Part shown: positions 1-64,000 of the stretch, one piece after another | Numbering within the stretch: position 1 is the stretch's first letter | Layout of the letters: every line of letters begins with the position of its first letter | Sequence record: PP761450.1 | Reading direction: 5' to 3' (one strand) | Length of the DNA: 64,000 bases | Source of the DNA: Escherichia phage LHE287 | The notes under the pieces: model-generated | The model's input: the letters and a program-made list of their open reading frames with translations, nothing else | What the model was told of the DNA's origin: nothing | The model's database searches: none | Position numbers and translations under genes: made by a program

Positions 1-229
1 CAGAGCTATCAAAGTTGTGTCCAACCCGATCTTACAAGCCCGTATCCCGGTCTGGTTAAGACTTGTAAGTGGAAAGCCCTGGAAAAATAAACGCCTGTGG
101 CGAGGCTATGGTGCAAGCCAAAGACCCACAGAAGCGCATGCCGTGAGGCGCACAAACAGGCATGCATGAACTGATCATGCACAAACGGGATAAAGGGTTG
201 ACAGTCCTTGGTTGGCCACACAATAATTT

Positions 230-306
230 GGTCCTGTAGCTCAGTCGGTTAGAGCAGTGAACTCATAATTCATTGGTCATTGGTTCAAACCCAATCAGGA
301 TCACCA
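230..306 (+). tRNA. tRNA-Met (anticodon CAT; could be a lysidine-type Ile tRNA)
   Basis: Cloverleaf: acceptor GGTCCTG/CAGGATC, D-arm TAGCTCAGTCGGTTAGAGCA, anticodon stem-loop GTGAA-CTCATAA-TTCAT, T-arm ATTGG-TTCAAAC-CCAAT, 3' ACCA. Confidence 0.8.
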
Positions 307-560
307 TATTAAGGGGTGTGAAACATGACACTCTGACAAACACGGTAAGCGTTGCAGCCAGCTGTGTATAAAATGGGGATGACTCCACATCGGAAACGAT
401 GCCCCAACTTCCAGAAATGGTCAGGCGCAAAGCCTGTAAAGTTCCAGGAGATCGAACCAGAAGGCACTGGTCGCCAGTTAACCAATCGGCGCTGAGAAGC
501 GCGGGGAGTTGGGCTACGGCAGATCAAATGCTCAATCGGGTGTGAAGCCCGTCCAAATTC

Positions 561-644
561 GGGGGAGTACCAGAGTGGTCAAATGGGCCTGACTGTAAAT
601 CAGGTGTTTCGGCTTCGGTGGTTCGAATCCATCCTCCCCCACCA
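561..644 (+). tRNA. tRNA-Tyr (anticodon GTA), long variable arm
   Basis: Acceptor GGGGGAG/CTCCCCC, anticodon stem-loop CCTGA-CTGTAAA-TCAGG, long variable arm, T-loop GGTTCGAATCC, 3' ACCA. Confidence 0.8.
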
Positions 645-650
645 AATTAC

Positions 651-724
651 AGGAGCATAGCTAAGCGGTAAGGCAATGGGTTTGATCCCATGATCTCAGG
701 TTCGACTCCTGACGCGCTCTCCCA
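651..724 (+). tRNA. tRNA-like element, possibly a degenerate tRNA; anticodon unresolved
   Basis: Canonical T-arm TCAGG-TTCGACT-CCTGA and D-loop AGCGGTAA, but the acceptor stem pairs poorly and the anticodon hairpin ATGGG-TTTGAT-CCCAT has a 6-nt loop. Confidence 0.3.
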
Positions 725-780
725 TAGGGTAGTACCAGTGCAAGCGTGTAGTCTTTCAACCCATCCCATCGATGTGGTAT

Positions 781-809
781 AGCCGGATATCCTATCCGGC
801 TTTCTTTTT
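781..809 (+). terminator. rho-independent terminator after the tRNA cluster
   Basis: Perfect hairpin AGCCGGATA-TCC-TATCCGGCT followed by TTCTTTTT. Confidence 0.7.
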
Positions 810-933
810 ATCCCTGTCTTATTATCTTCTTATCGGCCCAAGCATGTCCTCCTTTATCATAGTTTGTTCAACGATACAAAGGGGGTTTAAAATTTAACCG
901 TTAACCCCCTGTCATAGATTTGAGGATACACCG

Positions 934-1590
934 ATGCGTAATGTTTCTATCTGGGAATTGAACGAAGTGATTTCCCGTGACACCCCTCCAATTGTCAGAC
1001 TCTTCCAATACAAGGGTGTCAAGCGCACTCTGAATGAGTTCCTGTCGCCTGTTTACGTCTACCGTGATGGCGGGTTCTTCCGCCGCGATAAAAACATCCC
1101 GAACCTTGGTATGACGTTTGATTTGAGTATCAAAGGCCAGGTTGTATTGATGGGTTATGGTAGCCTGGAACAATCTGAGAAAGGTCAGGGCGCTCCACTT
1201 ATGGTCTTCGGTTCTTTTGAACAAGCCGTGCACTGGCTGATCAGAAACGGATATGATTTCTATGGCGAAGAAAGCGCCAATTGGCGTCGTCGCAAGGTCA
1301 AGTCTGTTGATCTGGTGGATTTGAATCTGATGTACCAGGCCATGGCTCGCGAGTACGAAAAGAATCTCGTCAAGCCTGTCGCTCAGGAGAACAATGTTGT
1401 TAACACTACATCTGAGTCTTCTCATCATGACGTGAACATCGTTCCGGCCTGTGAAACGAAAGCGCCGACACCACCTACTCCTCCGGCCAGTCGTGTTCTG
1501 AATGATCAGGGCGCTCCGGTAAAACAAAAGGTCAAGAAGCCGACTTTCATGGAAAACATGATGAAGTTCCTTCGTCTGTTCAAGAAGTAA
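934..1590 (+). CDS. hypothetical protein (218 aa)
   Basis: ATG preceded by GAGGA RBS; no recognisable motif; lies 70 nt upstream of the PLP-enzyme gene. Confidence 0.55.
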   Translation: MRNVSIWELNEVISRDTPPIVRLFQYKGVKRTLNEFLSPVYVYRDGGFFRRDKNIPNLGMTFDLSIKGQVVLMGYGSLEQSEKGQGAPLMVFGSFEQAVHWLIRNGYDFYGEESANWRRRKVKSVDLVDLNLMYQAMAREYEKNLVKPVAQENNVVNTTSESSHHDVNIVPACETKAPTPPTPPASRVLNDQGAPVKQKVKKPTFMENMMKFLRLFKK

Positions 1591-1659
1591 TCCGAGATTC
1601 TCCTTTTCTATACTCCTGTAGATACACTATGATAAGCCAATGTCTACAGGAGAAATAGA

Positions 1660-2853
1660 ATGAACAAGACCATTTTCGATACCCTTTCCCTCGACCGCAA
1701 TCTGGTCCATTGGGAAGATTATCTCTACAAGCACACCCCGTGCGAACTTGTCGTCAACCCCGAAACCAATCAGCAGGTCTGGTTCAAGCGTGAAGATTAT
1801 TTTGCGCCGCTGTCCAATTATGCAAATGGACAGCAGGGCATCAACGGCAGCAAACTCCGCCAGGCCATCTGGTTGATGGTTGAGCACCTCAAGGCCGGAG
1901 GCTCCCCTGACATCATCCATGGTACTGTCGTTGGTAGTCCGCAGTCCCCTATGGCGACGGCAGTCTCTCGGCACTTCGGTGGCAAGACAACCACTGTACT
2001 CGGAGCGACCAAACCCACCACCTGTATGAACCATGAAATGGTGAAAATGAGCGCCTGGTTCGGTAGTGAGTTCAACTTCGTCGGCTCGGGTTACAACAGC
2101 ACCATCCAGCCGCGCTGTAAGAAGTTGATCGAACAACAGAATCCAAAGGCGTACTATCTGGAATATGGTATCACCCTCGACCATACAGCGCATTCTCCTG
2201 AGCGCATCGCTGGCTTCCATATGCTGGGTGGCGAGCAGGTTGCCAACATCCCAGACCATATCACCGACCTGATTATCCCAGCCGGATCGTGCAACTCTTG
2301 CACAAGCATCCTGACCGGGCTGGCAATGCATCCGAAGCCTAATCTGAAGCGTGTGTATCTGATTGGCATCGGTCCTAACCGCCTTGACTTTATCGAGAGC
2401 CGTCTGCGCATCATCGGCAAACATGCCAATCTGCCGCACATTGTCGACTTCACCCGTCGCTATCACGACAACCCAGACTATGTACACGGCAAGAAGGAGC
2501 TTCAGCATGCCTCTAAGAGCGTTTCGCTGGCTGGCCTCCTAAGTGGTATCAGGAAGAAGGAAGAGCCAGAGGTCGTGCTTCCTCGCTTTGAGGTACACCA
2601 TTGGGATCTTCACACCACTAATTGGGTTCGTTACAATGACCTGATGGAATATCAGTGGGGTGATATCGAATTGCATCCTCGCTATGAAGGCAAGGTCATG
2701 ACCTGGGTTCAGCAACACAAGCCCGAGTTGCTGAACGAGAACACTCTGTTCTGGATTGTGGGCAGCAAGCCGTACATTGAGCCAATGAAGACAGCATGCC
2801 CTGAGCTGGCTATCCCCGAAGCAGTACCTGTAAACGAATTCACCCCTTCCTGA
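1660..2853 (+). CDS. fold-type II PLP-dependent enzyme (ACC deaminase / D-cysteine desulfhydrase / Trp-synthase-beta superfamily)
   Basis: N-terminal motif FKREDYF...GINGSKLRQA resembles the KRED...GGNKxRKLE PLP-lysine region; later loop PAGSCNSCTS in the position of the phosphate-binding glycine loop; RBS AGGAGA. Confidence 0.55.
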   Translation: MNKTIFDTLSLDRNLVHWEDYLYKHTPCELVVNPETNQQVWFKREDYFAPLSNYANGQQGINGSKLRQAIWLMVEHLKAGGSPDIIHGTVVGSPQSPMATAVSRHFGGKTTTVLGATKPTTCMNHEMVKMSAWFGSEFNFVGSGYNSTIQPRCKKLIEQQNPKAYYLEYGITLDHTAHSPERIAGFHMLGGEQVANIPDHITDLIIPAGSCNSCTSILTGLAMHPKPNLKRVYLIGIGPNRLDFIESRLRIIGKHANLPHIVDFTRRYHDNPDYVHGKKELQHASKSVSLAGLLSGIRKKEEPEVVLPRFEVHHWDLHTTNWVRYNDLMEYQWGDIELHPRYEGKVMTWVQQHKPELLNENTLFWIVGSKPYIEPMKTACPELAIPEAVPVNEFTPS

Positions 2854-2988
2854 TCCCTCCTAAATACCCCATACAACCAGTGTGGGGTATCTATGAAACC
2901 TTCCTCCAATATTTCCTAGAGGCGTCCTGTACAAACCAGGCCTGGCACCTAAATACCCCCATATGGCTAACCCACTGAGGAACCCAAC

Positions 2989-3447
2989 ATGCCAACCTCC
3001 AAATTGTTTGAATCAGAATACACCAATGACATCCCTGTATGGACTGGTGTTCAAGACGGTATCACGATTGAGCTGTTTGATCGTGAAGAGACAGGCGCGG
3101 AAGAGATCTATGCAGGCGTTGAAGGCACTGATGTTGTCCGCGCCGCCGTAGCACTTGCTACCTTCCTGGAAGATGCACCGATTGATGGTGTGCCGTTCGA
3201 GGCGCACGTAGATCCCAAGGATCCGACCTCTATCATCATTACAGTGAATGGGGTGCCATACACTTCCTACAGTATCGAGACGGACGAAGAGGGCAGCGGA
3301 GCGCTGTATATTGCCACCGACCTGCAGCTGGAAGACGATGAGATGGATTATCTGATTCAGAACGGGGTGCTGCCACCGTTTACCGATGAAGAACTGGACA
3401 CGGAACTGGCTGCTGTCGGGGACGACGAAGACTTCTGGGAAGAATAA
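2989..3447 (+). CDS. highly acidic protein (152 aa), candidate DNA mimic
   Basis: Asp/Glu-rich throughout (EELDTELAAVGDDEDFWEE); RBS GAGGA; followed by a bidirectional terminator. Confidence 0.55.
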   Translation: MPTSKLFESEYTNDIPVWTGVQDGITIELFDREETGAEEIYAGVEGTDVVRAAVALATFLEDAPIDGVPFEAHVDPKDPTSIIITVNGVPYTSYSIETDEEGSGALYIATDLQLEDDEMDYLIQNGVLPPFTDEELDTELAAVGDDEDFWEE

Positions 3448-3448
3448 G

Positions 3449-3471
3449 AAAAGGGGCTTTAAGCCCCTTTC
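3449..3471. terminator. bidirectional terminator between convergent genes
   Basis: Palindrome AAAGGGGCTT-t-AAGCCCCTTT with A-run upstream and T-run downstream. Confidence 0.65.
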
Positions 3472-3472
3472 T

Positions 3473-4024
3473 TCATTTCACCTTGCGAGTTGGATATTGG
3501 TTAAAGAGTTTGCCCAGCTTAGACACGTTGATGATTGTCTGGGTCTTCCAGCGCTGGATCCCTTCCGGGGTAGTCACGGTCAGGATTGAATGCCCCCAAA
3601 TGTGGGAACCGTCCAGCACAGCCGCGCTGTGGCTACCAATCTTGTCTTCCAGTTTGCAAATGAAAGATTCATACTGATGGGCAGCGTTGCAACGGGCTTC
3701 CTTGATGAACAGACGCTGGCGCTCTGGATCAGACTTGACGATGTTAGGCGCACCCACTTGATAAGAGCGGTTCGGCGGGTTATTGTCGGCGGTCAGGCTC
3801 ATATACAAAGACTGCTTTGCCTTCATGCGATGGTAATCGTGGTGACCCATTCTGACGCCAACAGTGGATGGCCAAGGAGCGCACTTCTGAAGATCCCAGC
3901 CGTTGGCGGCTAGATCGTCCATCACGTTCTTGATGATTTTGTTCGCGTACTGCTCGGCAGCTTCTTCGGCCTGCGACAACAGAGGCTCAACAGCGATACG
4001 GACAGCAGTTTTTGGCATTGTCAT
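3473..4024 (-). CDS. hypothetical protein (183 aa)
   Basis: ATG with AAGGA RBS on the minus strand; no recognisable motif. Confidence 0.55.
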   Translation of the reverse strand: MTMPKTAVRIAVEPLLSQAEEAAEQYANKIIKNVMDDLAANGWDLQKCAPWPSTVGVRMGHHDYHRMKAKQSLYMSLTADNNPPNRSYQVGAPNIVKSDPERQRLFIKEARCNAAHQYESFICKLEDKIGSHSAAVLDGSHIWGHSILTVTTPEGIQRWKTQTIINVSKLGKLFNQYPTRKVK

Positions 4025-4047
4025 GATATAGTCCTTCAGTTCAAAGT

Positions 4048-4065
4048 AAGCCCCCTGAGGGGCTT
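4048..4065 (-). terminator. hairpin downstream of the minus-strand gene (terminator or RNA-stability element)
   Basis: AAGCCCC-CTGA-GGGGCTT stem-loop; only a weak T-run. Confidence 0.35.
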
Positions 4066-4072
4066 CAGTCGA

Positions 4073-4630
4073 TTAGAAGCGGGAATCCAGCCAGGCGTTC
4101 TTTTCGTTCTGCCACTCCCAAGCGGCCTGACCGCCAGCCATGATCACTTCCAGGGAAGGAGTATTGTCATCCTCGCCGCCGTGAAGGTCAGGGTCGAAGC
4201 CGTCGTCTTCAGGATCGTCTTCACATTCATTCTGATAAGCGGAATATTCGATGTAATGGGCTTCGGCTTCGCAATCCATGTCACCCAGAGCTTCCTCGAG
4301 GGACATTTTGCCTTCGGCAATCAGCTCGGCAGTCGCATCGTCCAGGCCTGCGTCTTTCGCTTCAACGAACAGTTCGTGACGTTTCTGGAAAAGGAAGAAG
4401 TTCATGGCTTCAATGCGTGAGTCGAAGTACTCTTTGCGGGGAATCATGATTTCACGACCATCGACTTTGCTTACCATCAGCAGGTGTGAACCGTATTCAA
4501 CCAGGTAGCGACCGCCTTTCACTGGGTTGGAACCGTCAATTGTACCCAGAGTGGTGATTGCGCGGCCTTCTTCAGTACCGTACATTACAGTTTTGCCAGA
4601 TTTGGATTGAGCGATAATTTCGATTGCCAT
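4073..4630 (-). CDS. hypothetical protein with acidic C-terminal tail (185 aa)
   Basis: ATG with GAAGGAAA RBS; C-terminal DDPEDDGFDPDLHGGEDD. Confidence 0.55.
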   Translation of the reverse strand: MAIEIIAQSKSGKTVMYGTEEGRAITTLGTIDGSNPVKGGRYLVEYGSHLLMVSKVDGREIMIPRKEYFDSRIEAMNFFLFQKRHELFVEAKDAGLDDATAELIAEGKMSLEEALGDMDCEAEAHYIEYSAYQNECEDDPEDDGFDPDLHGGEDDNTPSLEVIMAGGQAAWEWQNEKNAWLDSRF

Positions 4631-4675
4631 GATGTATTTCCTTCTCTTCAGATTGTTGTTCGTACTACAATTAGA

Positions 4676-4704
4676 AGTATACGCCAGTTATTGAAGAAGT
4701 AAAC
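4676..4704 (-). promoter_or_regulatory. T4-early-type sigma70 promoter (GTTTAC-17-TATACT) for the minus-strand gene 4073..4630
   Basis: Minus strand reads TTATTGAATAAA-GTTTAC-ttcttcaataactggcg-TATACT, followed by the RBS and ATG of the downstream gene. Confidence 0.45.
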
Positions 4705-4721
4705 TTTATTCAATAAATATT

Positions 4722-4934
4722 TTAATAAATTTTGAACTCTGCTCCCTTGTACGTTGCCGATCCTCGTTCTATGAGGCCGTCAGGGACAATTACCTTTGTC
4801 GGCCAACCACCATCTGGAGCCTTAACAGTCAGGCGCGTCTTGTGATCTCCCAGCTGTGTTTGTTCATAGATCCTTCCGCGTACTATCGTCGCCCCGCCCT
4901 GGGTGACGAGCAATCTCTTGTTTACCACATTCAT
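4722..4934 (-). CDS. small hypothetical protein (70 aa)
   Basis: ATG preceded by AGGGA RBS. Confidence 0.45.
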   Translation of the reverse strand: MNVVNKRLLVTQGGATIVRGRIYEQTQLGDHKTRLTVKAPDGGWPTKVIVPDGLIERGSATYKGAEFKIY

Positions 4935-4976
4935 TCCCTAAACACCAAAAGAAAGGGGAGTTTCCTCCCCTTGAAC

Positions 4977-5549
4977 TTATTTCTTCAGATCAGGCCACGC
5001 ACCAGAGGTCGCAGTAGACCCAGCTGGGGGAGCAGACTCAAGATCGGGAGAACCCGACTGAGTAACAACAGTGGGATCTTTCTGTACGACCCGAACCCCA
5101 AATTGCTTGAGAGCATCCATAGCTTGGGCTTTTCGCCTGTTGCTTTTGTAGTGGTTGTAGCCTTTGATACCGAATGATGCACTAATTGCTGTCAATAACG
5201 AATAGGTATACCATTCAGGTGCAGTATCTAGTGCCTGAAGGCCACCGATTACTGCTTTGATGAAATCCCCTTTATGATACTCACCAGGGAACAGAATCAG
5301 TTCCACAACCGGAGCAGTCATGACGAGGATGGCGGGTATGGCCAACACGATAGTCCAGAATTCGTCTTTCCAAGACCCGCCGACTTCGGTAATCTTAGAC
5401 AGCTCCCAATCTGAGGAGGACTTGATGGCCTCCAGCTTGACGTCGTGTTTGGCCTGTACAACTTCCCGCTTATATTGGATCAAATCAGTCCCGAGGTTCC
5501 AGAGTTGCTTGAGCACCCCTGGGATCATACCAACGAGGGGGATTGCCAT
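4977..5549 (-). CDS. membrane protein (about 190 aa)
   Basis: Track ORF begins at an alternative codon; internal ATG (MAIPLVGMIPG) has an AAGGAG RBS; hydrophobic N-terminus and a second hydrophobic segment. Confidence 0.5.
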   Translation of the reverse strand: MAIPLVGMIPGVLKQLWNLGTDLIQYKREVVQAKHDVKLEAIKSSSDWELSKITEVGGSWKDEFWTIVLAIPAILVMTAPVVELILFPGEYHKGDFIKAVIGGLQALDTAPEWYTYSLLTAISASFGIKGYNHYKSNRRKAQAMDALKQFGVRVVQKDPTVVTQSGSPDLESAPPAGSTATSGAWPDLKK

Positions 5550-5628
5550 AATAAACTCCTTGGTCAATGAATGGCTCTATGGTTAAATATGCCCACGTGC
5601 TAACGGCACGGATAACCTGGAGAATTAC

Positions 5629-8628
5629 ATGACCGTTTTCTATACGAACGTTGCCCGCAGGGGCAATGACCTGTTGATTCGAATTGCAGATGACATGGGT
5701 AATCGCCGTCTGTTGAAAAAGAAATTCGAACCCACTCTCTATTTACCCACGGCTGACTATTCAAATGTTGAAAAGGTCGGTCTTCTCAATGAACCCCTGG
5801 TAGCCAAGCAGTTCCCTTCCATGCGTGACGCTGACAACTATCTTGAAGAGTACAAGGAAGTCCAGGGTGCTTCCATTTACGGACAGACCGATTATGCATA
5901 CCAGTTCATCGCCCATAGCTTTCCTGGAAAGATTGAGCCGGATTACTCCAACATCCATATTGCTAACCTCGATATCGAAGTGTTCTCCGCCGGGTGGAAA
6001 GACGGAAAGATGACCAAAGGTCCATTCCCTCACCCAACCATTGAGCAGCAGACGTTCAAAGGGAATGAGGCGCGCATTCGCCGCTTCCATAAACAAGTGC
6101 TGGCTAACCATGAATTTGTCCGTGAGCACTTCCCTGGTTCTTTCATCAGCAACAACGTCACTGATCAGTTCCCTATCATTGATAGCAATGGCAAGATCAC
6201 CCAGGACATGAATGCGGCGTTCCCCATTACCCTGATCCAGCTTCAGGATATGGCGACCAATAAGTTCATGGTCTGGGGTATGCCCTGTGCCAAAGATCGT
6301 AACAAATTCGCATACGACACCGAAGACAAAGAGATCGGCGGCCTTGAGGTTGTTTATCAGGAGTTCACCACCGAACAAGATCTGCTGCGCTCGTTCCTAG
6401 ACTTCTGGTCACAGCGTCAGTTCGACGGCTGGACAGGCTGGAACATTGAGACGTTTGATAGCCCTTATCTTGTTGAGCGCATGAATCAGGTTCTGGGTGA
6501 AGCCGAAACATCGCGCCTCAGTCCTTGGGGTATCATTAAGAAGCGTATCATTCGCGATAAGAAGGGCGATATCACGACGTATCAGTTCGTGGGTTGCCCT
6601 ATGCTCGATTATATGCAGATCTACAAGAAACACACGTACACCACCCGTGAACGCTACTCTCTTGACTGGATTGCGTATTGTGAGCTGGGTGAGAAGAAGA
6701 TGGACTACAGTGAGAGCAAGTCGCTCTTTGATCTGTACTTCAACGACTACTGCAAACACACCCGATATGGTATCAAAGACGTTAAGCTGGTATGGCGACT
6801 TGAACAGAAGCTGCGCCTGCTCCAGCTGATGTTCGTCCTGGCCTACCGCACCAAGTCCAACTATGAAGACGGTCTGGGCACTGTGGCTCCGTGGCTGGCC
6901 ATGTGCTACTATCGCCTGTACGAGAAGGGGATAGTGCCTAAGATCCAGCGTGTATACGATGGTCCGACCGACTTTGAGGGCGCATACGTCATGGATGTGA
7001 CACCAGGAATCTACTTCTGGGTCTTCTCGGAAGATTTGAACTCCCTGTATCCTCACATCATACAGCAGTACAACCTCGGTCCAGAGACTATCGTTGGCGA
7101 CAAACACCAGCGCCGCGAGATTATTGAGGCTATGTGTGAAGAGCTGGCTGCTCAGATGAATAACATGGCAACGCCGATGCACAAACGTCGGTTGATGAAA
7201 GCCCTTCACGACAAGCTGTTGCGTGCGGTTGACGAACGCCTGCAGGTTGTTGATGAGTTGGTTGCCCTGGGTGAGTTCCACTTTGAAACCCTGCGCCGCT
7301 ACAACGTGTCGTTCACGCCGAACGTTCAATTCTTCAGCAACGAGAAGATGTCGTTCCTGTCTGAAATCATGCGTGGTATCTACAGCGACCGTAAAGTAGA
7401 GAAGGCCAAGGGTCTGAAGTATGAGCAGTGGGCTGGCTGGTGTAAAGAGATGTCGAAGGGCGACTTCCATCTTGAGTCTGCCATGAAGTCTCGCTACTAT
7501 GACCCAGAGTGGTATGAAGAGCACAAGAACATTGATCTTGATGCCCTGACCGAAGTGATGAAGAAGTGGGAAGACCTGGGCGTTGCTCAAGATACCCTAC
7601 AGCAAGGTCTGAAGATCTTGATGAACGCAGGTTATGGCGCTATCTCGAACGTCTGGTTCAAAGAGTACTTCAACCTCAACATTGCCGAAGCCATCACCAC
7701 ATCCGGTCAGCTGATCAACAAGTGGAACAAGCGTTACACTGATGACTATCTGAACAAGCTGTGTGGTACAACAGGCCAGGACTTCGTCATCGCAGGTGAT
7801 ACCGACTCCAACTACATCTGCATTGAGCGTCTTGTCAAGCAGTTGTGGCCTGATGTTACTGACCATCATGCTATGGTTGATAATATCGACCAATGGATCA
7901 AAGACAACTACCAGCCGAAGACCAATGAGTGGGCACAGCTTCTGTGTAACACCATGAACGGATTTGAACAGCGCATGGTATGGGAGCGTGAGGTCATTGC
8001 GTCAGCCGCTGTCTGGCGAGCCAAGAAGATGTATGCCATGGCCGTGTACGACAGTGAGGGTATCAAGTACGAGAAGCCGAAGATCAAGTTCAAAGGTCTG
8101 GAAGCCCGCAAGTCCACCACGCCGGAATGGTGTCGTGAGCGTCTTGTCAAGTGTTATGAGAAGATCCTACTCGGCACCGAAGAGGAAGTACAGGCGCTCA
8201 TCTCCCAGTACAAAGAGGAGTACATGAAACTCTCTGTAGACGATATCGCCAAGGCTTCCGGCGTGTCCGACATAGAGAAGTGTGTGGCTGCTGACGGATC
8301 GTTCATCTCTGGTGCTCATTTTGCTGCCAAGGCGTGTGTGGGCTACAACCGTCTGGTTGAGAAGAACGAAGATCTGGGTCTACCGATGATCGAGTCGGGT
8401 GATAAGGTACAGATGGTGTTGTTGAAGCCGGGCAACCCGTTTGGGCAGAACTACTTTGCATATCCTGAGTTCTTCCCCGAGGAGCTTGGTCTGGGCAAAT
8501 GGGTGGATTATCAGGCGGCCTTTGAGAAGTCCTTCATTGATCCGATTCAGTCTATCCTCGACGTGGTCGGCTGGTCACACAAGCGCCGTGTGAACCTTCT
8601 TGCCATGATGCAAAAGAAGAAAGGTTGA
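5629..8628 (+). CDS. 43: family B DNA polymerase (T4 gp43-like), 999 aa
   Basis: Exonuclease motif LDIEV, polymerase motif A DLNSLYP, motif C GDTDS; size and T4-like genomic context. Confidence 0.95.
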   Translation: MTVFYTNVARRGNDLLIRIADDMGNRRLLKKKFEPTLYLPTADYSNVEKVGLLNEPLVAKQFPSMRDADNYLEEYKEVQGASIYGQTDYAYQFIAHSFPGKIEPDYSNIHIANLDIEVFSAGWKDGKMTKGPFPHPTIEQQTFKGNEARIRRFHKQVLANHEFVREHFPGSFISNNVTDQFPIIDSNGKITQDMNAAFPITLIQLQDMATNKFMVWGMPCAKDRNKFAYDTEDKEIGGLEVVYQEFTTEQDLLRSFLDFWSQRQFDGWTGWNIETFDSPYLVERMNQVLGEAETSRLSPWGIIKKRIIRDKKGDITTYQFVGCPMLDYMQIYKKHTYTTRERYSLDWIAYCELGEKKMDYSESKSLFDLYFNDYCKHTRYGIKDVKLVWRLEQKLRLLQLMFVLAYRTKSNYEDGLGTVAPWLAMCYYRLYEKGIVPKIQRVYDGPTDFEGAYVMDVTPGIYFWVFSEDLNSLYPHIIQQYNLGPETIVGDKHQRREIIEAMCEELAAQMNNMATPMHKRRLMKALHDKLLRAVDERLQVVDELVALGEFHFETLRRYNVSFTPNVQFFSNEKMSFLSEIMRGIYSDRKVEKAKGLKYEQWAGWCKEMSKGDFHLESAMKSRYYDPEWYEEHKNIDLDALTEVMKKWEDLGVAQDTLQQGLKILMNAGYGAISNVWFKEYFNLNIAEAITTSGQLINKWNKRYTDDYLNKLCGTTGQDFVIAGDTDSNYICIERLVKQLWPDVTDHHAMVDNIDQWIKDNYQPKTNEWAQLLCNTMNGFEQRMVWEREVIASAAVWRAKKMYAMAVYDSEGIKYEKPKIKFKGLEARKSTTPEWCRERLVKCYEKILLGTEEEVQALISQYKEEYMKLSVDDIAKASGVSDIEKCVAADGSFISGAHFAAKACVGYNRLVEKNEDLGLPMIESGDKVQMVLLKPGNPFGQNYFAYPEFFPEELGLGKWVDYQAAFEKSFIDPIQSILDVVGWSHKRRVNLLAMMQKKKG

Positions 8629-8654
8629 TTCAATAAACCAAAGGGGGATATAAT
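8626..8654 (+). promoter_or_regulatory. sigma70-like promoter TTGATT-17-TATAAT with the -10 in a hairpin loop
   Basis: TTGATT overlaps the polymerase stop codon; 17-nt spacer; TATAAT forms the loop of hairpin GGGGGA-TATAAT-TCCCCC. Confidence 0.45.
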
Positions 8655-8690
8655 TCCCCCTGTTAACCCTTTGACAAACAGGTGATTGAA

Positions 8691-9032
8691 ATGAAACTCA
8701 ATAAGATTCTTCTGGTGTGTGCTCTGGCTTTCTCTACCACTGCGTGTTCCACCCTTCTGGACGTTGCTTCTACTGTAGACCTTGACGCGCCGACGTTCAC
8801 CAATGAGCAGGCCGTGTCCAAGATGGAAGACACCATCAAGGCGCATGCAGCACTGGACAACACTACCCCAGGTCCGCTCCAAACTGTCTGCAACTATGAC
8901 GATTCCATCCAGGAAGACGAAACTTACCACTGCATCACCTACGTGAAGCAGGCCTCCGTCGTTCTGTATGCAGATTGTACCGAAGAACAGTGTGTTGCTA
9001 CAGGCTACGATAAAGTTGAGGAAGACAAATGA
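8691..9032 (+). CDS. putative secreted protein or lipoprotein (113 aa)
   Basis: Signal-peptide-like N-terminus MKLNKILLVCALAFSTTAC with Cys after the hydrophobic core; internal ATG chosen for its AGGTGA RBS. Confidence 0.5.
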   Translation: MKLNKILLVCALAFSTTACSTLLDVASTVDLDAPTFTNEQAVSKMEDTIKAHAALDNTTPGPLQTVCNYDDSIQEDETYHCITYVKQASVVLYADCTEEQCVATGYDKVEEDK

Positions 9033-9805
9033 ACAACCTGGTTTGTATCTATGATATGAAATCAAAGGTCGGTGGCCTGTATCGCGTCCTCGTGGATGTT
9101 GACCTGACGTTGGTCGACAGCCTCTCCCCTTGGGTGCAGTGGTTTAACGAAGAGAATCTCAGCTTATCCAAGCATTATGACGGTCATGGACCAGCGCCGT
9201 TCCAGCCGATTACCAAAGAGTGTTATATGTCCCATGCTGGCGACCTGGCTATTCTGATGCGTGAACGTGCGCATCCGGCGTGGCTATACCATGAAGTCCA
9301 ATTGGGGATGCACAAACAACGTGTGCCAAGCGGTAACGATCCTATGGACTGGTGGCGTCGCCCTGACTTGTACGCCAAGATGAACCCACTTCCTGGCGCT
9401 TACGAGTTCCTGGTGAATCTGAAGAAGATTCTGCTCGAAGACTTTGACAATGTTGAATTCATCGCAGTGTCCAAGTGTGAGCCGGAACACGAGCGCAGCA
9501 AGCGCCAGTTTGTCTATGACAAGTTCCCTGGTATCTTCAACGGGTTTGTCAGCACCGACGAAAAGCATCTGCTGGCTGGCGATGTCCTGATTGATGACAA
9601 TCCGAAGTATGTCGAGCCATGCGGCCTGAACAACATCTTTGTCATCTTTGTTCCTCAGGGCAATTATGAAAAACTGGATCTTTCGAATTCGGAAGACATG
9701 CTTTATATTAAACCAGTAGAAGGCCAGAATCACTTCGACTTCCTGAACCGCAATATTGTCGAAGTGGTGAACCGCCTGATTAGTCATTATCAATACGTCC
9801 GATAG
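9029..9805 (+). CDS. HAD-superfamily phosphatase, candidate 5'(3')-deoxyribonucleotidase
   Basis: HAD motif I VDVDLTLVDS near the N-terminus and DD motif VLIDDNPKY; start overlaps the upstream stop. Confidence 0.45.
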   Translation: MNNLVCIYDMKSKVGGLYRVLVDVDLTLVDSLSPWVQWFNEENLSLSKHYDGHGPAPFQPITKECYMSHAGDLAILMRERAHPAWLYHEVQLGMHKQRVPSGNDPMDWWRRPDLYAKMNPLPGAYEFLVNLKKILLEDFDNVEFIAVSKCEPEHERSKRQFVYDKFPGIFNGFVSTDEKHLLAGDVLIDDNPKYVEPCGLNNIFVIFVPQGNYEKLDLSNSEDMLYIKPVEGQNHFDFLNRNIVEVVNRLISHYQYVR

Positions 9806-9814
9806 GAGGACATC

Positions 9815-10120
9815 GTGCAAGAACAATCCAAGTTCGGGGAAACCCCAGACAAGCATTCCGGTGATAGCGACATGGATGGTGTGATTATCTATGTGAACAA
9901 CTTCATTCGTCAGCAGGAGACTCCAACTCCTATCGGTGCAGCCAAGGCTCTTCATGATGTACTGGTGAAGATCGGCCAGCGCTCTGAAGCAGATGAAATC
10001 TTCTATAACTTCGACGACCAGTATAAAGTTAAGTTTGAAGAGAATGGCCACCCACAGGTTGCTGTGTTCTGGGCACCTTGGCTGGGCGGCGTGAGCTGGC
10101 GTATTGAGGATGCTGTGTAA
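9815..10120 (+). CDS. hypothetical protein (101 aa), GTG start
   Basis: GTG start with strong AGGAGGA RBS; stop overlaps the next start (TAATG). Confidence 0.5.
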   Translation: MQEQSKFGETPDKHSGDSDMDGVIIYVNNFIRQQETPTPIGAAKALHDVLVKIGQRSEADEIFYNFDDQYKVKFEENGHPQVAVFWAPWLGGVSWRIEDAV

Positions 10121-11037
10121 TGGCAAAAATTATCGTAGTGAAAGGAACCAGCGGTACGGGTAAGGGCACCCGTGTTGTCCAGTTCATCGAATGGCTGCGC
10201 ACTAAGCTGGAGCCTACCGAACTGACCTACACCGTTGGTGACAAGACTCGCCCGTTTGGCTTGAAGTTCGGAGAGCTGAAGTTAATCTTCGTTGGACAGT
10301 ACACCGTGTCTAACAAATCCGGCCTGGCTTCCTGGACTTCAATGGATGCAATCCATGCTGCTACAGGCTCAGGCGATATTGCTCGTGATCTAATCAAGTG
10401 CTGGTTGGTTCAGGGATACACTCTGGTGTGCGAGGGTGAACCCCTCATGCTGTCGGACAAATGGCGTCCTGAATGGATGTTCAAGAACTATCCGATTGAA
10501 TCATTGGCGCTGCTGTACTTTGCGTACCCCGACCGCTATCAGTACGATGCTCGTATCCGTGGTCGATCTGGTAAAGAAGCAGGGAACTCCGGCTGGTCGC
10601 GCAACGAATCTTACTACAAGGAGTTTGAGAAGTCGAAGGCCGAAATGCTGGCGCTGGGCTTCACTGTGGCTGTTGATGATTACAGCGGACAGGATATCCT
10701 GTATAAATCACCGGATGCCAACACCCAGGAGTTCACGACCAAACAGCAGTCCGAGTTGGCGGTACTACCGTTCGACGCCCCGCTGTGGGTTGTGGGTAAT
10801 GCGATTTGTCATCAGATACGCTCTGAACTGCGCGGTGTTGACATGCACACCAAAGACTTCTACGCCTACTGTGAAACCAATCCGATGACTCGTGAAATCG
10901 GCGGCCAGGATCCTTTGGCGCACAGAGTCCCTGAGAAGCCGCAGAAGGCATCCAAAACTAAAACCAAGGCGAGCGCCCAGCCAGAAGCAACGAAGGCAGC
11001 GTCGCGCTCTCTCCTTGACCTGATGAAGAAGGGGTGA
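10120..11037 (+). CDS. P-loop kinase, paralog of 51529..52188; candidate 5-hmdU DNA kinase
   Basis: Walker A GTSGTGKGT at the N-terminus, Walker-B-like LVCEGEP; shares motif order with the second P-loop protein; basic low-complexity C-terminus. Confidence 0.5.
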   Translation: MAKIIVVKGTSGTGKGTRVVQFIEWLRTKLEPTELTYTVGDKTRPFGLKFGELKLIFVGQYTVSNKSGLASWTSMDAIHAATGSGDIARDLIKCWLVQGYTLVCEGEPLMLSDKWRPEWMFKNYPIESLALLYFAYPDRYQYDARIRGRSGKEAGNSGWSRNESYYKEFEKSKAEMLALGFTVAVDDYSGQDILYKSPDANTQEFTTKQQSELAVLPFDAPLWVVGNAICHQIRSELRGVDMHTKDFYAYCETNPMTREIGGQDPLAHRVPEKPQKASKTKTKASAQPEATKAASRSLLDLMKKG

Positions 11038-11039
11038 TC

Positions 11040-11237
11040 ATGAAACGGTTGTCTAATTATCTGTTGTTCATTGGTCTGGTTATGGCAGCCGTTTCAATGT
11101 GTACTGCCCTAGCCTATCATTTCACCCCTCTGGACTTAACAACCTCAGAGAAGTTGAACGTGACTGTGATGTACTGTATTGGCGCGGTGATGTCTATCGG
11201 CGCTGCTGGTTACAAAATATTCAAGGAACCAAAATGA
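11040..11237 (+). CDS. small membrane protein (about 65 aa)
   Basis: Two hydrophobic segments; ATG with GGGGTGA RBS. Confidence 0.4.
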   Translation: MKRLSNYLLFIGLVMAAVSMCTALAYHFTPLDLTTSEKLNVTVMYCIGAVMSIGAAGYKIFKEPK

Positions 11238-11611
11238 AAATTCAAATTCCTCGCGATGCTGTGGCTGTTGCGATCGACTACACCGGAAACGCCAAGCACA
11301 TTACTGCCGTGCGCCTGATTCCTGAAAAGAACTGCGTCATCCCTCAGTTCCAACTGAATGCCAATCCGTCATCCAAAGACTTCGGCAAGTGGTTGCAGGC
11401 TGCTCCGTTCCGTACCCAGACGAACGCTCAGATGTTCATCTCGGGTAAGACTCACACTGCAGCCCGTCTGTGGTTCGTGACCGCTGACCGTCGCTTTGTC
11501 GATATGTGGGAACGTCCGATGGGGTTCGTGAAGCCGGAAGATATTCAGCTGGCTCCTGAGCCTGAAGCTGTGGCTCCTGAAGAGGAAGCGAAAGATGCAT
11601 CATTTATCTAA
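11234..11611 (+). CDS. hypothetical protein (125 aa)
   Basis: Start overlaps the upstream stop (ATGA); internal ATG of the track ORF 11099..11611. Confidence 0.45.
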   Translation: MKIQIPRDAVAVAIDYTGNAKHITAVRLIPEKNCVIPQFQLNANPSSKDFGKWLQAAPFRTQTNAQMFISGKTHTAARLWFVTADRRFVDMWERPMGFVKPEDIQLAPEPEAVAPEEEAKDASFI

Positions 11612-12830
11612 AATGCCGACGGGCTATACGCCTCCGGCTGAATGGAAGTACCCGATTGACCTGGCTGTTGATTATCGCAAGCCTGAGAATCGCATGTACC
11701 TGCTCAAGGCTTGGGTGGAGGCGCTGTCCTACACAGAAGAGCACAACCAGCAGATGCGTCTGATGGACTATGCGATCGAAGTCACTGAAGGCATCAGCCT
11801 CGAACAGAAAGTCGAGCGCAAGATCTGGATGGCATTCCTGTGGGGTTGTTGCTATAACGCCGTCGGGCCGTGGACGATCTACAGTGAGTTCCCTGTGCCA
11901 CCTCAGTCTAAGGAAGAGATGCAGCGCTTCTCTGATTGGTATAATCTGAACTTTGATCGCATGCGATTCGATACCGACTGTCGCTACCGCAAGTCCAAGA
12001 TGATTCCGTGTGTTCAGTCCTATATTGACTGGCTGGCTGGTCGTACTCAATATGACGCTTTCCGTGGGATGTTGGTGTGCATCGATAAGACAGAACAATT
12101 CACCCAGCTGTGGGACACGGCGATGTCCTGGAAATACTTCGGTCGCCTGAGCGCCTGGAACTTCCTAGAAGCCCTGAACATGGTCTTCGGGAACGAATAC
12201 ACCATTGACGTCCCTGGCTTCATGCTGCGTGATCGTGATGGAAGCGAGTCCAACCGTAATGGCGCGGCGTTCTTGTCCAACCGTGACGATTGGGTGACTA
12301 AACACGGGAAGAAAAAGATCAACGGTTGTCCTATCACGGATGAAGAGTGTGACATCCTTGAGGCCGACCTTGAGCAGGCGTTCCAGGATTGTGTGGCTGA
12401 GTTCGGGCACCTGACGTTCATCAACCGCCTGAACTTTGAAACCTCCGGCGCTTGTTGGCTGAAGAAATTCTTCCGACTGAAGAATACCCGTTACATCGGG
12501 TGGGACGCAGAGCGTACCTGGGATGAGATAGACTACATGGAACGCGTCTGGCCTGAATACTCCTGCGCAGCGCTCTGGGAAGCCCGTTCGCTCTGGCTGC
12601 CAGATACCCTGTTGTGCGAAAAGGCTCCTGCAGGGCACGTTCCAGGCGTCCAGAAGTGGAAGATGCCTGTATTCTTTGAGACTGGTGTTCCTCTGCATAT
12701 CTGGCACCTGCAAAAGGGTACGCGCTGGGAACCGTCCGAGGTGTGTACGAACCTGAAGATGCCTGTGCGTAAGGTTGAGGACAAGTCGAAGTCCAGCAGT
12801 GTCAACCTCATGGCACTCTTGAAACGCTGA
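11595..12830 (+). CDS. hypothetical protein (411 aa), Trp/Cys-rich; candidate DNA-modification enzyme
   Basis: ATG with GAGGAAG RBS; co-transcribed downstream of the P-loop kinase; no motif recognised by eye. Confidence 0.5.
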   Translation: MHHLSKMPTGYTPPAEWKYPIDLAVDYRKPENRMYLLKAWVEALSYTEEHNQQMRLMDYAIEVTEGISLEQKVERKIWMAFLWGCCYNAVGPWTIYSEFPVPPQSKEEMQRFSDWYNLNFDRMRFDTDCRYRKSKMIPCVQSYIDWLAGRTQYDAFRGMLVCIDKTEQFTQLWDTAMSWKYFGRLSAWNFLEALNMVFGNEYTIDVPGFMLRDRDGSESNRNGAAFLSNRDDWVTKHGKKKINGCPITDEECDILEADLEQAFQDCVAEFGHLTFINRLNFETSGACWLKKFFRLKNTRYIGWDAERTWDEIDYMERVWPEYSCAALWEARSLWLPDTLLCEKAPAGHVPGVQKWKMPVFFETGVPLHIWHLQKGTRWEPSEVCTNLKMPVRKVEDKSKSSSVNLMALLKR

Positions 12831-12863
12831 TATAAATATCCTCGCCTATAAAGCGAGGATATT
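12831..12863 (+). promoter_or_regulatory. T4-type late promoter TATAAATA overlapping an 11-bp hairpin that sequesters the downstream RBS
   Basis: TATAAATA at 12831-12838; perfect inverted repeat AATATCCTCGC-ctataaa-GCGAGGATATT; GAGGA RBS lies in the right arm; ATG at 12867. Confidence 0.5.
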
Positions 12864-12866
12864 ATC

Positions 12867-13034
12867 ATGTTACAAGATCTGCTGGTTTATGCGCTTCCTG
12901 GCGCGGTTGTCGGCTTCATCGCTGGTGCTCTGGTCTTCCGTAAACACGCGCAAGATGGTGAAGTGATTGTTCAGAAAGGCAAAGAGATTCTGGACCAGAT
13001 CGAAGCCAAACTGGAAGAGCTGAAGAAAAAGTAA
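12867..13034 (+). CDS. small single-pass membrane protein (55 aa), probably late-expressed
   Basis: MLQDLLVYALPGAVVGFIAGALVF hydrophobic helix then a charged coiled-coil-like tail; absent from the ORF track because shorter than 60 aa. Confidence 0.45.
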   Translation: MLQDLLVYALPGAVVGFIAGALVFRKHAQDGEVIVQKGKEILDQIEAKLEELKKK

Positions 13035-13057
13035 TCTGACTGGGTTGCTTCCTTCAA

Positions 13058-13099
13058 TAAAGGGGAATGGGTTATTATTAGCCCGTTCCCCTTTCTTTT
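13058..13099 (+). terminator. rho-independent terminator
   Basis: AAAGGGGAATGGG-ttattattag-CCCGTTCCCCTTT followed by CTTTTT. Confidence 0.6.
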
Positions 13100-13201
13100 T
13101 GCAAGAATATACATCATGGCAATGCAACGAATTGAAGATATGTCTCTACTCAACATGGAAGCGACTTTTAGCGCTTCCGTTATCGTCATGGGAGAATCCA
13201 A

Positions 13202-13420
13202 ATGATCAAGAATACCCGAACAATGAAGCGCGCAATCGCTCACTGTGTCCATTCAGTGGCAACTATTATGTTCCGCCACCACATCACATTTGATGAAGCA
13301 CTGGACCCACAGTACCATGAAGAGCGTTGGGATTTGTTGTTAAAGAACGGCGCCAATCCTGAGCATAAAGATCAACTCCTTGGGATGACCAAGGCGCAGC
13401 TCGTCGGTGAATCCAAATGA
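13202..13420 (+). CDS. hypothetical protein (72 aa)
   Basis: ATG with GGAGA RBS; stop overlaps the next start. Confidence 0.45.
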   Translation: MIKNTRTMKRAIAHCVHSVATIMFRHHITFDEALDPQYHEERWDLLLKNGANPEHKDQLLGMTKAQLVGESK

Positions 13421-14532
13421 TCTACCTCCTGTTTGGTGTGCCATTGGTACTGGCTATCCTGTTTGTGACCTACCATCGCAAGACCCATGAGCCGAAAGAG
13501 ACTCTGATAGCGACCGCGATTGTAGTGGTGCTATCCTGTCTGATTCAGGCGGGGACTTATGCTGCGTTCTCCCTTGGCAGTTCAGGGGATGTTGAGATCC
13601 TGAACGGGTACGTCACTGCAAAGGAGCGGAATAAGGTGAGCTGTGAGCATTCATATGAATGCAACTGCTACTACACCACATCGTGCTCCGGCTCCGGCAG
13701 CAGCAAGTCCTGTACCCGCACTCGCCATTGCAGTACATGTTATGAGCATTCATACGACATAGATTGGGATGTGCTGACAACCGTTGGCAACCTGACGATT
13801 GATCGTATTGATCGCCGTGGTCTTAGTCAGCCCCCGCGCTGGGCGCAGGTTCAGATCGGCGAACCCGCAGCCCGTGAGCATTCCTACATGAACTATGTGC
13901 TGGGTAACAAGGACTCTCTGTTCTCTCGTTCAGACCAGCAGTTTGCTGAGCGCTTCAAAGACAAGATTCCGAAGTATCCCGAAGTCTATGACTACTATCG
14001 TGTCACTCGTGTACTGAATGTGTCTGGTCTGGCGTTACCGACCACATACTGGAACGATTATCTGAACAATACTCTGAAAACATTAGGTGCTTCACGTCAG
14101 GTCAATATCGTCTGGGTTGTGACTTCCGGCCAGCCAGTTGAATACTTCCAGGGCTTGGTCTATGCTTGGGATGGTGGTAAAAAGAACGACGTTATCGTCG
14201 TGACCGACATCAGCAAAGATCTGAAGATCAACTGGGGTAAGAGCACTTCGTTCGCTGATGGTATGCATAACCGTGAACTCCATTCTCGTAATGGCATGGC
14301 TCTCACAGGTCACGACATGGGCGTCGGTGTCATGGCTGATGTTGTCGCTAACATCACCAAAGGCTACAACCGCGTTGAGATGAAGGAAATGGAGTACCTG
14401 AAGTGGCGGGAACTCAAGACCTGGGAAGTTGTGATTGTTGTTCTGCTAGGCTGTCTGCCGTTCACCGCAATTTTCATATTACAGCGAATGGAGTACAATG
14501 GTGGCCGTCGTCGTTATCCGTTTAATTTTTAA
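13417..14532 (+). CDS. Cys-rich membrane protein with N- and C-terminal TM helices (371 aa)
   Basis: N-terminal helix MIYLLFGVPLVLAILFV, repeated EHSY(E)C / C-x-C motifs, C-terminal helix VVIVVLLGCLPFTAIFIL; sits immediately upstream of the LemA-like gene. Confidence 0.5.
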   Translation: MIYLLFGVPLVLAILFVTYHRKTHEPKETLIATAIVVVLSCLIQAGTYAAFSLGSSGDVEILNGYVTAKERNKVSCEHSYECNCYYTTSCSGSGSSKSCTRTRHCSTCYEHSYDIDWDVLTTVGNLTIDRIDRRGLSQPPRWAQVQIGEPAAREHSYMNYVLGNKDSLFSRSDQQFAERFKDKIPKYPEVYDYYRVTRVLNVSGLALPTTYWNDYLNNTLKTLGASRQVNIVWVVTSGQPVEYFQGLVYAWDGGKKNDVIVVTDISKDLKINWGKSTSFADGMHNRELHSRNGMALTGHDMGVGVMADVVANITKGYNRVEMKEMEYLKWRELKTWEVVIVVLLGCLPFTAIFILQRMEYNGGRRRYPFNF

Positions 14533-14550
14533 TCAAAAGAGGAAGTAAGA

Positions 14551-15120
14551 ATGTCTCAATCTAAGGGTATCGCAACAGGTTGGATAGTTGGTTTGGCTTT
14601 GCTGGGTATAGTGATTCTCGGCATCAGTACAGTCATCAGCTACTTCAACGACTTCAACCGCACTGAGCAGCAGGTCAAGAAGTTCAACAAAGACTCCGAG
14701 AACTACCTGAGCAACTACACGCTCAAAGTTCAGGAGACGGCGCAGATTCCTGACATGTATAAAGACGGCCTGAAGGAAGTGATCAAAGGCACGTTCGAAG
14801 GGCGTTATGGCGCTGATGGTTCCAAGGCCGTCATGCAGTGGATCCAGGAGCAGAATATTCAGTTCGATTCCAGCCTGTACAAAGAGATCCAGGTGGTGAT
14901 CAGTTCTGGGCGTGATGAATTCCGCATCAGCCAGACCAAGAAGCTGGATATCTGCACAATATACGAAACCAAGCTGGCTCAGTTCCCTGGTTCGTTGATT
15001 GCTGGCATGTTCGGCTACCCGCGTATCGACCTTGACAAGACCTGCCAGGTGGTGAGCGATACCCGTACCCAGGCCGCGTTCGACGCTGGTATTCAGAAAC
15101 CGATTAACTTCAAAGGCTGA
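14551..15120 (+). CDS. LemA-family-like membrane protein (189 aa)
   Basis: N-terminal TM helix; C-terminal region RISQTKKLDICTIYETKLAQFPGSLIAGMFGY matches the LemA pattern R-I-x(n)-FP-x(4)-A-x(2)-FG-F/Y; AAGAGGAAG RBS. Confidence 0.45.
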   Translation: MSQSKGIATGWIVGLALLGIVILGISTVISYFNDFNRTEQQVKKFNKDSENYLSNYTLKVQETAQIPDMYKDGLKEVIKGTFEGRYGADGSKAVMQWIQEQNIQFDSSLYKEIQVVISSGRDEFRISQTKKLDICTIYETKLAQFPGSLIAGMFGYPRIDLDKTCQVVSDTRTQAAFDAGIQKPINFKG

Positions 15121-15124
15121 TGTC

Positions 15125-15538
15125 ATGAGCGTGAAACTCACTGAATCCCTGACACTGGACCAACAGCAGGCTCTGTTGGATGAAGTAGTGATCTCTGCTA
15201 TCAAGCAAGGGATTATCAAAGACGACTTGTTGATTGACCGCCCCGAGATGATCCATCATCTGGTGGTGTGCCTGGGTGAGGCCAGCAACCCTCGCAAGAA
15301 GATCGTGCTGTTTACTGATGGTGTGATCCTTCCGAGCGGGAAATGTGCGTTCTTGGATGTGGTTGAACATCCGAACACGAAAGGCAAAGAGGTCAAGACT
15401 TCTGTTCCGGTGACTCCATACACCGAGGGTGTTGACCAGCTGTCTTGGTTTGAGACAATCAACACCATTTATGTGATGACACCGGACGGTAAACCAGTTC
15501 GGGATCTACGAGGCGGCAAAGTAGAATCTGAAGACTAA
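15125..15538 (+). CDS. hypothetical protein (137 aa)
   Basis: ATG 5 nt after the upstream stop; no recognisable motif. Confidence 0.5.
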   Translation: MSVKLTESLTLDQQQALLDEVVISAIKQGIIKDDLLIDRPEMIHHLVVCLGEASNPRKKIVLFTDGVILPSGKCAFLDVVEHPNTKGKEVKTSVPVTPYTEGVDQLSWFETINTIYVMTPDGKPVRDLRGGKVESED

Positions 15539-15552
15539 TCGTTCTTCAATAA

Positions 15553-15586
15553 AAGGGGATAGGGTATTATTGCTCTATCCCTTTTT
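15553..15586 (+). terminator. rho-independent terminator
   Basis: GGGGATAGGG-tattattg-CTCTATCCC followed by TTTTT; preceded by a TTCAATAAA box. Confidence 0.6.
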
Positions 15587-15650
15587 CGTGGACAAGGAAC
15601 ATGACAGACAATCCAAGAAAGATGAAGAACAAACGCCGGAGCAAACGCTG

Positions 15651-16106
15651 ATGACTACCAAACCAACTTATGAAGAACTGGCGCAGACCGTTCTGACCTT
15701 TGACAGCACCCTGAAGAATCTTTACAAGGTGCTGGGAAATAACCCGACTTCAGAGTCAGGAGAAACAGTTAATCTTCTGTTACTGATGAACCCTCTGTGG
15801 GATATTGATGCCACTATTGCTGCCCTGAAAGATCCTGGGGCACAGGAGCCGGAGCCAACCCCTGTATCCACTGGGATTCAGAAATACCTGGAGAACTTTG
15901 ACGAGTACTCCTTCACCGATCTGCTCCTGCGTGATATGATCAACACAGAACGCCGTCGCCAGGGGAAGAACTGTCCTGTGGTCCAGTCTGATGAAGAAAT
16001 CGAGCAGAGTGTTCGAGAAGATTTGAACAGCACCTACTCGCCGATCGATCTGGCTGTAATGATTGTTCAGGCACTGTCCTATGCTGCCAAGGGGGAAACG
16101 AAATGA
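15651..16106 (+). CDS. hypothetical protein (about 151 aa)
   Basis: First in-frame ATG downstream of the terminator, with GGAG upstream; the track ORF starts at an alternative codon inside the terminator. Confidence 0.45.
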   Translation: MTTKPTYEELAQTVLTFDSTLKNLYKVLGNNPTSESGETVNLLLLMNPLWDIDATIAALKDPGAQEPEPTPVSTGIQKYLENFDEYSFTDLLLRDMINTERRRQGKNCPVVQSDEEIEQSVREDLNSTYSPIDLAVMIVQALSYAAKGETK

Positions 16107-16303
16107 AGAAATCATCTGCGGCTGTTGCTGCTATGCTAGCGCTGTCAGAAATGGAAATCGTCGCCGCGCATCGTGGTGATGATATGTGGGGGCGTCGTTA
16201 CACTCAGGGTGGCACACCCGGCGAACCGGGACATGGTCGTCCATCTGTAACCCGCAAGAAGAAGGCGAAGACTCATGGAAAGAACAAGCGCAAACGTAAG
16301 TGA
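16103..16303 (+). CDS. small basic protein (66 aa)
   Basis: C-terminal TRKKKAKTHGKNKRKRK; start overlaps the upstream stop (ATGA). Confidence 0.4.
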   Translation: MKKSSAAVAAMLALSEMEIVAAHRGDDMWGRRYTQGGTPGEPGHGRPSVTRKKKAKTHGKNKRKRK

Positions 16304-16444
16304 GGAGTGCCTGCAGAAAGATCCTTCAGGCACTCCAAAGTTGGCTAGACCATGGGTGATGTTTGATGACCGACGAGATAATCTTCCTTCGAGCAGAGGT
16401 CGCTCGATTAAGTAAAACCGAACCCAAAAAGTAGAGGATATGTT

Positions 16445-16795
16445 ATGAGTTCTATTGAACAGCTGATCACCCCACAGTATGTGTACTCCAACATTGTTGA
16501 GCACCTGCGCTCACAGTTGAACGTGGGAACCCTGAACAGCACTGACCTGAAAGATCTACAAATCGTTAAAGTCGAAGTGGCGGCCTTTGGTTCTCGTTAT
16601 CACTTCAATGTGGAATACACGCGTGAAGAGAAGCAGGAAAGCTCTATGTTGCTTCTTTCCCACCCACCGAAGATAGCACCGCCAAAGGTTGAGATGGTGA
16701 AACGCACCATCATCGGCTATCTGGAAGAGAAGTTGGAACCTGGTGCCCAGCGCCCAACATTCGACTTCCAGGCGCGATTTGCCACCGAAGATTGA
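16445..16795 (+). CDS. hypothetical protein (116 aa)
   Basis: ATG with GAGGA RBS; followed by a strong terminator. Confidence 0.5.
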   Translation: MSSIEQLITPQYVYSNIVEHLRSQLNVGTLNSTDLKDLQIVKVEVAAFGSRYHFNVEYTREEKQESSMLLLSHPPKIAPPKVEMVKRTIIGYLEEKLEPGAQRPTFDFQARFATED

Positions 16796-16802
16796 TCTGA
16801 AC

Positions 16803-16829
16803 AAAGCCCTCAGCCGAGGGCTTTTTCAA
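16803..16829 (+). terminator. rho-independent terminator
   Basis: AAAGCCCTC-agcc-GAGGGCTTT followed by TT. Confidence 0.7.
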
Positions 16830-16901
16830 TTGAAGACACCCACCGTATTATACCCACTCAACCAATATGTTCCCCTTTGACATTGATAGGATTTCTATAC
16901 T

Positions 16902-19658
16902 ATGAAAATGCGCAAGTCCGAGCACTTTATCCGCTCGTCGTCTTCCATTCAGGGGCAGGCGTTCAACGTGAAGATGAACGATAAGATGTTTGAGACTCTG
17001 TTCTCATCATTGTATCGTTACAAAGAGGCTGCAGCCCTGCGCGAAACCGTCTGTAACGCCATCGACTCCCATGGCATGCGTGATCGTATGCACCGTATGA
17101 TAGCATCCCACTACGCGCCTCTCACTCCGCCTCCTGCCCGCCATAGCAAATACCTTGCACCGAAGGGTAAGCAGGTTGTTGTGCATCTACCTGATGACTT
17201 TGAACCATGGCTGGAAATCCGTGATTACGGCATCGGTCTGCCACTCGAGAAGATCATTGGCGAGCCTATCCCAGCGCAGGAAGATGAGGTGCTGCTGGAA
17301 GGCAACATGGTGGTCAAGGAAGACGAGATCCCTGACTCAGCTGAGGTCATCGGCGTGCCTGCGTTCTATAATGGTGGTCTAGTGTTCCGTCGCGAGGATG
17401 GTGAAATCATTCGTACGCCTGGGTTGTATACCACTCTCTTCCACAGCACGAAGGAAGAAGATGATGATCAGATTGGGGCATTCGGTCTTGGCTCCAAATC
17501 ACCATTTGCGGTATCGGATTCGTTCACTGTGGAAAGCCGCATGGACGGTAAACTCCATCGCTTCCTGATGTACCTGAATGCCAAGCGCATCCCGACTGTT
17601 GATCTGATCACCAAAGATCTTGAAACCCGTGATCCTAAGCCGGAAGACACCGATGAGTTCAATGGCATGACGGTAAAGATCCCGGTGAAGAACGCTCGCT
17701 TCTCCGCATTCTCTGATGAACTGGTCCGTCTTGGTCGTGTTATGCGCCCTGAACAACGTCCAATTGTTGAGAACGCTTCATACCGCTTCAGCTGGGAAGA
17801 TATCAGTTATGATTTCAAGGTCAACAACACGTACATCCAGCCGAAAGGCCAGGGGAACACCCATTATGCTGTAATGGGTGGCGTGTCGTACCCGATTGAC
17901 CTGAATCAGCTCGACCCAGACACTTCCTCTATCATGAGTAAGTTCCCGTCGTCTTATACATTCTTTGAACTTGGCTCGCTGAACGTACCACCGTCGCGTG
18001 AAGACCTTTCATATGACGAATTCACGCGTGAGACGCTCTCTGAGGAGTTTAAGGGCACCGCCAATGCAATCTTGACAGAAAAGATGCGTGACCTGGAGCT
18101 GGCGTGTAAGCGCGGTCCTCTTGCCCTGTATATGGAGAAGGTAAAACTGAGTGAAATGTTCGGCAGTGGGTTCCGCAAGATGGTTGAAAAGGAATACCCG
18201 GCTGACAAGCGCTTCCACGATTCATATTACCGTTACCCGCTGCCTGTTGAGATTGATCGCGATTATGACCATACCGCGCCGTTCAATGAGCTGTCATCGC
18301 CGTTCTCTATGGAGATCTTCTATGACTGGGGTGAGTCCAGTAATTTGACCATTTCAGAAATCCAGAAGTGGATTGATCGCGGCCAGCATGTTACTGTGGT
18401 GATCGAAGATAGTGTTCGTGCTCGTAACCTGAAGATCAAGCAGCTGAAAGATACAGGGACGATAGTCATCGTGGCCAAGCCGAACACATCCTATGTCACC
18501 AAGCGCAACCAATCTAAGGACAACCCTGCGTTCAAGAATTCTCAGGCTCTCTATGATTTCTTTGAAACTTGGATTGGTAAAGAAGAAACGACGATTGATT
18601 ATCTGTGCTTCGCTGACAAGTTCGTCGATTGGCTGAGTGCGGTGTTGGAGCCTGCTGAAGTCAAGTTCATGAACGAACTGTCGTATGTCACGCCCCCGGT
18701 CACCAAAGACCCTGGCCTGTTTCCGTTCACGCGCAGCAACTTCGACATATACCAGTATGAAGAACTGACGGGCGACCAGATCTCAGATATCATCAACAAG
18801 GGCGAGCGCATCGTCTATATTGAGGTGTCTGGACATGCGTGTATCCATCAGGTGATGGACAGAACGTTGACGACTGCGGCGGCGCGGGGTATTCGTAAAT
18901 CTCTGTATGAGCACGCAGTCAGTGTCGACGATGAAGGCAAGCCAGTGTACATCAGCGATATGTTGAACGTTCACAACCGAATCTTCTTGGCTCGTCGTAA
19001 ATCCGTGCCAATGATGAAGAAGTTCCCAGAGGTCTTCATACCGATCGATGAAATCCTGAAGATCATGTTGGAAAACGTGAAGCCTATGATGGAGCGCGAT
19101 AGCGCCAGGCGCATACTGGAATCATACCGCCGCATGCGCCTTGGGGCGGATCGATTAAAATACGGGAGCCATCTGGTTCATCAGGCGTTTGGTGATGTTG
19201 AAGACGATCGTTATGGCAAATTGGTCAGCCGTTACAACAAGTTAATGAAAGTTGTGGACGATATCTTGGATGAGCAGACTGTACGTCATTACCAAAGCCT
19301 GGCGAAAGCCCCGGTTTCAATCAATGACAAGCGTCGATTTAGCCATTTCCAGGACACAATACATTCTCTTAACGTGAATTTGTACGCCAACGAGCGTGAC
19401 GAAAAGATCTTCCGTTCAGAACATCAGATGCTACAGATCTTTGAATGCGCTTCGGATGTGTTGCGGTTTCATGGATTTACACCGTTTGATATATCGAGGA
19501 CTCCGTCATTGAAAGCAAGGCGGGAAAACCGATTGACCATCGAGCGTCATCGTGTTGTCCGGTTCTTGAAAGAGAATTACAAACCGAGCGCCCTGAACCC
19601 GATTGAAAATTCTTCGGATTACTTGGAAGTTATTTCAAATTCCATTATCAGGGCATAA
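16902..19658 (+). CDS. rIIA: rIIA-like protein with GHKL-type ATPase domain (918 aa)
   Basis: GHKL N-box-like ETVCNAIDSH and G1-box-like IRDYGIGLP; size and position upstream of the topoisomerase genes as in T4; start codon choice uncertain. Confidence 0.45.
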   Translation: MKMRKSEHFIRSSSSIQGQAFNVKMNDKMFETLFSSLYRYKEAAALRETVCNAIDSHGMRDRMHRMIASHYAPLTPPPARHSKYLAPKGKQVVVHLPDDFEPWLEIRDYGIGLPLEKIIGEPIPAQEDEVLLEGNMVVKEDEIPDSAEVIGVPAFYNGGLVFRREDGEIIRTPGLYTTLFHSTKEEDDDQIGAFGLGSKSPFAVSDSFTVESRMDGKLHRFLMYLNAKRIPTVDLITKDLETRDPKPEDTDEFNGMTVKIPVKNARFSAFSDELVRLGRVMRPEQRPIVENASYRFSWEDISYDFKVNNTYIQPKGQGNTHYAVMGGVSYPIDLNQLDPDTSSIMSKFPSSYTFFELGSLNVPPSREDLSYDEFTRETLSEEFKGTANAILTEKMRDLELACKRGPLALYMEKVKLSEMFGSGFRKMVEKEYPADKRFHDSYYRYPLPVEIDRDYDHTAPFNELSSPFSMEIFYDWGESSNLTISEIQKWIDRGQHVTVVIEDSVRARNLKIKQLKDTGTIVIVAKPNTSYVTKRNQSKDNPAFKNSQALYDFFETWIGKEETTIDYLCFADKFVDWLSAVLEPAEVKFMNELSYVTPPVTKDPGLFPFTRSNFDIYQYEELTGDQISDIINKGERIVYIEVSGHACIHQVMDRTLTTAAARGIRKSLYEHAVSVDDEGKPVYISDMLNVHNRIFLARRKSVPMMKKFPEVFIPIDEILKIMLENVKPMMERDSARRILESYRRMRLGADRLKYGSHLVHQAFGDVEDDRYGKLVSRYNKLMKVVDDILDEQTVRHYQSLAKAPVSINDKRRFSHFQDTIHSLNVNLYANERDEKIFRSEHQMLQIFECASDVLRFHGFTPFDISRTPSLKARRENRLTIERHRVVRFLKENYKPSALNPIENSSDYLEVISNSIIRA

Positions 19659-19689
19659 TAGTCCTGTTAACCAACGTGGGAACTACAAG

Positions 19690-21255
19690 ATGAACAAGAT
19701 TGACGAAAAGATCCTGAAGTATTTGAAGGAAGGCAAAAGCCAGAGCGCAATTGCTACTCTGTTGGGCATACCCCGCTCGACTGTACAACGTGTTTCCGAC
19801 AAGGAAATCGGTGTTGACCCTACTTCACTGAAATCCCTGACAACAGATCAGATCGCCAATATCCAAAGGGATTCGGCGGCAGGTAATGTCAGCAATGCAT
19901 TCTTGGCCAAGGTGTACGGTGTGTCCGCCAAGACCATTGCTCGCGCTCTGTTGGTCCGCATTACCGAGGAGGAAAACAAGGTAACTGTGATCTCTCCTAT
20001 CAAGCCGGAAGAGCAGGAAGTGTTCGAGGTCCAACCGGGCGGCACGGCCAAAGACAAAGATGGCACAGAATGGTATGTTGGGGCATATCTGCCGAACCAC
20101 AACAAGTATCTGTGTCTCACTAACGACGGCAATTTCAAAGGGGCTTTCTTTGAAAAGTCTGAATTGACTCCTGTAGAAGGTGATAGTCGCGCTTTCGATG
20201 TTGAAGCTATCGGCGAGATGGCAGAAATTTCTGTGGCGCTGTCAGAAGGTGCGGACAAAGTTCCGAGCAACGTTGAAATCAGCGTTGTGGTTGACGGGGA
20301 AACCTATCCTATCCGTGGATCCTTGGATGCCCGTCGCCGTGTTGGTTACTTTGATGGCATCCTCGGTCGCACCCTGCGTCTGGCTCTGTCTTCTGTAGAA
20401 TTCACCGTCGCTGTCAAAGACGTTGAAGAAGTGGCTGATGATAAGAAGACCAAGCAGGACTTCGGCGCGAAAGACCTGGACGTGTTCCTGAACGAACACC
20501 AGATCCTGATTCTGCCTGACAGCGTTGTTATCGCGATTGACGGCAAGCCGGAAACGATCACCACTTCACACCCGGCCTATGACCGCATCGTACAGGCGAT
20601 CAAAGACAAAGACGTGAAGCTGGCATACTCGCTGATGCGCCCTCGTGAAGCCATCGCGAAGTACGCTGCTGGTCTGGTTGACATCACTGACAATCGCGTT
20701 CGTTGGTCCGGTCATGACATCACAGGCACATCCATCGCCAAGCGTGTACTGGCGCTGATGCTGAAGGGTGACTTCCACAACCTAGACCGCATGGCGAAGT
20801 TTATGGACAAAATGTTCCAGAACCCGTCGGCTTCTCTGGTTCAGTCTGGGCGCATCTATGAGTTCATGGCGTACTCTGACATCGAAATTGACGAAGATGG
20901 TGACATCATCCTCTACAAATCGGTGCGCGGCAACTACATGGACAAGCACAGCAACACGATCAGCAACGCCCCAGGCACTATCGTGCGGATGGCTCGCTCA
21001 TTCGTGAACGACAACAACTCTGACCTGTGTTCATACGGTTTGCACGTTTGTTCCCTGGCCTATCTGAAACAGTGCTTCGGTTCTGTTGGCCAGCGCGTTG
21101 TTCGCTGTAAGCTGAACCCGAAAGACATCGTGTCTATTACCAACGACTATGGATCCAGCAAGATCCGCTGCTGTGAATACCTGGTGTTGGATGACTACAC
21201 TGCTGAGTACAACCGCCAGCACAAGTCTATTGACGTGACAGGCCTGTACAAGTAA
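19690..21255 (+). CDS. rIIB: rIIB-like protein with N-terminal HTH motifs (521 aa)
   Basis: Immediately downstream of the rIIA-like gene; two HTH-like segments (SQSAIATLLGIPRSTVQRV and VSNAFLAKVYGVSAKTIARAL); assignment by synteny only. Confidence 0.3.
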   Translation: MNKIDEKILKYLKEGKSQSAIATLLGIPRSTVQRVSDKEIGVDPTSLKSLTTDQIANIQRDSAAGNVSNAFLAKVYGVSAKTIARALLVRITEEENKVTVISPIKPEEQEVFEVQPGGTAKDKDGTEWYVGAYLPNHNKYLCLTNDGNFKGAFFEKSELTPVEGDSRAFDVEAIGEMAEISVALSEGADKVPSNVEISVVVDGETYPIRGSLDARRRVGYFDGILGRTLRLALSSVEFTVAVKDVEEVADDKKTKQDFGAKDLDVFLNEHQILILPDSVVIAIDGKPETITTSHPAYDRIVQAIKDKDVKLAYSLMRPREAIAKYAAGLVDITDNRVRWSGHDITGTSIAKRVLALMLKGDFHNLDRMAKFMDKMFQNPSASLVQSGRIYEFMAYSDIEIDEDGDIILYKSVRGNYMDKHSNTISNAPGTIVRMARSFVNDNNSDLCSYGLHVCSLAYLKQCFGSVGQRVVRCKLNPKDIVSITNDYGSSKIRCCEYLVLDDYTAEYNRQHKSIDVTGLYK

Positions 21256-21272
21256 CCAAACCCCATCCACCA

Positions 21273-21292
21273 AGGAGGCTCCGGCCTCCTTT
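21273..21292 (+). terminator. terminator-like hairpin
   Basis: AGGAGGC-tccg-GCCTCCT followed by TT; same GGCTCCGGCC core as the hairpin at 23350. Confidence 0.45.
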
Positions 21293-21479
21293 CAGTTCGA
21301 AGGCGAGACCAGGGAATACTCCCACAAACAATTCCCTCCCCGTGAAGTTCATGACCAACAGTTCGTGAAATTGTTCTGTCGCTGTGGTGGTTGCGACTTC
21401 ACAGACGAAGGATATGCGATGCACGTATACTGCTGCAATTGCTGTGGTAAATACGTAACAGTCTATAGGAGAACCGAAC

Positions 21480-21905
21480 ATGGCGAAGAAACCTGAAGTC
21501 AAGAAAGTTGAAATTAAAACCGAAGCCCCAGTCGATGACATCCAGGCGAAGGAGGAAGGTGTGTTGCCTACCTACCTACAACGCGCCATCGATAACATCC
21601 CTCCAGGGGGAGACGGAGGCGTCGTCTACGCTGGCGGGTACGGTTGGGTGTGCGAATACCAAGACGGCACGAAGGAACTCCTCCAGGAGCTTCCAGGGCT
21701 GGCTGCGACCCTCAAGCGTTATGGTCGCGACAAGTTCGGCAAGCCGTTTGAAACCGGGGCTGTGATTGAAACCAACATCACAGTCGAGACTCTGAACCTG
21801 CTGGGTGAAGATGATCTCAAGTTGTTGGCTGCGCCGCTGGGTATCACAGAAGAAGATCGCATTCAGCTGATTGCGAAGCTGATCGAAAAATTGCAGATTA
21901 AATAA
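21480..21905 (+). CDS. hypothetical protein (141 aa)
   Basis: ATG with AGGAGA RBS. Confidence 0.5.
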   Translation: MAKKPEVKKVEIKTEAPVDDIQAKEEGVLPTYLQRAIDNIPPGGDGGVVYAGGYGWVCEYQDGTKELLQELPGLAATLKRYGRDKFGKPFETGAVIETNITVETLNLLGEDDLKLLAAPLGITEEDRIQLIAKLIEKLQIK

Positions 21906-21935
21906 GCCGGTGTACAACAGCTGAACTTATTCAAT

Positions 21936-22328
21936 ATGCCTATCGTTGACGAAAGCAACTTGATGGATTATGCACTGAGGCATTATATTGTAGATTCTGT
22001 CTCGTGGGATGAACTGCTGGTAGACATTCAGCGGATTTCGCTAATTAATCAATCATTGAAGAGATTTGTCCCTGGTAAGAGTCCTCGGTTGATTCTCAAT
22101 CAATTGATTACTGTCTTCAATACGTTCGAAACAGAGGCCGCTTGCCGTATGCTCGTTTTGAAGGTGGATAAGCCCCAGTTGCCACGCCTCAAGGCTGCTT
22201 TGTTGACATTAGGCGTATGGCGCGATGATTTATGTTCCGGTTCATACGAACCAGATAATGAGCTGATGATGGCTCTGAACAACGATTTGGATGAGTGGAG
22301 GAAACCATGCCAACGATCACTGTATTAG
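21936..22328 (+). CDS. hypothetical protein (130 aa)
   Basis: ATG-initiated ORF; no recognisable motif. Confidence 0.45.
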   Translation: MPIVDESNLMDYALRHYIVDSVSWDELLVDIQRISLINQSLKRFVPGKSPRLILNQLITVFNTFETEAACRMLVLKVDKPQLPRLKAALLTLGVWRDDLCSGSYEPDNELMMALNNDLDEWRKPCQRSLY

Positions 22329-23116
22329 TAGCACCGGAAGTTGTTCGCAACAAACCGGAAACTGAGCGTCTTCACACTGTAACAGGTACTGCTCGGGGTT
22401 GGGAAAAGACCAGTCTTAACCAAGACCCAGACGAGATCCTGACTGAGTGTAAAGGTCTGGATGCACTGCTGACCAAGAGCAATTTGCAGGCCGATGGCGT
22501 CACCAAAGTGGATCCAACCAAGCCCGTTGGCTTCCAGCTGTCTTATGAAATCCACGACCCAAGCGCTGTACTGACCACTGGCCTGACCATCACCCCTGAA
22601 ACTGCTAATGGTGAAGTCGGTCAGGTTGTTGAACTGAAGGCGGTCGTCGCTCCGGAGAACGCGACCTACCAGGGTGTCAACTGGTACTCTGGCGATCTGA
22701 CCAAAGCTGTGCACATCGGTGGTGGTAAATTCAAGCTGCTGGCGCCGGGTTCAGTGACTGTTTACGGTGTAACCATCGAAGGTGACCACACTGACTCTAC
22801 CGTCATCACAGTGGCTGGTGCTCTGTCTCTGTCTACCGATCTGGCTGCTTCTCAGGATGTAACAACAGGTGAATCCGCAACCTTCACCATCGCTGCTACA
22901 GGCGGCACTACCCCATACACACATACTTGGTACTTCTCTGATGTCCCTGGTGGTGAAGGTGAGGTGATCGATGCTGGCACTAACCCCACTGCTGCAACTG
23001 CGAGCCTGGTTATCACTACAGTTGCTGCCGAAAACGAGGGTGAGTACTGGTGTGTTGTTGAAGACGCTGACGGCCACTCTGTGACCTCTACTCGTTGCGA
23101 AATGGCTGCGGTCTAA
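22307..23116 (+). CDS. Ig-like-domain protein, possibly a Hoc-like capsid decoration protein or fibre component
   Basis: Bacterial Ig-like patterns (VTVYGVTIEGDHTDSTVITV; GEYWCVVEDADGHSVTS); internal ATG with GGAGGA RBS. Confidence 0.4.
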   Translation: MPTITVLVAPEVVRNKPETERLHTVTGTARGWEKTSLNQDPDEILTECKGLDALLTKSNLQADGVTKVDPTKPVGFQLSYEIHDPSAVLTTGLTITPETANGEVGQVVELKAVVAPENATYQGVNWYSGDLTKAVHIGGGKFKLLAPGSVTVYGVTIEGDHTDSTVITVAGALSLSTDLAASQDVTTGESATFTIAATGGTTPYTHTWYFSDVPGGEGEVIDAGTNPTAATASLVITTVAAENEGEYWCVVEDADGHSVTSTRCEMAAV

Positions 23117-23118
23117 TC

Positions 23119-23349
23119 ATGAAGGGCTTCCAGGACTTCCTTGAAGACTCGGCAGCCCCTGGAACCACGACCGCCGATGTGGGGAAACCCGAAGGCGGTA
23201 TGGTGAAAGAGCCTGTCAAGAAGCCCAAGGATCTTGAGGAAGAACAAGAGCAGACCTCCTTCCAAAAGATCTTTGGAAACATCTTCAAAGACCTCGACCT
23301 GAAGAATGCGCGAAAGTGGAACTTCAGGACAGGCAAATATGAAGACTAA
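23119..23349 (+). CDS. small charged protein (76 aa)
   Basis: First ATG of the track ORF 23095..23349; followed by a terminator. Confidence 0.4.
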   Translation: MKGFQDFLEDSAAPGTTTADVGKPEGGMVKEPVKKPKDLEEEQEQTSFQKIFGNIFKDLDLKNARKWNFRTGKYED

Positions 23350-23371
23350 AAGAGGCTCCGGCCTCTTTTTC
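23350..23371 (+). terminator. rho-independent terminator
   Basis: AGAGGC-tccg-GCCTCT followed by TTTTT. Confidence 0.7.
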
Positions 23372-23437
23372 ATTTCCAGCATTTGGTGTATAATGGAACC
23401 GTTCCCCATGAGCGGAACCTAACTGAGGATACACCAA

Positions 23438-23938
23438 ATGAAATCCATGGTCAAACGTAAAGTCGAAATCTCCCTGACTGCCCATATTGAAATGGTCCAA
23501 CAACTTATCCTGGATGCGTATGAAATCCAGAAAGATCGCCAATCGAGGGGAGGTGTGACGGACCCCACCTGTCCTGGAAACATACTGTACTATCGCATGC
23601 TGCGCCAGACTGGGCACACCGCCGCGCTGAAGAAGATTCTGTCCTATGATTTCCAGACAGAGAACAACCTCAACATCATGGGCGTCTTCCATAGCGTTAG
23701 TGAACGCGATTCTTTCTTCCGCTCCCGAGCAGGCGCGGATGTATCATTGCCCGATGTAGACAAGAAACAGCACACGACAACCATCTCCAATTACATGGGC
23801 ACGGGCATCGATAAAGCAAACATCATCGTGTTCTCTGATACGTTGCATGACCCCAAGCGCCTTGCATCTGCGCATGAAATGCTGCGGGAAGGTCGCAGCG
23901 CCCTCACTAATTTGACTTTAGTAGTGTTTCTGGGCTAG
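23438..23938 (+). CDS. hypothetical protein (166 aa)
   Basis: ATG with GAGGA RBS. Confidence 0.5.
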   Translation: MKSMVKRKVEISLTAHIEMVQQLILDAYEIQKDRQSRGGVTDPTCPGNILYYRMLRQTGHTAALKKILSYDFQTENNLNIMGVFHSVSERDSFFRSRAGADVSLPDVDKKQHTTTISNYMGTGIDKANIIVFSDTLHDPKRLASAHEMLREGRSALTNLTLVVFLG

Positions 23939-23987
23939 ATAGTTACAGGGGAGGAAACTCCCCTATTTCCCTAACAGGAGGTGCGCA

Positions 23988-24185
23988 ATGTACAAGTTCA
24001 GAATTAACAGAGAACGTAATTCGTTCAAATTCGGTGTAATCGCTGGGGTGTGTTTGTTCCTGGCGCTCGAAAGCGTTATCGGCCTGCTTACAACACCACA
24101 AATGCAGGTGACTCGTTACCTTCTTGCCATTATATTTTCTGTTGTCGGTTTACTCTGCTCCTATTTGGGGTGTGTGAAGAAATAA
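23988..24185 (+). CDS. small membrane protein (65 aa)
   Basis: Two hydrophobic segments; AGGAGG RBS. Confidence 0.45.
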   Translation: MYKFRINRERNSFKFGVIAGVCLFLALESVIGLLTTPQMQVTRYLLAIIFSVVGLLCSYLGCVKK

Positions 24186-24212
24186 ACTGGCTACACACAG
24201 CAATACTTTGAT

Positions 24213-24716
24213 TTGAGAAACTACATCATGATGCTGTTAATGAACGTTCCACAGAACAAGATGACCCCTGCAACAGAGGGTAAGAATCACTTCAACATCT
24301 ACAGCCGGAGCCAGACGGAACTCGGGCGCTTCCTCTCGCATTTTACCCATCATCCAATGACTACCCATGAACATGGTGTGTTTAACTCCATGGAGGGGTA
24401 CTGGTATTGGCTGAAGTATAGGGATGACAACCTGCGCCTGCTCGACGGTTATGAGGCCAAGCAATATGGACAGGGATTGGCGGCTTCTCGCGTCATTGTC
24501 CTGGACCCGTCTACCGAAGAATTCAAGCGCGATATCCTATTTGCAACTAGCATGAAACTCCAGACAATGCCTGAACGTCTGAAGATCAGATTGGCTTACA
24601 GTCGCCTACCCCTGATCCATGCATATGTTCAGAACGGGAAATACAGTTTTCAAAACTCTATGGACTATATCATTGCCCACATTAATCGTCTCCGCATACA
24701 AGGAACTTTGAAATGA
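24213..24716 (+). CDS. hypothetical protein (167 aa)
   Basis: ATG-initiated ORF; stop overlaps the next start. Confidence 0.45.
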   Translation: MRNYIMMLLMNVPQNKMTPATEGKNHFNIYSRSQTELGRFLSHFTHHPMTTHEHGVFNSMEGYWYWLKYRDDNLRLLDGYEAKQYGQGLAASRVIVLDPSTEEFKRDILFATSMKLQTMPERLKIRLAYSRLPLIHAYVQNGKYSFQNSMDYIIAHINRLRIQGTLK

Positions 24717-25294
24717 AATTTCTACACACTATCGTCGACACTTCTTATGACTGCACTGCTCATACCCCAGACCGTTCGCCTGTGTTTGTTCTGAACAAAC
24801 TAGGTGAAGAGATCTGTGAACTGTCTGATGTGTTTCATGGCATAGTATCTTCCGAGCCGTTGAATGGCGAAGTTGCTGATGTCATTATCTCTGCTATTGA
24901 CCTTCTGTACGTCATGGATTATGACGACGTCCAAATGCGCGGCTCTATGAACAAGGCCGAAATGATCGACTCTGTCATCAACCACATGGCGACAGTGAAC
25001 GATATTTCTTCTAATCTGTTGGAAGAAGACTGGTTCCGTCTGATTGATCGTGATCCTCAAAAGCATCTGAATCTTATCCATCATTATCATGGCCGGATTA
25101 TCCGATTGTGCAACCAGCCTTATCGCAGTCAAGACAGATTGGATCAACTCGTCAATGACCTAATCAAGCATGTTGCGCGCATGGGGTGTGGGGAAGGGGC
25201 GATCCGTGGATCCTCTTTGATGGCCACTCGCATTAAAGTGGAGCACGCTATTGAACACAAGGTTGAAAAGTGGCGTAGCAAATTTGGTCTATAA
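24713..25294 (+). CDS. MazG-like nucleoside triphosphate pyrophosphohydrolase (193 aa)
   Basis: MazG-type pattern LNKLGEEICELSD...EVADVIISAIDLLYV (EExxE...E..D). Confidence 0.4.
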   Translation: MKFLHTIVDTSYDCTAHTPDRSPVFVLNKLGEEICELSDVFHGIVSSEPLNGEVADVIISAIDLLYVMDYDDVQMRGSMNKAEMIDSVINHMATVNDISSNLLEEDWFRLIDRDPQKHLNLIHHYHGRIIRLCNQPYRSQDRLDQLVNDLIKHVARMGCGEGAIRGSSLMATRIKVEHAIEHKVEKWRSKFGL

Positions 25295-25343
25295 GCCAAT
25301 CCCATACATAATCTTGTGTGTTTACCATTGACGGGATAGGCCG

Positions 25344-27254
25344 ATGTCCAACAAAATTGATATTGAACGCAAGTACAAGAAGCTCACTCACGTTGAGCAT
25401 ATCCTACTCCGCCCAGAGCGTCATCTGGGTAGTATTCGTTCGTCTGTGGGGACGGTGTGGGTGTATGACCCAACTAAGGACAAAGTCATCTTCCGTGACA
25501 ACTTTGAGTACTCCCCCGCGCTGATCAAACAGTTTGATGAAATCATCACCAACTGTGTTGACCACAGCAAGACCCCTGAGGGCAAATCCCTGACGGAAAT
25601 CACCGTCACAGTTTCCCCGATGAACGGTCAAATCATCGTTGCTGACAACGGGGGTATCCCTGTGGTCAAGCATGGCGTCACCAACGAGTGGCTTCCTGAA
25701 ATGTTGTTCGGCTCTCTATATGCGGGATCGAACTTCAACGACGAAGACGAAGAGTACAACAACCAGAAGTCCGGTGGTCAGAATGGCGAAGGGGCGTCCC
25801 TCGTCAACGTGTTCTCCAAATGGTTCCGCGTCACGACTAATGACGGCAAGAAGTCTTATACTCAGACGTTTGAAGACAACATGAGCAAGAAATCTAACCC
25901 AGTCATCAGCAACGTGAACAGTCCTGGCACATCCATCGCCTGGATCCCTGACTATGCTCGTCTGGGCGTCAAAGGACTTGACCAGAACAACCTGCTGATG
26001 ATCTATCGCCGCGCGTTTGAAGTGGCTGCGTGTAACCCGCGCCTGAAGATTGTTCTCAACGGGAAGCAAATCCGGATTGACCGCTTTGGCCACTTCGTTG
26101 ATTACTTCCATGCTGGCTCGGCTGTTGACGAAACCGGGGATTGGTCTGTTGCTGTAGCCCCTTCATCCGGTACGTTCATGCACGCATCATACGTGAACTC
26201 TATTGCCACCCACATCGGTGGTCCTCACGTTGATTATGTTGCTGACCAGATCGTGGCAGCGATTCGTCCCCAGCTGGTGAAGAAGTTCAAGACCGAACTG
26301 AAGCCAGCAATGATCAAGAACCACATGTCCTTGTTCATCGCCGCCGACATCAACAACCCGCGCTTTGACAGCCAGACCAAGGAGCGCATGACCACTCCTG
26401 TCAGCCAGTTCGGTACGTCGTACAAGCCCAGTGATAAACTGATCCGCAAGGCGCTTGAGTTCGTTACGGCTGGTCTGAGCAAAGAACTGGCTTCCCTGCG
26501 CAATGAGCAGGACGATGCTGAGTTTGAAAAGGCCAAGAAGGACATCAGCAAGCGGGATTATCGTGAGATTGAGAAGTATTACCCGGCGACCGCCCGTGGT
26601 GACCGCAGCGGATGCTCCCTGTTGCTGACAGAGGGTGATAGTGCCTCCAATCCTATCCTGAACGCCCGCGACACCAAGAAGATCGGGTTGTTCCCGCTTC
26701 GTGGTAAGTTCATCAACTGCCTGAACGCCCCGCGCTCAAAGGTGATGAACAATGAAGAGTTCAAGAACCTGTGTACGATCCACGGCGGCGCAGTGCCAGG
26801 CCAGCCCCTTGATATCACCCGTTACCCACAGACTGTTGTGGCTACCGATGCGGACGATGACGGCATCCACATCCGTGGGTTGTTGATCACCCTGTATTGC
26901 ACCTACTGGCCGGAGTACGTCCGTCAGGGCAGGTTGAAGCTCCTGCGCACCCCTTACATGCGTGTGTGGTGTGGTAAGGTGATGCATGAGTTCATGAACA
27001 ACGCAGAGTATGAGGAGTTCCTGAAGACGCCTGATGCCAAGAAGATTACGAAGAAGAAATATCTGAAAGGTCTGGGTGGTAACAGCACTGAAGACTTCAA
27101 ACGTATTCTAAACAACCTGGATGCGTATACTACGACGGTCACGCTGGACGATGGCTATCAACAGTCACTGAAGAATGGCTTCGGTGATGAGGCCGCCGAT
27201 TACCGCAAAACCTGGTTTAGCGATGTTTGTCTATTTGAGACTGAGGATGAATAA
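25344..27254 (+). CDS. 39: DNA topoisomerase II large subunit (T4 gp39/gp60-like fused ATPase), 636 aa
   Basis: GyrB-type motifs EHILLRP and ADNGGIP; TOPRIM-like region; immediately followed by the gp52-like subunit. Confidence 0.85.
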   Translation: MSNKIDIERKYKKLTHVEHILLRPERHLGSIRSSVGTVWVYDPTKDKVIFRDNFEYSPALIKQFDEIITNCVDHSKTPEGKSLTEITVTVSPMNGQIIVADNGGIPVVKHGVTNEWLPEMLFGSLYAGSNFNDEDEEYNNQKSGGQNGEGASLVNVFSKWFRVTTNDGKKSYTQTFEDNMSKKSNPVISNVNSPGTSIAWIPDYARLGVKGLDQNNLLMIYRRAFEVAACNPRLKIVLNGKQIRIDRFGHFVDYFHAGSAVDETGDWSVAVAPSSGTFMHASYVNSIATHIGGPHVDYVADQIVAAIRPQLVKKFKTELKPAMIKNHMSLFIAADINNPRFDSQTKERMTTPVSQFGTSYKPSDKLIRKALEFVTAGLSKELASLRNEQDDAEFEKAKKDISKRDYREIEKYYPATARGDRSGCSLLLTEGDSASNPILNARDTKKIGLFPLRGKFINCLNAPRSKVMNNEEFKNLCTIHGGAVPGQPLDITRYPQTVVATDADDDGIHIRGLLITLYCTYWPEYVRQGRLKLLRTPYMRVWCGKVMHEFMNNAEYEEFLKTPDAKKITKKKYLKGLGGNSTEDFKRILNNLDAYTTTVTLDDGYQQSLKNGFGDEAADYRKTWFSDVCLFETEDE

Positions 27255-27255
27255 G

Positions 27256-28587
27256 ATGGTTGCTAAGAGTATTACTGTAACGGACTTTGTCAACACTGAC
27301 CATAAGCAGTTTTCTGTGGTCAACAGCATCCGTCAAATCCCTCAGCTGATTGACAGCCTCAAGCCAAGCCAGCGCAAGATCCTCTTTGCTGCTCTTGAGT
27401 ACAACAAGGAGGAGATCGTTGACCGCCTTGGTATGTTCGCCGCCGCTCGCACCAACTACAAGTCTGGTGGGGAGAACATGAGCGGCACTATCGTGAACAT
27501 GGCTCAGGGGTTCCCAGGCACGAATAATATCCCGTACTTTGACCGCGATGGCCAGTTTGGTTCTATCATGGGGCGTGATGCTTCATCTGCCCGATACATA
27601 TCCGTCGCTGTATCTGACGTTATCCGCAAGATCTTCCGCAAGGAGGATGAGGGTATCTTGGAATACAACTACCTTGGTGAAGAAAGGCTGGAGCCGAAGT
27701 TCTTTCTGCCCATCCTGCCCATGTTCCTGGTGAATGGAATCAATGGTATCGGCACCGGATATTCCACCGACACCCCGTGTCATTGCGTTAAGTCCGTGCT
27801 CAGTGCCCTGAGAGCGCTTCTCCGTGGCGAAGACCCGAAAGACTTAAAACCGTACTGGAACGGCTTCAAAGGAGAGACAGGCTATACTGAGGAAGGAAGA
27901 GCATACAGTCGCGGCATCTTCCGTCGCGTCAATGCCACCACCCTGCATATCACCGAAGTCCCAGTGGGCTGGTTTGCCAAAACCTATGAGACCAAGGTGT
28001 TGCTGCCTCTGTACAAGGCAGGTATCCTCACCGAGTACGCCAACGACACGACCGAAGATGGCTGGGATATCACGGTTGTGTTTAAGCGCGGCGAACTCTC
28101 TAAGCTGAGTGACGAGCAGGTTGAGCAGATGTTCAAGCTGTATTCAGCCACCAAGCCTGTTTGGACGGCATGGGATGAAGACGGTGTTATTCATCGTTAT
28201 TCTGGTTGGCGGGATATGTTGCTGCCGTTCTTCAATTATCGCCTGTCACGGTACGAAGACCGTCGCCAGTATCTGTTGAAGGACATGGCAGACAGGATCC
28301 GCAAGCTGGGTGACCGGGCGGTGTTCATTGAATGGGCGACGCGTGTTGATCTCCGCCAAAAGATTGACGTGCTGAAGTCTCTGTTCATGCAGGACTACCC
28401 GGACTTTGGTGGTGATCTTGACGAGTTGTTCAAGATGCCTCTGTCGTCTATTACTCTGGACGCCCGTGAGCGCCTACTGAAGCAGATTGAGAACCTTGAA
28501 GCACAGCACAAGGAATTAAGTAAGAAAGAGGACATCGATCTTTACACTGAAGACCTTGATGACCTTGAAAAGGCTCTTGGTCTTTAA
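27256..28587 (+). CDS. 52: DNA topoisomerase II medium subunit (T4 gp52-like, GyrA-like)
   Basis: LKPSQRKILFAAL motif; ATG 1 nt after the upstream stop with GAGGA RBS (the track ORF starts upstream, in overlap). Confidence 0.8.
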   Translation: MVAKSITVTDFVNTDHKQFSVVNSIRQIPQLIDSLKPSQRKILFAALEYNKEEIVDRLGMFAAARTNYKSGGENMSGTIVNMAQGFPGTNNIPYFDRDGQFGSIMGRDASSARYISVAVSDVIRKIFRKEDEGILEYNYLGEERLEPKFFLPILPMFLVNGINGIGTGYSTDTPCHCVKSVLSALRALLRGEDPKDLKPYWNGFKGETGYTEEGRAYSRGIFRRVNATTLHITEVPVGWFAKTYETKVLLPLYKAGILTEYANDTTEDGWDITVVFKRGELSKLSDEQVEQMFKLYSATKPVWTAWDEDGVIHRYSGWRDMLLPFFNYRLSRYEDRRQYLLKDMADRIRKLGDRAVFIEWATRVDLRQKIDVLKSLFMQDYPDFGGDLDELFKMPLSSITLDARERLLKQIENLEAQHKELSKKEDIDLYTEDLDDLEKALGL

Positions 28588-28626
28588 CATAGGAGGGTTC
28601 GCCCTCCTCACCTGGAGGGTTGTGCT

Positions 28627-28914
28627 ATGTTCTATCTCCGTTCTGCAGCACCTATAGTATTCATCATTATCCTATTTGATTTCCTGGTTCCTCGCTTTAT
28701 CAAAGAGGAGGTAGCGTTTGGCCTCTATAGTGAGACGGAAGACCCAGAGGTCGATGAATATTATCCAATGTGCGCCCTGAAAGATATCGAGGAAGGGGAA
28801 GATGTTGCAATGGTAGGCACTATGCGTTCTTTCAACCTGTTCGGGATTGCACTCTTTCCGAAACTGGTTGGTGAACTGCGCCCCTACGTTCCTGAAGCCA
28901 CTGTAGATGGTTGA
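28627..28914 (+). CDS. hypothetical protein (95 aa)
   Basis: ATG with GGAGGG RBS. Confidence 0.45.
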   Translation: MFYLRSAAPIVFIIILFDFLVPRFIKEEVAFGLYSETEDPEVDEYYPMCALKDIEEGEDVAMVGTMRSFNLFGIALFPKLVGELRPYVPEATVDG

Positions 28915-28949
28915 TCATAACATAGCTTCTGAGCCCTAAACTTCTGTCT

Positions 28950-29227
28950 ATGGATGATTCCTTGTATTTTCATTGTCCTGGGTGTGATATACTTCACCCA
29001 TATCGCATTAAGGGCGAAACCCAAGGTCCGATGTGGTCGTGGAACAACAATGTTATTGAGCCTACGTTCACACCGAGCCTGCTGGTGAATGTATCTGATC
29101 CAGCATCATTTGCCATCTGTTCCTGACCGACGGCAAAATACAATTCCTCGGCGACTGTTTCCATGATCTGAAGAACCAGACAGTGGATATGGTCGACATC
29201 TCTGAACCTGAAATTTGGATTGAATAG
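28950..29227 (+). pseudogene. split ORF: two short ORFs in frames 0 and -1 that together encode a Cys/His-rich protein of about 92 aa
   Basis: ORF A 28950..29126 (MDDSLYFHCPGCDILHPY...DPASFAICS*) and overlapping ORF B ending about 29227 (...CHLFLTDGKIQFLGDCFHDLKNQ...EIWIE*), which has no start codon of its own. Confidence 0.3.
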
Positions 29228-29230
29228 ATT

Positions 29231-29641
29231 ATGAAATTACTGGGATATTTTCGTGAACTCCCAACGGGAACTGAAGGCAAGTTGTTCTCACAGGTGAAGG
29301 GGGATGACATCGGTGATACGATGATTCCATTGTACACTCGTGAACTTCCTGTCGAAGGTGCCTGGGAGCGCCGTGTGGTCGCTGCCGCCAACAAATATGG
29401 TGATGTGATCGTCGTTGCCGACCGTCACCACAGCCGATTCATGAACAGCCAGCTCAAGATCCTGAAAGAAGCAGGCGTCATTAAATCCACCCATACCCGC
29501 GAACAGGGATTCATCGACAACCAGGGCAACTTCCTCACTCGTGAAGAGGCGTGCATCGTAGCCCGTGAAGCTGGACAGATCAATCAGGTGCGCCTGAAGA
29601 CAACCCCTTTCCGCGAACTCTTTTCCGAAGACCTCTATTGA
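29231..29641 (+). CDS. hypothetical protein (136 aa)
   Basis: ATG-initiated ORF. Confidence 0.5.
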   Translation: MKLLGYFRELPTGTEGKLFSQVKGDDIGDTMIPLYTRELPVEGAWERRVVAAANKYGDVIVVADRHHSRFMNSQLKILKEAGVIKSTHTREQGFIDNQGNFLTREEACIVAREAGQINQVRLKTTPFRELFSEDLY

Positions 29642-29691
29642 AGAAAAAGGCGGTATTATTACCGCCTCGACCTCTTGTTTGGTAACATCAA

Positions 29692-29934
29692 ATGAGCCCA
29701 GAATTTGAAAACCTGTTCGAGCGTTGCTTCGAACCAGGTTCTGTGTCCGGTTACATGGACCGCCTTTGCACTGCCATTGTAATACGCCTTGCTGCCAAGG
29801 GTATCGTTGTCAACACCATTATCAACAATGGGAACAATTTTATCATGCAGATGACTGATTATCACCACCGCACAGGCATCATCCAGGTGTCATGTGTTGA
29901 CAACAGCATTATTGAATGGAGACAGTACGCATGA
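29692..29934 (+). CDS. hypothetical protein (80 aa)
   Basis: ATG-initiated ORF; stop overlaps the macro-domain gene start. Confidence 0.4.
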   Translation: MSPEFENLFERCFEPGSVSGYMDRLCTAIVIRLAAKGIVVNTIINNGNNFIMQMTDYHHRTGIIQVSCVDNSIIEWRQYA

Positions 29935-30530
29935 CCACATATGTAATCAACGGTGGCGATTTACTGAAAGCCGCCTGTAGCTTCAATCTGATCGACATCT
30001 TTGCCCACGGTGCCAACTGTTGGTCTACCATGGGCGCGGGCATTGCTCTGCACATCGGTAACAACTTCCCAGCCCTGCGTGAAGTCGATGCGAACGACCC
30101 TCGTGGTCCAGAGCAACGCCTGGGTGGTATGTCCTATGCATTTGACCACAGCAAGGGCGTTTGGGGCGCGAACCTCTACACTCAGTTCTATCCAGGTCCG
30201 AACGCTCGCATGCCGTCTGTCATCAGTTCTGTTCAGATGTTATTCGAGCAGGTTCACGAAATTGTGGAAGCAACTAAAGACGAAACTGTCTATGTCGGCC
30301 TGCCTGCTATCGGCTGTGGTATTGGTGGTCTGAACCTCTACAGTGTAGTGCGTCATATCAATCGAATCTCTGAAAGCGTGTATGAAGAGACCCGCCGTCG
30401 TGTCGTCCCAGTCTTCTATATCAGGGAAGGAGACGGATTCGATGATGATCTGATGGAACTTTCTCATCTGGACACAGAAGGTATCATGATTGTCGAAGAT
30501 GAGCAAGAAATCATCGACGAGGAGGCGTAA
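29931..30530 (+). CDS. macro-domain protein (ADP-ribose binding / hydrolase family)
   Basis: IFAHGANCWSTMGAGIALHIG resembles the macro NAAN...GGGV.GAI motif; later VYVGLPAIGCGIGGL; start moved to the internal ATG with GGAGA RBS. Confidence 0.55.
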   Translation: MTTYVINGGDLLKAACSFNLIDIFAHGANCWSTMGAGIALHIGNNFPALREVDANDPRGPEQRLGGMSYAFDHSKGVWGANLYTQFYPGPNARMPSVISSVQMLFEQVHEIVEATKDETVYVGLPAIGCGIGGLNLYSVVRHINRISESVYEETRRRVVPVFYIREGDGFDDDLMELSHLDTEGIMIVEDEQEIIDEEA

Positions 30531-31163
30531 ATGTACAAGTCTAATTTCCTTGCAGTTGCCGACAGCGAAACCCTGGGTCGCTGGGATGATGCAGTCATGT
30601 TGTCCTGGGCGCACACCATCGCCGACCTGACCAAGCGTTATACTCTTCAGCAGCTGGTTGAGGAGCGCACGACGTTCATTAAGCTGAATGTCAAAGAGCA
30701 GCTCGAACTTGGTCGCGTGAAGGACCAGGGGACGGTAGAATGGTGGCTGGGCACGGGCAAGCGCAACCCGTGTGATGCGGCTCGCGCCGTCAGTCTGTAC
30801 CCGACTGAGCAGGACATCTCTATCTTCCAGCTGGCCGATGAAATCCGCAAGGGTTGTCATCGTCTTGGGGTAGACCCGCGCTCGGTTGACTGGTGTGATC
30901 GCAACCTGTTTGATCTGCGCAAGGCTCAGCACATCATTGAGGTGACATGTAAGCAGGACTCCAACGAGCCATGGGACTACCACCACACCTTCGACATCGT
31001 GAGCTGGCTGAAGGGTGTTGGGCAACAGGATCGCTACGCTGGCATCAAGGCGTGGGAACTGGAAGGTATGGTCTATCACGACCCTCGTTATGACGCTGCG
31101 CTTGACTGGCTGCGTATTCAGAAGACCATGGAAGATCTGATGGGTCTGGAGGTTGTGGGATGA
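30531..31163 (+). CDS. DEDD-family 3'-5' exonuclease (DnaQ-like; T4 DexA-like)
   Basis: Exo I motif FLAVADSETLG (D-x-E); later YHHTFDIVSW and YHDPRYDA resemble Exo II / Exo III. Confidence 0.45.
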   Translation: MYKSNFLAVADSETLGRWDDAVMLSWAHTIADLTKRYTLQQLVEERTTFIKLNVKEQLELGRVKDQGTVEWWLGTGKRNPCDAARAVSLYPTEQDISIFQLADEIRKGCHRLGVDPRSVDWCDRNLFDLRKAQHIIEVTCKQDSNEPWDYHHTFDIVSWLKGVGQQDRYAGIKAWELEGMVYHDPRYDAALDWLRIQKTMEDLMGLEVVG

Positions 31164-31462
31164 TTGTATTCACTGTCATCGGTGTGATCGTAACAGCTGG
31201 GGTGTTCACAGCCATATTGGGCTACCTGTACTTCATGTTCCTTCATCCGTTATTTCAGGCGTTCAGTCTCACGAATTGGTACTTGGCCTGCCTAAAGGCC
31301 GACGGCGGCGTGAACATGGCCTCTCTTCCTTACTGGCGGCTGGTAGCGCATTACTACTCGGTCGGTGGCTGGCCTGGGGAAAGGACATGGAACTCTATCG
31401 GTGAGTGGTATGGAATAGGTCGATGGCGTATATTCCCTGATGAAGATGATCAAGCCCCGTGA
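31160..31462 (+). CDS. membrane protein (100 aa)
   Basis: N-terminal TM helix MIVFTVIGVIVTAGVFTAILGYLYF. Confidence 0.45.
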   Translation: MIVFTVIGVIVTAGVFTAILGYLYFMFLHPLFQAFSLTNWYLACLKADGGVNMASLPYWRLVAHYYSVGGWPGERTWNSIGEWYGIGRWRIFPDEDDQAP

Positions 31463-31473
31463 GGGGCTTTTCT
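31452..31473 (+). terminator. rho-independent terminator
   Basis: AAGCCCC-gtga-GGGGCTT followed by TTC. Confidence 0.65.
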
Positions 31474-31526
31474 ATATCTGGGATAGAGTATCATTGGTTC
31501 ACCAACGAATCCTCGTGAGAGGTGAT

Positions 31527-31868
31527 ATGAAACGTTCGGTTGTTGTAAATGACATCACGAGATTGATAAACCTTGTCAAAGATGTGTTTCCACAACAGGT
31601 GGATGTCGAGTACGTGGGGAAGAACGGGAAGTGTTACCAGGTTGCTCTACTTCTGAAGCACGTGTATCCCCAAGCAGAGATCCATTACAGTCAGACCGAA
31701 GGTCATGTGTATACTCTGATTGATGGGCATTACTACGACATCGACGGCATCCACTTCAGTGTCCCACCGGACACGTGTTTGCTCGAACACAACAGAGGTC
31801 ACAAACCACATCGCTGGCATAAAGGGTTTGTGAACGTACCGATTTTAGAATGGTTGAGGAGACCATAA
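31527..31868 (+). CDS. hypothetical protein (about 113 aa)
   Basis: Internal ATG (MKRSVVVND) with GAGAGGTGA RBS, downstream of the terminator. Confidence 0.45.
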
Positions 31869-32422
31869 TGGCAGGAATTGTAAAGTATCTGGGCGACACC
31901 CACCTCGGACACAAGAAGGTCTTCAAGCCCCGTGGGTTCGATACCCAAGAGGCGCATGATGCTGCAGTCATCGACAGTATCTTTCAGGGGCTGAAGTCCC
32001 GAGACGTCCTTGAACTTGCAGGCGACATATGCTTCATCGGGGCTGAGGGGTTCATTCGCCTGATGCGCGAGGGTGCCAAGCGGAATATTGATGAGTTCAA
32101 GCGCCGCCCGGTTCCCGATGACTGGCGACCGAACTTTATCATCAGGGTGGCGCAAGGCAACCATGACAGCTTCAAGATGTTGATGAAGCTGTATCAAGAG
32201 GGATGGATTAGCTCCTTTGGTGCGATGTATGAGCGTGATACTCCGGTTGGTCGTGTGCTGACCACTCACGTTCCTTATCAATTAGACCGCTGGGCGTATA
32301 ATATCCATGGTCATCTTCACGAAAATATTCGCGAAGAGCGCGAATACCTGAACTGTAGTTGGGAACAGTTCAAGCGCCCTGTAACCCTGTCTGAGTTGTT
32401 ATACACCAATCTGGGGATTTGA
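31868..32422 (+). CDS. calcineurin-like metallophosphoesterase
   Basis: Motifs GDTHLG, GNHD and GHLH in canonical order; GAGGAG RBS. Confidence 0.6.
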
Positions 32423-32425
32423 AAT

Positions 32426-32743
32426 ATGAAAATTTATTTTCCTGGCCAAAAAGTGCCTTCTGAAGTGCAGAAGGTCACAATCACAGGCTACCGGAAAGGG
32501 GATCCATATCTGCGCTTCTCCTCTCCATGTATCGTGAAGCAAACTAAAACGGGTTATTATATCAGGCCGATTGTGTTGATGGGCTGTGTAATGACATTCA
32601 GAGCTTCCTGTGAACACGTTCTTATACAAGGAAGTCCGAACATCGAAGGTGGAGAAACCCACATGAACTGCAAGCCGATTATCCCGACATGGTTGATTAT
32701 TGGTGTGCTTTCCGTTTTGGCTCTGAAAGGAGTATTGTCATGA
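32426..32743 (+). CDS. hypothetical protein (105 aa)
   Basis: ATG-initiated ORF. Confidence 0.45.
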   Translation: MKIYFPGQKVPSEVQKVTITGYRKGDPYLRFSSPCIVKQTKTGYYIRPIVLMGCVMTFRASCEHVLIQGSPNIEGGETHMNCKPIIPTWLIIGVLSVLALKGVLS

Positions 32744-33078
32744 AAAAGCCGCGTATTACAGGACACCAACTCTTGGTTCTCTACGGGATGGAGAACTTTG
32801 AGAAAGGTCATTGCCGTTATGGTGAATGGTACTTGCATCCCAAATCCTGGACCAATGACAAGGGCAACACCGTCTGGACGTTCCAGGTATGCCCGAACAC
32901 TGGTGGTTTCACCTCCGTCAAAGGTGACCCATGGGACACCCGCACTGGGGCTTCCCTGTTGTCCAAAGGGTTGATCGAACCAGCTGGCTCAATGGTTCAT
33001 GACGGTTCTTACGTGAACTGGCCGAACACTGAGGTGACGTTCTATCGCCTGACCGAACTCGGTAAATCTTATCTCTGA
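32740..33078 (+). CDS. hypothetical protein (112 aa)
   Basis: Internal ATG (MKKPRITGHQ) overlapping the upstream stop. Confidence 0.45.
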   Translation: MKKPRITGHQLLVLYGMENFEKGHCRYGEWYLHPKSWTNDKGNTVWTFQVCPNTGGFTSVKGDPWDTRTGASLLSKGLIEPAGSMVHDGSYVNWPNTEVTFYRLTELGKSYL

Positions 33079-33133
33079 ATAAAGATTCAGCGGTTATTGA
33101 AGAAGGGGGAGTATATACTTCCCTTCGTTTATT
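33075..33133 (+). terminator. tandem hairpins (terminator region)
   Basis: CTGAAT-aaag-ATTCAG, then GAAGGGGGAGTA-tata-TACTTCCCTTC followed by GTTTATT. Confidence 0.5.
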
Positions 33134-33147
33134 AAGAGGAACCGGAA

Positions 33148-33462
33148 ATGACCCCATTAAAAGAAATGTATGAGCGTCTGGCTGAACTACAGGCGAAGGA
33201 AAAGCGCTTCTCAGAAGAAGAGACAGAGCTGTCCGAGCTGAACACTTTGATCGCCACTCGTGAGAAGTACCTGCAGCGCTACATTAATCACCCGCCGCGC
33301 ATGGTAGACCGCGTCAGCACTATCATGGACCTGGATGAAGTTACTCCTGGCAAAGAAATCATTGTCAGGGAAGTCCACCAGATGGTCGCCATGGGTCAGA
33401 TCTTTGGTCGTGCAGACCAAGACGACATGATCTTCCTCCTTGAAAAGAAACTGGTGATGTGA
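33148..33462 (+). CDS. hypothetical protein (104 aa), coiled-coil-like
   Basis: ATG with GAGGAA RBS. Confidence 0.45.
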   Translation: MTPLKEMYERLAELQAKEKRFSEEETELSELNTLIATREKYLQRYINHPPRMVDRVSTIMDLDEVTPGKEIIVREVHQMVAMGQIFGRADQDDMIFLLEKKLVM

Positions 33463-33968
33463 TGGCTATCAAACCCCGTATGTTATTTGCGCATATGCGC
33501 TCGGCTCATGCATACGCTCTGTCCAGCTATGCCCAGCGCCTGAAGGTTGGCTGTGTTATCGTTGACCCGCGTGTTGACCAACCCCTGTCTATCGGTTGGA
33601 ACGGGACTGCTCCTGGCGCTCCTAATGTCTGTGAGAAGGAAGTAGACGGTCAACTGGTATCGGTGGGTGTTATCCACGCCGAGGAGAATGCTCTGAGCAA
33701 ACTCCCCCAGCACACTGAAGACTGTTGTGGTCTGGTGATGTTTGTCACTCATAGTCCATGCCCAGAGTGCACCCGTCGTATTATCGACAGTGGCAAGATC
33801 GCTAAAGTGTTCTACGACCGACCATATCGTATCATAGACGGCATTATTGAAATGCTGGATGCTGGGATTGAAGTATATCGCATGGTCGATCAGATTGTTG
33901 TAGTCCAGCATTCTGTGAAGAACGGCGAACTGGTATCCACCCCTGTTTTAGTGAACCCTGACAAATAA
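33459..33968 (+). CDS. cd: dCMP deaminase (cytidine/deoxycytidylate deaminase family)
   Basis: Zinc-binding motifs HAEENAL and HSPCPEC. Confidence 0.8.
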   Translation: MMAIKPRMLFAHMRSAHAYALSSYAQRLKVGCVIVDPRVDQPLSIGWNGTAPGAPNVCEKEVDGQLVSVGVIHAEENALSKLPQHTEDCCGLVMFVTHSPCPECTRRIIDSGKIAKVFYDRPYRIIDGIIEMLDAGIEVYRMVDQIVVVQHSVKNGELVSTPVLVNPDK

Positions 33969-33977
33969 GGAATTATC

Positions 33978-34385
33978 ATGCGTTATGTAGATCGTATGCT
34001 CGGCAAAGACGAGCACGTTATTGCCTTCACCCGCCCGACTTGGTGGAGCGGTTTTTGGATTTACGTTCTGGTTATTTTAACGTTTATCCCAACATTTGGA
34101 TTCAGCTTGTTATTTCTGATACCAACAATTTTAAATGTATTGACAACTGAATTCGCTGTGACTAACAAGCGCGTCATCGTCAAACGTGGTTTCATCCGTC
34201 GTGATGCTGATGAGTTGCGCATTGGTAAGGTGGAGACAGTGAAGGTTGATCAGTCCATCACAGGCCGCATCTTGGGCTTCTCAACAATCAGCGTGATCGG
34301 TACGGGCGGCACCCACCTGCTGGCCAAGGGTTGTGCTGGTGGTAATGCGTTCCGCCAGAAGATCTACGATCACCTAGAAGACTGA
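33978..34385 (+). CDS. membrane protein with bacterial PH-like (YdbT-type) domain
   Basis: Two N-terminal TM helices followed by TNKRVIVKRGFIRRDADE. Confidence 0.4.
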   Translation: MRYVDRMLGKDEHVIAFTRPTWWSGFWIYVLVILTFIPTFGFSLLFLIPTILNVLTTEFAVTNKRVIVKRGFIRRDADELRIGKVETVKVDQSITGRILGFSTISVIGTGGTHLLAKGCAGGNAFRQKIYDHLED

Positions 34386-34387
34386 TC

Positions 34388-34600
34388 ATGATCATTTCAG
34401 GTTACACCATCGATCTTTATTGTGAATGCTCAGATTGCAAGGCATGCAGTTGGGCTTGGGAAGAGCATCACCCCAAGTGCGGGTTCAAACAATACACTGG
34501 TGAGACTTGGGGTGAGTGTGTCAAACAGGCGCGAGTAGACGGCTGGCAAATCGGGCGCGACAGGCATACCTGCTACGCCCCTGGCCACAAAAGAAGTTAA
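34388..34600 (+). CDS. small Cys/His-rich protein (70 aa)
   Basis: CECSDCKACSW...HPKC...HTCYAPGH. Confidence 0.4.
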   Translation: MIISGYTIDLYCECSDCKACSWAWEEHHPKCGFKQYTGETWGECVKQARVDGWQIGRDRHTCYAPGHKRS

Positions 34601-35211
34601 GGTAATAGAAGTCCATCATCCCGCTCCGTTGGGGCGGGTTTAATCTCCTTCCGCATCTGTTCCTTCAGCACCCTGACACGCTCAGCATGTCGGCGATCTT
34701 GCATCTCCATATCCCGTTTCTTTTTCGACTTCAGCTCAAACTGTTTACGAACATCCGGATCTTCACCTGGAACAAGATGCTCTTCGGTCCAGATAATGAA
34801 CTTCCAGTTCTTCTTGGCACACAGTTCGCGGGTGGCCTCCCACTTGGCAGAGTTGACCAACCAGGTTCGCATCGCATTGTTGAATGTCGACTCCTTCATG
34901 TTCGGAGTCTTCTTCGGCTGCTTGATCTGGTCTTTGGGCTTGATCTCAATGAGGGTGACCTGTAGTTCCTCTTGCCCTTCACGGCGCGTCCAGACCTTGA
35001 GGTCCATGAAGTAACGATGGGTGCGCCCGTCGACTGGGGAAATGTAAGGGATTACGGTCTCCTCACTAGACCACTTCACTATCGCGGAGTTCATATCACA
35101 GAACTTGAAAGCCACCAACTCCAGCGAAGAGCGGAAGATGATGTTATTCACATTCCCCTGATACTTCTTGGGATTAACTGGGGTGTACTTCCCCTGAAGA
35201 TAGTTGCTCAT
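34597..35211 (-). CDS. hypothetical protein, possible PD-(D/E)xK-type nuclease; lone minus-strand gene in a plus-strand block
   Basis: Candidate D...E-x-K arrangement (FMDLKV ... TLIEIKPK); Lys/Arg-rich C-terminus; function not secure. Confidence 0.3.
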   Translation of the reverse strand: MSNYLQGKYTPVNPKKYQGNVNNIIFRSSLELVAFKFCDMNSAIVKWSSEETVIPYISPVDGRTHRYFMDLKVWTRREGQEELQVTLIEIKPKDQIKQPKKTPNMKESTFNNAMRTWLVNSAKWEATRELCAKKNWKFIIWTEEHLVPGEDPDVRKQFELKSKKKRDMEMQDRRHAERVRVLKEQMRKEIKPAPTERDDGLLLP

Positions 35212-35261
35212 AATCTAGTCCTAAATAGCCATAACACTCTATCTATTTAAGGGCTGAGACC

Positions 35262-36230
35262 ATGGCCGACTTCAAGAAGACAATCGATAAGATCAAGGTT
35301 CTGAACACGAAGGGATTGTCCCAGGCTCAGAAGCAATTGTCTTATCCCCTGGACGTCACTGGGGGTAAGACCTTGGGACACTATGTCCTATTCAACATCA
35401 ACCGTATCTCCGGTTCATCTTATGGCAACACGGCTACTCAGACTATCGAGAACCCAATACAGAACCCTCTGGGGAATACTCCTGTGGTCTATGGGTCCAA
35501 GTCTGGTTCCATCACCAAATATGCATGGGCGCGCCACGTTCGTTCAAACGAGTCTATCGTACTTTGTATGCCCGAGTCCATTACAACCAACTATGGTGTT
35601 GGCTGGAACGGTAGCGAGCTGGGGTTGGCTGGTATGGGGGCACAGTTCCTTTCCCGCGCCGCCCAAGACATGACTCAGTTTAAACTGGGTGATGCGCTCA
35701 ACGTCGGGAAGGAGATGGGGCGATTCGCTGCCACCAAGGCTATCCAATCTGCGTCGGAGGCTATTCCATTCCTGCCGAGCATTAACGCCCATGACACCCT
35801 TGAGTTGTTCACAGGCACCATGACCAACCCATATGTGGAGATGATCTTCCAGGGTGTTCGCAACCGTGAGATTCCATTTACATTCAAATTCACGCCGCGA
35901 TCTCAGAAGGAAGCCAAGATGGTCCGTGAGATCATCCGCATGTTCAAGATGCACATGTACCCAGAGTACAAGTACAACAAGAATTCCAGCGCGTTTTACT
36001 TGCATCCTTCAACATTCGACATTACGTTCATGGTCAATGGGGAGCGTAACCAGTGGCTGCACCGCATCTCCACTTGTGTGCTTTCCAACATGTTCGTCAA
36101 CGAGACGCCGGACAGTTCATATGCGGTTCACAAAGATGATGGTATCGTGTCCACGCAGGTTGACATGACCTTCATCGAACTGGAGCCTCTGCATAAAGGG
36201 CGCTTTGAAACCGAAGGCGATAGCTTCTAA
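35262..36230 (+). CDS. putative baseplate or tail structural protein (322 aa)
   Basis: Begins a block of large ORFs divergent from the preceding gene; assignment by context only. Confidence 0.3.
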   Translation: MADFKKTIDKIKVLNTKGLSQAQKQLSYPLDVTGGKTLGHYVLFNINRISGSSYGNTATQTIENPIQNPLGNTPVVYGSKSGSITKYAWARHVRSNESIVLCMPESITTNYGVGWNGSELGLAGMGAQFLSRAAQDMTQFKLGDALNVGKEMGRFAATKAIQSASEAIPFLPSINAHDTLELFTGTMTNPYVEMIFQGVRNREIPFTFKFTPRSQKEAKMVREIIRMFKMHMYPEYKYNKNSSAFYLHPSTFDITFMVNGERNQWLHRISTCVLSNMFVNETPDSSYAVHKDDGIVSTQVDMTFIELEPLHKGRFETEGDSF

Positions 36231-36241
36231 GAGAGGATGCC

Positions 36242-36796
36242 ATGAAATATTTTGAGAAGTTTCCACTTGTTTGGCATCAATTGCAAGATGTCCAAGAGAA
36301 TGATCAGGTGCTGTTACAGAATTTAACGCGCCGGGTGATGATCTTACAGAAAATTAAGGACATCGAAGGGCTTCTCCTGCCGTATACGATCCAAGATGGG
36401 GAAACCCCAAGGTCTTTCGCAGAACGCGTTTACGGATCCTTCGAGTTGTTTTGGATACCTTGTCTGATAAACGGCATCATGGACATCAATAAGGACTGGC
36501 CGAAACCGGAACGCCGTATTGTTGAAGAACTGACTGCAGATTACGGCATCGATGGTATGTGGGATACAGCCTATTATGTCGACCAGTTCAACAATGTGAC
36601 CGACGCCCGTGCTATCAAATTTGCATATAACCTAGACCTGGATGAACCGTCCATAATTGCTAACTATGGTCTGACGGCAGTTTCATATCATGATGATGCA
36701 ATCAGTAAGAATGAAGCCAAACGGAACATCCAAGTACTCGACCCAGATTATGTGTCTTCGTTTGTCAATCAGCTGGAGCAGGAGTTGGCGAAATGA
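36242..36796 (+). CDS. hypothetical protein, probable structural (184 aa)
   Basis: ATG with GAGAGGATG context; stop overlaps the next start. Confidence 0.35.
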   Translation: MKYFEKFPLVWHQLQDVQENDQVLLQNLTRRVMILQKIKDIEGLLLPYTIQDGETPRSFAERVYGSFELFWIPCLINGIMDINKDWPKPERRIVEELTADYGIDGMWDTAYYVDQFNNVTDARAIKFAYNLDLDEPSIIANYGLTAVSYHDDAISKNEAKRNIQVLDPDYVSSFVNQLEQELAK

Positions 36797-38181
36797 TCGA
36801 AAACAGAGAGACCCAAGACGGTATTGTAACACCGTCAACAACATTTGACCTGAAGTATATGGCGATACTCCCTCATACACCCCAGGGTGGATCACCAACG
36901 CCATATGACCTGACGGCGTTGTTTGAGGAGTTCAATGTCTTCCAGGATCTGGGTCTTGAAGGGAAGTCATCTCCATCACTTACAGCCAATGTCTTGATAA
37001 AAGAGGGGTGGGACATTCTTGACACAATGCCTATCTTGGGTGGCGAAGAAGTTGTGGTGTCATTCAAGAGTCCGGCGGCCTCGGAATACACCACTCTCTC
37101 CCTGCGCGTAGCGCGTGTTGGGCGCGTAGCTGATGAGTCCAACAGCTCGTCCAAGAAAGCATTCTGGTTGCACATGGTGACCACCGATGCCTATAAGGAC
37201 AGCATGATCCGATGCTCCCTCGGTCTTGACGGTTCGTATTCTGACATGGCGAAGACAATCTTCAATCAGCTGGAGTCGCGCACCAAGTTCGAAGACATCG
37301 ACCCGTCATATGGAATTCAAGAGCGGTTCGCCACCCCTCTCTGGCCTGTGCTGCGATCTATTGATTATATGGCGAGCCGTTCTTATGACGAATTGTTCAT
37401 GCCATTCGTGTTCTATGAAGACTTCAATGGCTATCACTTCAAGAGCCTGACGACGTTGTTCAACCAGGGCAGCCAGTCATTGACAGCAGAAGAGAAGCAG
37501 GAACTAGCTCAGCAGAACAAGTTGTTCCGTGATCCTCAGGACGCGCCGCTCATGCAGGATAACAACTTCAACTCTGAGCGCTTTATGCGCACGATCATCA
37601 AGGCAGAGAAGAAGCTGGCGCGTGACCAGTTCATGGCAAACTACCGCGATGTCCTGGCGGTGAACGAGCGCGTCTACGACTTTGAGACCAAGACAGTCAC
37701 CCCAACACAGCGCATCTATACTGAGTGGTTTGCAGAGACGGCTCACCTTGATCCGTTCCCGATGTTCTCAGATGAATTCAATCGTCAGAACGTCCGTTAC
37801 ATTGAAGCCCAGCCGGATGGAGCGGAGCAGATTGATTATGCTCGTCGTGTTATCAACTTCAGTCTTGCCAGCACTGTGATGCGCGTGTTGCTCGTTGGTG
37901 ATAACCGCCTGAACGTCGGTCAGGTGTTCTACGTCGAAGACCAGTCCAACCGTCCTAAGAAGAACGAAAACTTGGCAGAGTTAAGTAAGCTATCGACAGG
38001 CCACTATATCGTGACCAAAGTGCGTCACAAGATTTCCCGCCTGACCAAAGATTATCAGTGCATCGCTGAGATTGCCAAGGACAGTTTGCTGGAGCAGGTG
38101 CTTCCACCTCAGACCAATCAGACAACTGCTTCCACCACTACTCCTCAGGCGATTGAGAAAGGCCAAGCACAGAAGGTTTAA
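36793..38181 (+). CDS. putative baseplate or tail structural protein (462 aa)
   Basis: Large ORF co-transcribed with the tape-measure-like gene; no motif recognised. Confidence 0.35.
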   Translation: MIENRETQDGIVTPSTTFDLKYMAILPHTPQGGSPTPYDLTALFEEFNVFQDLGLEGKSSPSLTANVLIKEGWDILDTMPILGGEEVVVSFKSPAASEYTTLSLRVARVGRVADESNSSSKKAFWLHMVTTDAYKDSMIRCSLGLDGSYSDMAKTIFNQLESRTKFEDIDPSYGIQERFATPLWPVLRSIDYMASRSYDELFMPFVFYEDFNGYHFKSLTTLFNQGSQSLTAEEKQELAQQNKLFRDPQDAPLMQDNNFNSERFMRTIIKAEKKLARDQFMANYRDVLAVNERVYDFETKTVTPTQRIYTEWFAETAHLDPFPMFSDEFNRQNVRYIEAQPDGAEQIDYARRVINFSLASTVMRVLLVGDNRLNVGQVFYVEDQSNRPKKNENLAELSKLSTGHYIVTKVRHKISRLTKDYQCIAEIAKDSLLEQVLPPQTNQTTASTTTPQAIEKGQAQKV

Positions 38182-38192
38182 CGAGGTGACCC

Positions 38193-40139
38193 ATGGCACA
38201 GGAAGCAACGAACAATGATGTTGTCAAAGTTCTAGACAAGATCAAGGCGGAGATGATGCAGCGCAAACAACTCCGCGCTCAGAATGAAACCAACAAACAG
38301 CTTGACCGGATGAACAAGAATCTGGCCAAGCTGGAATCTGCCACCAAACAGGGCACCAAGGCCGAGTCCAAGCCATTTGAAATCCGTATCCCGACAGTCA
38401 ATGAGATCGTCATGGGATTCGCTCGCATGTCTCCGATCTTCACCCGCGACTTCAGCGTATGGATGAAGGATACTGTCGATGTGGGTAACGAAGGCAATCG
38501 GGAACTGGAGAATATCGCAGGCAAGATTGACCGCCTCGGTGAGATCACCCGCATGCCAACAGATGACACGTCCCTAGAGTATCTTAACCTGATCTCAGAC
38601 CAGCTGAAGTCTGCCAATGATGACACCCTCAAGCGCATGGACGAGCAGAGTGTGTCTCTGGTCCGCGTGGGATCATTCTTGAACATGATCGACGGAGTGA
38701 TGATCGAGGTTCGTGACGATGTTGCTGAACTGAAAAAGAACTCCGATGCCACCCTTACTCGCTTGTCTAGCATTGAAAACAAGATTGGGCGCACGGGCGG
38801 TCATATCGTTGGAGTGCTGACACGCATCTTTGATGAAGACCAGAAGTGGCGTGAGAAGGACGAGATGCGCCGTGGGGAAACCGACAAAGAAACGGGTGGT
38901 CATCCTCAGGCGGGTTCTGTTATACCCAAAGACGATGACCAGAAAGACGATTCCTCCGGTATCGGGGCTGCTGTGGCGGCCATGCTTGGCCTGAATGCAC
39001 TGAAGGGCTTCTTGCTCAAGCCGTTCAAGATCATCGGTGGTGTTGTCGGGACTTTCCTCGGCATGTTCTCCAAGCTGGGAGAAGGTATCACCAAACTTCT
39101 GGGTCCATTTGGGAAGGTGTTCAAGTTCCTGAAAGTCGGCCCACTGGCTCTCCTGTCTATGATCTGGGACTTCGGTAAAGGCTTCATTGATGCGAAGGAG
39201 ATCCTGGGTAAAGGTGCTGTCACGATAGTTGACCGAGTACGGGCGGGGATATCAGAACTGGTTGGTGGATTTGGTGATCTATTTGACTGGGTGTCCAAGA
39301 TCTTTGGCTTTGATACCGAGGCGGGTGAAACCCTGCGCAAATACACCCTCATGATCACTGAGGCTCCCGCTCGTTGGCTGAATGGTATTATCGACTGGAT
39401 TAGCAACGACTTGTTTGCAGGGATCGGGAGAGACACGTCTCTTACGGATATCCCTGGCAAGTTAGCAGACAACCTACAGTCCGAGTTGATAAAGCTGGTA
39501 GACTGGATCACAGGGGGTATCAGTAGTGTGATCGACGAGGGCATGGGTGTGGCCAACAAGGTCATTGACGAAATCAAGAAGGGATTTGCCGAAAATGTGA
39601 AGAAACCTTTCTTCAACATGCTGAACACAATCACCAATGCGATGTTCGATATCGTTGACAAGTTCGTCAGCATCATCCCTGACGCTCTGGGTGGACAGGC
39701 TGCGAAGCAGAAGATGGATGAGGCTCGCCAGTCTATGCTGATTGACACTGATGAGAATCCGTCTCCTAATGTGACAGAGACCCAGCAGCCACAGACGCCA
39801 GCACAACCGAACATCGATCCACAAACGCTGACTCCAATACCTTCTGGTGCGTCTTCGGATGACAAGAATATGACTAATGACCGCACCTCTCAGCTGAAAG
39901 CTGCGTATGGTTCTATCGGGGGTGGTACTCTGGGTGGGGCCATGCCATCACAAGGGAGGGCGCTGTCTAATATTGAGCAAGTACAAGGCGGCTATTCACC
40001 GCCTCCGGCCAGCGTCGTGATGCCAGTACAGCAGAATGTGGATGCTTCTAAGAGGATCAACACGACCAATAACTTCAACAGCTCATATCTTGAGCCTGAG
40101 AACAAAACAGATAATTCCCGCATCCTGTGGGAATGGTAA
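38193..40139 (+). CDS. tail tape-measure-like protein (648 aa)
   Basis: N-terminal coiled coil; central Gly-rich hydrophobic stretch GIGAAVAAMLGLNALKGFLLKPFKIIGGVVGTFLGMF; GAGGTGA RBS. Confidence 0.35.
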   Translation: MAQEATNNDVVKVLDKIKAEMMQRKQLRAQNETNKQLDRMNKNLAKLESATKQGTKAESKPFEIRIPTVNEIVMGFARMSPIFTRDFSVWMKDTVDVGNEGNRELENIAGKIDRLGEITRMPTDDTSLEYLNLISDQLKSANDDTLKRMDEQSVSLVRVGSFLNMIDGVMIEVRDDVAELKKNSDATLTRLSSIENKIGRTGGHIVGVLTRIFDEDQKWREKDEMRRGETDKETGGHPQAGSVIPKDDDQKDDSSGIGAAVAAMLGLNALKGFLLKPFKIIGGVVGTFLGMFSKLGEGITKLLGPFGKVFKFLKVGPLALLSMIWDFGKGFIDAKEILGKGAVTIVDRVRAGISELVGGFGDLFDWVSKIFGFDTEAGETLRKYTLMITEAPARWLNGIIDWISNDLFAGIGRDTSLTDIPGKLADNLQSELIKLVDWITGGISSVIDEGMGVANKVIDEIKKGFAENVKKPFFNMLNTITNAMFDIVDKFVSIIPDALGGQAAKQKMDEARQSMLIDTDENPSPNVTETQQPQTPAQPNIDPQTLTPIPSGASSDDKNMTNDRTSQLKAAYGSIGGGTLGGAMPSQGRALSNIEQVQGGYSPPPASVVMPVQQNVDASKRINTTNNFNSSYLEPENKTDNSRILWEW

Positions 40140-40799
40140 TCAGACTCCGTGAGCTTGTATTAGCTCACGGAGTCTCTGTTTTGAATATGTGGTATCCTCA
40201 TCCGGAACCACAGCATTCGTCTTCCTGAGCAAGAACGCCTCTGAGTTCCAGTAGATGTCATCACGCAGAATCGTATCGTATAGATGAATGAAACCAACGA
40301 TCTTGTTCAGACCGACAAGGAACCAAATCGGGAACTTCTTGATGATGATGTCTGTCAGCAACGGTGGATGTCCTGTACCCGTCCCCTTGATGTACTCAAT
40401 GAAGGTGCAGTTGCGCTCCCTTATGGCAGGGATCATCTCCCGCTCGAACTCCTCAAGGAAGTTATATGTGAAGTTCTCGTACAGCTTACGGTATTCATCA
40501 TAATTGGCCTGAGCCTGGCGTGTAAGCAATGTCGTCACCCAGGTCTTGGGTGATTTGATGAAGTTGGCAATGATGTAGTTCTCTACCACTTCACCCTGTG
40601 ATGACTCGAACCGACGGGCAAGGCGAGCAAACTGTTTGCACACGGCCTCCTTCGCCAAGAACGTCTCGAACTTGTAATTCATCGGCCCATACAAGCTGTA
40701 ATCGAAGTCCTTAGTGGTGAAGTGCAGCTTGATCGCCATGAAGACACAGTAAACGTTGAACGCCCGCTCGAACTCCATCTTCTGCCACTCTGTTAGCAT
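40140..40799 (-). CDS. helicase-loader-like protein (T4 gp59-like)
   Basis: 219 aa against 217 aa for T4 gp59; recalled pattern similarity (Y-x-x-F-MAIK-x-H...KDFDY); GAGGA RBS; not verified by alignment. Confidence 0.35.
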   Translation of the reverse strand: MLTEWQKMEFERAFNVYCVFMAIKLHFTTKDFDYSLYGPMNYKFETFLAKEAVCKQFARLARRFESSQGEVVENYIIANFIKSPKTWVTTLLTRQAQANYDEYRKLYENFTYNFLEEFEREMIPAIRERNCTFIEYIKGTGTGHPPLLTDIIIKKFPIWFLVGLNKIVGFIHLYDTILRDDIYWNSEAFLLRKTNAVVPDEDTTYSKQRLRELIQAHGV

Positions 40800-41047
40800 T
40801 TGCGTTCCTCTTCTTTAATAAACTGCAATAACTCTTCCATCAGCCCTTTCTTCTTGATGAACTGTAACACCAGGATGAAGCGACGGAAGGAGCGGGGGAC
40901 AACACGATAACCCTTCGCCCAGTAGTTCACAACATTAGAACAATCCAATAAACGAGCCAGCCCAGATTGTGACACCCCGAGGCTCAGCAGAACCTTGTAC
41001 ATGTACTTCTTGTCATTTACCGGAAGCTCTTTCATTCTTAAACTCAT
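40793..41047 (-). CDS. XRE-family helix-turn-helix regulator (84 aa)
   Basis: HTH signature LSLGVSQSGLARLLDCSNVVNYWAKG. Confidence 0.5.
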   Translation of the reverse strand: MSLRMKELPVNDKKYMYKVLLSLGVSQSGLARLLDCSNVVNYWAKGYRVVPRSFRRFILVLQFIKKKGLMEELLQFIKEEERKC

Positions 41048-41270
41048 GATACTTGTCCGCTAATGTCTTGTAATATTTGTTAGGATTATACTCCTGTTTG
41101 GAATAGTGAAGAGTAAGGGAAGCACTCAGACCTAGGATAATCACGACAACGAGCGCCTTGTGGTTATTGATCTCGGGAATAGCTATCCACACCAGCAACA
41201 ACACAAGCGAGCTGATAATCAAGGACAGTAAGAACGTTAATGCAATCACCAATGCGAATAGCTCGTCCAT
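41013..41270 (-). CDS. small membrane protein (85 aa)
   Basis: Long hydrophobic N-terminal region; overlaps the start of the HTH gene by about 35 nt. Confidence 0.35.
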   Translation of the reverse strand: MDELFALVIALTFLLSLIISSLVLLLVWIAIPEINNHKALVVVIILGLSASLTLHYSKQEYNPNKYYKTLADKYHEFKNERASGK

Positions 41271-41274
41271 CAGA

Positions 41275-41496
41275 TCACACCTCTTTGTGATTCTTCATCT
41301 TGCGGACAGTGCCCACAAACCCAAGATCCTTCCCGCAATGGGTGCAGATAGCATGGCAAGCATGGTTCTCACGATAGGTGCTGTGTTTGCAGCGCCATTG
41401 CTTGAACGCCGAACGGGCAACTGGGATCAAGGCGATCAAGAAGACGATGCCGGATATCTGAAGTTCAACCAAGAACTTCGCCCACCAGAAACTCAT
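41275..41496 (-). CDS. small membrane protein with C-terminal Cys/His cluster
   Basis: Internal start chosen to avoid overlap with the ligase gene; TM helix FLVELQISGIVFLIALIPV and motif HACHAICTHCGKD. Confidence 0.3.
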   Translation of the reverse strand: MSFWWAKFLVELQISGIVFLIALIPVARSAFKQWRCKHSTYRENHACHAICTHCGKDLGFVGTVRKMKNHKEV

Positions 41497-41500
41497 ATAC

Positions 41501-42931
41501 TCACCCATTACCCTTCTCCAACAGGAATGTGATGTTTTCGATGTACGCTTTCTGTATCGCATAGACTTCATCCAGTGTGTTGGCCACTTTCTTGTCAATG
41601 CGGACTTCTACAAGGCGAGGTAGGAACAAAGACTTCATCGCATCATCGGTCTTATCCTGTACGCCATTGGAGAGCACTGCGGCGATCTTGCCAATGTAGT
41701 CGCCCTGGTTCTCCCACATATGGCGTCTCAGCTCATCTGAGATCCCTGATACGCCAACAACAAGCAGGCTGTCGGAAGTTTTACAAATCAGTGAGCCAAA
41801 AGTCTTGGCGTGTTTGCCTTTCTTGTCGGCCTCGTTGAATCCCACGATTTCAAGGTCACACTCAACCTCCATCTTCAGCTTCAGACCTTCAGAAGAAGTA
41901 CCATCTTCCCAAGGCATGTCGGCGGCCTTACATATCGTGCCTTCTTCTTTGCGAGCCAGCGCGTCTTTGAAGTGGTCGACGGCTTCGGCAAATGAGTGAA
42001 CAACGCGGGTTTCTTGAACCTGAACCAGACCGTCGTCTTCATCAAACAGTTGCTGGATGATATCGAAGCGGCGCTCATACGGGGTGTCCACGCGCTGGGC
42101 GTTGAACCAGTTGTCGTACGGGATAACATCCCACACCCGGTAGATTACCCGATAACGATCTTCCAGGGGTTCTCCTGTCTGAATCACGCTGTTGAGTTTA
42201 CCGTTACCGACAGCACGAGGCAGGATGGTATTCGACTTGAGGTCAACAACGAGAAGTTCACCATGGAACACACTCTCACCAATCCCCGCATCGTAGATCA
42301 GGTCTTTGAACACCAGTGAAAGGTTATCAACCGAACCACCTGCGATAAGGGAACCGGAGCGAGAGCGAATCTCAGGTTCTTTATTGTACCGACATATGAT
42401 GTTGGCGAACATACCGTCTGACTTCAGCTGGCTGTAGACGCCGCGCTTGAAGTCCATCTTCTTCAGCAGGTCAATCGTCATGTTGTCATAACGATGATAT
42501 GGAAGGATGTTGATCAGGCGTCCAGTGCCTCCGGCGGCGTTGAATGCAGCGTTGATACCCTTCTCTGCGATACCCGCCTTGATATCACGGTCTAGGATCA
42601 TCTGAATGAGTTCGTGGTATTGGGGATCCATCTTCAGGGCGACAGAGGCCAACAGGGCATCAGCCTTTTGGCCACCGACAAGGCGCTGCGCCATCTGGTC
42701 GAGGACGTCATAGACTTCGCTGATGTCATCAGTCTTCTCACGGACGAGCATGCGAGGGTACGCGCTGAGCTTCAACTCAGTCCGATAGAACGACGTCATT
42801 GGGTCATAGACATATTGCAGGAAGTCTGCCAAGTCTGGGTTATTCTTGAATGCTTCGGTCAGCACAGCTTTCTTCGCATTGCTGCCTTTGGTTTCGCGAA
42901 GTCGGTGGACTGTTTCAAGGATAGGGATCAT
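41501..42931 (-). CDS. 30: ATP-dependent DNA ligase (T4 gp30-like), 476 aa
   Basis: Adenylation motif SQLKSDGMF (KxDG); size matches T4 ligase; GGAGA RBS. Confidence 0.85.
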   Translation of the reverse strand: MIPILETVHRLRETKGSNAKKAVLTEAFKNNPDLADFLQYVYDPMTSFYRTELKLSAYPRMLVREKTDDISEVYDVLDQMAQRLVGGQKADALLASVALKMDPQYHELIQMILDRDIKAGIAEKGINAAFNAAGGTGRLINILPYHRYDNMTIDLLKKMDFKRGVYSQLKSDGMFANIICRYNKEPEIRSRSGSLIAGGSVDNLSLVFKDLIYDAGIGESVFHGELLVVDLKSNTILPRAVGNGKLNSVIQTGEPLEDRYRVIYRVWDVIPYDNWFNAQRVDTPYERRFDIIQQLFDEDDGLVQVQETRVVHSFAEAVDHFKDALARKEEGTICKAADMPWEDGTSSEGLKLKMEVECDLEIVGFNEADKKGKHAKTFGSLICKTSDSLLVVGVSGISDELRRHMWENQGDYIGKIAAVLSNGVQDKTDDAMKSLFLPRLVEVRIDKKVANTLDEVYAIQKAYIENITFLLEKGNG

Positions 42932-43044
42932 GTGGTGTCTCCAGGGTTATATGTGCTGCTATTATAACCCTGGGGACTTCAATAGATTATTGGCGGGTGT
43001 GAGATTTTGCCTGACCGATAATGAGGTCAGTGTGTAGTCCTCAG

Positions 43045-43386
43045 TTATTTCTTCGGAGGTTCAATTGAGGTGAAAGAATCCTTCCAACTCTTGAATTTTT
43101 CAACCAGAGCTTCTTTACCCAGCTCGTCATTTGACACGCTGTGAATATAGGCGAATGCTCCATAGCCGGATCCTGGCATAGCCTTGCAGATGCGCAGACT
43201 GACCAAAGAATCTCCTACGGAAACAAGATAGTGGTCACGACGATTGTTCAGGGCATAATGGTTGTCGTGAAACTTGTCAACAATAACACAGTTCTGAGGT
43301 TCGACGTCAATCGGTAGCCCGTTGGCTTCGGATCCGCCGCGCCCAAGCACGCAGCCTGGGAATAATGTTTCTACGAGTGTAGTCAT
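43045..43386 (-). CDS. hypothetical protein (113 aa)
   Basis: ATG-initiated ORF. Confidence 0.45.
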   Translation of the reverse strand: MTTLVETLFPGCVLGRGGSEANGLPIDVEPQNCVIVDKFHDNHYALNNRRDHYLVSVGDSLVSLRICKAMPGSGYGAFAYIHSVSNDELGKEALVEKFKSWKDSFTSIEPPKK

Positions 43387-43640
43387 AGTCTGTTCCTTCT
43401 GTAAGTTCCCATGTATTATATGGGTGAATAGTTTATTGAATTATTTGTTATGAAACCCAGAGCCTTGCGGACTTCTTCACGATTTTTAATTTCGGTCTGA
43501 GCCTCTGTGCGATTAATCTAGCGCTTGTGATGTCGGGAGAGGGCTTTGTAAACAAGCCTTGGCGTCAATGGCATCGATTAGACAACGGATCTCAGCGCAT
43601 CAGAGGCTTGCCCAACAGCCAGTTGAAATACTTGCGCATG

Positions 43641-43853
43641 TCACTTCCTCATCAGTGAGAGTAGGTTGACCGTAGCCGGACGCGCATCAGGGGCGTAGAA
43701 GACGTCCTGAGAGTGCCTCTTACAGCACGGGCAATCCTTCGTGGCGATTACACAGGGAGCCTTGTCCACGGCAAATCCAGCGGCTTCGGCTTCCTTCACA
43801 GTGGTGAATGGCATGTAGGCACTTGTACCCTGCCCTCCGCATGAACATTCCAT
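43641..43853 (-). CDS. small Cys-rich protein (about 70 aa)
   Basis: ECSCGG ... KDCPCCKRH; ATG start one codon inside the track start. Confidence 0.4.
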   Translation of the reverse strand: MECSCGGQGTSAYMPFTTVKEAEAAGFAVDKAPCVIATKDCPCCKRHSQDVFYAPDARPATVNLLSLMRK

Positions 43854-43969
43854 CAACGTTTCCTCTTAAAGGGGATGACCAGGGCTATGATGAGAAGCAT
43901 AGCTGTAATCATCCCACATGCTATCAGACCAAAGGCGAACGACTTCAGAACAAACTCAATCAAATTCAT
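43853..43969 (-). CDS. small hydrophobic peptide (38 aa), not in the ORF track
   Basis: MNLIEFVLKSFAFGLIACGMITAMLLIIALVIPFKRKR; GAGGAAATT RBS; ATGA and TGATG overlaps with both neighbours. Confidence 0.3.
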   Translation of the reverse strand: MNLIEFVLKSFAFGLIACGMITAMLLIIALVIPFKRKR

Positions 43970-45192
43970 AATTTCCTCAATTTGGCTCTAGTGACCTGAG
44001 TTTGTTTAACGCCGTTGTACTCAGTCAGTTCTTTGACACGACCACGGATGATCATATCGCCCTGCAAGAACTCTGTATCCATATAAGAGGTCTTCCAGGT
44101 AATTGTATTGCCTTCTGCTGTTTTGAAAGTAAACAGGTAACTATCACCATATTCATTGGAGAAGAGAAAGGTGCGCTTGTCGAACCTGACTTGCACTTCC
44201 AGCATTTCACCGACTTCACCCACCCATTTGTTCTCCGCCTTGCGGTCAGTACGAGGACGATGGATGTAATCGTAATACTTCTTGGCACCCCAGCGGACTG
44301 TGTTGTTATCCTTGATGAGGTGATAGCCGGGTTCACACATGCGTTTCAGGCGGACATTGAACTCATTGGATTCGGACAGCGCACTGATGAAGAGCTTCAT
44401 ATGGTACATTTCCGACTCGGCATCTTCACGGTATTCGTGTGCCTTGTTTACGAAATACTCTTCATCGGAACCTGCTTTTGGTTTCTGGTGAGACCGGACA
44501 TAGCCCAGTACTTTGTCAAACAGTTCAGACTTGATATCCACGCCTGCCAGCAACACTTGGAAGCATGCGCGCAGGTAACTGTGGGTGTCGGTGAAGCGCT
44601 CATTTTGGACGCGATATATACCCTCTGGGTCGTCCTCGTCTGGCATGAAGAACTCTTGGATTTCCAGATAGTAAGACATAATCGCGTCAAGGGACTTCTG
44701 ATGAGGCACATAATGATGCATACAGGTGCTACCAATCAGCATCTGGGTATGCGTTTCCTCATTTTCAATCACATACGTGTTCTTGCGACGGATGGCTAGA
44801 TTGCAATGCTGACACCAAGAGACGTTCTCTGTCTCGAAGCGACGGATGAAGTCAGGATTGATGTTGTCGGACAGGCGGTTAAGAATAACCTTTGGATATT
44901 CGTGATTGAACTGACCGATGATCTTCCAGCCACCATAAGAGATGGGGCGGTCAATGCCTTCGCCTTCGAGAGTAACAGGTTTCCACCAGTGAGTAAGGAT
45001 CTCACCAGTGAAGTCGCGGGTGTGGGTTTTGAAGGGTTCACCATAAGTCACGGTCGGAAACGGAACACCCAACCTTTCGGCAGTGCGCTCGAGCTTCTTC
45101 AGTCGCTCAACTACCAACCCTTCATTGTCGATCGGAATATTGAATGTTTTGACGTTCATTTCCAGCCTCATGATGTAGTTGTAACTCTTCAA
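43966..45192 (-). CDS. hypothetical protein (408 aa), possibly primase-related
   Basis: Lies where T4 places the primase gene after the helicase; has a Cys/His cluster (WCQHCN...STCMHH) but no clear TOPRIM motif. Confidence 0.3.
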   Translation of the reverse strand: MKSYNYIMRLEMNVKTFNIPIDNEGLVVERLKKLERTAERLGVPFPTVTYGEPFKTHTRDFTGEILTHWWKPVTLEGEGIDRPISYGGWKIIGQFNHEYPKVILNRLSDNINPDFIRRFETENVSWCQHCNLAIRRKNTYVIENEETHTQMLIGSTCMHHYVPHQKSLDAIMSYYLEIQEFFMPDEDDPEGIYRVQNERFTDTHSYLRACFQVLLAGVDIKSELFDKVLGYVRSHQKPKAGSDEEYFVNKAHEYREDAESEMYHMKLFISALSESNEFNVRLKRMCEPGYHLIKDNNTVRWGAKKYYDYIHRPRTDRKAENKWVGEVGEMLEVQVRFDKRTFLFSNEYGDSYLFTFKTAEGNTITWKTSYMDTEFLQGDMIIRGRVKELTEYNGVKQTQVTRAKLRKL

Positions 45193-45245
45193 TACAGATT
45201 AAATATTAGGCGATTATTTCTTGAAAGTAAAGTTATTGAAGTAAA

Positions 45246-45268
45246 AAGCCCAGTACTTGACTGGGCTT
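45246..45268 (-). terminator. rho-independent terminator for minus-strand transcripts
   Basis: AAGCCCAGT-acttg-ACTGGGCTT with a T-run on the minus strand. Confidence 0.6.
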
Positions 45269-45285
45269 CTTGGTGTTCGATTGAC

Positions 45286-45600
45286 TTATTCGCCACTGAC
45301 ATTCGGATCTCGATCGGGCTTGGCGTTCGGGAATAGAGACTCGTATAAGTCTTGATATTTCTCGCTCGTTTCGATCGTCTTATGGTAAGTTCCATTGGCG
45401 CGGTCGGATACAACCTTGCGCAAGTCGCTGGCCTTGATACCCGTGTCTTTCGCCAGCTCGGCCAGAGTCTCAGTGATGAAAGTCTGTTCCGACTTGATGC
45501 GGACCTGGGCAGCACGACAGTTTTCAATTGCACCTATCAGCTTGCGACGGGATTCAGGATCAGATGGTAGTACATAAAAGCCGATTTGTTCTACAGACAT
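45286..45600 (-). CDS. hypothetical protein (104 aa)
   Basis: ATG-initiated ORF. Confidence 0.45.
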   Translation of the reverse strand: MSVEQIGFYVLPSDPESRRKLIGAIENCRAAQVRIKSEQTFITETLAELAKDTGIKASDLRKVVSDRANGTYHKTIETSEKYQDLYESLFPNAKPDRDPNVSGE

Positions 45601-45615
45601 TTGGTGTTCCTCTTG

Positions 45616-45951
45616 TTAAGATCTCATGCCTTGTGGGATCAGATTAGTCCCGCAACGGCGTAAAAAGAAGTTTACGATTGAGTGATACTGGAACTTCGGG
45701 ATGATCTCTACACCATCTTCCGTCGTATACCATTCCACTGTGTTGGTGCGCACTGGAAGGGGAAATGACGGCAGATCCAGCTGTACGAGTTCACCCTCTT
45801 GGCATATCATACCAATTCCATATTCCTCCCAGATTTTACGATTGTTGAAGAACTCCAGAGTCTGCTCCGGACTCAGCTCAATCGCTTGTTTGGTGTGGCA
45901 CACCTGTTTGGCGGCCTGCACCAGGCCAGCCATAAAATCATTGTGTGACAT
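45616..45951 (-). CDS. hypothetical protein (111 aa)
   Basis: ATG with CAGGAG RBS; a TTCAATAAA box and TATAAT hexamer lie upstream on the minus strand. Confidence 0.45.
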   Translation of the reverse strand: MSHNDFMAGLVQAAKQVCHTKQAIELSPEQTLEFFNNRKIWEEYGIGMICQEGELVQLDLPSFPLPVRTNTVEWYTTEDGVEIIPKFQYHSIVNFFLRRCGTNLIPQGMRS

Positions 45952-46015
45952 GATGTGCTCCTGGTTTACATTCAGATCATAGAATTATACCCTATGACCC
46001 GCTTTATTGAATTGC

Positions 46016-47440
46016 CTAGAATTTCCAATTATTGACTGTTTGGGCTTTCTGCTCATCGCTGGCAGTAGCCCCGGACTTGTTGAGGTCATGTTTGATGTGT
46101 ACGTTTTCGACATATTTGGCCTCAGCCTCGGTCAGGTCCTTCTTAACTTCATTCCAGTCCAGGTCAAACAGGATCTGTTTGTCTTGGTCCATACCAAACA
46201 GGAATGATTTCAGCTTCTGCTTGTTGGCATAACGGTTCTTGAGTATTGAGGCTCGGGCTTTCTTGACCGCCGCCAGTTCGTCAGGAGCATAGAATGCCAT
46301 GATGAAGTCGGCCACCTTCGGAATACCGATAGCATCTGCCAAATCACTGATTCCACCATCAGTGCTATTCTGATTCTCACGATTGAACTGCATACCAGTC
46401 CATACAGGGACATCAAACTCAAATCCCAGCGCACGAAACTCACGAGCCACAGACGTGTAATAGACGTTCGTGTTCTGCATCAGGTGGGCAGGCAGGCGCG
46501 AGGAAGCAGCTTCGCCAAGATAGTCAATAACGATAACATCAGGAGCACGACCAGTTGCCTGGATGTACTCAAGGATATCGCGGCGGAATAAACCTGTGTG
46601 TCCAGTACCAGAAGGATATTCCTTGATGACGATATCACCCTTGGGCGCACCATCTTGGCGACTGCGGAGCTTCTCTATCGTTGCAATATACTCGTGCCTT
46701 GTGAGTTTCTCTAAAGACTCAAAGTCGCGTCGCATGATACGGGCATCAAGACGGTGTCGCCAGACGTTCTCAGCCACTTCAAGGGTGAAGACAAAGACGT
46801 TCAGCCCCTGCTCAGAGTACCCTGCGGTCAGGTCAATCAGCGTTGTGGTCTTACCTGCGTTGATCGCACCTGTTACGATGTTCAGTGTCTTCTTACCAAC
46901 GCCACCACGTGTCGCCTTATTGAAGATCTCAACTGCGAACGGGATCTTGGCCTCGTTGGAGTTCATGTGGTCATACTGCTCTGCCGCCATCTCCCAATAG
47001 ATGTGACCGAGGTATGAATCAAACCGGATCGCCAGGGCTTCCTGCAACATGGTCGGGATGTTGTTCATCTCGTCCTTGCGCTTCTCGTCACCGTAGATGT
47101 TAACGGCGGTCTTGATTGCGTTGTGTACGGCCTTTTGCCGCGCCCAAGCCTCGGTTTCCTTCGCCAGCCACTCTTCATTGAAGGTGTTGTCGTTGATGTT
47201 CTCCAGGGCAGATACCGCCTGGTCAAACACATATTCGTTCAGCTTTGTCCGTTCAAGAATTATAGATAGTGCTTCGACAGACGGGCGGGCATTGTACTCT
47301 GAGGTATAACTGTCAATCAGACCAAAGATGACCTTTTCGCCTTCGTTGTCAAAATAATCGGCTTTCAGGTACGGCAGGATCTTTCTTTGGTAATCTTCAT
47401 TGTAAATCAACTGTGAAAGCACGACAGATTCGAGTAACAT
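46016..47440 (-). CDS. 41: replicative DNA helicase (DnaB-like; T4 gp41-like), 474 aa
   Basis: Walker A GAINAGKTTTL; 474 aa against 475 aa for T4 gp41; uvsX-40-41 synteny. Confidence 0.85.
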   Translation of the reverse strand: MLLESVVLSQLIYNEDYQRKILPYLKADYFDNEGEKVIFGLIDSYTSEYNARPSVEALSIILERTKLNEYVFDQAVSALENINDNTFNEEWLAKETEAWARQKAVHNAIKTAVNIYGDEKRKDEMNNIPTMLQEALAIRFDSYLGHIYWEMAAEQYDHMNSNEAKIPFAVEIFNKATRGGVGKKTLNIVTGAINAGKTTTLIDLTAGYSEQGLNVFVFTLEVAENVWRHRLDARIMRRDFESLEKLTRHEYIATIEKLRSRQDGAPKGDIVIKEYPSGTGHTGLFRRDILEYIQATGRAPDVIVIDYLGEAASSRLPAHLMQNTNVYYTSVAREFRALGFEFDVPVWTGMQFNRENQNSTDGGISDLADAIGIPKVADFIMAFYAPDELAAVKKARASILKNRYANKQKLKSFLFGMDQDKQILFDLDWNEVKKDLTEAEAKYVENVHIKHDLNKSGATASDEQKAQTVNNWKF

Positions 47441-47446
47441 TGGCCA

Positions 47447-47776
47447 CTACCCCACCAAAAATTTATTATATTCCTGAGCATTACGCTGCATGAGGTCTAC
47501 AAGGATATCCCCTGACACCTCAGTGAACAAGTCATTTTCTTTCAAATTCACAAACATCAGACGCAATGGTTTCTTCAATATATCAGTCACGAAAGACAGG
47601 CGGGGTTCGCCGTCCACTTCGTTGATGGCCACCTTGCCGAACCGGAATTGAACACCACGGAATTTGCCAGAAGTGATCTTGATGATCGCCAGCTGATCAG
47701 CACCAGGGTCGATGATTGTGTAGTTATTGGGGGAGTCTCCTCCCCCTCCACTGTTATTCGCTTGTGTTAATAACAT
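47447..47776 (-). CDS. hypothetical protein, in the position of T4 gene 40
   Basis: Short ORF between the uvsX and helicase genes; start uncertain (the track ORF overlaps uvsX by 74 nt). Confidence 0.3.
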   Translation of the reverse strand: MLLTQANNSGGGGDSPNNYTIIDPGADQLAIIKITSGKFRGVQFRFGKVAINEVDGEPRLSFVTDILKKPLRLMFVNLKENDLFTEVSGDILVDLMQRNAQEYNKFLVG

Positions 47777-48839
47777 GGTCCATTTGCTCCAGCATGTTAG
47801 CAGGCATAACAGTACCGTTAGAAACACCGAACATTTTCTTCACGTCATCGGCGAAGTTGACATTCTCCAGCAGCGGATACCAGAAATCATCATCCATCTG
47901 ACGCTTCTGATATTTCTTTTCCTTCTCAGGATCGAAACCACCCTTGGCTGTACGCACATACCAACCGGAAGACGGCATATCAACATAACCCAGAGCACGA
48001 GCGATCTCAAGCAGGCCGCTCCAGCGATCAATACCACCGTTGTACAGTACCGTCACAGGGAGCTTGGCTTTCTCTTTGACATGGCGACCTTTCATGATGC
48101 TTATGTTGAAGTTCCAACCCAGCAGATCTTTGTCTTCCTTCACCTGAGAACGGGTGATAAACCAGATCAAGTTGGATGATAAGAAGCCCTGCTTGCCGCC
48201 TTTGATGTTGGGCTCGGCATACTGGTTGCCGATCTCATCGTAATAGGAGTTGATCCAAACACACACGAGATTTTTGCTGTTGATTTCGGGAGTCATGACA
48301 CGCCAGAAGCTGTTAAGGGCACGGGCGCGGGTCATGTCTTGAGTGTCGTTCCCTTTGATCGCATCTTCAACTTCCTTGGTGGAGGGAAGTTGGCTGATAG
48401 AGTCGATGAAGATTATAACATGGTCGCCTTTCTTGACTTCCTGTAGGATCTGCAGCAAGCGGATCTTGGTCTGTTCAACGTTGTCGATCGGTACGTACAG
48501 GACGCGGTCCATGTCAATGCCCATAGAGGTCCAGTAATCGGCGTTGGCACCCTTTTCTGAGTCCGCAAAGACGCAGATAGCATCAGGGAACTTGTCCATG
48601 TACGCCTTGACGTCTACCAGACCGAACATCGTTTTGAAGGTACGGGAATCACCCACCATCATCTTGATACCGGAGATCAGACCGCCGTCAATACGCCCAG
48701 ACCATGCGATATCGATCAGGGGAATACCAGTAGAACAGATGATAGACGGTTCCAGAGCGTCGGATTTGGACAGCACTGAAGCCTGGTCATCGTGTTTCTT
48801 AGCAACCTTCAGCATGCGGTCCATTAATGAACTGGCCAT
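47754..48839 (-). CDS. uvsX: UvsX recombinase (RecA-like)
   Basis: RecA-type N-terminal ICSTGIPLID region, core ATPase; position upstream of the helicase as in T4. Confidence 0.75.
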   Translation of the reverse strand: MASSLMDRMLKVAKKHDDQASVLSKSDALEPSIICSTGIPLIDIAWSGRIDGGLISGIKMMVGDSRTFKTMFGLVDVKAYMDKFPDAICVFADSEKGANADYWTSMGIDMDRVLYVPIDNVEQTKIRLLQILQEVKKGDHVIIFIDSISQLPSTKEVEDAIKGNDTQDMTRARALNSFWRVMTPEINSKNLVCVWINSYYDEIGNQYAEPNIKGGKQGFLSSNLIWFITRSQVKEDKDLLGWNFNISIMKGRHVKEKAKLPVTVLYNGGIDRWSGLLEIARALGYVDMPSSGWYVRTAKGGFDPEKEKKYQKRQMDDDFWYPLLENVNFADDVKKMFGVSNGTVMPANMLEQMDHVINTSE

Positions 48840-49366
48840 TTCACTTCCTCTTTATTGTTGATCGTCGTTAATAATTCTACACCCATAACCTTCTGGGACA
48901 AAATGTTAACCGCCTCTTGGATGCTCTTCAGGGACATTGTCTCAACAAGTGACGATGCGTCATTATGCCGGTCGGTTAGGTACATATTGCGCAGATTGTT
49001 GTAGTTCGTGCGGTTGATGCACGCAGTGTTCAGTGCTATATTCAGGATATACATCATCTGTTCAATGGTTACATCCTTTGGCATAGCGTGGATGTAATAG
49101 ATCGAGCCTTCAAAATAGACGTCTACCAGTTCATCTGGTATCTTGATGCCACCACCGGCATACTCTTCGATCATCCTGAACAGAGACTCTGGTTGCTCGC
49201 TGGCGATCTTATGCGTAACAGTCGCCGAAAGACCGTCGCCCGGTTTAACAGGCCTGGTGTATTCGGTAAAGAATACATTATGACCGCCGCCGATGATGTG
49301 CTCGGCGAAATTAGCGGATGCGTTCGCCGCGTTGTCTGCATGATATGAAACGACGACTGTAAACAT
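48824..49366 (-). CDS. hypothetical protein (180 aa)
   Basis: Translationally coupled within the nucleotide-metabolism operon; no motif recognised. Confidence 0.45.
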   Translation of the reverse strand: MFTVVVSYHADNAANASANFAEHIIGGGHNVFFTEYTRPVKPGDGLSATVTHKIASEQPESLFRMIEEYAGGGIKIPDELVDVYFEGSIYYIHAMPKDVTIEQMMYILNIALNTACINRTNYNNLRNMYLTDRHNDASSLVETMSLKSIQEAVNILSQKVMGVELLTTINNKEEVKWPVH

Positions 49367-49920
49367 TAGAACTCCAGGGTCAGAGGGGTTTCTGCGGACT
49401 TATCGTAACCCGCACCGCCAGCAGCACGCAGACGGTTGCGATCGTTCTTGCGTTTGTGTGCCAGTATGTAAGTCTCAATGTCGATCTCCATATAAGAACA
49501 CGCAGACGACAGGAAGAACATGAGAGTCTCAACGCAAGGATCGTTCATGAATTGCCCAAGGCGGTACGTAACATTGCGATGCCCTACAACACCCAAAGCA
49601 GATGGGGTGAATTCGCGATTACTAAGGACTTCAAATTCTTCTTCGATCTCACCTTTGGTGCGGTCCACAAGGATGAAGCACAACATGAAGTGTACCACGT
49701 CTACCAGTTCATAAACTGCGTTCGTATGGTCAAACCCGATGTCGTTGCCATAGACCTTCCAGTCACGGGTGGTTTCATCAAGGAACTCTGCCCACTCACG
49801 ATAGATAGAGTTGATGACTGCGTTCTGACTCCATACATTCTTCCACTCTTCCCCAAAGTAGGCCACGTTAGTGGCCTTTTGGAGTTCGAGCAGGCTTTTG
49901 ATATGCCCTGCTGTGATCAT
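49366..49920 (-). CDS. all-alpha NTP pyrophosphohydrolase (MazG / dimeric dUTPase-like; T4 gp56-like dNTPase)
   Basis: Acidic helix pattern NAVYELVDVVHFML ... EIEEEFE; placed between the dNMP kinase and recombination genes. Confidence 0.4.
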   Translation of the reverse strand: MITAGHIKSLLELQKATNVAYFGEEWKNVWSQNAVINSIYREWAEFLDETTRDWKVYGNDIGFDHTNAVYELVDVVHFMLCFILVDRTKGEIEEEFEVLSNREFTPSALGVVGHRNVTYRLGQFMNDPCVETLMFFLSSACSYMEIDIETYILAHKRKNDRNRLRAAGGAGYDKSAETPLTLEF

Positions 49921-50486
49921 TTACGTTCTCCGTAGAATTTAACGAACGGTGCCCAACCATCAAATGGATTGAGGAATTCGTAGTCCACTTTCATTTGGTC
50001 AATGAAAGCCTCTATATCGTCCTCTATGATACCAGCACGGTCGGCCTTTGAAATACGGGTGATAGGACATTTCGTACTCAGCGCCCATTCATATTCCTGA
50101 GGGGTACGCAGATCGCTCACGATATAATGGACGTGGGGGTTCTGCTCTACCAGAGGAAGCTGGAAGCGCTTGAAGAATGCCAGGAACAGATCGGGTTGTA
50201 CGTAACGCAAGCCCGTATCGCTGCCTAGATGAAGCCAGATCTGCCGTGGAGTTAAGCCCTTGGGGTTATCAGGGTGCACGTAAGGAACGTCCTTCACGGC
50301 ATCCTCTACCTCCGCTGGCAGCCATGGATAGATGTAGTTGGCCACACGGCGCAGTTCATCTGAGAACGAAAGGCGCTGGATGTCCATATCACCCTGTAGT
50401 TGGTGATAGCTGATGAGGGACTCCAAACAGAAGTCCTTACCGGAGCGCTTGCGCCCCGTAAAGAATTCAAGATTTGGATACATCAT
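49917..50486 (-). CDS. 1: deoxynucleoside monophosphate kinase (T4 gene 1-like)
   Basis: P-loop GRKRSGKD matches the T4 dNMP kinase GxKRSGKD signature; overlaps ThyA-like gene by ATGA. Confidence 0.65.
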   Translation of the reverse strand: MMYPNLEFFTGRKRSGKDFCLESLISYHQLQGDMDIQRLSFSDELRRVANYIYPWLPAEVEDAVKDVPYVHPDNPKGLTPRQIWLHLGSDTGLRYVQPDLFLAFFKRFQLPLVEQNPHVHYIVSDLRTPQEYEWALSTKCPITRISKADRAGIIEDDIEAFIDQMKVDYEFLNPFDGWAPFVKFYGERK

Positions 50487-51529
50487 ACTACACCTTCCAG
50501 GAACTTAGGATCAATGATCTTGCGGTCAACCGGGGAATGGGTGAGCGCGATGTTCAAGCCATGATCCTGAATCAGGTCCAGGTTAATGAGCTTTTCGTTC
50601 AGTTTGCAGTGCAGACAGTACGCCATCTGTACAATCAGGCCACGATCAGCATCATATTCCTTCAGGTGGGCGACCACAGTTTCCCACGGGCTGCCGATAT
50701 CACAGTGATGAAGCACACCAGTGAACAGATTGCGGATATGGTTCTGGTTGGTCACGTTCGTGAAGTGAATCATGGAGTTGATGAACCCAGCTTCTACTTT
50801 GGTGTCCTTCGTGATCTTGCCAAGCTGCTTCTGGCTGACTTCATTGTTGTAGTAATGAAGATTGTTAGAGAATAGCTTGTACTGACCGACATCAACATCT
50901 AACACCTGAGCAATCACTTCCTGAAGAATAGAGAACTCAATGAAGTTGATTGAACTCATCCCCCACAGAACATCCTGTGAGCGGTTGATGACCGTCAGGT
51001 TCAGACGACCTTCAACGATGGAGAACAACAGAGCCAGATTACACACCATGTCCTTGGTCTTCGCTTCGCCGCTCTCGCTGAACTTCGCCAGACCAGCATC
51101 CGAATCTAGAGCCGGGTCATAGATGGTGAGGTACGCCTGGCGAGTGTTTGGGTTCTTGCGCAGGCGGTTGATAACGCTATCCAGCTGGCCATGGGCGTAC
51201 AGACGCGGACCATAAGCAGCTCGCCATGTTACCCCATCATCCGAAAAGTTAGCAGCGCGAGGCAATACGCGTGACAGGAACTTTATGTCGTTGCGACCTG
51301 ACAACACCCAGAAGGTCTCGCCGATGGCAGCGATAGCCGATGAGTTGCGACCTTCAACGGAGAGCCAGCGGTCACGGATGTCGGCGACGGTTATGGTCAC
51401 GCCATCAAGGAAGCGGGTGCTATCAGTATTGATTTCAGCATTACCAGGATCAGATTCGATCCCGAATTCACGGATAGCCAAGACAGCCTGCTTCAGCATG
51501 TCATTGTTGTTAATTGCTTTGATTTCCAT
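50483..51529 (-). CDS. thymidylate-synthase-family enzyme; candidate dUMP hydroxymethylase
   Basis: ThyA-fold motifs RQAYLTIYDP, Cys in KDMVCNLALLF, and NRSQDVLWGMSSINFIEFSIL (RSxD ... NI/F region; Asn suggests a dUMP substrate); the hydroxymethylase role is inferred from context. Confidence 0.6.
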   Translation of the reverse strand: MEIKAINNNDMLKQAVLAIREFGIESDPGNAEINTDSTRFLDGVTITVADIRDRWLSVEGRNSSAIAAIGETFWVLSGRNDIKFLSRVLPRAANFSDDGVTWRAAYGPRLYAHGQLDSVINRLRKNPNTRQAYLTIYDPALDSDAGLAKFSESGEAKTKDMVCNLALLFSIVEGRLNLTVINRSQDVLWGMSSINFIEFSILQEVIAQVLDVDVGQYKLFSNNLHYYNNEVSQKQLGKITKDTKVEAGFINSMIHFTNVTNQNHIRNLFTGVLHHCDIGSPWETVVAHLKEYDADRGLIVQMAYCLHCKLNEKLINLDLIQDHGLNIALTHSPVDRKIIDPKFLEGVV

Positions 51530-52188
51530 CAGATACTCCCAAAATCACGACAGAGGAATGCCATCACAGCCTGGTCTACTGTTAGGCCGTGAGACTTCAT
51601 CATACCCGCAGCCACCGTAGGGAACAAGTCTTTATGTCGTTGACGATGGTCATGAACTCTCTCCCACTTCTCGACCACCAGACTTTCATTGAAGTCCACA
51701 CCACCGTTACGTGATTTAACGCGGGAGATACACGTTTCAAGGGGAGTGTCCATAAAGAGCACAACCAATTCACGTGGTGGGCGTGTCAGGCGGGGGATCC
51801 AAGAACTCAATAATGTGGATGGAATGATACCTTCGAAAATCACATCATATTTCAAGTATTCTGGTTGGTCAGCAATAGACAACGCGAACAACATCTGCTC
51901 AGTGTCCTTCAGGGAATCAACCCCCTTGGACTTCGACTTGTCATATTTACCGATACAGACCACGTTGAACGAAGGACAGACAGTCAGCATGACCTTGCCG
52001 TTATGGGTCACGACATACGCCTGAGGATCCCTCTCCGCCAGCTGAGACGGCACAGTGGATTTACCGCTACCATTGGAGCCTTTGACGTAGTAGATTTGCC
52101 CTCGTGCTGGGTAGATCCCCTTTACGACGGGTGGTTTAAAGAATGTGTGGACGGGGCGCTTCATCAGCCCCTTCAGGGAGTAGGACAT
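51529..52188 (-). CDS. P-loop kinase, paralog of 10120..11037
   Basis: Walker A GSNGSGKST, Walker-B-like DVIFEGIIP; same motif order as the other P-loop kinase; first gene of the coupled operon. Confidence 0.5.
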   Translation of the reverse strand: MSYSLKGLMKRPVHTFFKPPVVKGIYPARGQIYYVKGSNGSGKSTVPSQLAERDPQAYVVTHNGKVMLTVCPSFNVVCIGKYDKSKSKGVDSLKDTEQMLFALSIADQPEYLKYDVIFEGIIPSTLLSSWIPRLTRPPRELVVLFMDTPLETCISRVKSRNGGVDFNESLVVEKWERVHDHRQRHKDLFPTVAAGMMKSHGLTVDQAVMAFLCRDFGSI

Positions 52189-52263
52189 AAACTGCTCCGA
52201 TAAACAAAAGGAGCTGCTATTATAGCAGCCCCTTCATCTTTTGAACAGTTTCTGAACTTAAAT

Positions 52264-53100
52264 TTACACAGCTTTCGCTTCAGCCAGAGCCTGTGGAAGC
52301 CATTCATTGATCGCCTTAACCAGAGACTCAGCATCAGACTCTTTGATCTTCTGACGTTTGGTGAAGGACTTGCCGTTCACGTACAGGCTGAAGCCCCAGC
52401 CACCGGAAACGATAGGCGCAACGTCGACATACGTATTGGTGCGGGCGTGAAGGTTTTCAGGGTTAGCCAGTTCGGTGACCGGGAACTGGAACCAACGCAT
52501 GTCTGGGTTCACGTAGCTCAGGAACACGCCGGGAACAACACCAGCTTCAATCGCCGCCAAGACCGGACCGTGATCAGAAGCGCGAGCCAAGTCAACCATT
52601 TCCTCACGTTTGGTGTGACGGCGTTTACGCTCTACCAGCGCCGCCTGCGGAGTCAGGGTCTTACCCTTCGATGCTTCTTTCAACATAGAAGACGCCAAGG
52701 AACCGATTTTCGCGTCGGACGGCTGATTACCTTCTTCCAGCGCCGCGTTGACTGCATCTTCAACCGCGTCTACCGGGGCGTCGGACACTGGGGCTTCACA
52801 TGCATCGGCAGAGATCGGTGCTTCAGCATCAATGGTTTCAGCGACTTTCAGGGATACTTCAGCTTGGGCTTGCTCTTGGGCTTGCGCCAGAGCCTGCTGA
52901 GTTTCTTCCTTCTCTTCGGCGCTCAGACCTTCAATCAGTTCGAAGCCGTTGGCAGCCTGAAGAACACCTTCAACCATACGGCGCAGGGTAACGTTTCCGA
53001 TGATCAGACCTGCTTCTTTGATTTCAGCCTGGATAGCCGCAACGTCTTTGCCTTCAATTTCAATTTTGGTTCCAGAATCCACATGAAGAATATATGACAT
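52264..53100 (-). CDS. hypothetical protein with acidic low-complexity centre (278 aa)
   Basis: ATG-initiated ORF; central Ala/Glu/Gln-rich region. Confidence 0.45.
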   Translation of the reverse strand: MSYILHVDSGTKIEIEGKDVAAIQAEIKEAGLIIGNVTLRRMVEGVLQAANGFELIEGLSAEEKEETQQALAQAQEQAQAEVSLKVAETIDAEAPISADACEAPVSDAPVDAVEDAVNAALEEGNQPSDAKIGSLASSMLKEASKGKTLTPQAALVERKRRHTKREEMVDLARASDHGPVLAAIEAGVVPGVFLSYVNPDMRWFQFPVTELANPENLHARTNTYVDVAPIVSGGWGFSLYVNGKSFTKRQKIKESDAESLVKAINEWLPQALAEAKAV

Positions 53101-53170
53101 AATAAAAACCCTTTCGTTATTAAGACCGTATCCGCGGCATATTGTTGTTCTGACTGTGTAGTGAGAACAT

Positions 53171-53198
53171 AATATACTGCATTTTCATAGATGTAAAC
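53171..53198 (-). promoter_or_regulatory. T4-early-type promoter GTTTAC-16-TATATT
   Basis: Minus strand reads TTCAATAAAAAGTA-GTTTAC-atctatgaaaatgcag-TATATT upstream of gene 52264..53100. Confidence 0.4.
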
Positions 53199-53289
53199 TA
53201 CTTTTTATTGAAAAGAAAGTTAACACCTAAGTGTTATAAGGTGCGCGACCAAGCGGAGCGCGAACTTGCGTGAATATTAACTTTCTACG

Positions 53290-53571
53290 TCAATATAGAA
53301 AAACCATTTCCGGCGGCCAACAATTTGTTAGCTCGACTTTTGCGAACCGTGGTTGGCAGTACGCATCAACCGACTCATCAAACAGACAGTGTTCTACATT
53401 TGCAATCATCAGATCATCATCCACAACTTCAACAGAATGGACAATGATCTTGTGGTCATACGTCAGGCAACCGTCTAAATGCATGTTGTCGGCGCGGAGG
53501 TGTTGCATGATGAAATACTCTATGATCGACTCAAGGACAGTCGTCAGCTTCAGATAACGTTTCATACACAC
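53290..53571 (-). CDS. hypothetical protein (93 aa)
   Basis: ATG-initiated ORF. Confidence 0.4.
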   Translation of the reverse strand: MCMKRYLKLTTVLESIIEYFIMQHLRADNMHLDGCLTYDHKIIVHSVEVVDDDLMIANVEHCLFDESVDAYCQPRFAKVELTNCWPPEMVFLY

Positions 53572-53585
53572 CTCTCACAGTGGAG

Positions 53586-54335
53586 TTATTTGGACAAGTA
53601 GAAGTTTGGAACTTCAGGGAAATACTCTGGTGGATATTCCCCTAGAACATCCTGTTTCACCTTCCCTTCGATATCTTCGCGGATACGACGAATCACGTCT
53701 TCCTGTTGTTCTGCTGCCATCACTTCTTCCATGGCTGAGTACAAGTTTTCTAGAATGACACCTACGTAGTTGTGGATGGCACGACAGGAGTTCTGATCAT
53801 ACTCCATATCCGGATGAATCGCCAGGTCGACCTGATCACGCCCTACCAGCAGATGTCCGGACACCAGATTTATCGGGTATTTGAATACTTCACTAGATTT
53901 GACAGCAACTCCGTCGGCTTGCTTCAGCAGAAATTCGGTTTCAGAGAAGCGTTCAAGCAGTTCCGATGGGAATACCATATCGAGATTCTGACGCTTGCGA
54001 CCAAAGAAGTATAGACAATGCGCCAGTTTCAGGCATGCATCGGTGGCCATCTTCATGTGTGCTTTAGCGTGTTCATAACCAGCGATCACATCACGGACAT
54101 AATCGTACAGGTCGGAATGACCAAAACGGATGTCCTCTTCGAAGCGGATTGCTGTTTCACTGTCCGGTTTCACACCCAGAACATCGAAAATATTTTGTTC
54201 ACGAACGGATCTGCCGTTTCGATCGAAACCCAAAACACAACCGACTTCGAATCCACTCTTTTCAAAATTTGGGAGTTTCATATCAAGGCGAGCTGGGGTA
54301 AACTCTAACCCGAACATACGATAAATTTGTGACAT
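53586..54335 (-). CDS. hypothetical protein (249 aa)
   Basis: ATG-initiated ORF. Confidence 0.5.
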   Translation of the reverse strand: MSQIYRMFGLEFTPARLDMKLPNFEKSGFEVGCVLGFDRNGRSVREQNIFDVLGVKPDSETAIRFEEDIRFGHSDLYDYVRDVIAGYEHAKAHMKMATDACLKLAHCLYFFGRKRQNLDMVFPSELLERFSETEFLLKQADGVAVKSSEVFKYPINLVSGHLLVGRDQVDLAIHPDMEYDQNSCRAIHNYVGVILENLYSAMEEVMAAEQQEDVIRRIREDIEGKVKQDVLGEYPPEYFPEVPNFYLSK

Positions 54336-54397
54336 GTTATAGCCTCATCATTTAGGATTACCTGTTTACGAATTATCCCTCGGAACGGGTTATAGAA

Positions 54398-55102
54398 CTA
54401 TTTCTTCTTATGCATACGACGTGCATCTTTCCACACAGACATCTGGCTCTGTTTCTGGAAGCGGGCAGTGCGCATGAAGAGAACGATCTCCCAGTACTGT
54501 GGCTCAATCTCGTAAAGCTGTGAACGGAACTGATCGGCGCGGTACAGCTTCACACAGTGATTGTACAGCGGATGGTTGGCGAAGCGCTTCAGGGCTTCCC
54601 AGGTGAGCTTCAGACGCGTCTTTGAGCGGTATGCCCGTTCGTTACGCAACTTGATCAGATCCTCAAACACCAACAGCCTGAGCTTCGGTGGCAGGTAGTG
54701 CATGTTGAGTCCCCAGAGGTATGTCACACCCTTCTCTCCAAAGGTGATACCATCACCCTTGACAAAGTTGAAGAAGAACACCAGAGGGTACATATCCCAG
54801 TAGGGTAGTTCATTCTTCGTCAGAGCATCATATTTGAAATAGAACATACGCCCGACTATATACCGCACACCTTGTACCGGACGTTTGTGATCAGCAAACG
54901 CCTGTTTCATATGGTTGGGACTCAGGTTGGCGTCCTTAGACACACGCTCCATGAACCACACATGCGAACGGCGGATGTTACGCTTCGCCTCTGGACCGAA
55001 GTGTTGACGGTACTTGCGGATGTAACGCTTGACCAGCTCGGGGGCGTCCATCTCGGCCGGAAACAGCAACGGATCTTCTTCGCCAGCTGCATTCTTTGCC
55101 AT
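54398..55102 (-). CDS. hypothetical protein (234 aa)
   Basis: ATG-initiated ORF; basic termini. Confidence 0.5.
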   Translation of the reverse strand: MAKNAAGEEDPLLFPAEMDAPELVKRYIRKYRQHFGPEAKRNIRRSHVWFMERVSKDANLSPNHMKQAFADHKRPVQGVRYIVGRMFYFKYDALTKNELPYWDMYPLVFFFNFVKGDGITFGEKGVTYLWGLNMHYLPPKLRLLVFEDLIKLRNERAYRSKTRLKLTWEALKRFANHPLYNHCVKLYRADQFRSQLYEIEPQYWEIVLFMRTARFQKQSQMSVWKDARRMHKKK

Positions 55103-55123
55103 TTGTCAACTCCTATAAATAAT

Positions 55124-55131
55124 AACAGTTA
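55124..55131 (+). promoter_or_regulatory. T4-type late promoter TATAAATA
   Basis: Exact TATAAATA about 25 nt upstream of the GTG start of 55156..56100, in a divergent intergenic region. Confidence 0.5.
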
Positions 55132-55155
55132 TTTTATTTAAGTGGAGTCCTCACC

Positions 55156-56100
55156 GTGGAAGACTATCGCAATTTTATCACACAGATATTACAGCGGGGC
55201 TTGTCGCGCAAGAACCGCTTCAGAGTGACCATCCCTCTACCACCAGGGATCTTTGACTCCAACGCCACTCTGGCTAATGACGGAAAGGCGTACAGAACCA
55301 ATTCATCTTTTGGTGACTTGTTTAAGCAGTCAGCCCGTATTGTAAACGCTTTCTTTGGAGGGACAAACCAGACGTCCCGTTCCCTTCAGATGATGTGTAT
55401 GGTTGCCTCATTGCCAGGGGTTGGTATTGACACCACTCCAATGACAAACAACGGTAATCACATCAAGATGCCGAACAACAAGTCCAACGTCGACCTCGAC
55501 TTGTCATTCTTATTAGCCAATGACTATTATGAGAAGTCTGTGATGGACAAGTGGAAGAGTCTGATCTTTGATCCACACACCACCAAAATGGGATATTACG
55601 AAGACTTCGTGACTGACATATGCATTGAACAGCTTGACACCGAAGATCAAGTGGTCCATCGCGTCTACATCGTCGAGGCTCACCCAATAAATTTCAGTTC
55701 TATTGAGCTGGATAAAGGCGCCACAGACCAGTTCAACCAGTACAACATTTCTTTCTCTTACAACAAAGTGCTTTCGGAGACAGAATATGAAACACGCAGC
55801 CTTTCCAGCGATTTTCTTCCTCTCGGCATTGCTGACGCTCTTACCAGTGGTGACTGGGAAACTGCGGCCTCAAAAGCTGGACAGCTTTATCGCAAGGTGA
55901 AAGAAGGGAACTTCACAGGAGAGGCTCTCCTGGCTTACAAACAGCTTGACCAACTTGTAAACAACCTGGCTGGGATAAGCATACAGGACTTCGAGCGCAT
56001 CTCGGTAGGTATCTCTCGTGACATCATGGGTAACGATAACCTGACGGCGGCGGAGAAGACAAGCCTGTTGGGAATATTGCAAGACGTGATGGGAAAATAA
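55156..56100 (+). CDS. hypothetical late protein, probable virion or morphogenesis component (314 aa)
   Basis: GTG start with GGAG RBS downstream of the late promoter. Confidence 0.45.
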   Translation: MEDYRNFITQILQRGLSRKNRFRVTIPLPPGIFDSNATLANDGKAYRTNSSFGDLFKQSARIVNAFFGGTNQTSRSLQMMCMVASLPGVGIDTTPMTNNGNHIKMPNNKSNVDLDLSFLLANDYYEKSVMDKWKSLIFDPHTTKMGYYEDFVTDICIEQLDTEDQVVHRVYIVEAHPINFSSIELDKGATDQFNQYNISFSYNKVLSETEYETRSLSSDFLPLGIADALTSGDWETAASKAGQLYRKVKEGNFTGEALLAYKQLDQLVNNLAGISIQDFERISVGISRDIMGNDNLTAAEKTSLLGILQDVMGK

Positions 56101-56126
56101 AAAGCCATCCGAAGATGGCTTGTTGA

Positions 56127-57149
56127 TCAGTTAGACTTGAGATACTGCTCGAATTCGTCAATGGAAGCCGTGTTTCTGGCATTCGGTTGAGTCTGAGTCT
56201 GAGTCTGAGTCTGCGACGGCGCGGCCTGTTGCTGTTTCAGGCTGTCTTGAGCAGTTGGCTGATGTGTAGTCTGGGTGCTAGGAGCATGAGCCATCGTGGC
56301 TGCACCACCTTCAACCAGAGGCTGGTCATCAGGGATTGCCAGAACTTTGCGCAGGCGCTTTTCCAGGGAGTCGTAGTCTTTGAAGTTGGCCGGATTGAAG
56401 AATTCAAACAGGCTGTGCTCGCGAGACCAGACGTCTTCCATATACGCTTCGTCATCACTCAGCGGGGCAGGGTTCTCCCACACCACCTTACTGAAGTTTG
56501 CCACCAGACCTTCCCAGTTCCCAAACTTCTTCTGCTCGCCAAAGAGCTTCAGGTTCAGGTTGGCACCTTCCCACAGATCGAACGGATCGAATTTAGGGTC
56601 GGTTGGGAACTTAGGATTCTGCGCCTGATCCAGGATTTTCTTGATGGCGTTACCAAATTCCAGCAGGAAGACCTTGCCGTTGTTTTCCGGTACGTTGACA
56701 TCTTTGATCACCAGAATGTTAGCGTAGTATTTGGTGTCGGGTAGACGTTTCTTCAGGATGTCCTTCAGCTTTTCGTCGTTCGTTTCTTTCTGCTGCGCCC
56801 ACAGCGGACGGTCATGGTCGCGCACCGGATCGTCGTTACCGAACGTCTGAGGTGAGTTCTCAATGTACCATCCACCAGGTCCCTGGAACTGATGTTTCAT
56901 GATCATGGCACAAGGGGTGAGGATCTGATCTTTATCGATCGTCCCTTCTTCCTGTGCCTTGAGGTCTACCAGCGGGACTGGCAGGAAGCGGATGATGTTC
57001 TCGGAGATACCATCTTTATTCCAAGTCCATTTCCAGATGCGAGGATCCTTCTGGAAACCGGACTTCTGGCCTTGCTGTGCAAGACGCGCCTGCATAGCTT
57101 CAGTTTGCTGGCCACGGGACGCTTTCAGACGATCGAATAAATTACCCAT
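56127..57149 (-). CDS. 32: single-stranded DNA-binding protein (T4 gp32-like)
   Basis: gp32-like segments IIRFLPVP and GGWYIENS; contains a (TQ)n C-terminal repeat. Confidence 0.7.
   Translation of the reverse strand: MGNLFDRLKASRGQQTEAMQARLAQQGQKSGFQKDPRIWKWTWNKDGISENIIRFLPVPLVDLKAQEEGTIDKDQILTPCAMIMKHQFQGPGGWYIENSPQTFGNDDPVRDHDRPLWAQQKETNDEKLKDILKKRLPDTKYYANILVIKDVNVPENNGKVFLLEFGNAIKKILDQAQNPKFPTDPKFDPFDLWEGANLNLKLFGEQKKFGNWEGLVANFSKVVWENPAPLSDDEAYMEDVWSREHSLFEFFNPANFKDYDSLEKRLRKVLAIPDDQPLVEGGAATMAHAPSTQTTHQPTAQDSLKQQQAAPSQTQTQTQTQPNARNTASIDEFEQYLKSN
56190..56213. repeat. tandem hexanucleotide repeat (GAGTCT)x4 within the gp32-like gene
   Basis: Four direct copies of GAGTCT, encoding QTQTQTQT on the minus strand. 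Confidence 0.8.
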
Positions 57150-57248
57150 TTCTTAATTTCCTCTGTTTCCGCCCCTCAGGGCTATTCTGTTACATGTATT
57201 TTCAGTTTTCTACAAAGCGGGGTAATTATACCCCGATCTTACATTGAA

Positions 57249-57488
57249 TTAACCTTTAAGCACTTGATTTGCTGGGTCAATTTCAATAATGTCGAACACG
57301 TCCGAAAACGTCTTCTTGCCTTCGTCGTGCGTGTGATACTCAACGACATATGAGCGACCATCAGGGGTAACGTAACGAATACGATCCGTCTGGTCGGCAT
57401 GCTCGTTCAGGCTACCCACACGCCAGCGCATAGAGCCAGGAAGGAACTCGGAGGCTTTCATTGCGCTGTAAATTGATTCTTTACTCAT
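57249..57488 (-). CDS. hypothetical protein (79 aa)
   Basis: ATG-initiated ORF. Confidence 0.45.
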   Translation of the reverse strand: MSKESIYSAMKASEFLPGSMRWRVGSLNEHADQTDRIRYVTPDGRSYVVEYHTHDEGKKTFSDVFDIIEIDPANQVLKG

Positions 57489-57495
57489 AATAGAC

Positions 57496-57741
57496 CTACA
57501 CTAATTTCTTGGACTTTAGCGCGTCTTTGATCAGGCGCGCATCGGAGCACTCAGCTGTCAGTCGTGACAACAATGGTGCTGTAATCATCTTTTTGACTTT
57601 GGTCTCGTCTATGTCGTTCTCTTCACAGACAGCTGCCAGAGTCTCAAGGATACTATCCTTGGTTTGGGCGGCGCGTAGTAGGACGATTTCAGAAAATAAT
57701 TCTGGTGTCATCACAAGCGCTGGCTGTTTTTCGTCAGACAT
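57496..57741 (-). CDS. hypothetical protein (81 aa)
   Basis: ATG-initiated ORF. Confidence 0.45.
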   Translation of the reverse strand: MSDEKQPALVMTPELFSEIVLLRAAQTKDSILETLAAVCEENDIDETKVKKMITAPLLSRLTAECSDARLIKDALKSKKLV

Positions 57742-57979
57742 CGATTGTGTTCCCCTTACCCGAACCCTTTTTTATCGTACGCAAGACGTCCTTGAAGCCG
57801 TCTGGAGCTGATTGTGGTCCCTTCACCCCAGAGACAATCTTGGGAGCACCCACGATCATTTTAATCTCCCCTCCGCACTCAGTGCAGGGGTTGGATTCAG
57901 GCTCATGGCGATCTGCAATAGATTTACGCAGTGTCATCGCGTTACCACAGCCCTTGCATTGATAATCATACAGCGGCAT
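57734..57979 (-). CDS. zinc-ribbon protein (FmdB-like CxxC...CxxC)
   Basis: YDYQCKGCG ... NPCTECGG. Confidence 0.5.
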   Translation of the reverse strand: MPLYDYQCKGCGNAMTLRKSIADRHEPESNPCTECGGEIKMIVGAPKIVSGVKGPQSAPDGFKDVLRTIKKGSGKGNTIDV

Positions 57980-58280
57980 GGAACACCCCCACAGTTGTCA
58001 GTACGAAACGTACCATAATGATAACCAGCAACATCACTGTAGAAAACACTACACGCTTGATCATTTTATCGCGCATGTGGATGAACTGATATGAGAGGAT
58101 AGCCTCGGCCTGTTGATCGGCACGAACGTTCGTGTCACGATGTGGGGACAGTGTGTAGAAGTTGATCTGGTACACATACGCATGAACCAGAGTGAAGAAC
58201 GACTTCACCCAGACCAAGACAACCACTAACAACAAAGCGAACGTCAGGAAGTTCGCCAACAACCAATAATCGACCATCAT
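57966..58280 (-). CDS. membrane protein (104 aa)
   Basis: Three hydrophobic segments. Confidence 0.45.
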   Translation of the reverse strand: MMVDYWLLANFLTFALLLVVVLVWVKSFFTLVHAYVYQINFYTLSPHRDTNVRADQQAEAILSYQFIHMRDKMIKRVVFSTVMLLVIIMVRFVLTTVGVFHAAV

Positions 58281-58867
58281 ATACCTCTGTTGAAGTCTGG
58301 ATTATTCTCAATGAAGTAAGAGCCACAAGCCATTATCGCAAACGAATCCACGAGGTCATCGATTGGCTTGGGATCCTTAACTTCCAACATATCCATTATA
58401 CCGCGCATGCTAACATTGAACAGCGACTCGAAGTGAGCGATCATGGCGTGTTTATCCGCGTTGCCCTTGTCGGTGAACATCTTCTTCACATGGGATGGCG
58501 TCACGATCTGGAAGTCGAAATTGTTACGGCGCAGGGCTTGCTTCAACAGTGAGGTATTCTCTGCGGTCTGGCATATGTTGTTGGAGTTCTTAGAGTTGCC
58601 CATAGCATACCCTTCAAGAGTGATCGCATCCGGCTTCTCAGTCAACAGGACAGCCTCAGCCCATTTACAGATGTTATAGAAGCGTTCTTCTGGGGTCTCC
58701 CACTTCGGTTGCTTCATGATAAGGATGTTCTGACGAATCTGAGTGCAGTACTTCTCCACAGTATAATATGCGTAGAAGCGCAGATGATCAAAATCAAGAG
58801 GGTCTTTATCATCCCAGAAGCACAGGGATGGACAGCCATAGGAGTAGTCGATTCCGCAATATTTCAT
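58277..58867 (-). CDS. RuvC-like Holliday junction resolvase (putative)
   Basis: N-terminal YCGIDYSYG, ITLEGYAMG, and C-terminal DDLVDSFAIMACG resemble the RuvC catalytic motifs. Confidence 0.4.
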   Translation of the reverse strand: MKYCGIDYSYGCPSLCFWDDKDPLDFDHLRFYAYYTVEKYCTQIRQNILIMKQPKWETPEERFYNICKWAEAVLLTEKPDAITLEGYAMGNSKNSNNICQTAENTSLLKQALRRNNFDFQIVTPSHVKKMFTDKGNADKHAMIAHFESLFNVSMRGIMDMLEVKDPKPIDDLVDSFAIMACGSYFIENNPDFNRGI

Positions 58868-58918
58868 GTAAATAGCCCATAACGAAGTTTCATTGGTGTA
58901 TGGGCTATTTACGCCGGG

Positions 58919-59413
58919 TTAACGGGTGATGATTTTGCTATCAGGCAGGATCAGACCAGGGTGGTCCAGGTTCTTCTGCATCTGTTGGATACTCTGCAGG
59001 ATCACGGTAGTGTCGATGTGGCGTTTCACTTTGCGCGCTTCATCACCGTAGGAGATCTGCCCCTGAGGATCGATGTAGTGGGCTGTCACAACCTGCAGAT
59101 CATAACCGCACTTGATCAGGTACTTAGCAATGTTGCTAACTTCGAGAGACAGGGACTCACCGTCCACACCAATGTTGGCTGAGTAGACGATTACGCCATT
59201 TTCTACTGCTTTTGGTTCAAACAAAACCATACCAGCGATCGTCTGGATCAAAGGAACTCCCTCGGTATCGAAAGCCACCTGATCGAACGCACCGATGAAC
59301 TCATCCGGCACTTTACCTTCGGCATCAGAAACTGTGTGTTTCATAAGGTCCAGGACGTGTTGTTGTACTTCCTCAATCGGAGCACGTTCAACGGGTTTTT
59401 CGTTTTGCATTAC
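58919..59413 (-). CDS. hypothetical protein (about 165 aa)
   Basis: Internal ATG with GGAGA RBS chosen (the track ORF extends further into the upstream gene). Confidence 0.4.
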   Translation of the reverse strand, partial: VMQNEKPVERAPIEEVQQHVLDLMKHTVSDAEGKVPDEFIGAFDQVAFDTEGVPLIQTIAGMVLFEPKAVENGVIVYSANIGVDGESLSLEVSNIAKYLIKCGYDLQVVTAHYIDPQGQISYGDEARKVKRHIDTTVILQSIQQMQKNLDHPGLILPDSKIITR

Positions 59414-59918
59414 TTTTCTCCAGTTCATAATCGCGCTCCACAACGTATTGGTAGACACGCATCTTAATATAGTCAGCACTGCCTGCTGAAGACAGCACCA
59501 TCCATCCACTACTAAGGGCATTCATCTTATATTGACCAACACCCTCTTGAAAATAACTTTTAATCTGTTCCAGCTTTCGCCCACGATGATAATACGAGAT
59601 GAGTTCGCCGATGACAATACAATCTGGATAATGCTTTTCCAATGTATTGATGTTGCGGTGAACATATACGGGTAGAACTTCTTCATCGTCGATAGGGCTG
59701 TAGTATGGGTCTACGATGACCACTTGTAGACCATAACGCAGCAGGTCTTTGACACCCAGCCGACAGAACTTATAATCTTCGTGTTTCATTGCCACATGGA
59801 GGATATTCTCTTTCTTGGCATAATCGGTCAGGAAGATAAAGAAGTCTGTGTTGGGATCGGGATATTGTATAGACAGTTCTTTGCCTATTTCACTAAAACA
59901 AAATCCGCGCATTTTCAT
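59388..59918 (-). CDS. hypothetical protein (176 aa)
   Basis: ATG-initiated ORF. Confidence 0.45.
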   Translation of the reverse strand: MKMRGFCFSEIGKELSIQYPDPNTDFFIFLTDYAKKENILHVAMKHEDYKFCRLGVKDLLRYGLQVVIVDPYYSPIDDEEVLPVYVHRNINTLEKHYPDCIVIGELISYYHRGRKLEQIKSYFQEGVGQYKMNALSSGWMVLSSAGSADYIKMRVYQYVVERDYELEKSNAKRKTR

Positions 59919-59961
59919 TCCTCGTTATAATTACTCTTACAATATACCGTGGAGATACATT

Positions 59962-60768
59962 ATGAATTTACCATCATTGCCCAGAACAGAAAAGACATAT
60001 AAAAGCGACTTTTGGCCTACTGTGATCAAATATCGCGCCTTTACTGCGGGGCAACAAACTTTATTACTTCAGGTGTCAGATCCGCAAACGCCGATTGAAG
60101 AACGAGCGGCCATGATGGAGAGTCTCTTTAGCGAGTGTGTAAATGCAGGCGCACCTTTCAGTAAACTGCCAATCGGCGTTGTTGAGGAAGTGTTCATCCG
60201 CATGCGCATGATCTCCATCGGTGAATTGATGAAGATTCGTTATAAGTGTAATAATCAGATTGAAGAAACGATCGATCTGGGAGATGGTCAAGAAAAGCAC
60301 CAGATGGTTCCCTGTGAGCAGGAACTGACTCTACCTATCCCGTTGAACAACGTCAAATGCATTGCTCAGGACGGCTTCCGGGAGACGTTTGACCTGCCAG
60401 GTGGATATCACCTCAAGATGCGCCAACCTTCCTTCTCGGACGCTACGGCACTGTCTGATGCTGCAAGCGTTGAGATGATGCTGACCACCTTTATCGACTG
60501 TCTGTACGATGATGACGGTCAGGTGTGGAAGGTTGAGAATCCTGAAGAAATCGGAATCACTCCGGAAGAGGCTACTGAGCGCCGCCGTGTGAAAGAAGCG
60601 TTTGTTGAGTGGGTGAAGGATAACATCGAATCAGATGTTATTGACAGCATTACGAAGAACTTCTTCCACAAAATACCGCGCATCCACTACAAGAGTTCGA
60701 TCAAGTGTCCGAAATGTGGTAAGGAGCACAAAATCGAATTCAATAGTATTAATGAAATTTTCATTTAA
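59962..60768 (+). CDS. hypothetical protein with C-terminal zinc ribbon, possibly a baseplate assembly protein
   Basis: Internal ATG with GGAGA RBS; C-terminal SSIKCPKCGKEH; followed by a strong terminator. Confidence 0.4.
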   Translation: MNLPSLPRTEKTYKSDFWPTVIKYRAFTAGQQTLLLQVSDPQTPIEERAAMMESLFSECVNAGAPFSKLPIGVVEEVFIRMRMISIGELMKIRYKCNNQIEETIDLGDGQEKHQMVPCEQELTLPIPLNNVKCIAQDGFRETFDLPGGYHLKMRQPSFSDATALSDAASVEMMLTTFIDCLYDDDGQVWKVENPEEIGITPEEATERRRVKEAFVEWVKDNIESDVIDSITKNFFHKIPRIHYKSSIKCPKCGKEHKIEFNSINEIFI

Positions 60769-60915
60769 TGTTTGAAACTGATTTATTATCCTACTTCGTG
60801 ATGTGTGATGAATTGAAGTTACACGGCTATAGCATATTTGAAATCAACGAGTCGATGCCATGGCATCTTGACTTGTTAACCGAAGCCCTCAAGGTCAGGT
60901 TGTCTAAGAAACAGT

Positions 60916-60942
60916 AATCCCGCTTCGGCGGGATTTTTATTG
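60916..60942 (+). terminator. rho-independent terminator
   Basis: AATCCCGC-ttcg-GCGGGATT followed by TTTTATT. Confidence 0.75.
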
Positions 60943-61280
60943 GCTTAACTGTAAAATCGGTTAACACGAACTTTCTTTACCTGAAATTGCTATAATGGGC
61001 TTGTTCCCGAGTTATTTGTTGGTGTTTGTCTGTTTTGAATCAGATTGTCAGTAAAATACCATTTTTCAAGGAGTGTTCTGGGGTGTACAGTTATTGCCTC
61101 GCCCTTATGCCTCCATGGCATTGGAATGGTGCTGCCCGCATAGGGCGGTTTGATGAGCGAAGCGAATAGGATCGAATAAAACAAATAAAATGAACGGAAG
61201 CAGAGCTTCCTATAGTATATAAGGCAAAATCAGCTGCGCATAAATACCTTCAAATCCTTGTTTGACAACCGGAATTCAAT

Positions 61281-62891
61281 ATGTTAGACAATATGAGATG
61301 GTTTTACGGCACCGTTGAAGATGTCAACGATCCAGACCAAAATGGGCGAGTTGCTGTTCGCATATATGGCGTACACACCGACGATCCCGTCCTCCTGCCT
61401 ACGGACAAACTCCCATGGGCGAAGGTACTGATGCCTGCTTCTAACGCCTCCTCTGCTGGTTTAGGTTGGTCTCCAACGGGCATCATTCCTGGTACTGAGG
61501 TTATGGGGTTCGCCCTTGACGAAGCATACCAGAATTTACGCATCACCTGGACTTGGACTGGTTCAAGTCCTACTGATGGTGCCGACACAAACCCACTGGC
61601 TCTCGGGCAGGTCGTTCAATCTGTAGAACGTCAGGCGTACAACGCCGTCACTGACGTTCCTGTGAAACAAGAAGACGAACCACAACCAGATCCACAACCA
61701 CCTGTTGGTGGGTATGATCCAGAGAAGTGGATGACAATCGCTCGTGGCGAATTAGGTATCAAGGAGTATGCCGGAAAGTTCAACAACAACCCGCGCATTA
61801 TAGAATATCACAAGACAACCTCCCTTGGTGCTTCTGAAGATGAAGTGTCGTGGTGTGCGGCGTTCGTGGGTTGGGTTATGATACAGGCTGGATACACGTC
61901 TACACGCTCCGCTCTTGCCCGATCTTACCTTACATGGGGCACTCCACTGTCAGCACCACAATATGGCGCTATCGTAGTCTTCCGGCGTGGTAACAACCCT
62001 ACATTTGGACACGTAGCGTTTGTGCAGAAGTTCGATGCAAACTATGTCTGGTGTATTGGTGGCAACCAATCCGATTCAGTGAAGGTCAGTCGTTTCAGAC
62101 GTTCTTCGGTCTTGGGATATCGTTGGCCTGGTCCTGCTAACACAGCCACAGCCGCGCCTGCGCAGCAGAATGGTAAATGGTCAGAACCTATCCCAGATCG
62201 TACTCCAAAGGAACAACCGACTCCGGCTCCTACTGGGCGAGTACAGGATATTGACAACACTGGAGAAACCATGGTTCCGGCTGCGGGTGGCTCCAAATAC
62301 CCGTACAATAACGTCATGGTGTCCCGAGCTGGGCATATTATGGAAGTGGATGACACCCCTGGTGGTGAACGTCTTCACTGGATGCATAAGTCTGGGTCTT
62401 ACAAGCAAATGTTGCCGGATGGTGATGTGGTCAACAAGTCCGTCAAAGACCACTATGACCTGACGATGTTCAACAAGCGTTATTATGTCGGCGGGGACCA
62501 CAACCTGACGGTCAAAGGAACTGAAGTTCAGCGCAAGACAGGTGAGGTCTATCATTTGCATTCCAACAACTACTCAAATGTGGTTGCGGGCACAGCGCTG
62601 ATGAAATTCAGTGACCTAGCGGAAATGCAAGCGCAGAATATTCTGCGCATTATCTGCGAGACTCTGGAGGTCGGCGGGACATTGAAGGTTCCTAAGATTC
62701 TAACGACTGAGATCATCGCTGACAAACTGACTGTCGCTCAGACGATCAATGGTAACATCATATATGCCGAAGGTGCTGGTCGCGCTTCTTCTCTGTCAGG
62801 TGCAACCCCTGCATCCCCTACGGGTCCGGGTGAGATTGACATCAAGGCAGAATTAAAAGACAATGGTGGTAATTTCGGCACCAAAGAGTAA
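61281..62891 (+). CDS. baseplate central spike (gpV-like N-domain) fused to a CHAP/NlpC-P60-type peptidoglycan hydrolase
   Basis: gpV-like N-terminus WFYGTVEDVNDPDQNGRVAVRIYGVHTDD; hydrolase region with Cys in EVSWCAAFVGWVM and His in NPTFGHVAFV. Confidence 0.55.
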   Translation: MLDNMRWFYGTVEDVNDPDQNGRVAVRIYGVHTDDPVLLPTDKLPWAKVLMPASNASSAGLGWSPTGIIPGTEVMGFALDEAYQNLRITWTWTGSSPTDGADTNPLALGQVVQSVERQAYNAVTDVPVKQEDEPQPDPQPPVGGYDPEKWMTIARGELGIKEYAGKFNNNPRIIEYHKTTSLGASEDEVSWCAAFVGWVMIQAGYTSTRSALARSYLTWGTPLSAPQYGAIVVFRRGNNPTFGHVAFVQKFDANYVWCIGGNQSDSVKVSRFRRSSVLGYRWPGPANTATAAPAQQNGKWSEPIPDRTPKEQPTPAPTGRVQDIDNTGETMVPAAGGSKYPYNNVMVSRAGHIMEVDDTPGGERLHWMHKSGSYKQMLPDGDVVNKSVKDHYDLTMFNKRYYVGGDHNLTVKGTEVQRKTGEVYHLHSNNYSNVVAGTALMKFSDLAEMQAQNILRIICETLEVGGTLKVPKILTTEIIADKLTVAQTINGNIIYAEGAGRASSLSGATPASPTGPGEIDIKAELKDNGGNFGTKE

Positions 62892-62964
62892 GTTGGTATA
62901 AGTTTAGTGGCAGAGGGACAGCACGTCTCTCTGCTCCTTATAGGCATCCTGAGAGGATCGCGAA

Positions 62965-63345
62965 ATGAAAGAGTATAAAGATGTCGATCTGAAGTTCGGC
63001 ATGCATCCAGTGACCAAAGATGTCACCATGAAATCAGGTGTGTATGCTGTCTTACAATCCGTGCGGAATATCGTCATGTCTTCAGTCGGGGACTGGCCCA
63101 CTTATCCTGGGATCGGCGCGGGGCTTTATGGGCTGCTGGGTGAAAACACGACACCGACTATCCAGGTAGATGTGAAGAACAAAGTAGAGGACGCCATCGC
63201 CCTGTATGAACCCAGAGCAGAGGTAGAAGGAGTCACGGTGAGTCTGTCAGAGGATTACCATTCTCTGGGTGTGACCATCACATTCTATGTGGTCAACAAT
63301 CCAGATCCAATAACAGACACCGTGTGGTTGAAAAGGACGAATTAG
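62965..63345 (+). CDS. 25: gp25-like baseplate wedge protein (GPW/gp25 family)
   Basis: 126 aa; N-terminal LKFGMHPVTKD...VLQSVRNIVMS pattern typical of the family; directly downstream of the spike gene. Confidence 0.5.
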   Translation: MKEYKDVDLKFGMHPVTKDVTMKSGVYAVLQSVRNIVMSSVGDWPTYPGIGAGLYGLLGENTTPTIQVDVKNKVEDAIALYEPRAEVEGVTVSLSEDYHSLGVTITFYVVNNPDPITDTVWLKRTN

Positions 63346-63432
63346 AGTTTCGTCCTGAATGCCGGAGCCACGACTAACATGAAGTGGGGACTACCAGCTG
63401 CATTCTCAACTCTTTGTAATCTTGCATGAGGA

Positions 63433-63894
63433 CTACTCCGCCAGGGTGATCACAACCATATTTAAGACTGTGTCGATAGCTCGGCCTGTTTCCTCTTCAT
63501 GGAGGGTTTCGGCGCGGAGGTGCACGTCGGTGATGAAGTTGTCAATATGCATCGAAGTCAGGTACGGGCGGTGCTGGGATAATGGACGGTTGGTCATCAC
63601 ATAATTGCGCAGTGTGTTGAAGTCCTTCTGAGAGCACTCTGTGGTATCGATACGGAGGAAGCGTTCGTTGTGTCTTGTCTTCAACTCAGTTGCTTTCCCG
63701 AGGTAGACCAGAGGTCCATTGCGACCGATACGGAACATGACATCAACAACAGACTTGAAGATTTCGCGTTCAATCAGTGCGGTGGGTGACCAGCAGATCT
63801 CTTCTTTGTCGTCGGCGTACAGGGTGTCGATCACCAGAGGAAGCTGAATGTAACCGAAGTTGTGCAGTGGGTTGGTAAGTACCTTGTTTGTCAT
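63433..63894 (-). CDS. hypothetical protein (153 aa)
   Basis: ATG-initiated ORF convergent with the gp25-like gene. Confidence 0.45.
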   Translation of the reverse strand: MTNKVLTNPLHNFGYIQLPLVIDTLYADDKEEICWSPTALIEREIFKSVVDVMFRIGRNGPLVYLGKATELKTRHNERFLRIDTTECSQKDFNTLRNYVMTNRPLSQHRPYLTSMHIDNFITDVHLRAETLHEEETGRAIDTVLNMVVITLAE

Positions 63895-64000
63895 GATATA
63901 GTTCCTGCTTTCAATTTGTGGCGAATGCCAATGAATTACTGGGAAGTATAAGCGCAGGGATTATAGAAGTAAAGCCCCTCAATGAGGGGCTTTGGCTTGT

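Follow-up and report, generated by a model that had tools for sequence, protein, structure and literature searches.

What does a phage genome encode in a stretch that carries tRNA genes, long conserved spacers and no recognizable protein gene? The question is raised by the first 930 nucleotides of the window, that is, the whole stretch of 64,000 nucleotides from Escherichia phage LHE287 (PP761450.1) that was analysed. LHE287 is an Agtrevirus-like phage of the Ackermannviridae, and bases 1-930 correspond to the 3' portion of the island of non-coding RNAs and tRNAs in this family; in Ackermannviridae genomes, 3-4 kb are blank in the annotations or filled by spurious small ORFs. The tRNA cluster of CBA120/ViI was described by Kutter et al. 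2011 without an explanation of the spacers (PMC3184105), and no relevant transcriptomic or non-coding RNA work on Ackermannviridae phages was found in the literature searched. A sequence-only reading of the LHE287 segment had proposed a non-coding leader with tRNA-Met, tRNA-Tyr, a tRNA-like remnant, several separate hairpins, a terminator and, possibly, a stable RNA in the spacer between the first two tRNAs.

The segment contains no credible protein gene, as had been proposed. The longest ORF does not exceed 72 amino acids (the short ones span 41-72), the six longest ORFs match no PHROG family, and the alignments show 1- and 2-nt indels that separate relatives within these ORFs; on these three grounds, the segment is judged non-coding, and the coding readings were rejected. 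Searches of window positions 1-1000 with Rfam 15, at E-values up to 10, returned tRNAs and chance-level matches only, as did permissive searches of the relatives Vi01 and PC3, and a Pfam search with the two genes downstream gave no RNA-related clue. The window start cuts through a long hairpin, the 5' arm of which lies upstream; in the relatives, it reads AACTTTGATGGCTCTGG ... CCAGAGCTATCAAAGTT, and in the PC3 locus L008, cmscan pairs positions of about 3441-3457 with 3501-3517. The features of the segment are collected in the table.

Table. Features of bases 1-930 of the LHE287 window
Feature	Position	Strand	Source
3' arm of long hairpin, cut by window start	1-17	+	PC3 cmscan alignment, sequence
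Module A, closed nine-helix RNA domain	16-220	+	RNAalifold consensus, covariation
Module A H1 (closing helix)	16-26/210-220	+	RNAalifold consensus
Module A H2; includes hairpin CTTACAAG/CTTGTAAG at 31-38/62-69	27-38/62-72	+	RNAalifold consensus
Module A H3	46-47/54-55	+	RNAalifold consensus
Stretch GGAAAGCCCUGGAAAAAUAAAC in module A, invariant 21/21, mostly unpaired (78-81 is an H4 strand)	71-92	+	alignment
Module A H4	78-81/186-189	+	RNAalifold consensus
Module A H5	95-100/126-131	+	RNAalifold consensus
Module A H6	104-107/116-119	+	RNAalifold consensus
Module A H7, GNRA loop 143-146	140-142/147-149	+	RNAalifold consensus
Module A H8 (TGCATGA/TCATGCA)	163-169/175-181	+	RNAalifold consensus
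Module A H9	194-197/206-209	+	RNAalifold consensus
Sigma-70-like match TTGACA-18-AATAAT, 11/12, probably not the tRNA promoter	198-227	+	scan
tRNA(CAU), probably tRNA-Ile2 (lysidine type)	230-306	+	ARAGORN; Rfam tRNA 70.6 bits
B1 junction; possible hairpin 313-319/328-334	307-339	+	alignment, MFE fold, module map
Module B2, ultra-conserved spacer RNA candidate, ends ...CCCGUCCAAAUU right before the next tRNA	340-560	+	conservation, consensus fold
B2 hairpin with GAAA loop	388-392/397-401	+	within module B2
B2 hairpin GCGC-UGAGAA-GCGC	489-492/499-502	+	within module B2
tRNA-Tyr(GUA)	561-644	+	ARAGORN; Rfam tRNA 61.4 bits
Third element: pseudo-tRNA, tRNA-Gln::element X hybrid	651-724	+	three-way and pairwise alignments, Rfam
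Crossover zone TCAGGTTCGA, common to the T-arms of tRNA-Gln and element X	696-705	+	three-way alignment
Perfect T-arm of third element	696-712	+	Rfam tRNA alignment
Trailer between element X end and terminator	725-780	+	module map, alignment
Intrinsic terminator, end of RNA operon	781-809	+	window scan

The best-supported structured RNA of the region is the segment 16-220 (hereinafter module A), not the spacer between the first two tRNAs. In the alignment of module A, which covers five genera (Agtrevirus, Kuttervirus, Limestonevirus, Taipeivirus and Miltonvirus), 21 sequences are distinct; their consensus fold comprises 50 pairs in nine helices, with 99.2% of the alignment cells paired. Compensatory changes occur in 13 of the 50 pairs, a value that none of 500 shuffles reached, and slid controls yielded 0 to 2 compensatory pairs. 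The loop of H7 varies among the relatives but remains a GNRA tetraloop throughout (GUGA, GUAA, GCAA or GCGA). Among the non-Watson-Crick cells, G-U is far more common than A-C when the + strand is read, and the RNA is accordingly assigned to this strand. Thus, module A is an RNA with a secondary structure under selection on the + strand, and its covariation-supported fold matches no described RNA family, with no hit among the Rfam models. The hairpins at 31-38/62-69 and 163-169/175-181, which had been listed as isolated stem-loops, do exist and keep their pairing in the relatives via compensatory changes, but they are helices of this one closed domain. The case for module A is covariation rather than conservation because its identity to the Taipeivirus and Miltonvirus copies, 79-83%, is not above that of some neighbouring genes; the single-sequence MFE z-score of -2.1 is moderate.

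Module A was found in 271 phage records and is single-copy in each of the 34 genomes or loci examined with nhmmer, which detected no paralogues elsewhere in the window or the loci. A BLAST search of 5,426 E. coli genomes gave no match to either module A or the second spacer module, B2, and a scan of GTDB genomes for host homologues of the two yielded one 526-bp scaffold, probably phage contamination. A hunt for divergent homologues that could inform on covariation returned mostly the same isolate genomes from IMG/VR and, in a metagenome scan, 31 matches of which 2 were real. The stretch GGAAAGCCC...ACAGAA in module A recalls the P4 motif of RNase P, which prompted an RNase P-like reading; this was dropped, as no RNase P model matches at E-values up to 10.

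Module A is followed by a tRNA with the anticodon CAT that is real by both ARAGORN and Rfam, but the methionine identity originally assigned to it is probably incorrect: the closest E. coli gene is tRNA-Ile(CAU), every one of the top E. coli matches is a CAT-bearing gene annotated as tRNA-Ile, and the sequence is identical to that of a tRNA(CAU) annotated as tRNA-Ile in phage fGh-Ecl02. In the acceptor stem, C4 and C5, which are determinants recognized by TilS, are invariant in five sequences. On this comparison, the tRNA is probably a lysidine-type tRNA-Ile2 rather than a tRNA-Met. The sigma-70-like match upstream, the one strong match of this type, was considered as a promoter for the tRNA and rejected for its geometry and lack of conservation: the -10 hexamer stops 3 nt short of the tRNA 5' end, so that a transcript started there would begin inside the tRNA, and the -35 hexamer forms the H9 loop, where Taipeivirus and Miltonvirus have CTAGCA or CGAGCA.

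The spacer between this tRNA and tRNA-Tyr is 254 nt long (307-560) and consists of two parts. The proximal one, B1, is the scar of a lost block, S1-tRNA-Asn-S2-tRNA-Tyr, that is present in AV101 and Det7. The distal one, B2, is 92.7-98.6% identical across Agtrevirus-like phages, Kuttervirus and Taipeivirus; in particular, it is 92.7-93.2% identical to the Taipeivirus copies vs about 70-85% for the neighbouring coding sequences there. B2 is as conserved as the tRNAs themselves. In its consensus fold of 55 pairs, 99.7% of the cells are paired, and one of the 55 pairs is compensatory, a number that 402 of 500 shuffles reach with such near-identical sequences; few real divergent homologues were recovered, so B2 is too invariant for this test of structure. 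One-sided substitutions in B2 keep pairing about 8 times, mostly as G-U, against 2 breaks. In addition, the hairpin at 489-502 (confirmed, at a position 2 nt to the left of the one first reported) has a stem that is constant in the relatives, with a loop that reads UGAGAA, UGAUAA, UGUGAA, UUACGA or UUCG. The z-score of the single-sequence MFE of the spacer is moderate (-2.8), and no Rfam family matches B2. The earlier proposal that this spacer could encode a stable RNA stands in part: the spacer is a good candidate of the T4 kind, supported by the extreme conservation of B2 rather than by covariation.

B2 is single-copy in every genome that carries it, with no paralogues detected by nhmmer in the window or the loci, and always lies directly 5' of a tRNA, which is tRNA-Ser, tRNA-Tyr or tRNA-Gln depending on the phage. 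It is absent from Vi01 and half-deleted in Limestonevirus, and hence dispensable. Recombination or homing-driven homogenisation of the mosaic region could account for part of the conservation of B2. The tRNA-Tyr(GTA) downstream, recognized from the start and confirmed by ARAGORN and Rfam, is 96.4% identical to that of Klebsiella phage K751 and occupies the place that tRNA-Ser(GCU) holds in the close relatives. The tRNA cassettes are shuffled among a fixed set of spacer modules.

The third tRNA-like element had been described as a remnant with a perfect T-arm, a poor acceptor stem and a 6-nt anticodon loop, and all three features are there. With the Rfam tRNA model, it scores marginally above the threshold (positions 651-720, 32.0 bits, gathering score 29, E = 1.4e-4), but ARAGORN makes no call. 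The D-arm (GCU/GGC) and the T-arm (UCAGG-UUCGACU-CCUGA) fit the model; in the acceptor stem, 4 of the 7 positions are paired, one of them as G-U, and three are non-pairs. The anticodon loop reads UUUGAU where the intact tRNA-Gln of Menlow and K751 has CUUUGAU, and the MFE fold contains no cloverleaf. The element is indeed a defective tRNA but not a decayed local one. Its 5' two-thirds are a tRNA-Gln(UUG) that lacks position 32, one base of the anticodon loop, and the remainder comes from element X, which supplies the 3' half of the T-arm, the 3' strand of the acceptor stem and the CCCA tail. Element X is a conserved tRNA-like RNA of about 155 nt and, in those relatives that were examined, the last member of the tRNA cluster. 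With 41 pairs in its fold, 11 of them compensatory, element X is a genuine tRNA-like RNA.

In the three-way alignment, the window tracks tRNA-Gln up to the 10-mer at 696-705 and element X beyond it, and in K751, the modules follow one another as B2 - Tyr - Gln - X. The alignment shows that the third element arose by recombination within this 10-nt microhomology of the two T-arms, a deletion that also destroyed element X by removing its body. The acceptor stem is mispaired because its two strands derive from different genes. The Gln::X arrangement occurs in no other record of the phage collection, which marks the hybrid as a recent deletion product, and it is almost certainly a pseudogene.

Beyond the hybrid, the trailer is conserved in Agtrevirus-like phages (88% in Limestonevirus) and leads to the terminator, which was correctly placed in the earlier reading and is conserved in the relatives as well: a 9-bp stem (781-801) with 5 G-C pairs and a 3-nt loop is followed by TTCTTTTT, the T-run extending to 809. 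There is no terminator ahead of 781 in the window, and the only terminator-like site in 3.3 kb of the homologous region of PC3 is the counterpart of this one. Both modules lie next to tRNAs as in a T4-type cluster: module A abuts tRNA(CAU), ending 9 nt from it, and B2 occupies the interval between two tRNAs, ending at the first base of the second.

In the relatives, the 2 kb upstream also contain expanded tRNA-like RNAs and a tmRNA-like tag template. Of the expanded tRNA-like RNAs of the island, X and Y each comprise an acceptor and a T-arm domain that end in NCCA or CCCA, with no G3-U70 pair in either. About 1.1 kb upstream of the counterpart of window position 1, an A-rich leader precedes a 10-codon frame without a start codon that reads ANDSEVLMAA*, ANDNTFLAVA* or ANDNAYLMVA* and resembles proteobacterial tags. 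As a tmRNA, this region scores 18-21 bits with Rfam, far below the threshold, and is negative with ARAGORN; no canonical tRNA-like domain of a tmRNA was found around the frame, and an attempt to join one failed.

Taking these results together, we consider it likely that bases 1-930 form one + strand RNA transcription unit, from which A and B2 would be released as stable RNAs out of the tRNA precursor. The unit would run through module A, tRNA(CAU), B1/B2, tRNA-Tyr and the dead Gln::X hybrid and stop at 781-809. Host tRNA-processing enzymes would free A (about 205 nt) and B2 (220-250 nt) as discrete RNAs, with RNase P cutting at the 5' end of the tRNA downstream of each module, and RNase E and exonucleases acting at the CCA-AAUU trailers. 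Module A, and probably B2, would act as RNAs in their own right and not as inert spacers. Their most likely role would be in trans, on translation- or tRNA-related processes of the host, which we favour because the island also carries the expanded tRNA-like RNAs and the tmRNA-like tag template; alternatively, they could act in cis, as scaffolds for folding or processing of the precursor. A more far-reaching proposal, which we put forward tentatively and with less than even confidence, is that module A and probably also B2 represent novel classes of structured RNA that act in trans and that the RNA-only Ackermannviridae island (about 4 kb, with tRNAs, X, Y and a divergent tmRNA-like tag) reprogrammes or protects host translation, conceivably via ribosome rescue and tagging or by supplying decoys for tRNA-targeting defence nucleases.

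It seems unlikely that the spacers are inert filler, identical among phages due to recombination and homing-endonuclease gene conversion in a mosaic hot spot. The region is certainly mosaic, with tRNA cassettes swapped, inserted and deleted between phages, HNH homing endonucleases are annotated beside or over it in Mutine and CBA120 (PMC3184105), and B2, with its one compensatory pair, is missing from Vi01. However, homogenisation cannot yield the covarying pairs of module A and a loop that changes within the GNRA class; nor does filler fit the pair-preserving substitutions of B2 and the retention of the 489-502 stem while its loop is replaced, even by a UUCG tetraloop. We find it very improbable that the conserved modules work as DNA, namely, as an origin of replication, a site for packaging or a promoter or regulatory region. 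At least one other genome record, that of AV101, begins at exactly the same base, and the sigma-70 match at 198-227 is near-consensus; but where a genome record begins is set by convention and is not a mapped terminus, neither Taipeivirus nor Miltonvirus conserves the promoter-like hexamers, and module A retains its pairing by way of G-U intermediates on the + strand, which would be A-C mismatches on the other strand or of no relevance in duplex DNA.

The two remaining alternatives concern the products of the segment. The third element might be a functional non-canonical tRNA or a decoy, that is, bait for an anticodon nuclease or a frameshift-type decoder, given that its Rfam score passes the threshold, that D-arm, anticodon stem and T-arm are all undamaged and that the CCCA tail from element X is still present. 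The half-paired acceptor, the shortened anticodon loop, the rejection by ARAGORN, the lack of a cloverleaf in the MFE fold and the uniqueness of the element among phage records make such a role distinctly doubtful. We give next to no credence to the small proteins annotated by depositors in some relatives: DET7_199 of Det7 lies over the counterpart of window positions 1-170, minus-strand ORFs are annotated in Menlow and CECAV_050, and the window does have short ORFs of its own, but the annotated ORFs change strand and frame between records, the small indels break the frames between close relatives, PHROGs offer no match, and the substitutions follow RNA pairing.

The Ackermannviridae, including ViI, CBA120, Det7, LIMEstone and the Agtrevirus group, are widely used in biocontrol and phage therapy. 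They grow on E. coli and Salmonella, so that genetics and RNA biochemistry should be easy, and the hybrid pseudo-tRNA, being a natural deletion of element X, is a ready-made mutant for probing the role of X.

Several known systems bear on this locus. As in other recombinant hybrid tRNA genes, the crossover in the third element lies in the conserved T-arm and gives a chimera with a mismatched acceptor stem, but here a tRNA gene recombined with the 155-nt element X, which is tRNA-like but no tRNA. Compared with the cluster of CBA120/ViI as originally described, the spacers are now resolved into conserved modules, one with a covarying fold, and the degenerate tRNA of the window, the Gln::X hybrid, is a different object. 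The likeness to tmRNA (ssrA) is limited to the tag-like frame of the relatives, which lies outside the window, and the acceptor and T-arm domains of X and Y; unlike in tmRNA, the frame is not enclosed by a canonical tRNA-like domain.

A further analogy is the tRNA cluster of phage T4, which produces two stable RNAs (species 1 and 2, rnaC/rnaD) that are presumably cut out by host tRNA-processing enzymes. There, too, non-tRNA RNAs (about 120-250 nt) are located among phage tRNA genes within one unit, and a similar excision of A and B2 is presumed; the T4 RNAs have a tRNA-like end, a feature shared by element X, and A and B2 are larger. There is no homology to rnaC/rnaD, as a sensitive BLAST search of the spacers against 50,697 phage records hit only Ackermannviridae-type phages. 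GOLLD and ROOL are structured RNAs of phages and prophages that are often found near tRNA islands, with tRNAs sometimes located inside the GOLLD linker (PMC12286853). The placement of a phage-encoded structured RNA beside a tRNA island is common to both cases (PMC12286853); in the Ackermannviridae, the RNAs are interleaved with the tRNAs in a protein-free island of about 4 kb. Module A, at about 205 nt, is far from the 580-800 nt or more of GOLLD and ROOL, whose Rfam models match nothing in the window, Vi01 or PC3 even at permissive E-values. GOLLD and ROOL form multimeric assemblies, no sign of which was seen for module A. The hosts differ as well. These lytic phages add a case from Enterobacterales to the unexplained association of phage tRNA islands with elaborate non-coding RNAs that is represented by the T4 stable RNAs, GOLLD and ROOL.

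The window is the genome start of a phage of the Ackermannviridae that is Agtrevirus-like. Its first 1,000 bases share ~94-95% identity with Escherichia phages PC3, PH4, A221, ZQ1 and RPN242, and bases 1000-12000 share 96% with AV101, A221 and RPN242; the first base of the AV101 record coincides with that of the window. The sequence-only reading saw no convincing protein gene in bases 1-930, and this holds: the longest ORF is 72 aa, the six longest have no match among PHROG families, and the ORFs annotated in some relatives vary in strand and are disrupted by 1-2-nt indels between close relatives. The two tRNAs that it proposed are called by both ARAGORN and the Rfam tRNA model, its terminator was recovered as a hairpin followed by a T-run (781-809), and the three hairpins that it singled out are present (31-38/62-69, 163-169/175-181 and 489-492/499-502). 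The first tRNA, originally called Met(CAT), is probably an AUA-reading, lysidine-type tRNA-Ile2; its nearest E. coli genes are annotated as tRNA-Ile with anticodon CAT, it retains C4 and C5, and an identical gene in phage fGh-Ecl02 is annotated as tRNA-Ile. The tRNA-Ile of T4 is likewise a lysidine-type tRNA-Ile2.

Coordinates of the tRNAs and terminator in the window and of the tRNA-like RNA X in relatives
Feature	Sequence	Position	Strand	Basis or description
tRNA(cat)	window	230-306	+	ARAGORN; Rfam tRNA 70.6 bits
tRNA-Tyr(gta)	window	561-644	+	ARAGORN; Rfam tRNA 61.4 bits
terminator-like hairpin	window	781-801, T-run after	+	sequence scan
X	L002 (AV101)	1208-1363		tRNA-like RNA
X	L003	4359-4508		tRNA-like RNA
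X	L005	5391-5541		tRNA-like RNA
X	L007	5380-5530		tRNA-like RNA
X	L012	4782-4931		tRNA-like RNA

Module A, the domain that precedes the first tRNA, was aligned in 21 distinct copies (mean column identity 90%), for which RNAalifold folds window 16-220 into a closed domain of nine helices, H1 to H9. Standard pairs occupy 99.2% of 1,050 cells, and 13 of the 50 pairs show changes on both sides, a number of compensatory pairs attained in 0 of 500 shuffles; when the partners were slid by 1-3 columns, only 0-2 compensatory pairs and 27-38% pairing were left. Several lineages show compensatory changes, which affect H1, H2, H5, H6, H7 and H8; two of the hairpins from the sequence-only reading correspond to H2 and H8, and variation in the H7 loop is confined to GNRA. 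Nearly every non-Watson-Crick cell reads G-U on the + strand, which identifies a + strand RNA as the molecule under selection. The 22-nt GGAAAGCCCUGGAAAAAUAAAC (71-92) is unchanged across all five genera. Since the single-sequence z-score is just -2.1, the case depends on the comparative data and, judged by this covariation, selection acts on the RNA structure of module A. In H2, the apical internal loop (43-61, GUAUCC ... GGUUAAGAC) is nearly invariant and resembles an 11-nt GNRA-tetraloop receptor with the C-G pairs swapped; this putative receptor might dock the GNRA loop of H7 (143-146).

Module A is single-copy in the 34 genomes or loci examined, is present in 271 phage records, matches no Rfam family and has no match in 5,426 E. 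coli genomes. A scan of one genome per bacterial species gave a single match, the 526-bp scaffold NZ_JAALLN010000218.1 of Flavobacterium poyangense, the sole bacterial genome record with the invariant 22-mer; a scaffold of this size is probably a phage contaminant in the assembly. Among 31 metagenome stretches that match the motif, two are true homologues.

The spacer module B2 (340-560) is 92.7-98.6% identical among Agtrevirus-like phages, Kuttervirus and Taipeivirus, which is about the level of the tRNAs and above that of neighbouring genes (~70-85%, PC3 versus Menlow or K751). In its consensus fold (55 pairs), 99.7% of cells pair and a single pair covaries, a number matched by shuffles; most of the one-sided changes result in G-U. 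In the hairpins at 388-401 (GAAA cap) and 489-502, the stems are constant and the loops variable, with a UUCG tetraloop in one variant. The module is missing in Vi01 and half deleted in Limestonevirus. Given high identity combined with scarce covariation and with these losses, we treat B2 as a candidate, probably functional RNA of unproven structure. Homogenisation by recombination is a live rival explanation of its conservation.

The modules were mapped across twelve annotated relatives, which comprise Agtrevirus-like phages, Kuttervirus, Limestonevirus, Taipeivirus and Miltonvirus. The cluster proves to be a mosaic in which the modules are fixed and the tRNA cassettes exchangeable. Module A (window 1-229) comes first in every mapped relative. 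In AV101 and Det7, the order is A - tRNA(CAU) - S1 - Asn - S2 - Tyr - B2 - Ser - X, where S1 and S2 are spacers beside tRNA-Asn; the block S1-Asn-S2-Tyr is absent from PC3 and RPN242; K751 reads A ... Met - S1 - Trp ... B2 - Tyr - Gln - X; and the window has A - tRNA(CAU) - B1 (a junction at 307-339) - B2 - Tyr, followed by a Gln-like element that runs into the end of X. In every case, the end of B2 coincides with the first base of a tRNA, which is Ser, Tyr or Gln depending on the phage; the window tRNA-Tyr, 96.4% identical to that of K751, occupies the exact position of the PC3 tRNA-Ser. The motif CCA-AATT(AC) is repeated at the 3' end of B2 (window 553-559), behind the CCA of tRNA-Tyr (window 641-650) and of tRNA-Ser, and immediately 5' of tRNA-Gln (L005, L012) and of X (about 1198-1209 in AV101), and could be a common processing site or a cassette-exchange junction.

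X, of ~155 nt, terminates the tRNA cluster in the relatives examined. In the consensus of 10 sequences, a 7-bp acceptor stem, a T-arm and two long arms meet at a four-way junction; 11 of its 41 pairs show compensatory change (in the acceptor stem, for example, GGGCGUG/CGCGCUC versus GAGUGUG/CGCACUC), and by this measure X is a real RNA. The long-arm loops UGCAU and AUGCA are complementary, which suggests a kissing contact. The third element of the window (651-724) had been described as tRNA-like, with a poor acceptor stem and a 6-nt anticodon loop, and the Rfam tRNA model agrees: its match to 651-720 reaches 32.0 bits against a threshold of 29 and includes three non-pairs in the acceptor stem; ARAGORN makes no tRNA call there, and the cloverleaf is absent from the MFE fold. 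Window 645-705 reproduces the tRNA-Gln(UUG) of Menlow and K751 as far as the T-arm, with two differences only, a D-stem C-to-T change that still permits a G-U pair and the loss of the first anticodon-loop base (CTTTGAT to TTTGAT). From TCAGGTTCGA on, the window is identical to the 3' end of X as AV101 and PC3 carry it, and the identity takes in CGCGCTCTCCCA and the trailer. The crossover thus falls within the common 10-mer 696-705, and the perfect T-arm coexists with a bad acceptor stem because the acceptor strands derive from two different genes. No other record in the phage collection has this arrangement. We conclude from these identities that the third element is a pseudogene, the product of a recent deletion or replacement, and that LHE287 has lost the body of X, the remnant being its last ~29 nt (696-724). 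The MFE fold joins the orphan 3' acceptor strand ACGCGCU (712-718) to AGCGUGU (743-749) in the trailer; the same trailer lies 3' of intact X in relatives and could compete with the acceptor stem of X.

The ~2 kb upstream of module A in relatives contain no credible genes; in CBA120, the gene-free stretch has been called unusual (PMC3184105). Conserved blocks, some of them 90-96% identical from genus to genus, form a mosaic here, with compensatory pairs in local consensus folds. A tRNA-like element at L008 (PC3) 1908-1997 combines a typical D-arm (UAGCUCAG...AGAGCA) with an acceptor stem of 7 bp; its anticodon region contains a 20-nt insert, and its Rfam tRNA score of 24.2 bits is below threshold. 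In KNP4, ARAGORN calls a 92-nt 'tRNA-Cys(aca)' within the non-coding DNA upstream (L006 1983-2074). Y, a self-contained expanded tRNA-like RNA of ~125 nt (L008 2691-2815, homologues in 16 loci), has the acceptor stem GCCGUU/AACGGC, a long arm AUCUGACU.../...AGUCAGAU, the T-arm UGGG-UUCGACU-CCCU and an encoded 3' end ...UGGGUUCGACUCCCUAAAACGGC(U/A)CCA; conservation starts exactly at its first G, and the records examined carry no annotation of it. At PC3 2363-2395, ~1.1 kb upstream of window position 1, and at homologous sites in L003, L005, L006, L007, L010 and L012, lies a 10-codon frame without a start codon that reads ANDSEVLMAA* in PC3, ANDNTFLAVA* in Det7, Vi01, SenALZ1, Menlow and K751, and ANDNAYLMVA* in KNP4. 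Kept through synonymous changes and preceded by an A-rich leader (...AAAUAAAU), this frame bears the hallmark of a tmRNA tag template. The Rfam tmRNA model gives it a sub-threshold 18-21 bits, ARAGORN finds no tmRNA in the upstream region of relatives, no canonical tmRNA could be assembled from the frame and the other parts, and a search around the frame found no canonical tRNA-like domain.

The region is a protein-free + strand unit of tRNAs and conserved modules with one closing terminator; in the homologous 3.3 kb of PC3, the sole terminator-like site is the one at window 781-809. A near-consensus sigma-70 match at 198-227 was rejected as the tRNA promoter on account of its position (it ends 3 nt before the tRNA), the identity of its -35 hexamer with the H9 loop, and its non-conservation in Taipeivirus and Miltonvirus. 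One or more true promoters must be located 5' of the window; PC3 has promoter-like sites upstream of the equivalent position, and window 1-17 is the 3' arm of a 17-bp hairpin whose 5' arm lies upstream of the window. RNase P would cut the tRNA 5' ends, and RNase E with exonuclease trimming would act at the CCA-AAUU trailers, so that A and B2 would be released as discrete RNAs. T4 makes its species 1 and 2 RNAs by the same route. We favor a putative trans-acting role of A and B2, tied to translation or tRNA biology, the alternative being a putative role in cis as a processing scaffold.

Beyond the unit, window 864-908, located 5' of the first gene (ATG 934), contains GTTTGTTCAA..., which is also present 5' of tRNA-Asn in AV101 and may be a phage promoter motif, and a hairpin GGGGGTT...AACCCCC at 881-906 that is kept in Det7. 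The first gene (934-1590) has no Pfam match. The second (1660-2853, 397 aa) has a sub-threshold match to PALP, a pyridoxal-phosphate-dependent enzyme family (31.5 bits versus a cut-off of 35), and is annotated in relatives as threonine dehydratase or PLP enzyme.

The locus has been repeatedly deposited in GenBank but is unannotated or mis-annotated, and a 2024 review of the Ackermannviridae mentions neither tRNAs nor non-coding RNA. With no match in the Rfam and homology tests, A and B2 fall outside every described family. Phage tRNA clusters with extra stable RNAs are familiar from T4. The general kind is also known from GOLLD and ROOL, large structured RNAs beside phage tRNA islands (PMC12286853).

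Follow-up and report, generated by a model that had tools for sequence, protein, structure and literature searches.

The locus and its phage

Two adjacent genes that follow a tRNA cluster in Escherichia phage LHE287 raise the question of whether a phage-encoded, apparently PLP-dependent enzyme acts on free amino acids or on the phage DNA itself, and whether its upstream neighbor takes part in the reaction. The window analyzed here is a 64,000-nucleotide stretch of this phage (record PP761450.1), in which the locus is laid out as follows:

230..720, + strand: tRNA cluster, upstream of both genes
230..306, + strand: tRNA-Met (ARAGORN)
561..644, + strand: tRNA-Tyr (ARAGORN)
651..720, + strand: weak third tRNA-like match (Rfam tRNA)
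781..801: terminator-like hairpin after the tRNA cluster (terminator scan)
934..1590, + strand: Ackermannviridae-specific protein, ortholog of ViI Vi01_181/orf00224, 218 aa
1591..1659, + strand: intergenic element, nearly invariant and predicted to form a hairpin
1660..2853, + strand: 397-aa ViI gp226 ortholog, predicted to be a fold-type II, PLP-dependent decarboxylase

The tRNA cluster that the initial annotation had placed beside these genes is recovered, with tRNA-Met and tRNA-Tyr at the positions listed above and Rfam tRNA matches of 70.6, 61.4, and 32 bits. Antisense ORFs at 901..1527 and 1627..2508 were discounted because all the homology evidence lies on the + strand. The phage itself belongs to the Ackermannviridae (ViI-like, Aglimvirinae) and is not T4-like, so that the initial view of the PLP gene as unusual for a T4-like phage has to be abandoned; in the Ackermannviridae, the gene is universal. 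A relative of the window with 88.8% DNA identity, SKML-39, appears in a list of ViI-like phages that encode the kinase (PMC5889632), and reviews describe the modification genes as conserved across the family (PMC11721090).

A fold-type II PLP enzyme

The 1660..2853 gene, which is preceded by an AGGAG ribosome-binding site 8 nt 5' of its ATG, encodes the KRED...GINGSKLRQA motif that the initial annotation had singled out, and residues 43-69 of the product, KREDYFAPLSNYANGQQGINGSKLRQA, match that description exactly. Within this segment, K65 (codon at nt 1852-1854) is the predicted Schiff-base lysine: it aligns both with K92 of Salmonella phage ViI gp226, the residue proposed by Lee et al. to bind PLP (PMC8989533), and with the catalytic K51 of ACC deaminase, and, like S93, Y342, and E343, it is invariant across 44 homologs that span 42-93% identity.

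A phmmer search of PDB sequences with the PLP protein gave no match at E<=10; a profile search was therefore needed, and the active-site geometry, having no solved structure within that threshold, is a prediction. The 44-sequence profile reaches ACC deaminase 1rqx (E=7.6e-6), with K51, S78, Y294, and E295 of the latter aligned to K65, S93, Y342, and E343, respectively, in an alignment where the Y/E segment alone is not significant. The Pfam PALP family (PF00291) matches the product over aa 26-249 only, at E=1.5e-7 and 31.5 bits, short of its gathering score of 35 bits; a precomputed PF00291 match is present in many homologs, and NCBIfam matches neither the PLP enzyme nor the ORF downstream of it. 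According to the AlphaFold (AF2) model (pLDDT 91.7, pTM 0.90), the protein would adopt a two-domain fold like that of the tryptophan synthase beta subunit, with residues ~275-310 forming a variable loop of low model confidence. When this model was compared with the PDB using Foldseek, 323 matches were obtained at E<=1e-3, the best 50 of which are all fold-type II enzymes, with D-cysteine desulfhydrase 4d97 in first place (E=1.6e-11) and ACC deaminase also among the top-ranked. The profile, the model, and the structural comparison agree, bearing out both the original assignment to fold type II and the accompanying suggestion of a likeness to ACC deaminase and D-cysteine desulfhydrase.

Should this likeness be taken at face value, 1660..2853 would encode an auxiliary metabolic enzyme that acts on free amino acids, whether a threonine ammonia-lyase/dehydratase, an ACC deaminase, or a D-cysteine desulfhydrase. 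The names given to such proteins in databases ('threonine ammonia lyase', 'threonine dehydratase', 'ACC deaminase/D-cysteine desulfhydrase-like') point in this direction, as does the retention of the catalytic K, S, Y, and E in a protein that, among solved folds, lies nearest to D-cysteine desulfhydrase and ACC deaminase. However, the members of that family that give the best structural and profile matches (1rqx, 1f2d, 4d97, 1j0a) are only 13-17% identical to the PLP protein, which differs from them in having an extra variable region of ~60 residues (aa ~256-330, partly disordered) and in carrying SPQ in place of their SNQ motif. Threonine deaminases are weaker structural matches still (E~1e-6 vs 1e-11, TM~0.46, rank 44 or lower in Foldseek), and the PLP protein contains no ACT regulatory or other extra domain detectable with Pfam.

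A probable last step of thymidine hypermodification

The closest comparison is with Salmonella phage ViI gp226 (YP_004327553, Vi01_182), to which the PLP protein is 92% identical (95% positives) over 395 aa without gaps. The two genes occupy the same genomic position, in the order tRNA cluster, orf224, PLP gene, and then DNA polymerase, kinase 2, and AADT, and ViI has the same pathway gene set as the window. The two also differ: ViI gp226 contains a 27-residue insertion after the second codon that is absent from the window protein, and ViI has a small downstream ORF, Vi01_183, with no equivalent in the window. A mis-called start of ViI gp226 was considered and rejected, since in the alignment both genes begin at the same ATG and the 81 nt extra in ViI are a genuine insertion.

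Lee et al. (PNAS 2018; NAR 2021) identified gp226 as a PLP-dependent decarboxylase that converts DNA-borne 5-O-serinylthymidine (O-SerT) to 5-(2-aminoethoxy)methyl-dU (5-NeOmdU). The purified ViI protein is yellow, with absorbance at 410-425 nm, and decarboxylated O-SerT DNA to give a 301-u nucleoside with the loss of one 13C (PMC8989533); lysate mixtures without gp226 gave a product 44 u heavier (Lee et al.). PLP binding and O-SerT decarboxylation by the window protein would carry over from this close ortholog. Since gp226 decarboxylates an amino acid borne on DNA, whereas the enzymes of the ACC deaminase family deaminate or desulfhydrate free amino acids, the resemblance of fold is accompanied by a functional departure from that family. 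It is very probable, then, that 1660..2853 encodes a gp226-type DNA O-serinylthymidine decarboxylase, the enzyme that completes thymidine hypermodification in the Ackermannviridae, and a metabolic enzyme of free amino acids appears extremely improbable. The initial proposal that the PLP enzyme finishes a thymidine hypermodification was right and, given that gp226 had been characterized previously, the finding is not new. Most database records name these proteins 'hypothetical', 'threonine ammonia-lyase', or 'threonine dehydratase', and the result is mainly a correction of annotation.

Other genes of the pathway lie elsewhere in the window:

10120..11037, + strand: 5-hmdU DNA kinase 2, ViI gp243 ortholog (Pfam HMUD2, E=1.5e-158; 84% identity)
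11595..12830, + strand: amino acid:DNA transferase (serine:DNA transferase), ViI gp247 ortholog (Pfam ADDT, E=7.3e-60; 89% identity)
50483..51529, - strand: ThyA-like protein, presumed dUMP hydroxymethylase supplying 5-hmdUMP (Thymidylat_synt, E=2.9e-16; 77% identity to ViI Vi01_060c)
51529..52188, - strand: 5-hmdU DNA kinase 1, ViI gp67 ortholog (Pfam HMUDK_HMUD1, E=3.6e-109; 88% identity)

The counterpart of the clade-1 paralog gp160 is probably located outside the window. The co-occurrence of the PLP gene with kinase, transferase, and ThyA-like genes, looked for as a check on the pathway assignment, is seen both here and in distant relatives: in unrelated phages, distant PLP homologs adjoin ADDT, HMUD2, or radical-SAM genes, and this linkage of the family with hypermodification genes (ADDT, HMUDK, or radical-SAM) is a further argument against a metabolic role.

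By the proposed scheme, the ThyA-like enzyme would supply 5-hmdUMP, to be built into DNA at replication, whereupon the 5-hmdU DNA kinases (the gp67 and gp243 orthologs) would phosphorylate the hydroxymethyl group in DNA, and the gp247-ortholog transferase would allow the side-chain oxygen of L-serine to displace the phosphate, yielding 5-O-serinylthymidine. Transaldimination from K65 to the free alpha-amine of the serine on the DNA could then give an external aldimine, from which the PLP enzyme would remove CO2 to leave 5-NeOmdU. In this reaction, E343 would protonate the pyridine N1 as part of the electron sink, and Y342 and S93 presumably have catalytic roles as well. 5-NeOmdU has been found in the DNA of ViI, CBA120, CBA6, 1.255.O, and phiHS2, the latter being another member of the Ackermannviridae, and we infer that the DNA of phage LHE287 contains it too. 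In published work on ViI-type DNA, 5-NeOmdU blocks many restriction endonucleases; with the full 5-NeOmdU gene set present, the phage DNA is therefore predicted to resist many of these enzymes, a point of importance when Ackermannviridae phages are cloned, sequenced, or used in therapy. A fold-type II PLP decarboxylase that acts on a base in duplex DNA is also of mechanistic interest, although that interest belongs to the published work on this enzyme class and not to the present finding.

A related chemistry is found in Pseudomonas phage M6, where gp52, described as a gp226 homolog (PMC8989533), is a PLP-dependent C-alpha-glycinylthymidine decarboxylase of the 5-NedU pathway. In both cases, an amino acid attached to thymine in DNA is decarboxylated, but the M6 substrate is a C-C-linked glycine, for which a radical-SAM isomerase is needed beforehand, and the lysine is K36. 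One homolog with 40% identity to the window PLP protein has a radical-SAM gene beside it, as in M6. The number of Pseudomonas records expected of M6-like phages was not seen with tblastn (E<=1e-3), and a single Pseudomonas record is present among the earlier matches.

The upstream gene

For the 934..1590 product, the initial verdict of no recognizable function still holds, with neither Pfam nor NCBIfam giving a meaningful match; an NCBIfam match to blaDIM (E=0.086) is meaningless, and the 'ETC complex subunit' label on the CAU_YEP3 ortholog in GenBank is unsupported by any search. The protein, a member of PHROG 4050 with 88 homologs, has an alpha/beta globular domain at aa 1-146, followed by a linker that is disordered over aa 148-196 and, at the C terminus, the conserved helix TFMENMMKFLRLFKK.

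The further suggestion that this protein is a partner of the PLP enzyme fared less well. That the protein is an obligate partner, or a subunit, of the decarboxylase might be expected from the layout, with the two genes side by side on one strand and a highly conserved spacer of 69 nt between them, and also from their distribution, the 934..1590 family being found in the same genera of enterobacterial Ackermannviridae, in the same record numbers, as the PLP gene; phiEa2809 and phiMAM1 still have a diverged homolog 1-2 genes away from the PLP gene, albeit downstream. The biochemistry speaks otherwise. Lysates containing five ViI proteins, gp67, gp160, gp226, gp243, and gp247, reconstituted 5-NeOmdU without orf224 (PMC5889632), and the individual pathway steps were run with purified enzymes that did not include it (PMC8989533). 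Furthermore, in five other lineages, one of them represented by the Vibrio Ackermannviridae-like phage K475, a search of the 6-10 kb around the PLP gene with the 934..1590 profile gave no match (E>0.7), and this absence beside PLP homologs outside the enterobacterial Ackermannviridae leaves the partner idea unsupported. The two proteins differ in tempo and reach as well: identity to ViI is 50% for the 934..1590 product vs 92% for the PLP enzyme, and the former family makes up 17 clusters at 50% identity among 1.84 billion representatives vs 430 clusters, counted at the different level of 90% identity and spread over many phage groups, for the latter. An obligate partnership is accordingly very unlikely; the 5-NeOmdU chemistry does not require 934..1590, which is a lineage-specific gene.

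Tails that resemble docking peptides

A side observation concerns the C termini of proteins encoded in the window, where the DNA polymerase and two modification enzymes have docking-like tails in common. The polymerase, ADDT, HMUD2, and a 70-aa ORF at 43641..43853 end in tails of the VNLLxMM or SLLDLMKK type, and these co-vary by lineage, as illustrated by RRLF, KRLW, and RKLW in L004 and L009.

The 934..1590 product could be read in this light as a replisome- or clamp-docked accessory, made up of a globular domain, a disordered linker, and a C-terminal docking helix, that would act on replicating DNA, either independently of hypermodification or in support of it. Its architecture, with the folded domain, disordered stretch, and conserved terminal helix described above, is what this reading calls for, and the tails of the polymerase, ADDT, HMUD2, and the 70-aa ORF offer an analogy that extends to their co-variation between lineages. 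However, the tail of the 934..1590 product is alike in character only, matching neither VNLLxMM nor SLLDLMKK, and a fold search with the product was uninformative, so we consider such a role unlikely. A more specific version, in which 934..1590 is a docked adaptor that brings the tail-less PLP decarboxylase to new DNA, and the tails of the polymerase, HMUD2, and the transferase form one docking arrangement, is a distinctly long shot; if true, it would mean that thymidine hypermodification is physically coupled to the replication fork.

The N terminus of the PLP enzyme (TIFDTLSL) was also considered as a docking peptide of the kind found at the N termini of SSB and UvsX. This candidate was rejected because TIF..SLDR is kept across lineages with differing polymerase tails and because the TIFDTLSL segment is confidently modeled within the enzyme fold.

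The intergenic element

The spacer between the two genes (1591..1659) is conserved beyond its surroundings, almost every base being the same in ViI, ZQ1, and CAU_YEP3, whereas the upstream coding sequence has diverged. The hairpin sequence has no second copy within the window and is therefore not a repeated regulatory box. The predicted RNA fold of the element has an energy of -21 kcal/mol (z=-4.15), with none of 200 shuffled sequences as stable, and the Shine-Dalgarno sequence of the PLP gene lies within the 3' arm of the predicted hairpin; the element may be a promoter, a 5'-UTR, or a translational control element.

Identity and fold of the PLP enzyme

The 397-aa product of the ORF at 1660..2853 (+), which follows an AGGAG ribosome-binding site, is confirmed as a fold-type II PLP enzyme by domain match, invariant residues, profile comparison, structural model and Foldseek. 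Pfam PALP covers aa 26-249 (E=1.5e-7; at 31.5 bits, slightly below the 35-bit gathering threshold), and the motif quoted in the initial annotation is present at residues 43-69 (KREDYFAPLSNYANGQQGINGSKLRQA). Across an alignment of 44 homologs, with identities ranging from 42 to 93%, N62, G63, K65, R67, S93, P94, Q95, G209, N212, H339, P340, Y342, E343 and K345 are invariant. The proposed likeness to ACC deaminase and D-cysteine desulfhydrase holds: the 44-sequence profile matches 1rqx (E=7.6e-6) and 4d8t (E=4e-3), respectively, with the expected PLP lysine, K65, aligned to K51 of 1rqx, S93 to S78, and AGSCNS (208-213) to the phosphate-binding loop of ACC deaminase; Y342/E343 pair with Y294/E295 in a second segment that is not significant alone. 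The AlphaFold model, computed on the alignment (pLDDT 91.7, pTM 0.90), is poorly defined only at ~275-310, and its top Foldseek match in the PDB is D-cysteine desulfhydrase 4d97 (E=1.6e-11); ACC deaminases and 1j0a come next, and serine/threonine dehydratases and cysteine synthases score far lower.

That this enzyme finishes a thymidine hypermodification, as had been surmised, is supported by the pathway genes in the window and by Salmonella phage ViI gp226 (YP_004327553), a PLP-dependent decarboxylase (Lee et al., NAR 2021, PMC8989533) that is 92% identical to the window protein over 395 gap-free residues and of which the latter is, by this comparison, the evident ortholog. In the alignment, ViI K92, the proposed Schiff-base lysine (PMC8989533), is the counterpart of window K65, the 27-residue offset arising because ViI has an 81-nt insertion directly behind the ATG that the two genes share. 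Purified gp226 is yellow, absorbs at 410-425 nm, and turns O-serinylthymidine within DNA into 5-NeOmdU (5-(2-aminoethoxy)methyl-dU), a 301-u nucleoside; exactly one labelled carbon of a 13C3,15N-serine-derived substrate is lost through it, and lysate mixtures lacking it yield a product 44 u heavier (PMC8989533). In the ViI record, the gene is Vi01_182/orf00226, past the tRNA region and Vi01_181/orf00224 and ahead of the DNA polymerase.

In a megablast of window 800..3000 against phage records, the best of the 272 matches are Ackermannviridae, the nearest relatives being Escherichia phages vB_EcoM-ZQ1 (96.5% identity) and AV101, both Aglimvirinae; Salmonella phage SKML-39 is 88.8% identical. 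The window is therefore ViI-like, not T4-like (the initial supposition), and the PLP gene, far from unusual, is universal in Ackermannviridae. Given this universality and the orthology to a characterised enzyme, the finding is not new. A 2024 review (PMC11721090) describes the modification genes as conserved family-wide, 5-NeOmdU has been measured in another member, with the same PLP decarboxylase named (2026 preprint), and SKML-39 has been counted among the ViI-like kinase-encoding phages (2018 paper, PMC5889632). The AV101 record annotates the PLP gene as merely 300 aa, with a late start.

Proposed mechanism and pathway genes

In the ViI pathway described in the literature, a ThyA-like enzyme produces 5-hmdUMP, DNA kinases phosphorylate 5-hmdU in DNA, a transferase joins L-serine via the oxygen of its side chain, and decarboxylation by the PLP enzyme follows. 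Judging by how it aligns with ACC deaminase, K65 would bind PLP as the internal aldimine until the serine alpha-amine displaces it, AGSCNS would be the phosphate-binding loop, and E343 would be placed next to the pyridine nitrogen, a position at which an acidic side chain favours the quinonoid intermediate required for decarboxylation; C-alpha could be reprotonated by Y342 or K65. Unlike the small-molecule enzymes, the window protein has a variable, partly disordered segment at ~256-330, which, speculatively, might contact DNA.

Pathway genes and DNA polymerase of the window
5629..8628, family-B DNA polymerase
10120..11037 (+), HMUD2 (5-hmdU DNA kinase 2), Pfam HMUD2 E=1.5e-158; ViI gp243, 84% identity
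11595..12830 (+), amino acid:DNA transferase, Pfam ADDT E=7.3e-60; ViI gp247, 89% identity
50483..51529 (-), ThyA-like, Pfam Thymidylat_synt E=2.9e-16; ViI Vi01_060c, 77% identity
51529..52188 (-), 5-hmdU DNA kinase, Pfam HMUDK_HMUD1 E=3.6e-109; ViI gp67, 88% identity

The anticipated co-occurrence with modification genes is thus found in the window and extends to distant PLP homologs in other phage loci. The L004 homolog (54% identity) precedes pol, NT5C, HMUD2 and ADDT; ADDT directly follows the L006 homolog (44%) and is ~10 kb from that of L008 (48%). At L007 8995..11041, a gp226-family enzyme (40% identity to the window protein) immediately follows a radical-SAM gene, the arrangement of phage M6; from its gene content, this is apparently an M6-like C-C-linked hypermodification cassette using the ViI-type decarboxylase family. 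It is located between ParB-like genes.

An NT5C-type 5'-deoxynucleotidase gene, 9029..9805 (+), lies between the DNA polymerase and HMUD2 in the window, and the order pol, NT5C, HMUD2, ADDT recurs in L004 and phiEa2809, suggesting that controlling the nucleotide pool for modification is a conserved role of this gene. In Vibrio-type Ackermannviridae-like phages (L004 11183..12421, L009 7161..8957), the PLP gene is directly followed by a sigma-70-family gene, and upstream of it an HU-like gene stands in place of the enterobacterial 218-aa ORF. ViI and AV101 (L001 41853..42302, L013 2595..3059) have an extra ~150-aa ORF (Vi01_183) between the PLP gene and an acidic 152-aa protein, with no equivalent in the window (2853..2989) or ZQ1. 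For orthologs of 2989..3447, the phiMAM1 record notes likeness to a LIMEstone1 'unknown structural protein'.

The upstream neighbour

As the initial annotation stated, the ORF at 934..1590 has no recognisable function: Pfam and NCBIfam give no match, and it belongs to PHROG 4050, which has no assigned function. Its ViI ortholog, Vi01_181/orf00224, is merely 50% identical, and the family is narrowly distributed, with 88 homologs and only 17 clusters when 1.84 billion representatives were searched exhaustively with its profile. The further proposal, that it is a required partner of the PLP enzyme, is not supported. The five ViI proteins sufficient to make 5-NeOmdU do not include orf224 (PMC5889632, PMC8989533), which is thus dispensable for synthesis, and single pathway steps worked with purified enzymes (PMC8989533). 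Beside PLP homologs of five lineages the neighbour is absent, its profile having no match close to the PLP gene in L004, L006, L007, L008 or Vibrio phage K475, in which the upstream position is taken by an HU-like gene. By tblastn, the PLP gene occurs in 347 phage records, 61 of them Vibrio phages, whereas the neighbour occurs in 266, with no Vibrio phage among them. A diverged homolog does adjoin the PLP gene, or lie one gene off, on the downstream side in phiEa2809 and phiMAM1; this linkage speaks only weakly for a partnership because it comes from one strongly syntenic family.

Shared C-terminal tails

DNA polymerase, the HMUD2 kinase, the amino acid:DNA transferase and a 70-aa ORF end in similar tails that co-vary between lineages, the window type standing against RRLF/KRLW/RKLW in Vibrio-type phages and QSLF in L006.

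C-terminal tails
Window 8587..8628, DNA polymerase, ...RRVNLLAMMQKKKG (VNLLAMMQKKKG)
Window 11005..11037, HMUD2 kinase, ...SRSLLDLMKKG
Window 12798..12830, amino acid:DNA transferase, ...SSVNLMALLKR
Window 43641..43670 (-), 70-aa ORF 43641..43853, ...TVNLLSLMRK
L004 DNA polymerase, ...RRLF
L004 HMUD2 kinase, ...KRLW
L004 amino acid:DNA transferase, ...RRLF
Vibrio phage K475 DNA polymerase, ...RKLW
L006 amino acid:DNA transferase, ...QSLF

The observation also covers L001, L002, L004, L006, L009 and L010. A strict pattern for the tails of the window has 4 matches in 19,032 positions, 3 of them at a C-terminus, a post hoc count since the pattern was defined once the tails had been seen. From sequence, the tails look like a shared docking peptide, for instance for a sliding clamp, and a DnaN-like clamp is encoded in L006; their co-variation suggests that a shared, perhaps clamp-binding, peptide couples thymidine hypermodification to the replisome. 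We found no mention of such tails in Lee et al. 2021 (PMC8989533) or elsewhere in the literature searched. No tail of this kind is present on the PLP enzyme; that of the 934..1590 product resembles the others in character only. A replisome-docked accessory role would be an unlikely, if interesting, reading of the latter protein. Related-looking N-termini occur in the gp67 kinase (MSYSLKGLMKRP), UvsX (MASSLMDRMLK) and SSB (MGNLFDRLK).

Intergenic hairpin and tRNA end

Hardly a base of the 69-nt spacer at 1591..1659 differs among ViI, ZQ1 and CAU_YEP3, although the flanking and upstream coding sequence diverges. RNA folding predicts a hairpin here (-21 kcal/mol, z=-4.15), with the Shine-Dalgarno of the PLP gene paired within its 3' arm. 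A TATACAAT-like box is common to phiMAM1 and phiEa2809 at the equivalent site, so a promoter would be an alternative reading of the spacer.

The PLP gene does lie beside a tRNA cluster, with which the window opens.

Features of the tRNA end
230..306, tRNA-Met
561..644, tRNA-Tyr
651..720 (+), weak third tRNA-like match, Rfam tRNA model 32 bits (gathering score 29)
781..801, terminator-like hairpin closing the cluster

The match at 651..720, directly after tRNA-Tyr, is not called by ARAGORN; its acceptor stem looks imperfect, and it may therefore be a degenerate or pseudo-tRNA. Past the 781..801 hairpin, an imperfect inverted repeat, AGGGGGTTTAAAATTTAACCGTTAACCCCCT, occupies 870..933, just 5' of the start codon at 934.

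Follow-up and report, generated by a model that had tools for sequence, protein, structure and literature searches.

We conclude that two sites on the minus strand of a 64,000-nt stretch of phage DNA (the window), site 1 at 4676..4704 and site 2 at 53171..53198, are real, ordinary and largely known promoters, for which the label "T4-type" is only partly apt. Both are present, belong to a pattern enriched in the window, lie between genes, face the next gene and are conserved among related phages. We put at about 0.7 the probability that both function as ordinary -35/-10, sigma-70-type promoters within a family of cassettes resembling the PeSLs (promoter-early stem-loops) of T4-type phages. The main functional evidence comes from sequence comparison, i.e., hexamers and spacing that are fixed across four or five genera while the flanks diverge.

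Under this reading, host RNA polymerase with sigma-70 would read both sites without any phage protein, using at each a TTTAC(T/A) -35 and a TATAnT -10 with 15–17 nt between them (sigma-70 register), preceded by an A/T-rich UP-like stretch. Each site would stand just past the end of an upstream transcription unit and restart transcription into the next genes, which are small genes without assigned function for site 1 and, for site 2, the head gene, likewise without assigned function, of a block whose products serve thymidine hypermodification, nucleotide metabolism and replication. The two would belong to a small family of related cassettes, with at least four in the window and more in the rest of the nearest genome (Escherichia phage YX22), some of them sharing spacer and leader. 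Sigma-70 recognition, start sites and early timing are what we infer from these features.

Architecture and conservation of the two sites

BLAST of both site regions placed the window in the Ackermannviridae, subfamily Aglimvirinae, nearest to YX22 (99% identity) and, at ~96% identity, to the Agtrevirus AV101. With this placement and a G+C content of ~50%, the phage is not T4. The gene map was transferred from the AV101 annotation and leaves 7.9% of the window intergenic. Some counts below refer to a 154-kb composite genome made of the window and the remainder of YX22. Conservation was read from two alignments, A1 for site 2 (window, LIMEstone1, Vi01, IME250 and Klebsiella phage May) and A2 for site 1 (window, CBA120, EspM4VN, Kamild and IME250), which together span Agtrevirus-like, Limestonevirus, Kuttervirus and Taipeivirus genomes, i.e., four or five genera. 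Gene content differs from AV101 at 3473..4024 (minus strand), ~2923..2926, 13122..13202, ~27252 and ~30531, and these differences adjoin terminator/promoter cassettes; a 183-aa gene is found only in the window, and several small or homing-endonuclease genes only in AV101.

A preliminary description of the window had reported GTTTAC-N17-TATACT and GTTTAC-N16-TATATT on the minus strand at 4676..4704 and 53171..53198, and both are there exactly. Site 1, read from 4704 to 4676, is GTTTAC-TTCTTCAATAACTGGCG-TATACT (N17). It is intergenic and directed at the next gene, 4073..4630, whose ATG is 45 nt away. Its features are:

4705..4741, minus strand: A/T-rich UP-like stretch, with box TTGAATAAA at 4705..4713
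4699..4704, minus strand: -35 region GTTTAC; in the sigma-70 register TTTACT at 4698..4703
4682..4698, minus strand: spacer, 17 nt from GTTTAC and 16 nt from TTTACT, with box TTCAATAAC at 4687..4695
4676..4681, minus strand: -10 hexamer TATACT, without TGn; the preceding three bases are GCG
4631..4675, minus strand: predicted leader, with GAACAACAAT at 4652..4661 and a Shine-Dalgarno-like AAGGAAA
4073..4630, minus strand: downstream gene, 185 aa; phrog_4823 (E = 1.8e-117), a PHROG without assigned function

Against the sigma-70 consensus, the -35 (TTTACT) matches at 4/6 positions and the -10 (TATACT) at 5/6, i.e., 9/12 in all with a 16-bp spacer in that register, and transcription would be expected to start near 4668..4671. 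The A/T-rich upstream element described earlier at this site is borne out by ~29 nt of nearly pure A/T (28/29 bases, a figure of composition that does not address alpha-CTD binding). The stop codon of the upstream ORF (4722..4724) falls inside this stretch, and conservation upstream of -53 partly reflects the coding sequence of that neighboring ORF. Within the site, TTATTGAA (4709..4716) and the spacer box TTCAATAA (4688..4695) form an inverted repeat (4688..4716, minus strand) that brackets the -35 and has an operator-like look; a fold through both boxes was not significant (z = -1.6). The 185-aa product had no match in a Pfam search or in a PDB sequence search.

In alignment A2, TTTACTTCTTCAATAA and TATACTTC are invariant in all five sequences, as is TTTACT, while the G before it becomes C in IME250; the boxes of the upstream stretch are likewise invariant across genera. 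In CBA120, promoter and leader are identical base for base save for a 3-nt insertion, within surroundings (600 bp) that are ~86% identical, and Kamild retains the spacer length despite 6–7 differing bases. The gene behind the promoter is less constant: in EspM4VN, promoter, leader and ATG are retained with a different ORF behind them, and Kamild continues, only a few bases past the -10, with the terminator equivalent to window 4025..4072, the gene being absent. Such retention of the promoter in front of a replaced or deleted gene would mark a module boundary and is also known from PeSLs (PMC2839356). Paralogues of site 1 elsewhere in YX22 have spacer and leader sequence in common with it, through short blast matches of 14–21 nt. 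The long intergenic region at window 60918..61280 (363 nt, before gp5) shares short repeats such as GAGCGAAGCGAATAGGA with two other long intergenic regions, elsewhere in the YX22 genome (blast matches of 25–41 nt, 95–96% identity).

Site 2, read from 53198 to 53171, is GTTTAC-ATCTATGAAAATGCAG-TATATT (N16), again intergenic and directed at the next gene, 70 nt before the ATG of 52264..53100:

53221..53236, minus strand: hairpin UAACAC-UUAG-GUGUUA directly upstream of the site, followed by a T-rich run
53199..53220, minus strand: A/T-rich upstream stretch, with box TTCAATAAA at 53204..53212
53193..53198, minus strand: -35 region GTTTAC; in the sigma-70 register TTTACA at 53192..53197, a 5/6 match to TTGACA
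53169..53176, minus strand: -10 region, TATATT at 53171..53176 (N16) overlapping TATTAT at 53169..53174 (N18)
53101..53168, minus strand: predicted leader of ~64 nt, with GAACAACAAT at 53141..53150
52264..53100, minus strand: downstream gene, 278 aa; phrog_3905, a PHROG without assigned function
51529..52188, minus strand: 5-hmdU DNA kinase (PF18748, E = 3.6e-109), thymidine hypermodification pathway

Either -10 matches the consensus at 5/6 positions, giving 10/12 in all. In the sigma-70 register, the spacer is 15 bp to TATATT or 17 bp to TATTAT; it is 16 bp in Vi01, IME250 and May, and other genera have TATAnT at N17 from (G/C)TTTAC. TGn is missing here too, the bases before the -10 being CAG (or GTA). 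The lack of TGn and the scores of 9/12 and 10/12 point to moderate rather than very strong promoters. A/T accounts for 21/25 bases upstream of site 2 (composition only), and this stretch also supplies the T-rich tail of the adjacent upstream hairpin. The hairpin folds at -13.7 kcal/mol over a 61-nt stretch (z = -1.9), and LIMEstone1 and Vi01 keep its stem; it has the look of a weak terminator that would act on transcripts arriving from upstream; the fold of the promoter stretch itself was not significant (z = -0.3).

In alignment A1, TTTACA and AGTATAnT are invariant in all five sequences against a mean column identity of 66%, and the leader is far less conserved between genera than this core. 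The upstream box is kept as TTTTCAATAAAAAGT in LIMEstone1 and Vi01 and appears as TTTTTATAGAAAA in Taipeivirus.

The 278-aa product of 52264..53100 had no match in a Pfam search or a PDB sequence search. By the AV101 gene order, its gene heads a long minus-strand run that continues with the 5-hmdU DNA kinase and then thymidylate-synthase-like, dUTPase, UvsX, gp41-like helicase and ligase genes. The presence of the kinase and the replication genes fits a pre-replicative role, and from sequence and gene content the timing is probably early. Several public records label the gene 51529..52188 "terminase small subunit", "tk" or thymidylate kinase.

Promoter classes across the window

A scan of the window for GTTTAC-N15-18-TAnnnT, the kind of check that the preliminary description had proposed, returned 4 matches (3 loci) vs 0.63 expected, a count reached in 0/100 shuffles, so that the pattern is enriched. 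The third locus, 45964..45993 (plus strand), is probably a chance match; it lies antisense in intergenic DNA and shares bases with the hairpin of a TTCAAT-type site. A second scan, for TTTACW-N15-17-TAnnnT (sigma-70 register), gave 7 matches (6 loci) vs 1.39 expected (0/100 shuffles), and 4 of the 6 loci are intergenic and face the next gene: sites 1 and 2, and two further class members:

45203..45231, minus strand: TTTACT-N17-TAATAT, upstream of 43966..45159
63945..63973, minus strand: TTTACT-N17-TATACT, upstream of 63433..63894

The first of these is directly preceded by TTCAATAAC and a terminator hairpin, its CBA120 orthologue reads TTTACT-N17-TATCAT, and the LIMEstone1 record has a "putative middle promoter" at the orthologous spot. 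In the second, the -35 is the tail of a terminator hairpin. This arrangement recurs in the TTTACT class, where the -35 is often the U-rich tail of a terminator, and G+C-rich hairpins precede both of these members. In their CBA120 orthologues, hexamers and 17-nt spacing are held and the spacer sequence is altered, which is a signature of promoter selection. The orthologue positions in the CBA120 record are ~144084 (site 1), 38559 (site 2), 30521 and 49801. Overall, the conserved -35 core is TTTAC(T/A); the leading G is replaced by C in IME250 and in 2/4 window members. Distances from TTTACT to a -10-like hexamer in the 154-kb composite likewise single out N17, with five cases vs at most one each at N8–N16, N18 and N19, and side counts of three at N4 and at N20.

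A consensus match alone proves little, as generic sigma-70 scans came out barely over background (32 vs 23 ± 4.7 expected; 31 vs 20.1 ± 5.1). Canonical TTGACA showed no spacing peak in either the 154-kb composite or CBA120, and TTGACA promoters were ruled out as the main class on this ground and because the sole perfect site is intragenic and unconserved. That 12/12 site, TTGACA-N16-TATAAT at 59749..59776 (plus strand), falls within 59388..59912, a minus-strand gene, and is directed at gp26; CBA120 does not conserve it, which makes a lineage-specific or chance origin probable. A near-consensus TTGACA-N18-AATAAT (11/12) at 198..227 (plus strand) stands directly before tRNA-Met (230..306) and is the likely promoter of the tRNA cluster. 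After tRNA-Tyr, a third, weak tRNA-like sequence at 651..720 (plus strand) scores 32 bits in Rfam (threshold 29) and has no ARAGORN call; the CBA120 tRNA cluster also ends with a degenerate tRNA (Kutter et al. 2011, PMC3184105).

With four members in the window, the TTTAC(T/A) sites form a minority class. The genome is dominated by another promoter-like architecture, TTCAAT-N14-TATAAT, to which sites 1 and 2 do not belong. Measured from TTCAAT in the composite, -10-like hexamers show a sharp peak at 14 nt (12 cases vs ~1 per other spacing), and the peak is also seen in CBA120; the window alone has 6 sites of this class vs 0.39 expected. When 80 intergenic, correctly oriented -10-like hexamers were aligned, information was found only at -23..-13, as tTTTTCAATAA, while 678 coding control hexamers aligned likewise gave no signal. 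Sites from the window scan include:

8629..8654, plus strand: TTCAAT-N14 site
13053..13078, plus strand: TTCAAT-N14 site
15545..15570, plus strand: TTCAAT-N14 site
43415..43440, minus strand: TTCAAT-N14 site
45984..46011, minus strand: TTCAAT-type variant with N16

The -10 of TTCAAT-N14 sites often lies in a hairpin loop, and several of the hairpins are clear terminators (e.g., -26.5 kcal/mol, z = -5.9; -24.2 kcal/mol, z = -6.5). The box itself extends beyond this class: TTCAATAA occurs 14 times in the window vs 1.96 expected, and exact TTCAATAAA copies are intergenic in 7/7 cases in the window and in 6 more in the remaining YX22. At sites 1 and 2, however, TTCAAT boxes lie 8 and 26 nt (site 1) and 30 nt (site 2) from the -10, not 14. 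A box 14 nt from the -10 centers near -30, too close for a sigma-70 -35. The T4 MotA box, placed 12 ± 1 bp from the -10, has this geometry (Hinton 2010, PMC2988021).

Upstream of rIIA (~16823..16832, plus strand), the box takes the form of a perfect palindrome, TTCAATTGAA. Together with the inverted repeat of site 1, this palindrome hints that TTCAA(T) may be a protein-binding half-site. As a box-binding protein, the 104-aa "transcriptional regulator" encoded at 45286..45600 was considered and set aside, its only hit being phrog_639, with no Pfam or PDB match.

The motif TTCAAT[N14]TATAAT of ViI-like phages ("Viunalikevirus") reportedly goes back to Adriaenssens 2012 (Arch Virol). It shares with sites 1 and 2 the genome, intergenic niches, the TTCAAT(AA) box and a TATAAT-like -10; the two sites differ in having a separate -35 at normal spacing. 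TTCAAT[N14]TATAAT and CTAAATAcCcc have been presented as "two unique regulatory motifs" of ViI-like phages (Thanh et al. 2020, PMC7283392). For the second, the window has two exact CTAAATACCCC copies at 2860..2870 and 2949..2959 (both plus strand), before 2989..3447, and variants at 35221..35231 (plus strand) before gp48 and, in the 58.9-kb intergenic region, at 58868..58878 (plus strand) and 58902..58912 (minus strand). Other structural genes in the window have TATAAATA- or CTAAATAcCcc-like motifs in front, and the position of the TATAAATA-like sequences before structural genes suggests a late-promoter class.

Relation to T4, PeSL cassettes and LIMEstone1

The preliminary description had called both sites T4-type early promoters, on the strength of GTTTAC as the characteristic T4 -35. 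The printed T4 early promoter consensus does have a GTTTAC -35, and our T4 control agrees: its first 50 kb contain 14 GTTTAC-N15-18-TAnnnT matches vs 3.06 expected, with 13 on the early-transcribed strand, all of them N18 (13/13) and 8/13 with TGn. Sites 1 and 2 have in common with these promoters the TTTAC core, the A/T-rich upstream stretch and a TAnnnT -10; as in T4, they stand before small and pre-replicative genes and are presumed to use unmodified host sigma-70 polymerase. T4 early promoters are of the UP/-35/TGn/-10 type (Hinton 2010, PMC2988021). The exact GTTTAC and the A/T-rich upstream stretch uphold the comparison, and the lack of TGn at both sites departs from it. Spacing is N17 at site 1 and N16, or N18 with the alternative -10, at site 2, next to the uniform N18 of T4, and the density of GTTTAC-type sites in the window is ~5-fold below that of T4 per kb. 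The window phage also belongs to another family, has ~50% G+C, modifies thymidine rather than cytosine, and does not conserve the G of GTTTAC. ViI-like phages lack Alt, ModA, MotA and AsiA (Kutter et al. 2011, PMC3184105).

PeSL cassettes, known from T4-type phages (RB49 and phi1; Arbiol et al. 2010, PMC2839356), offer a parallel in layout. Their stem-loops lie before, between or over the promoter boxes, and promoter/terminator activity and copy-to-copy recombination (mini-circles) have been demonstrated experimentally (PMC2839356). The cassettes seen here are like them in repeating an intergenic sigma-70-like promoter with A/T-rich upstream sequence, stem-loop, Shine-Dalgarno and ATG, recognized in our case from sequence. 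They also seem to share an association with small genes lacking assigned function and with insertion, deletion or replacement boundaries. As to the stem-loop, site 2 has its hairpin directly upstream, whereas site 1 has only the non-significant A/T inverted repeat. Unlike PeSLs, the cassettes show no homology to those of RB49, and copy-to-copy similarity is shorter and patchier.

Site 2 has a direct orthologue, with an identical TTTTCAATAAAAAGTGGTTTACATCTATGAAAATGTAGTATATTATG in front of the corresponding gene, in the Dickeya phage LIMEstone1, whose RefSeq record (NC_019925) calls it a "putative early promoter" (-35 at 36554..36559, -10 at 36530..36535; Adriaenssens et al. 2012, PMC3296691). 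The label is a prediction made from likeness to T4 boxes. For site 1, the record annotation shows nothing in the corresponding LIMEstone1 region. The earlier proposal that the host polymerase transcribes these genes is favored by the -35, -10 and spacing conserved across genera and by the LIMEstone1 label; it concerns a minority class and does not describe the main architecture of the genome, and its timing, immediately after infection, is inferred from the sequence and the genes involved. Two parts of the picture are already known, i.e., the site 2 orthologue annotated in LIMEstone1 and the published TTCAAT-N14 motif (PMC7283392), and it is in itself routine to predict a sigma-70 promoter in a phage genome.

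Competing readings and significance

The alternative that survives best is that a phage DNA-binding protein at the TTCAATAA boxes switches the two sites on or off, as middle promoters or as early promoters that are later repressed. It could draw on the excess of TTCAATAA (14 vs 1.96 expected) and the wholly intergenic placement of exact TTCAATAAA copies, on the same box standing at a fixed 14 nt from TATAAT-like hexamers in the main class, on the invariance across genera of the site 1 boxes and their inverted repeat around the -35, on the site 2 box at about -48..-40, and on the "middle" label that LIMEstone1 gives to the orthologue of 45203..45231. However, with boxes 8, 26 and 30 nt from the -10, the 14-nt geometry of the main class is not the one found at these sites, and their complete -35/-10 pairs at workable spacing need no activator on paper. 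A UP-like element or a terminator tail accounts equally well for an A/T-rich box above the -35. The literature reports neither MotA nor AsiA homologues for the family (PMC3184105), and no binding protein was identified. We consider this account improbable as a replacement for plain sigma-70 promoters, which remain the preferred reading; under that reading, a phage factor may also act on both sites, given the over-represented TTCAATAA-type boxes there. A caveat for sigma-70 recognition of T-rich elements at both sites is the modified base of these phages, as ~40% of thymidines in ViI-like virion DNA are replaced by 5-NeOmdU (PMC5889632). Our literature search found no transcriptome or start-site study of any Ackermannviridae phage.

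It is very improbable that conservation instead reflects recombination cassettes or RNA-level signals, the -35/-10 likeness being incidental to A/T-rich sequence. Insertion, deletion or replacement boundaries do fall at promoter and leader in EspM4VN and Kamild, paralogues share spacer and leader beyond the hexamers, in several members the -35 coincides with the U-rich tail of a terminator hairpin, and the leader decamer GAACAACAAT is common to both sites. Yet hexamers and spacer length are held while spacer sequence changes, as under promoter selection, and recombination and promoter function coexist in PeSLs (PMC2839356), so that recombination would be an addition to promoter function and not a true alternative. 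For the leaders, we rejected both RNA structure and membership of a known RNA family, with Rfam matches in the window limited to tRNAs and neither promoter fold significant (z = -1.6 and -0.3). The decamer was likewise rejected as a regulatory element, being conserved at site 1 but not kept between genera at site 2, and not significantly enriched in the window (10 vs 6.36 expected, allowing one mismatch). It follows both sites at about +9 to +24, and paralogous cassettes have similar C/A-rich leaders.

Functionless chance matches in A/T-rich intergenic DNA, to which one might appeal because loose sigma-70 matches are common in any sequence and the GTTTAC pattern has just 3 loci in 64 kb, are effectively refuted by conservation, the sites being invariant where adjoining genes are only 70–86% identical, and are further opposed by the observed counts (reached in 0/100 shuffles) and by the intergenic, correctly oriented position of both sites in a window that is 7.9% intergenic.

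With sites 1 and 2 read as sigma-70 promoters, a wider scheme can be sketched, which we hold to be speculative and on balance doubtful: Ackermannviridae would run a two-tier pre-replicative programme in which the few TTTAC(T/A)-N16/17 promoters, sites 1 and 2 among them, are the only ones for naked sigma-70, the far more numerous TTCAAT-N14 sites are used through a phage protein binding TTCAAT(AA), and the same protein later silences early promoters through TTATTGAA/TTCAATAA at site 1. Such a programme would be analogous to the early and middle modes of T4, built from unrelated parts. The contrast of the TTTAC(T/A) sites with the TTCAAT-N14 class raises the question of which factor would recognize a TTCAAT box at -30 when MotA and AsiA are absent. 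Early promoters of CBA120 were not identifiable by informatics (Kutter et al. 2011, PMC3184105), and a 2024 review of the Ackermannviridae does not mention promoters or transcription. Phages of this family find wide use in biocontrol and phage engineering, and for them the conserved TTTAC(T/A)-N16/17-TATAnT sites are concrete candidates for the promoters of the first transcription units.
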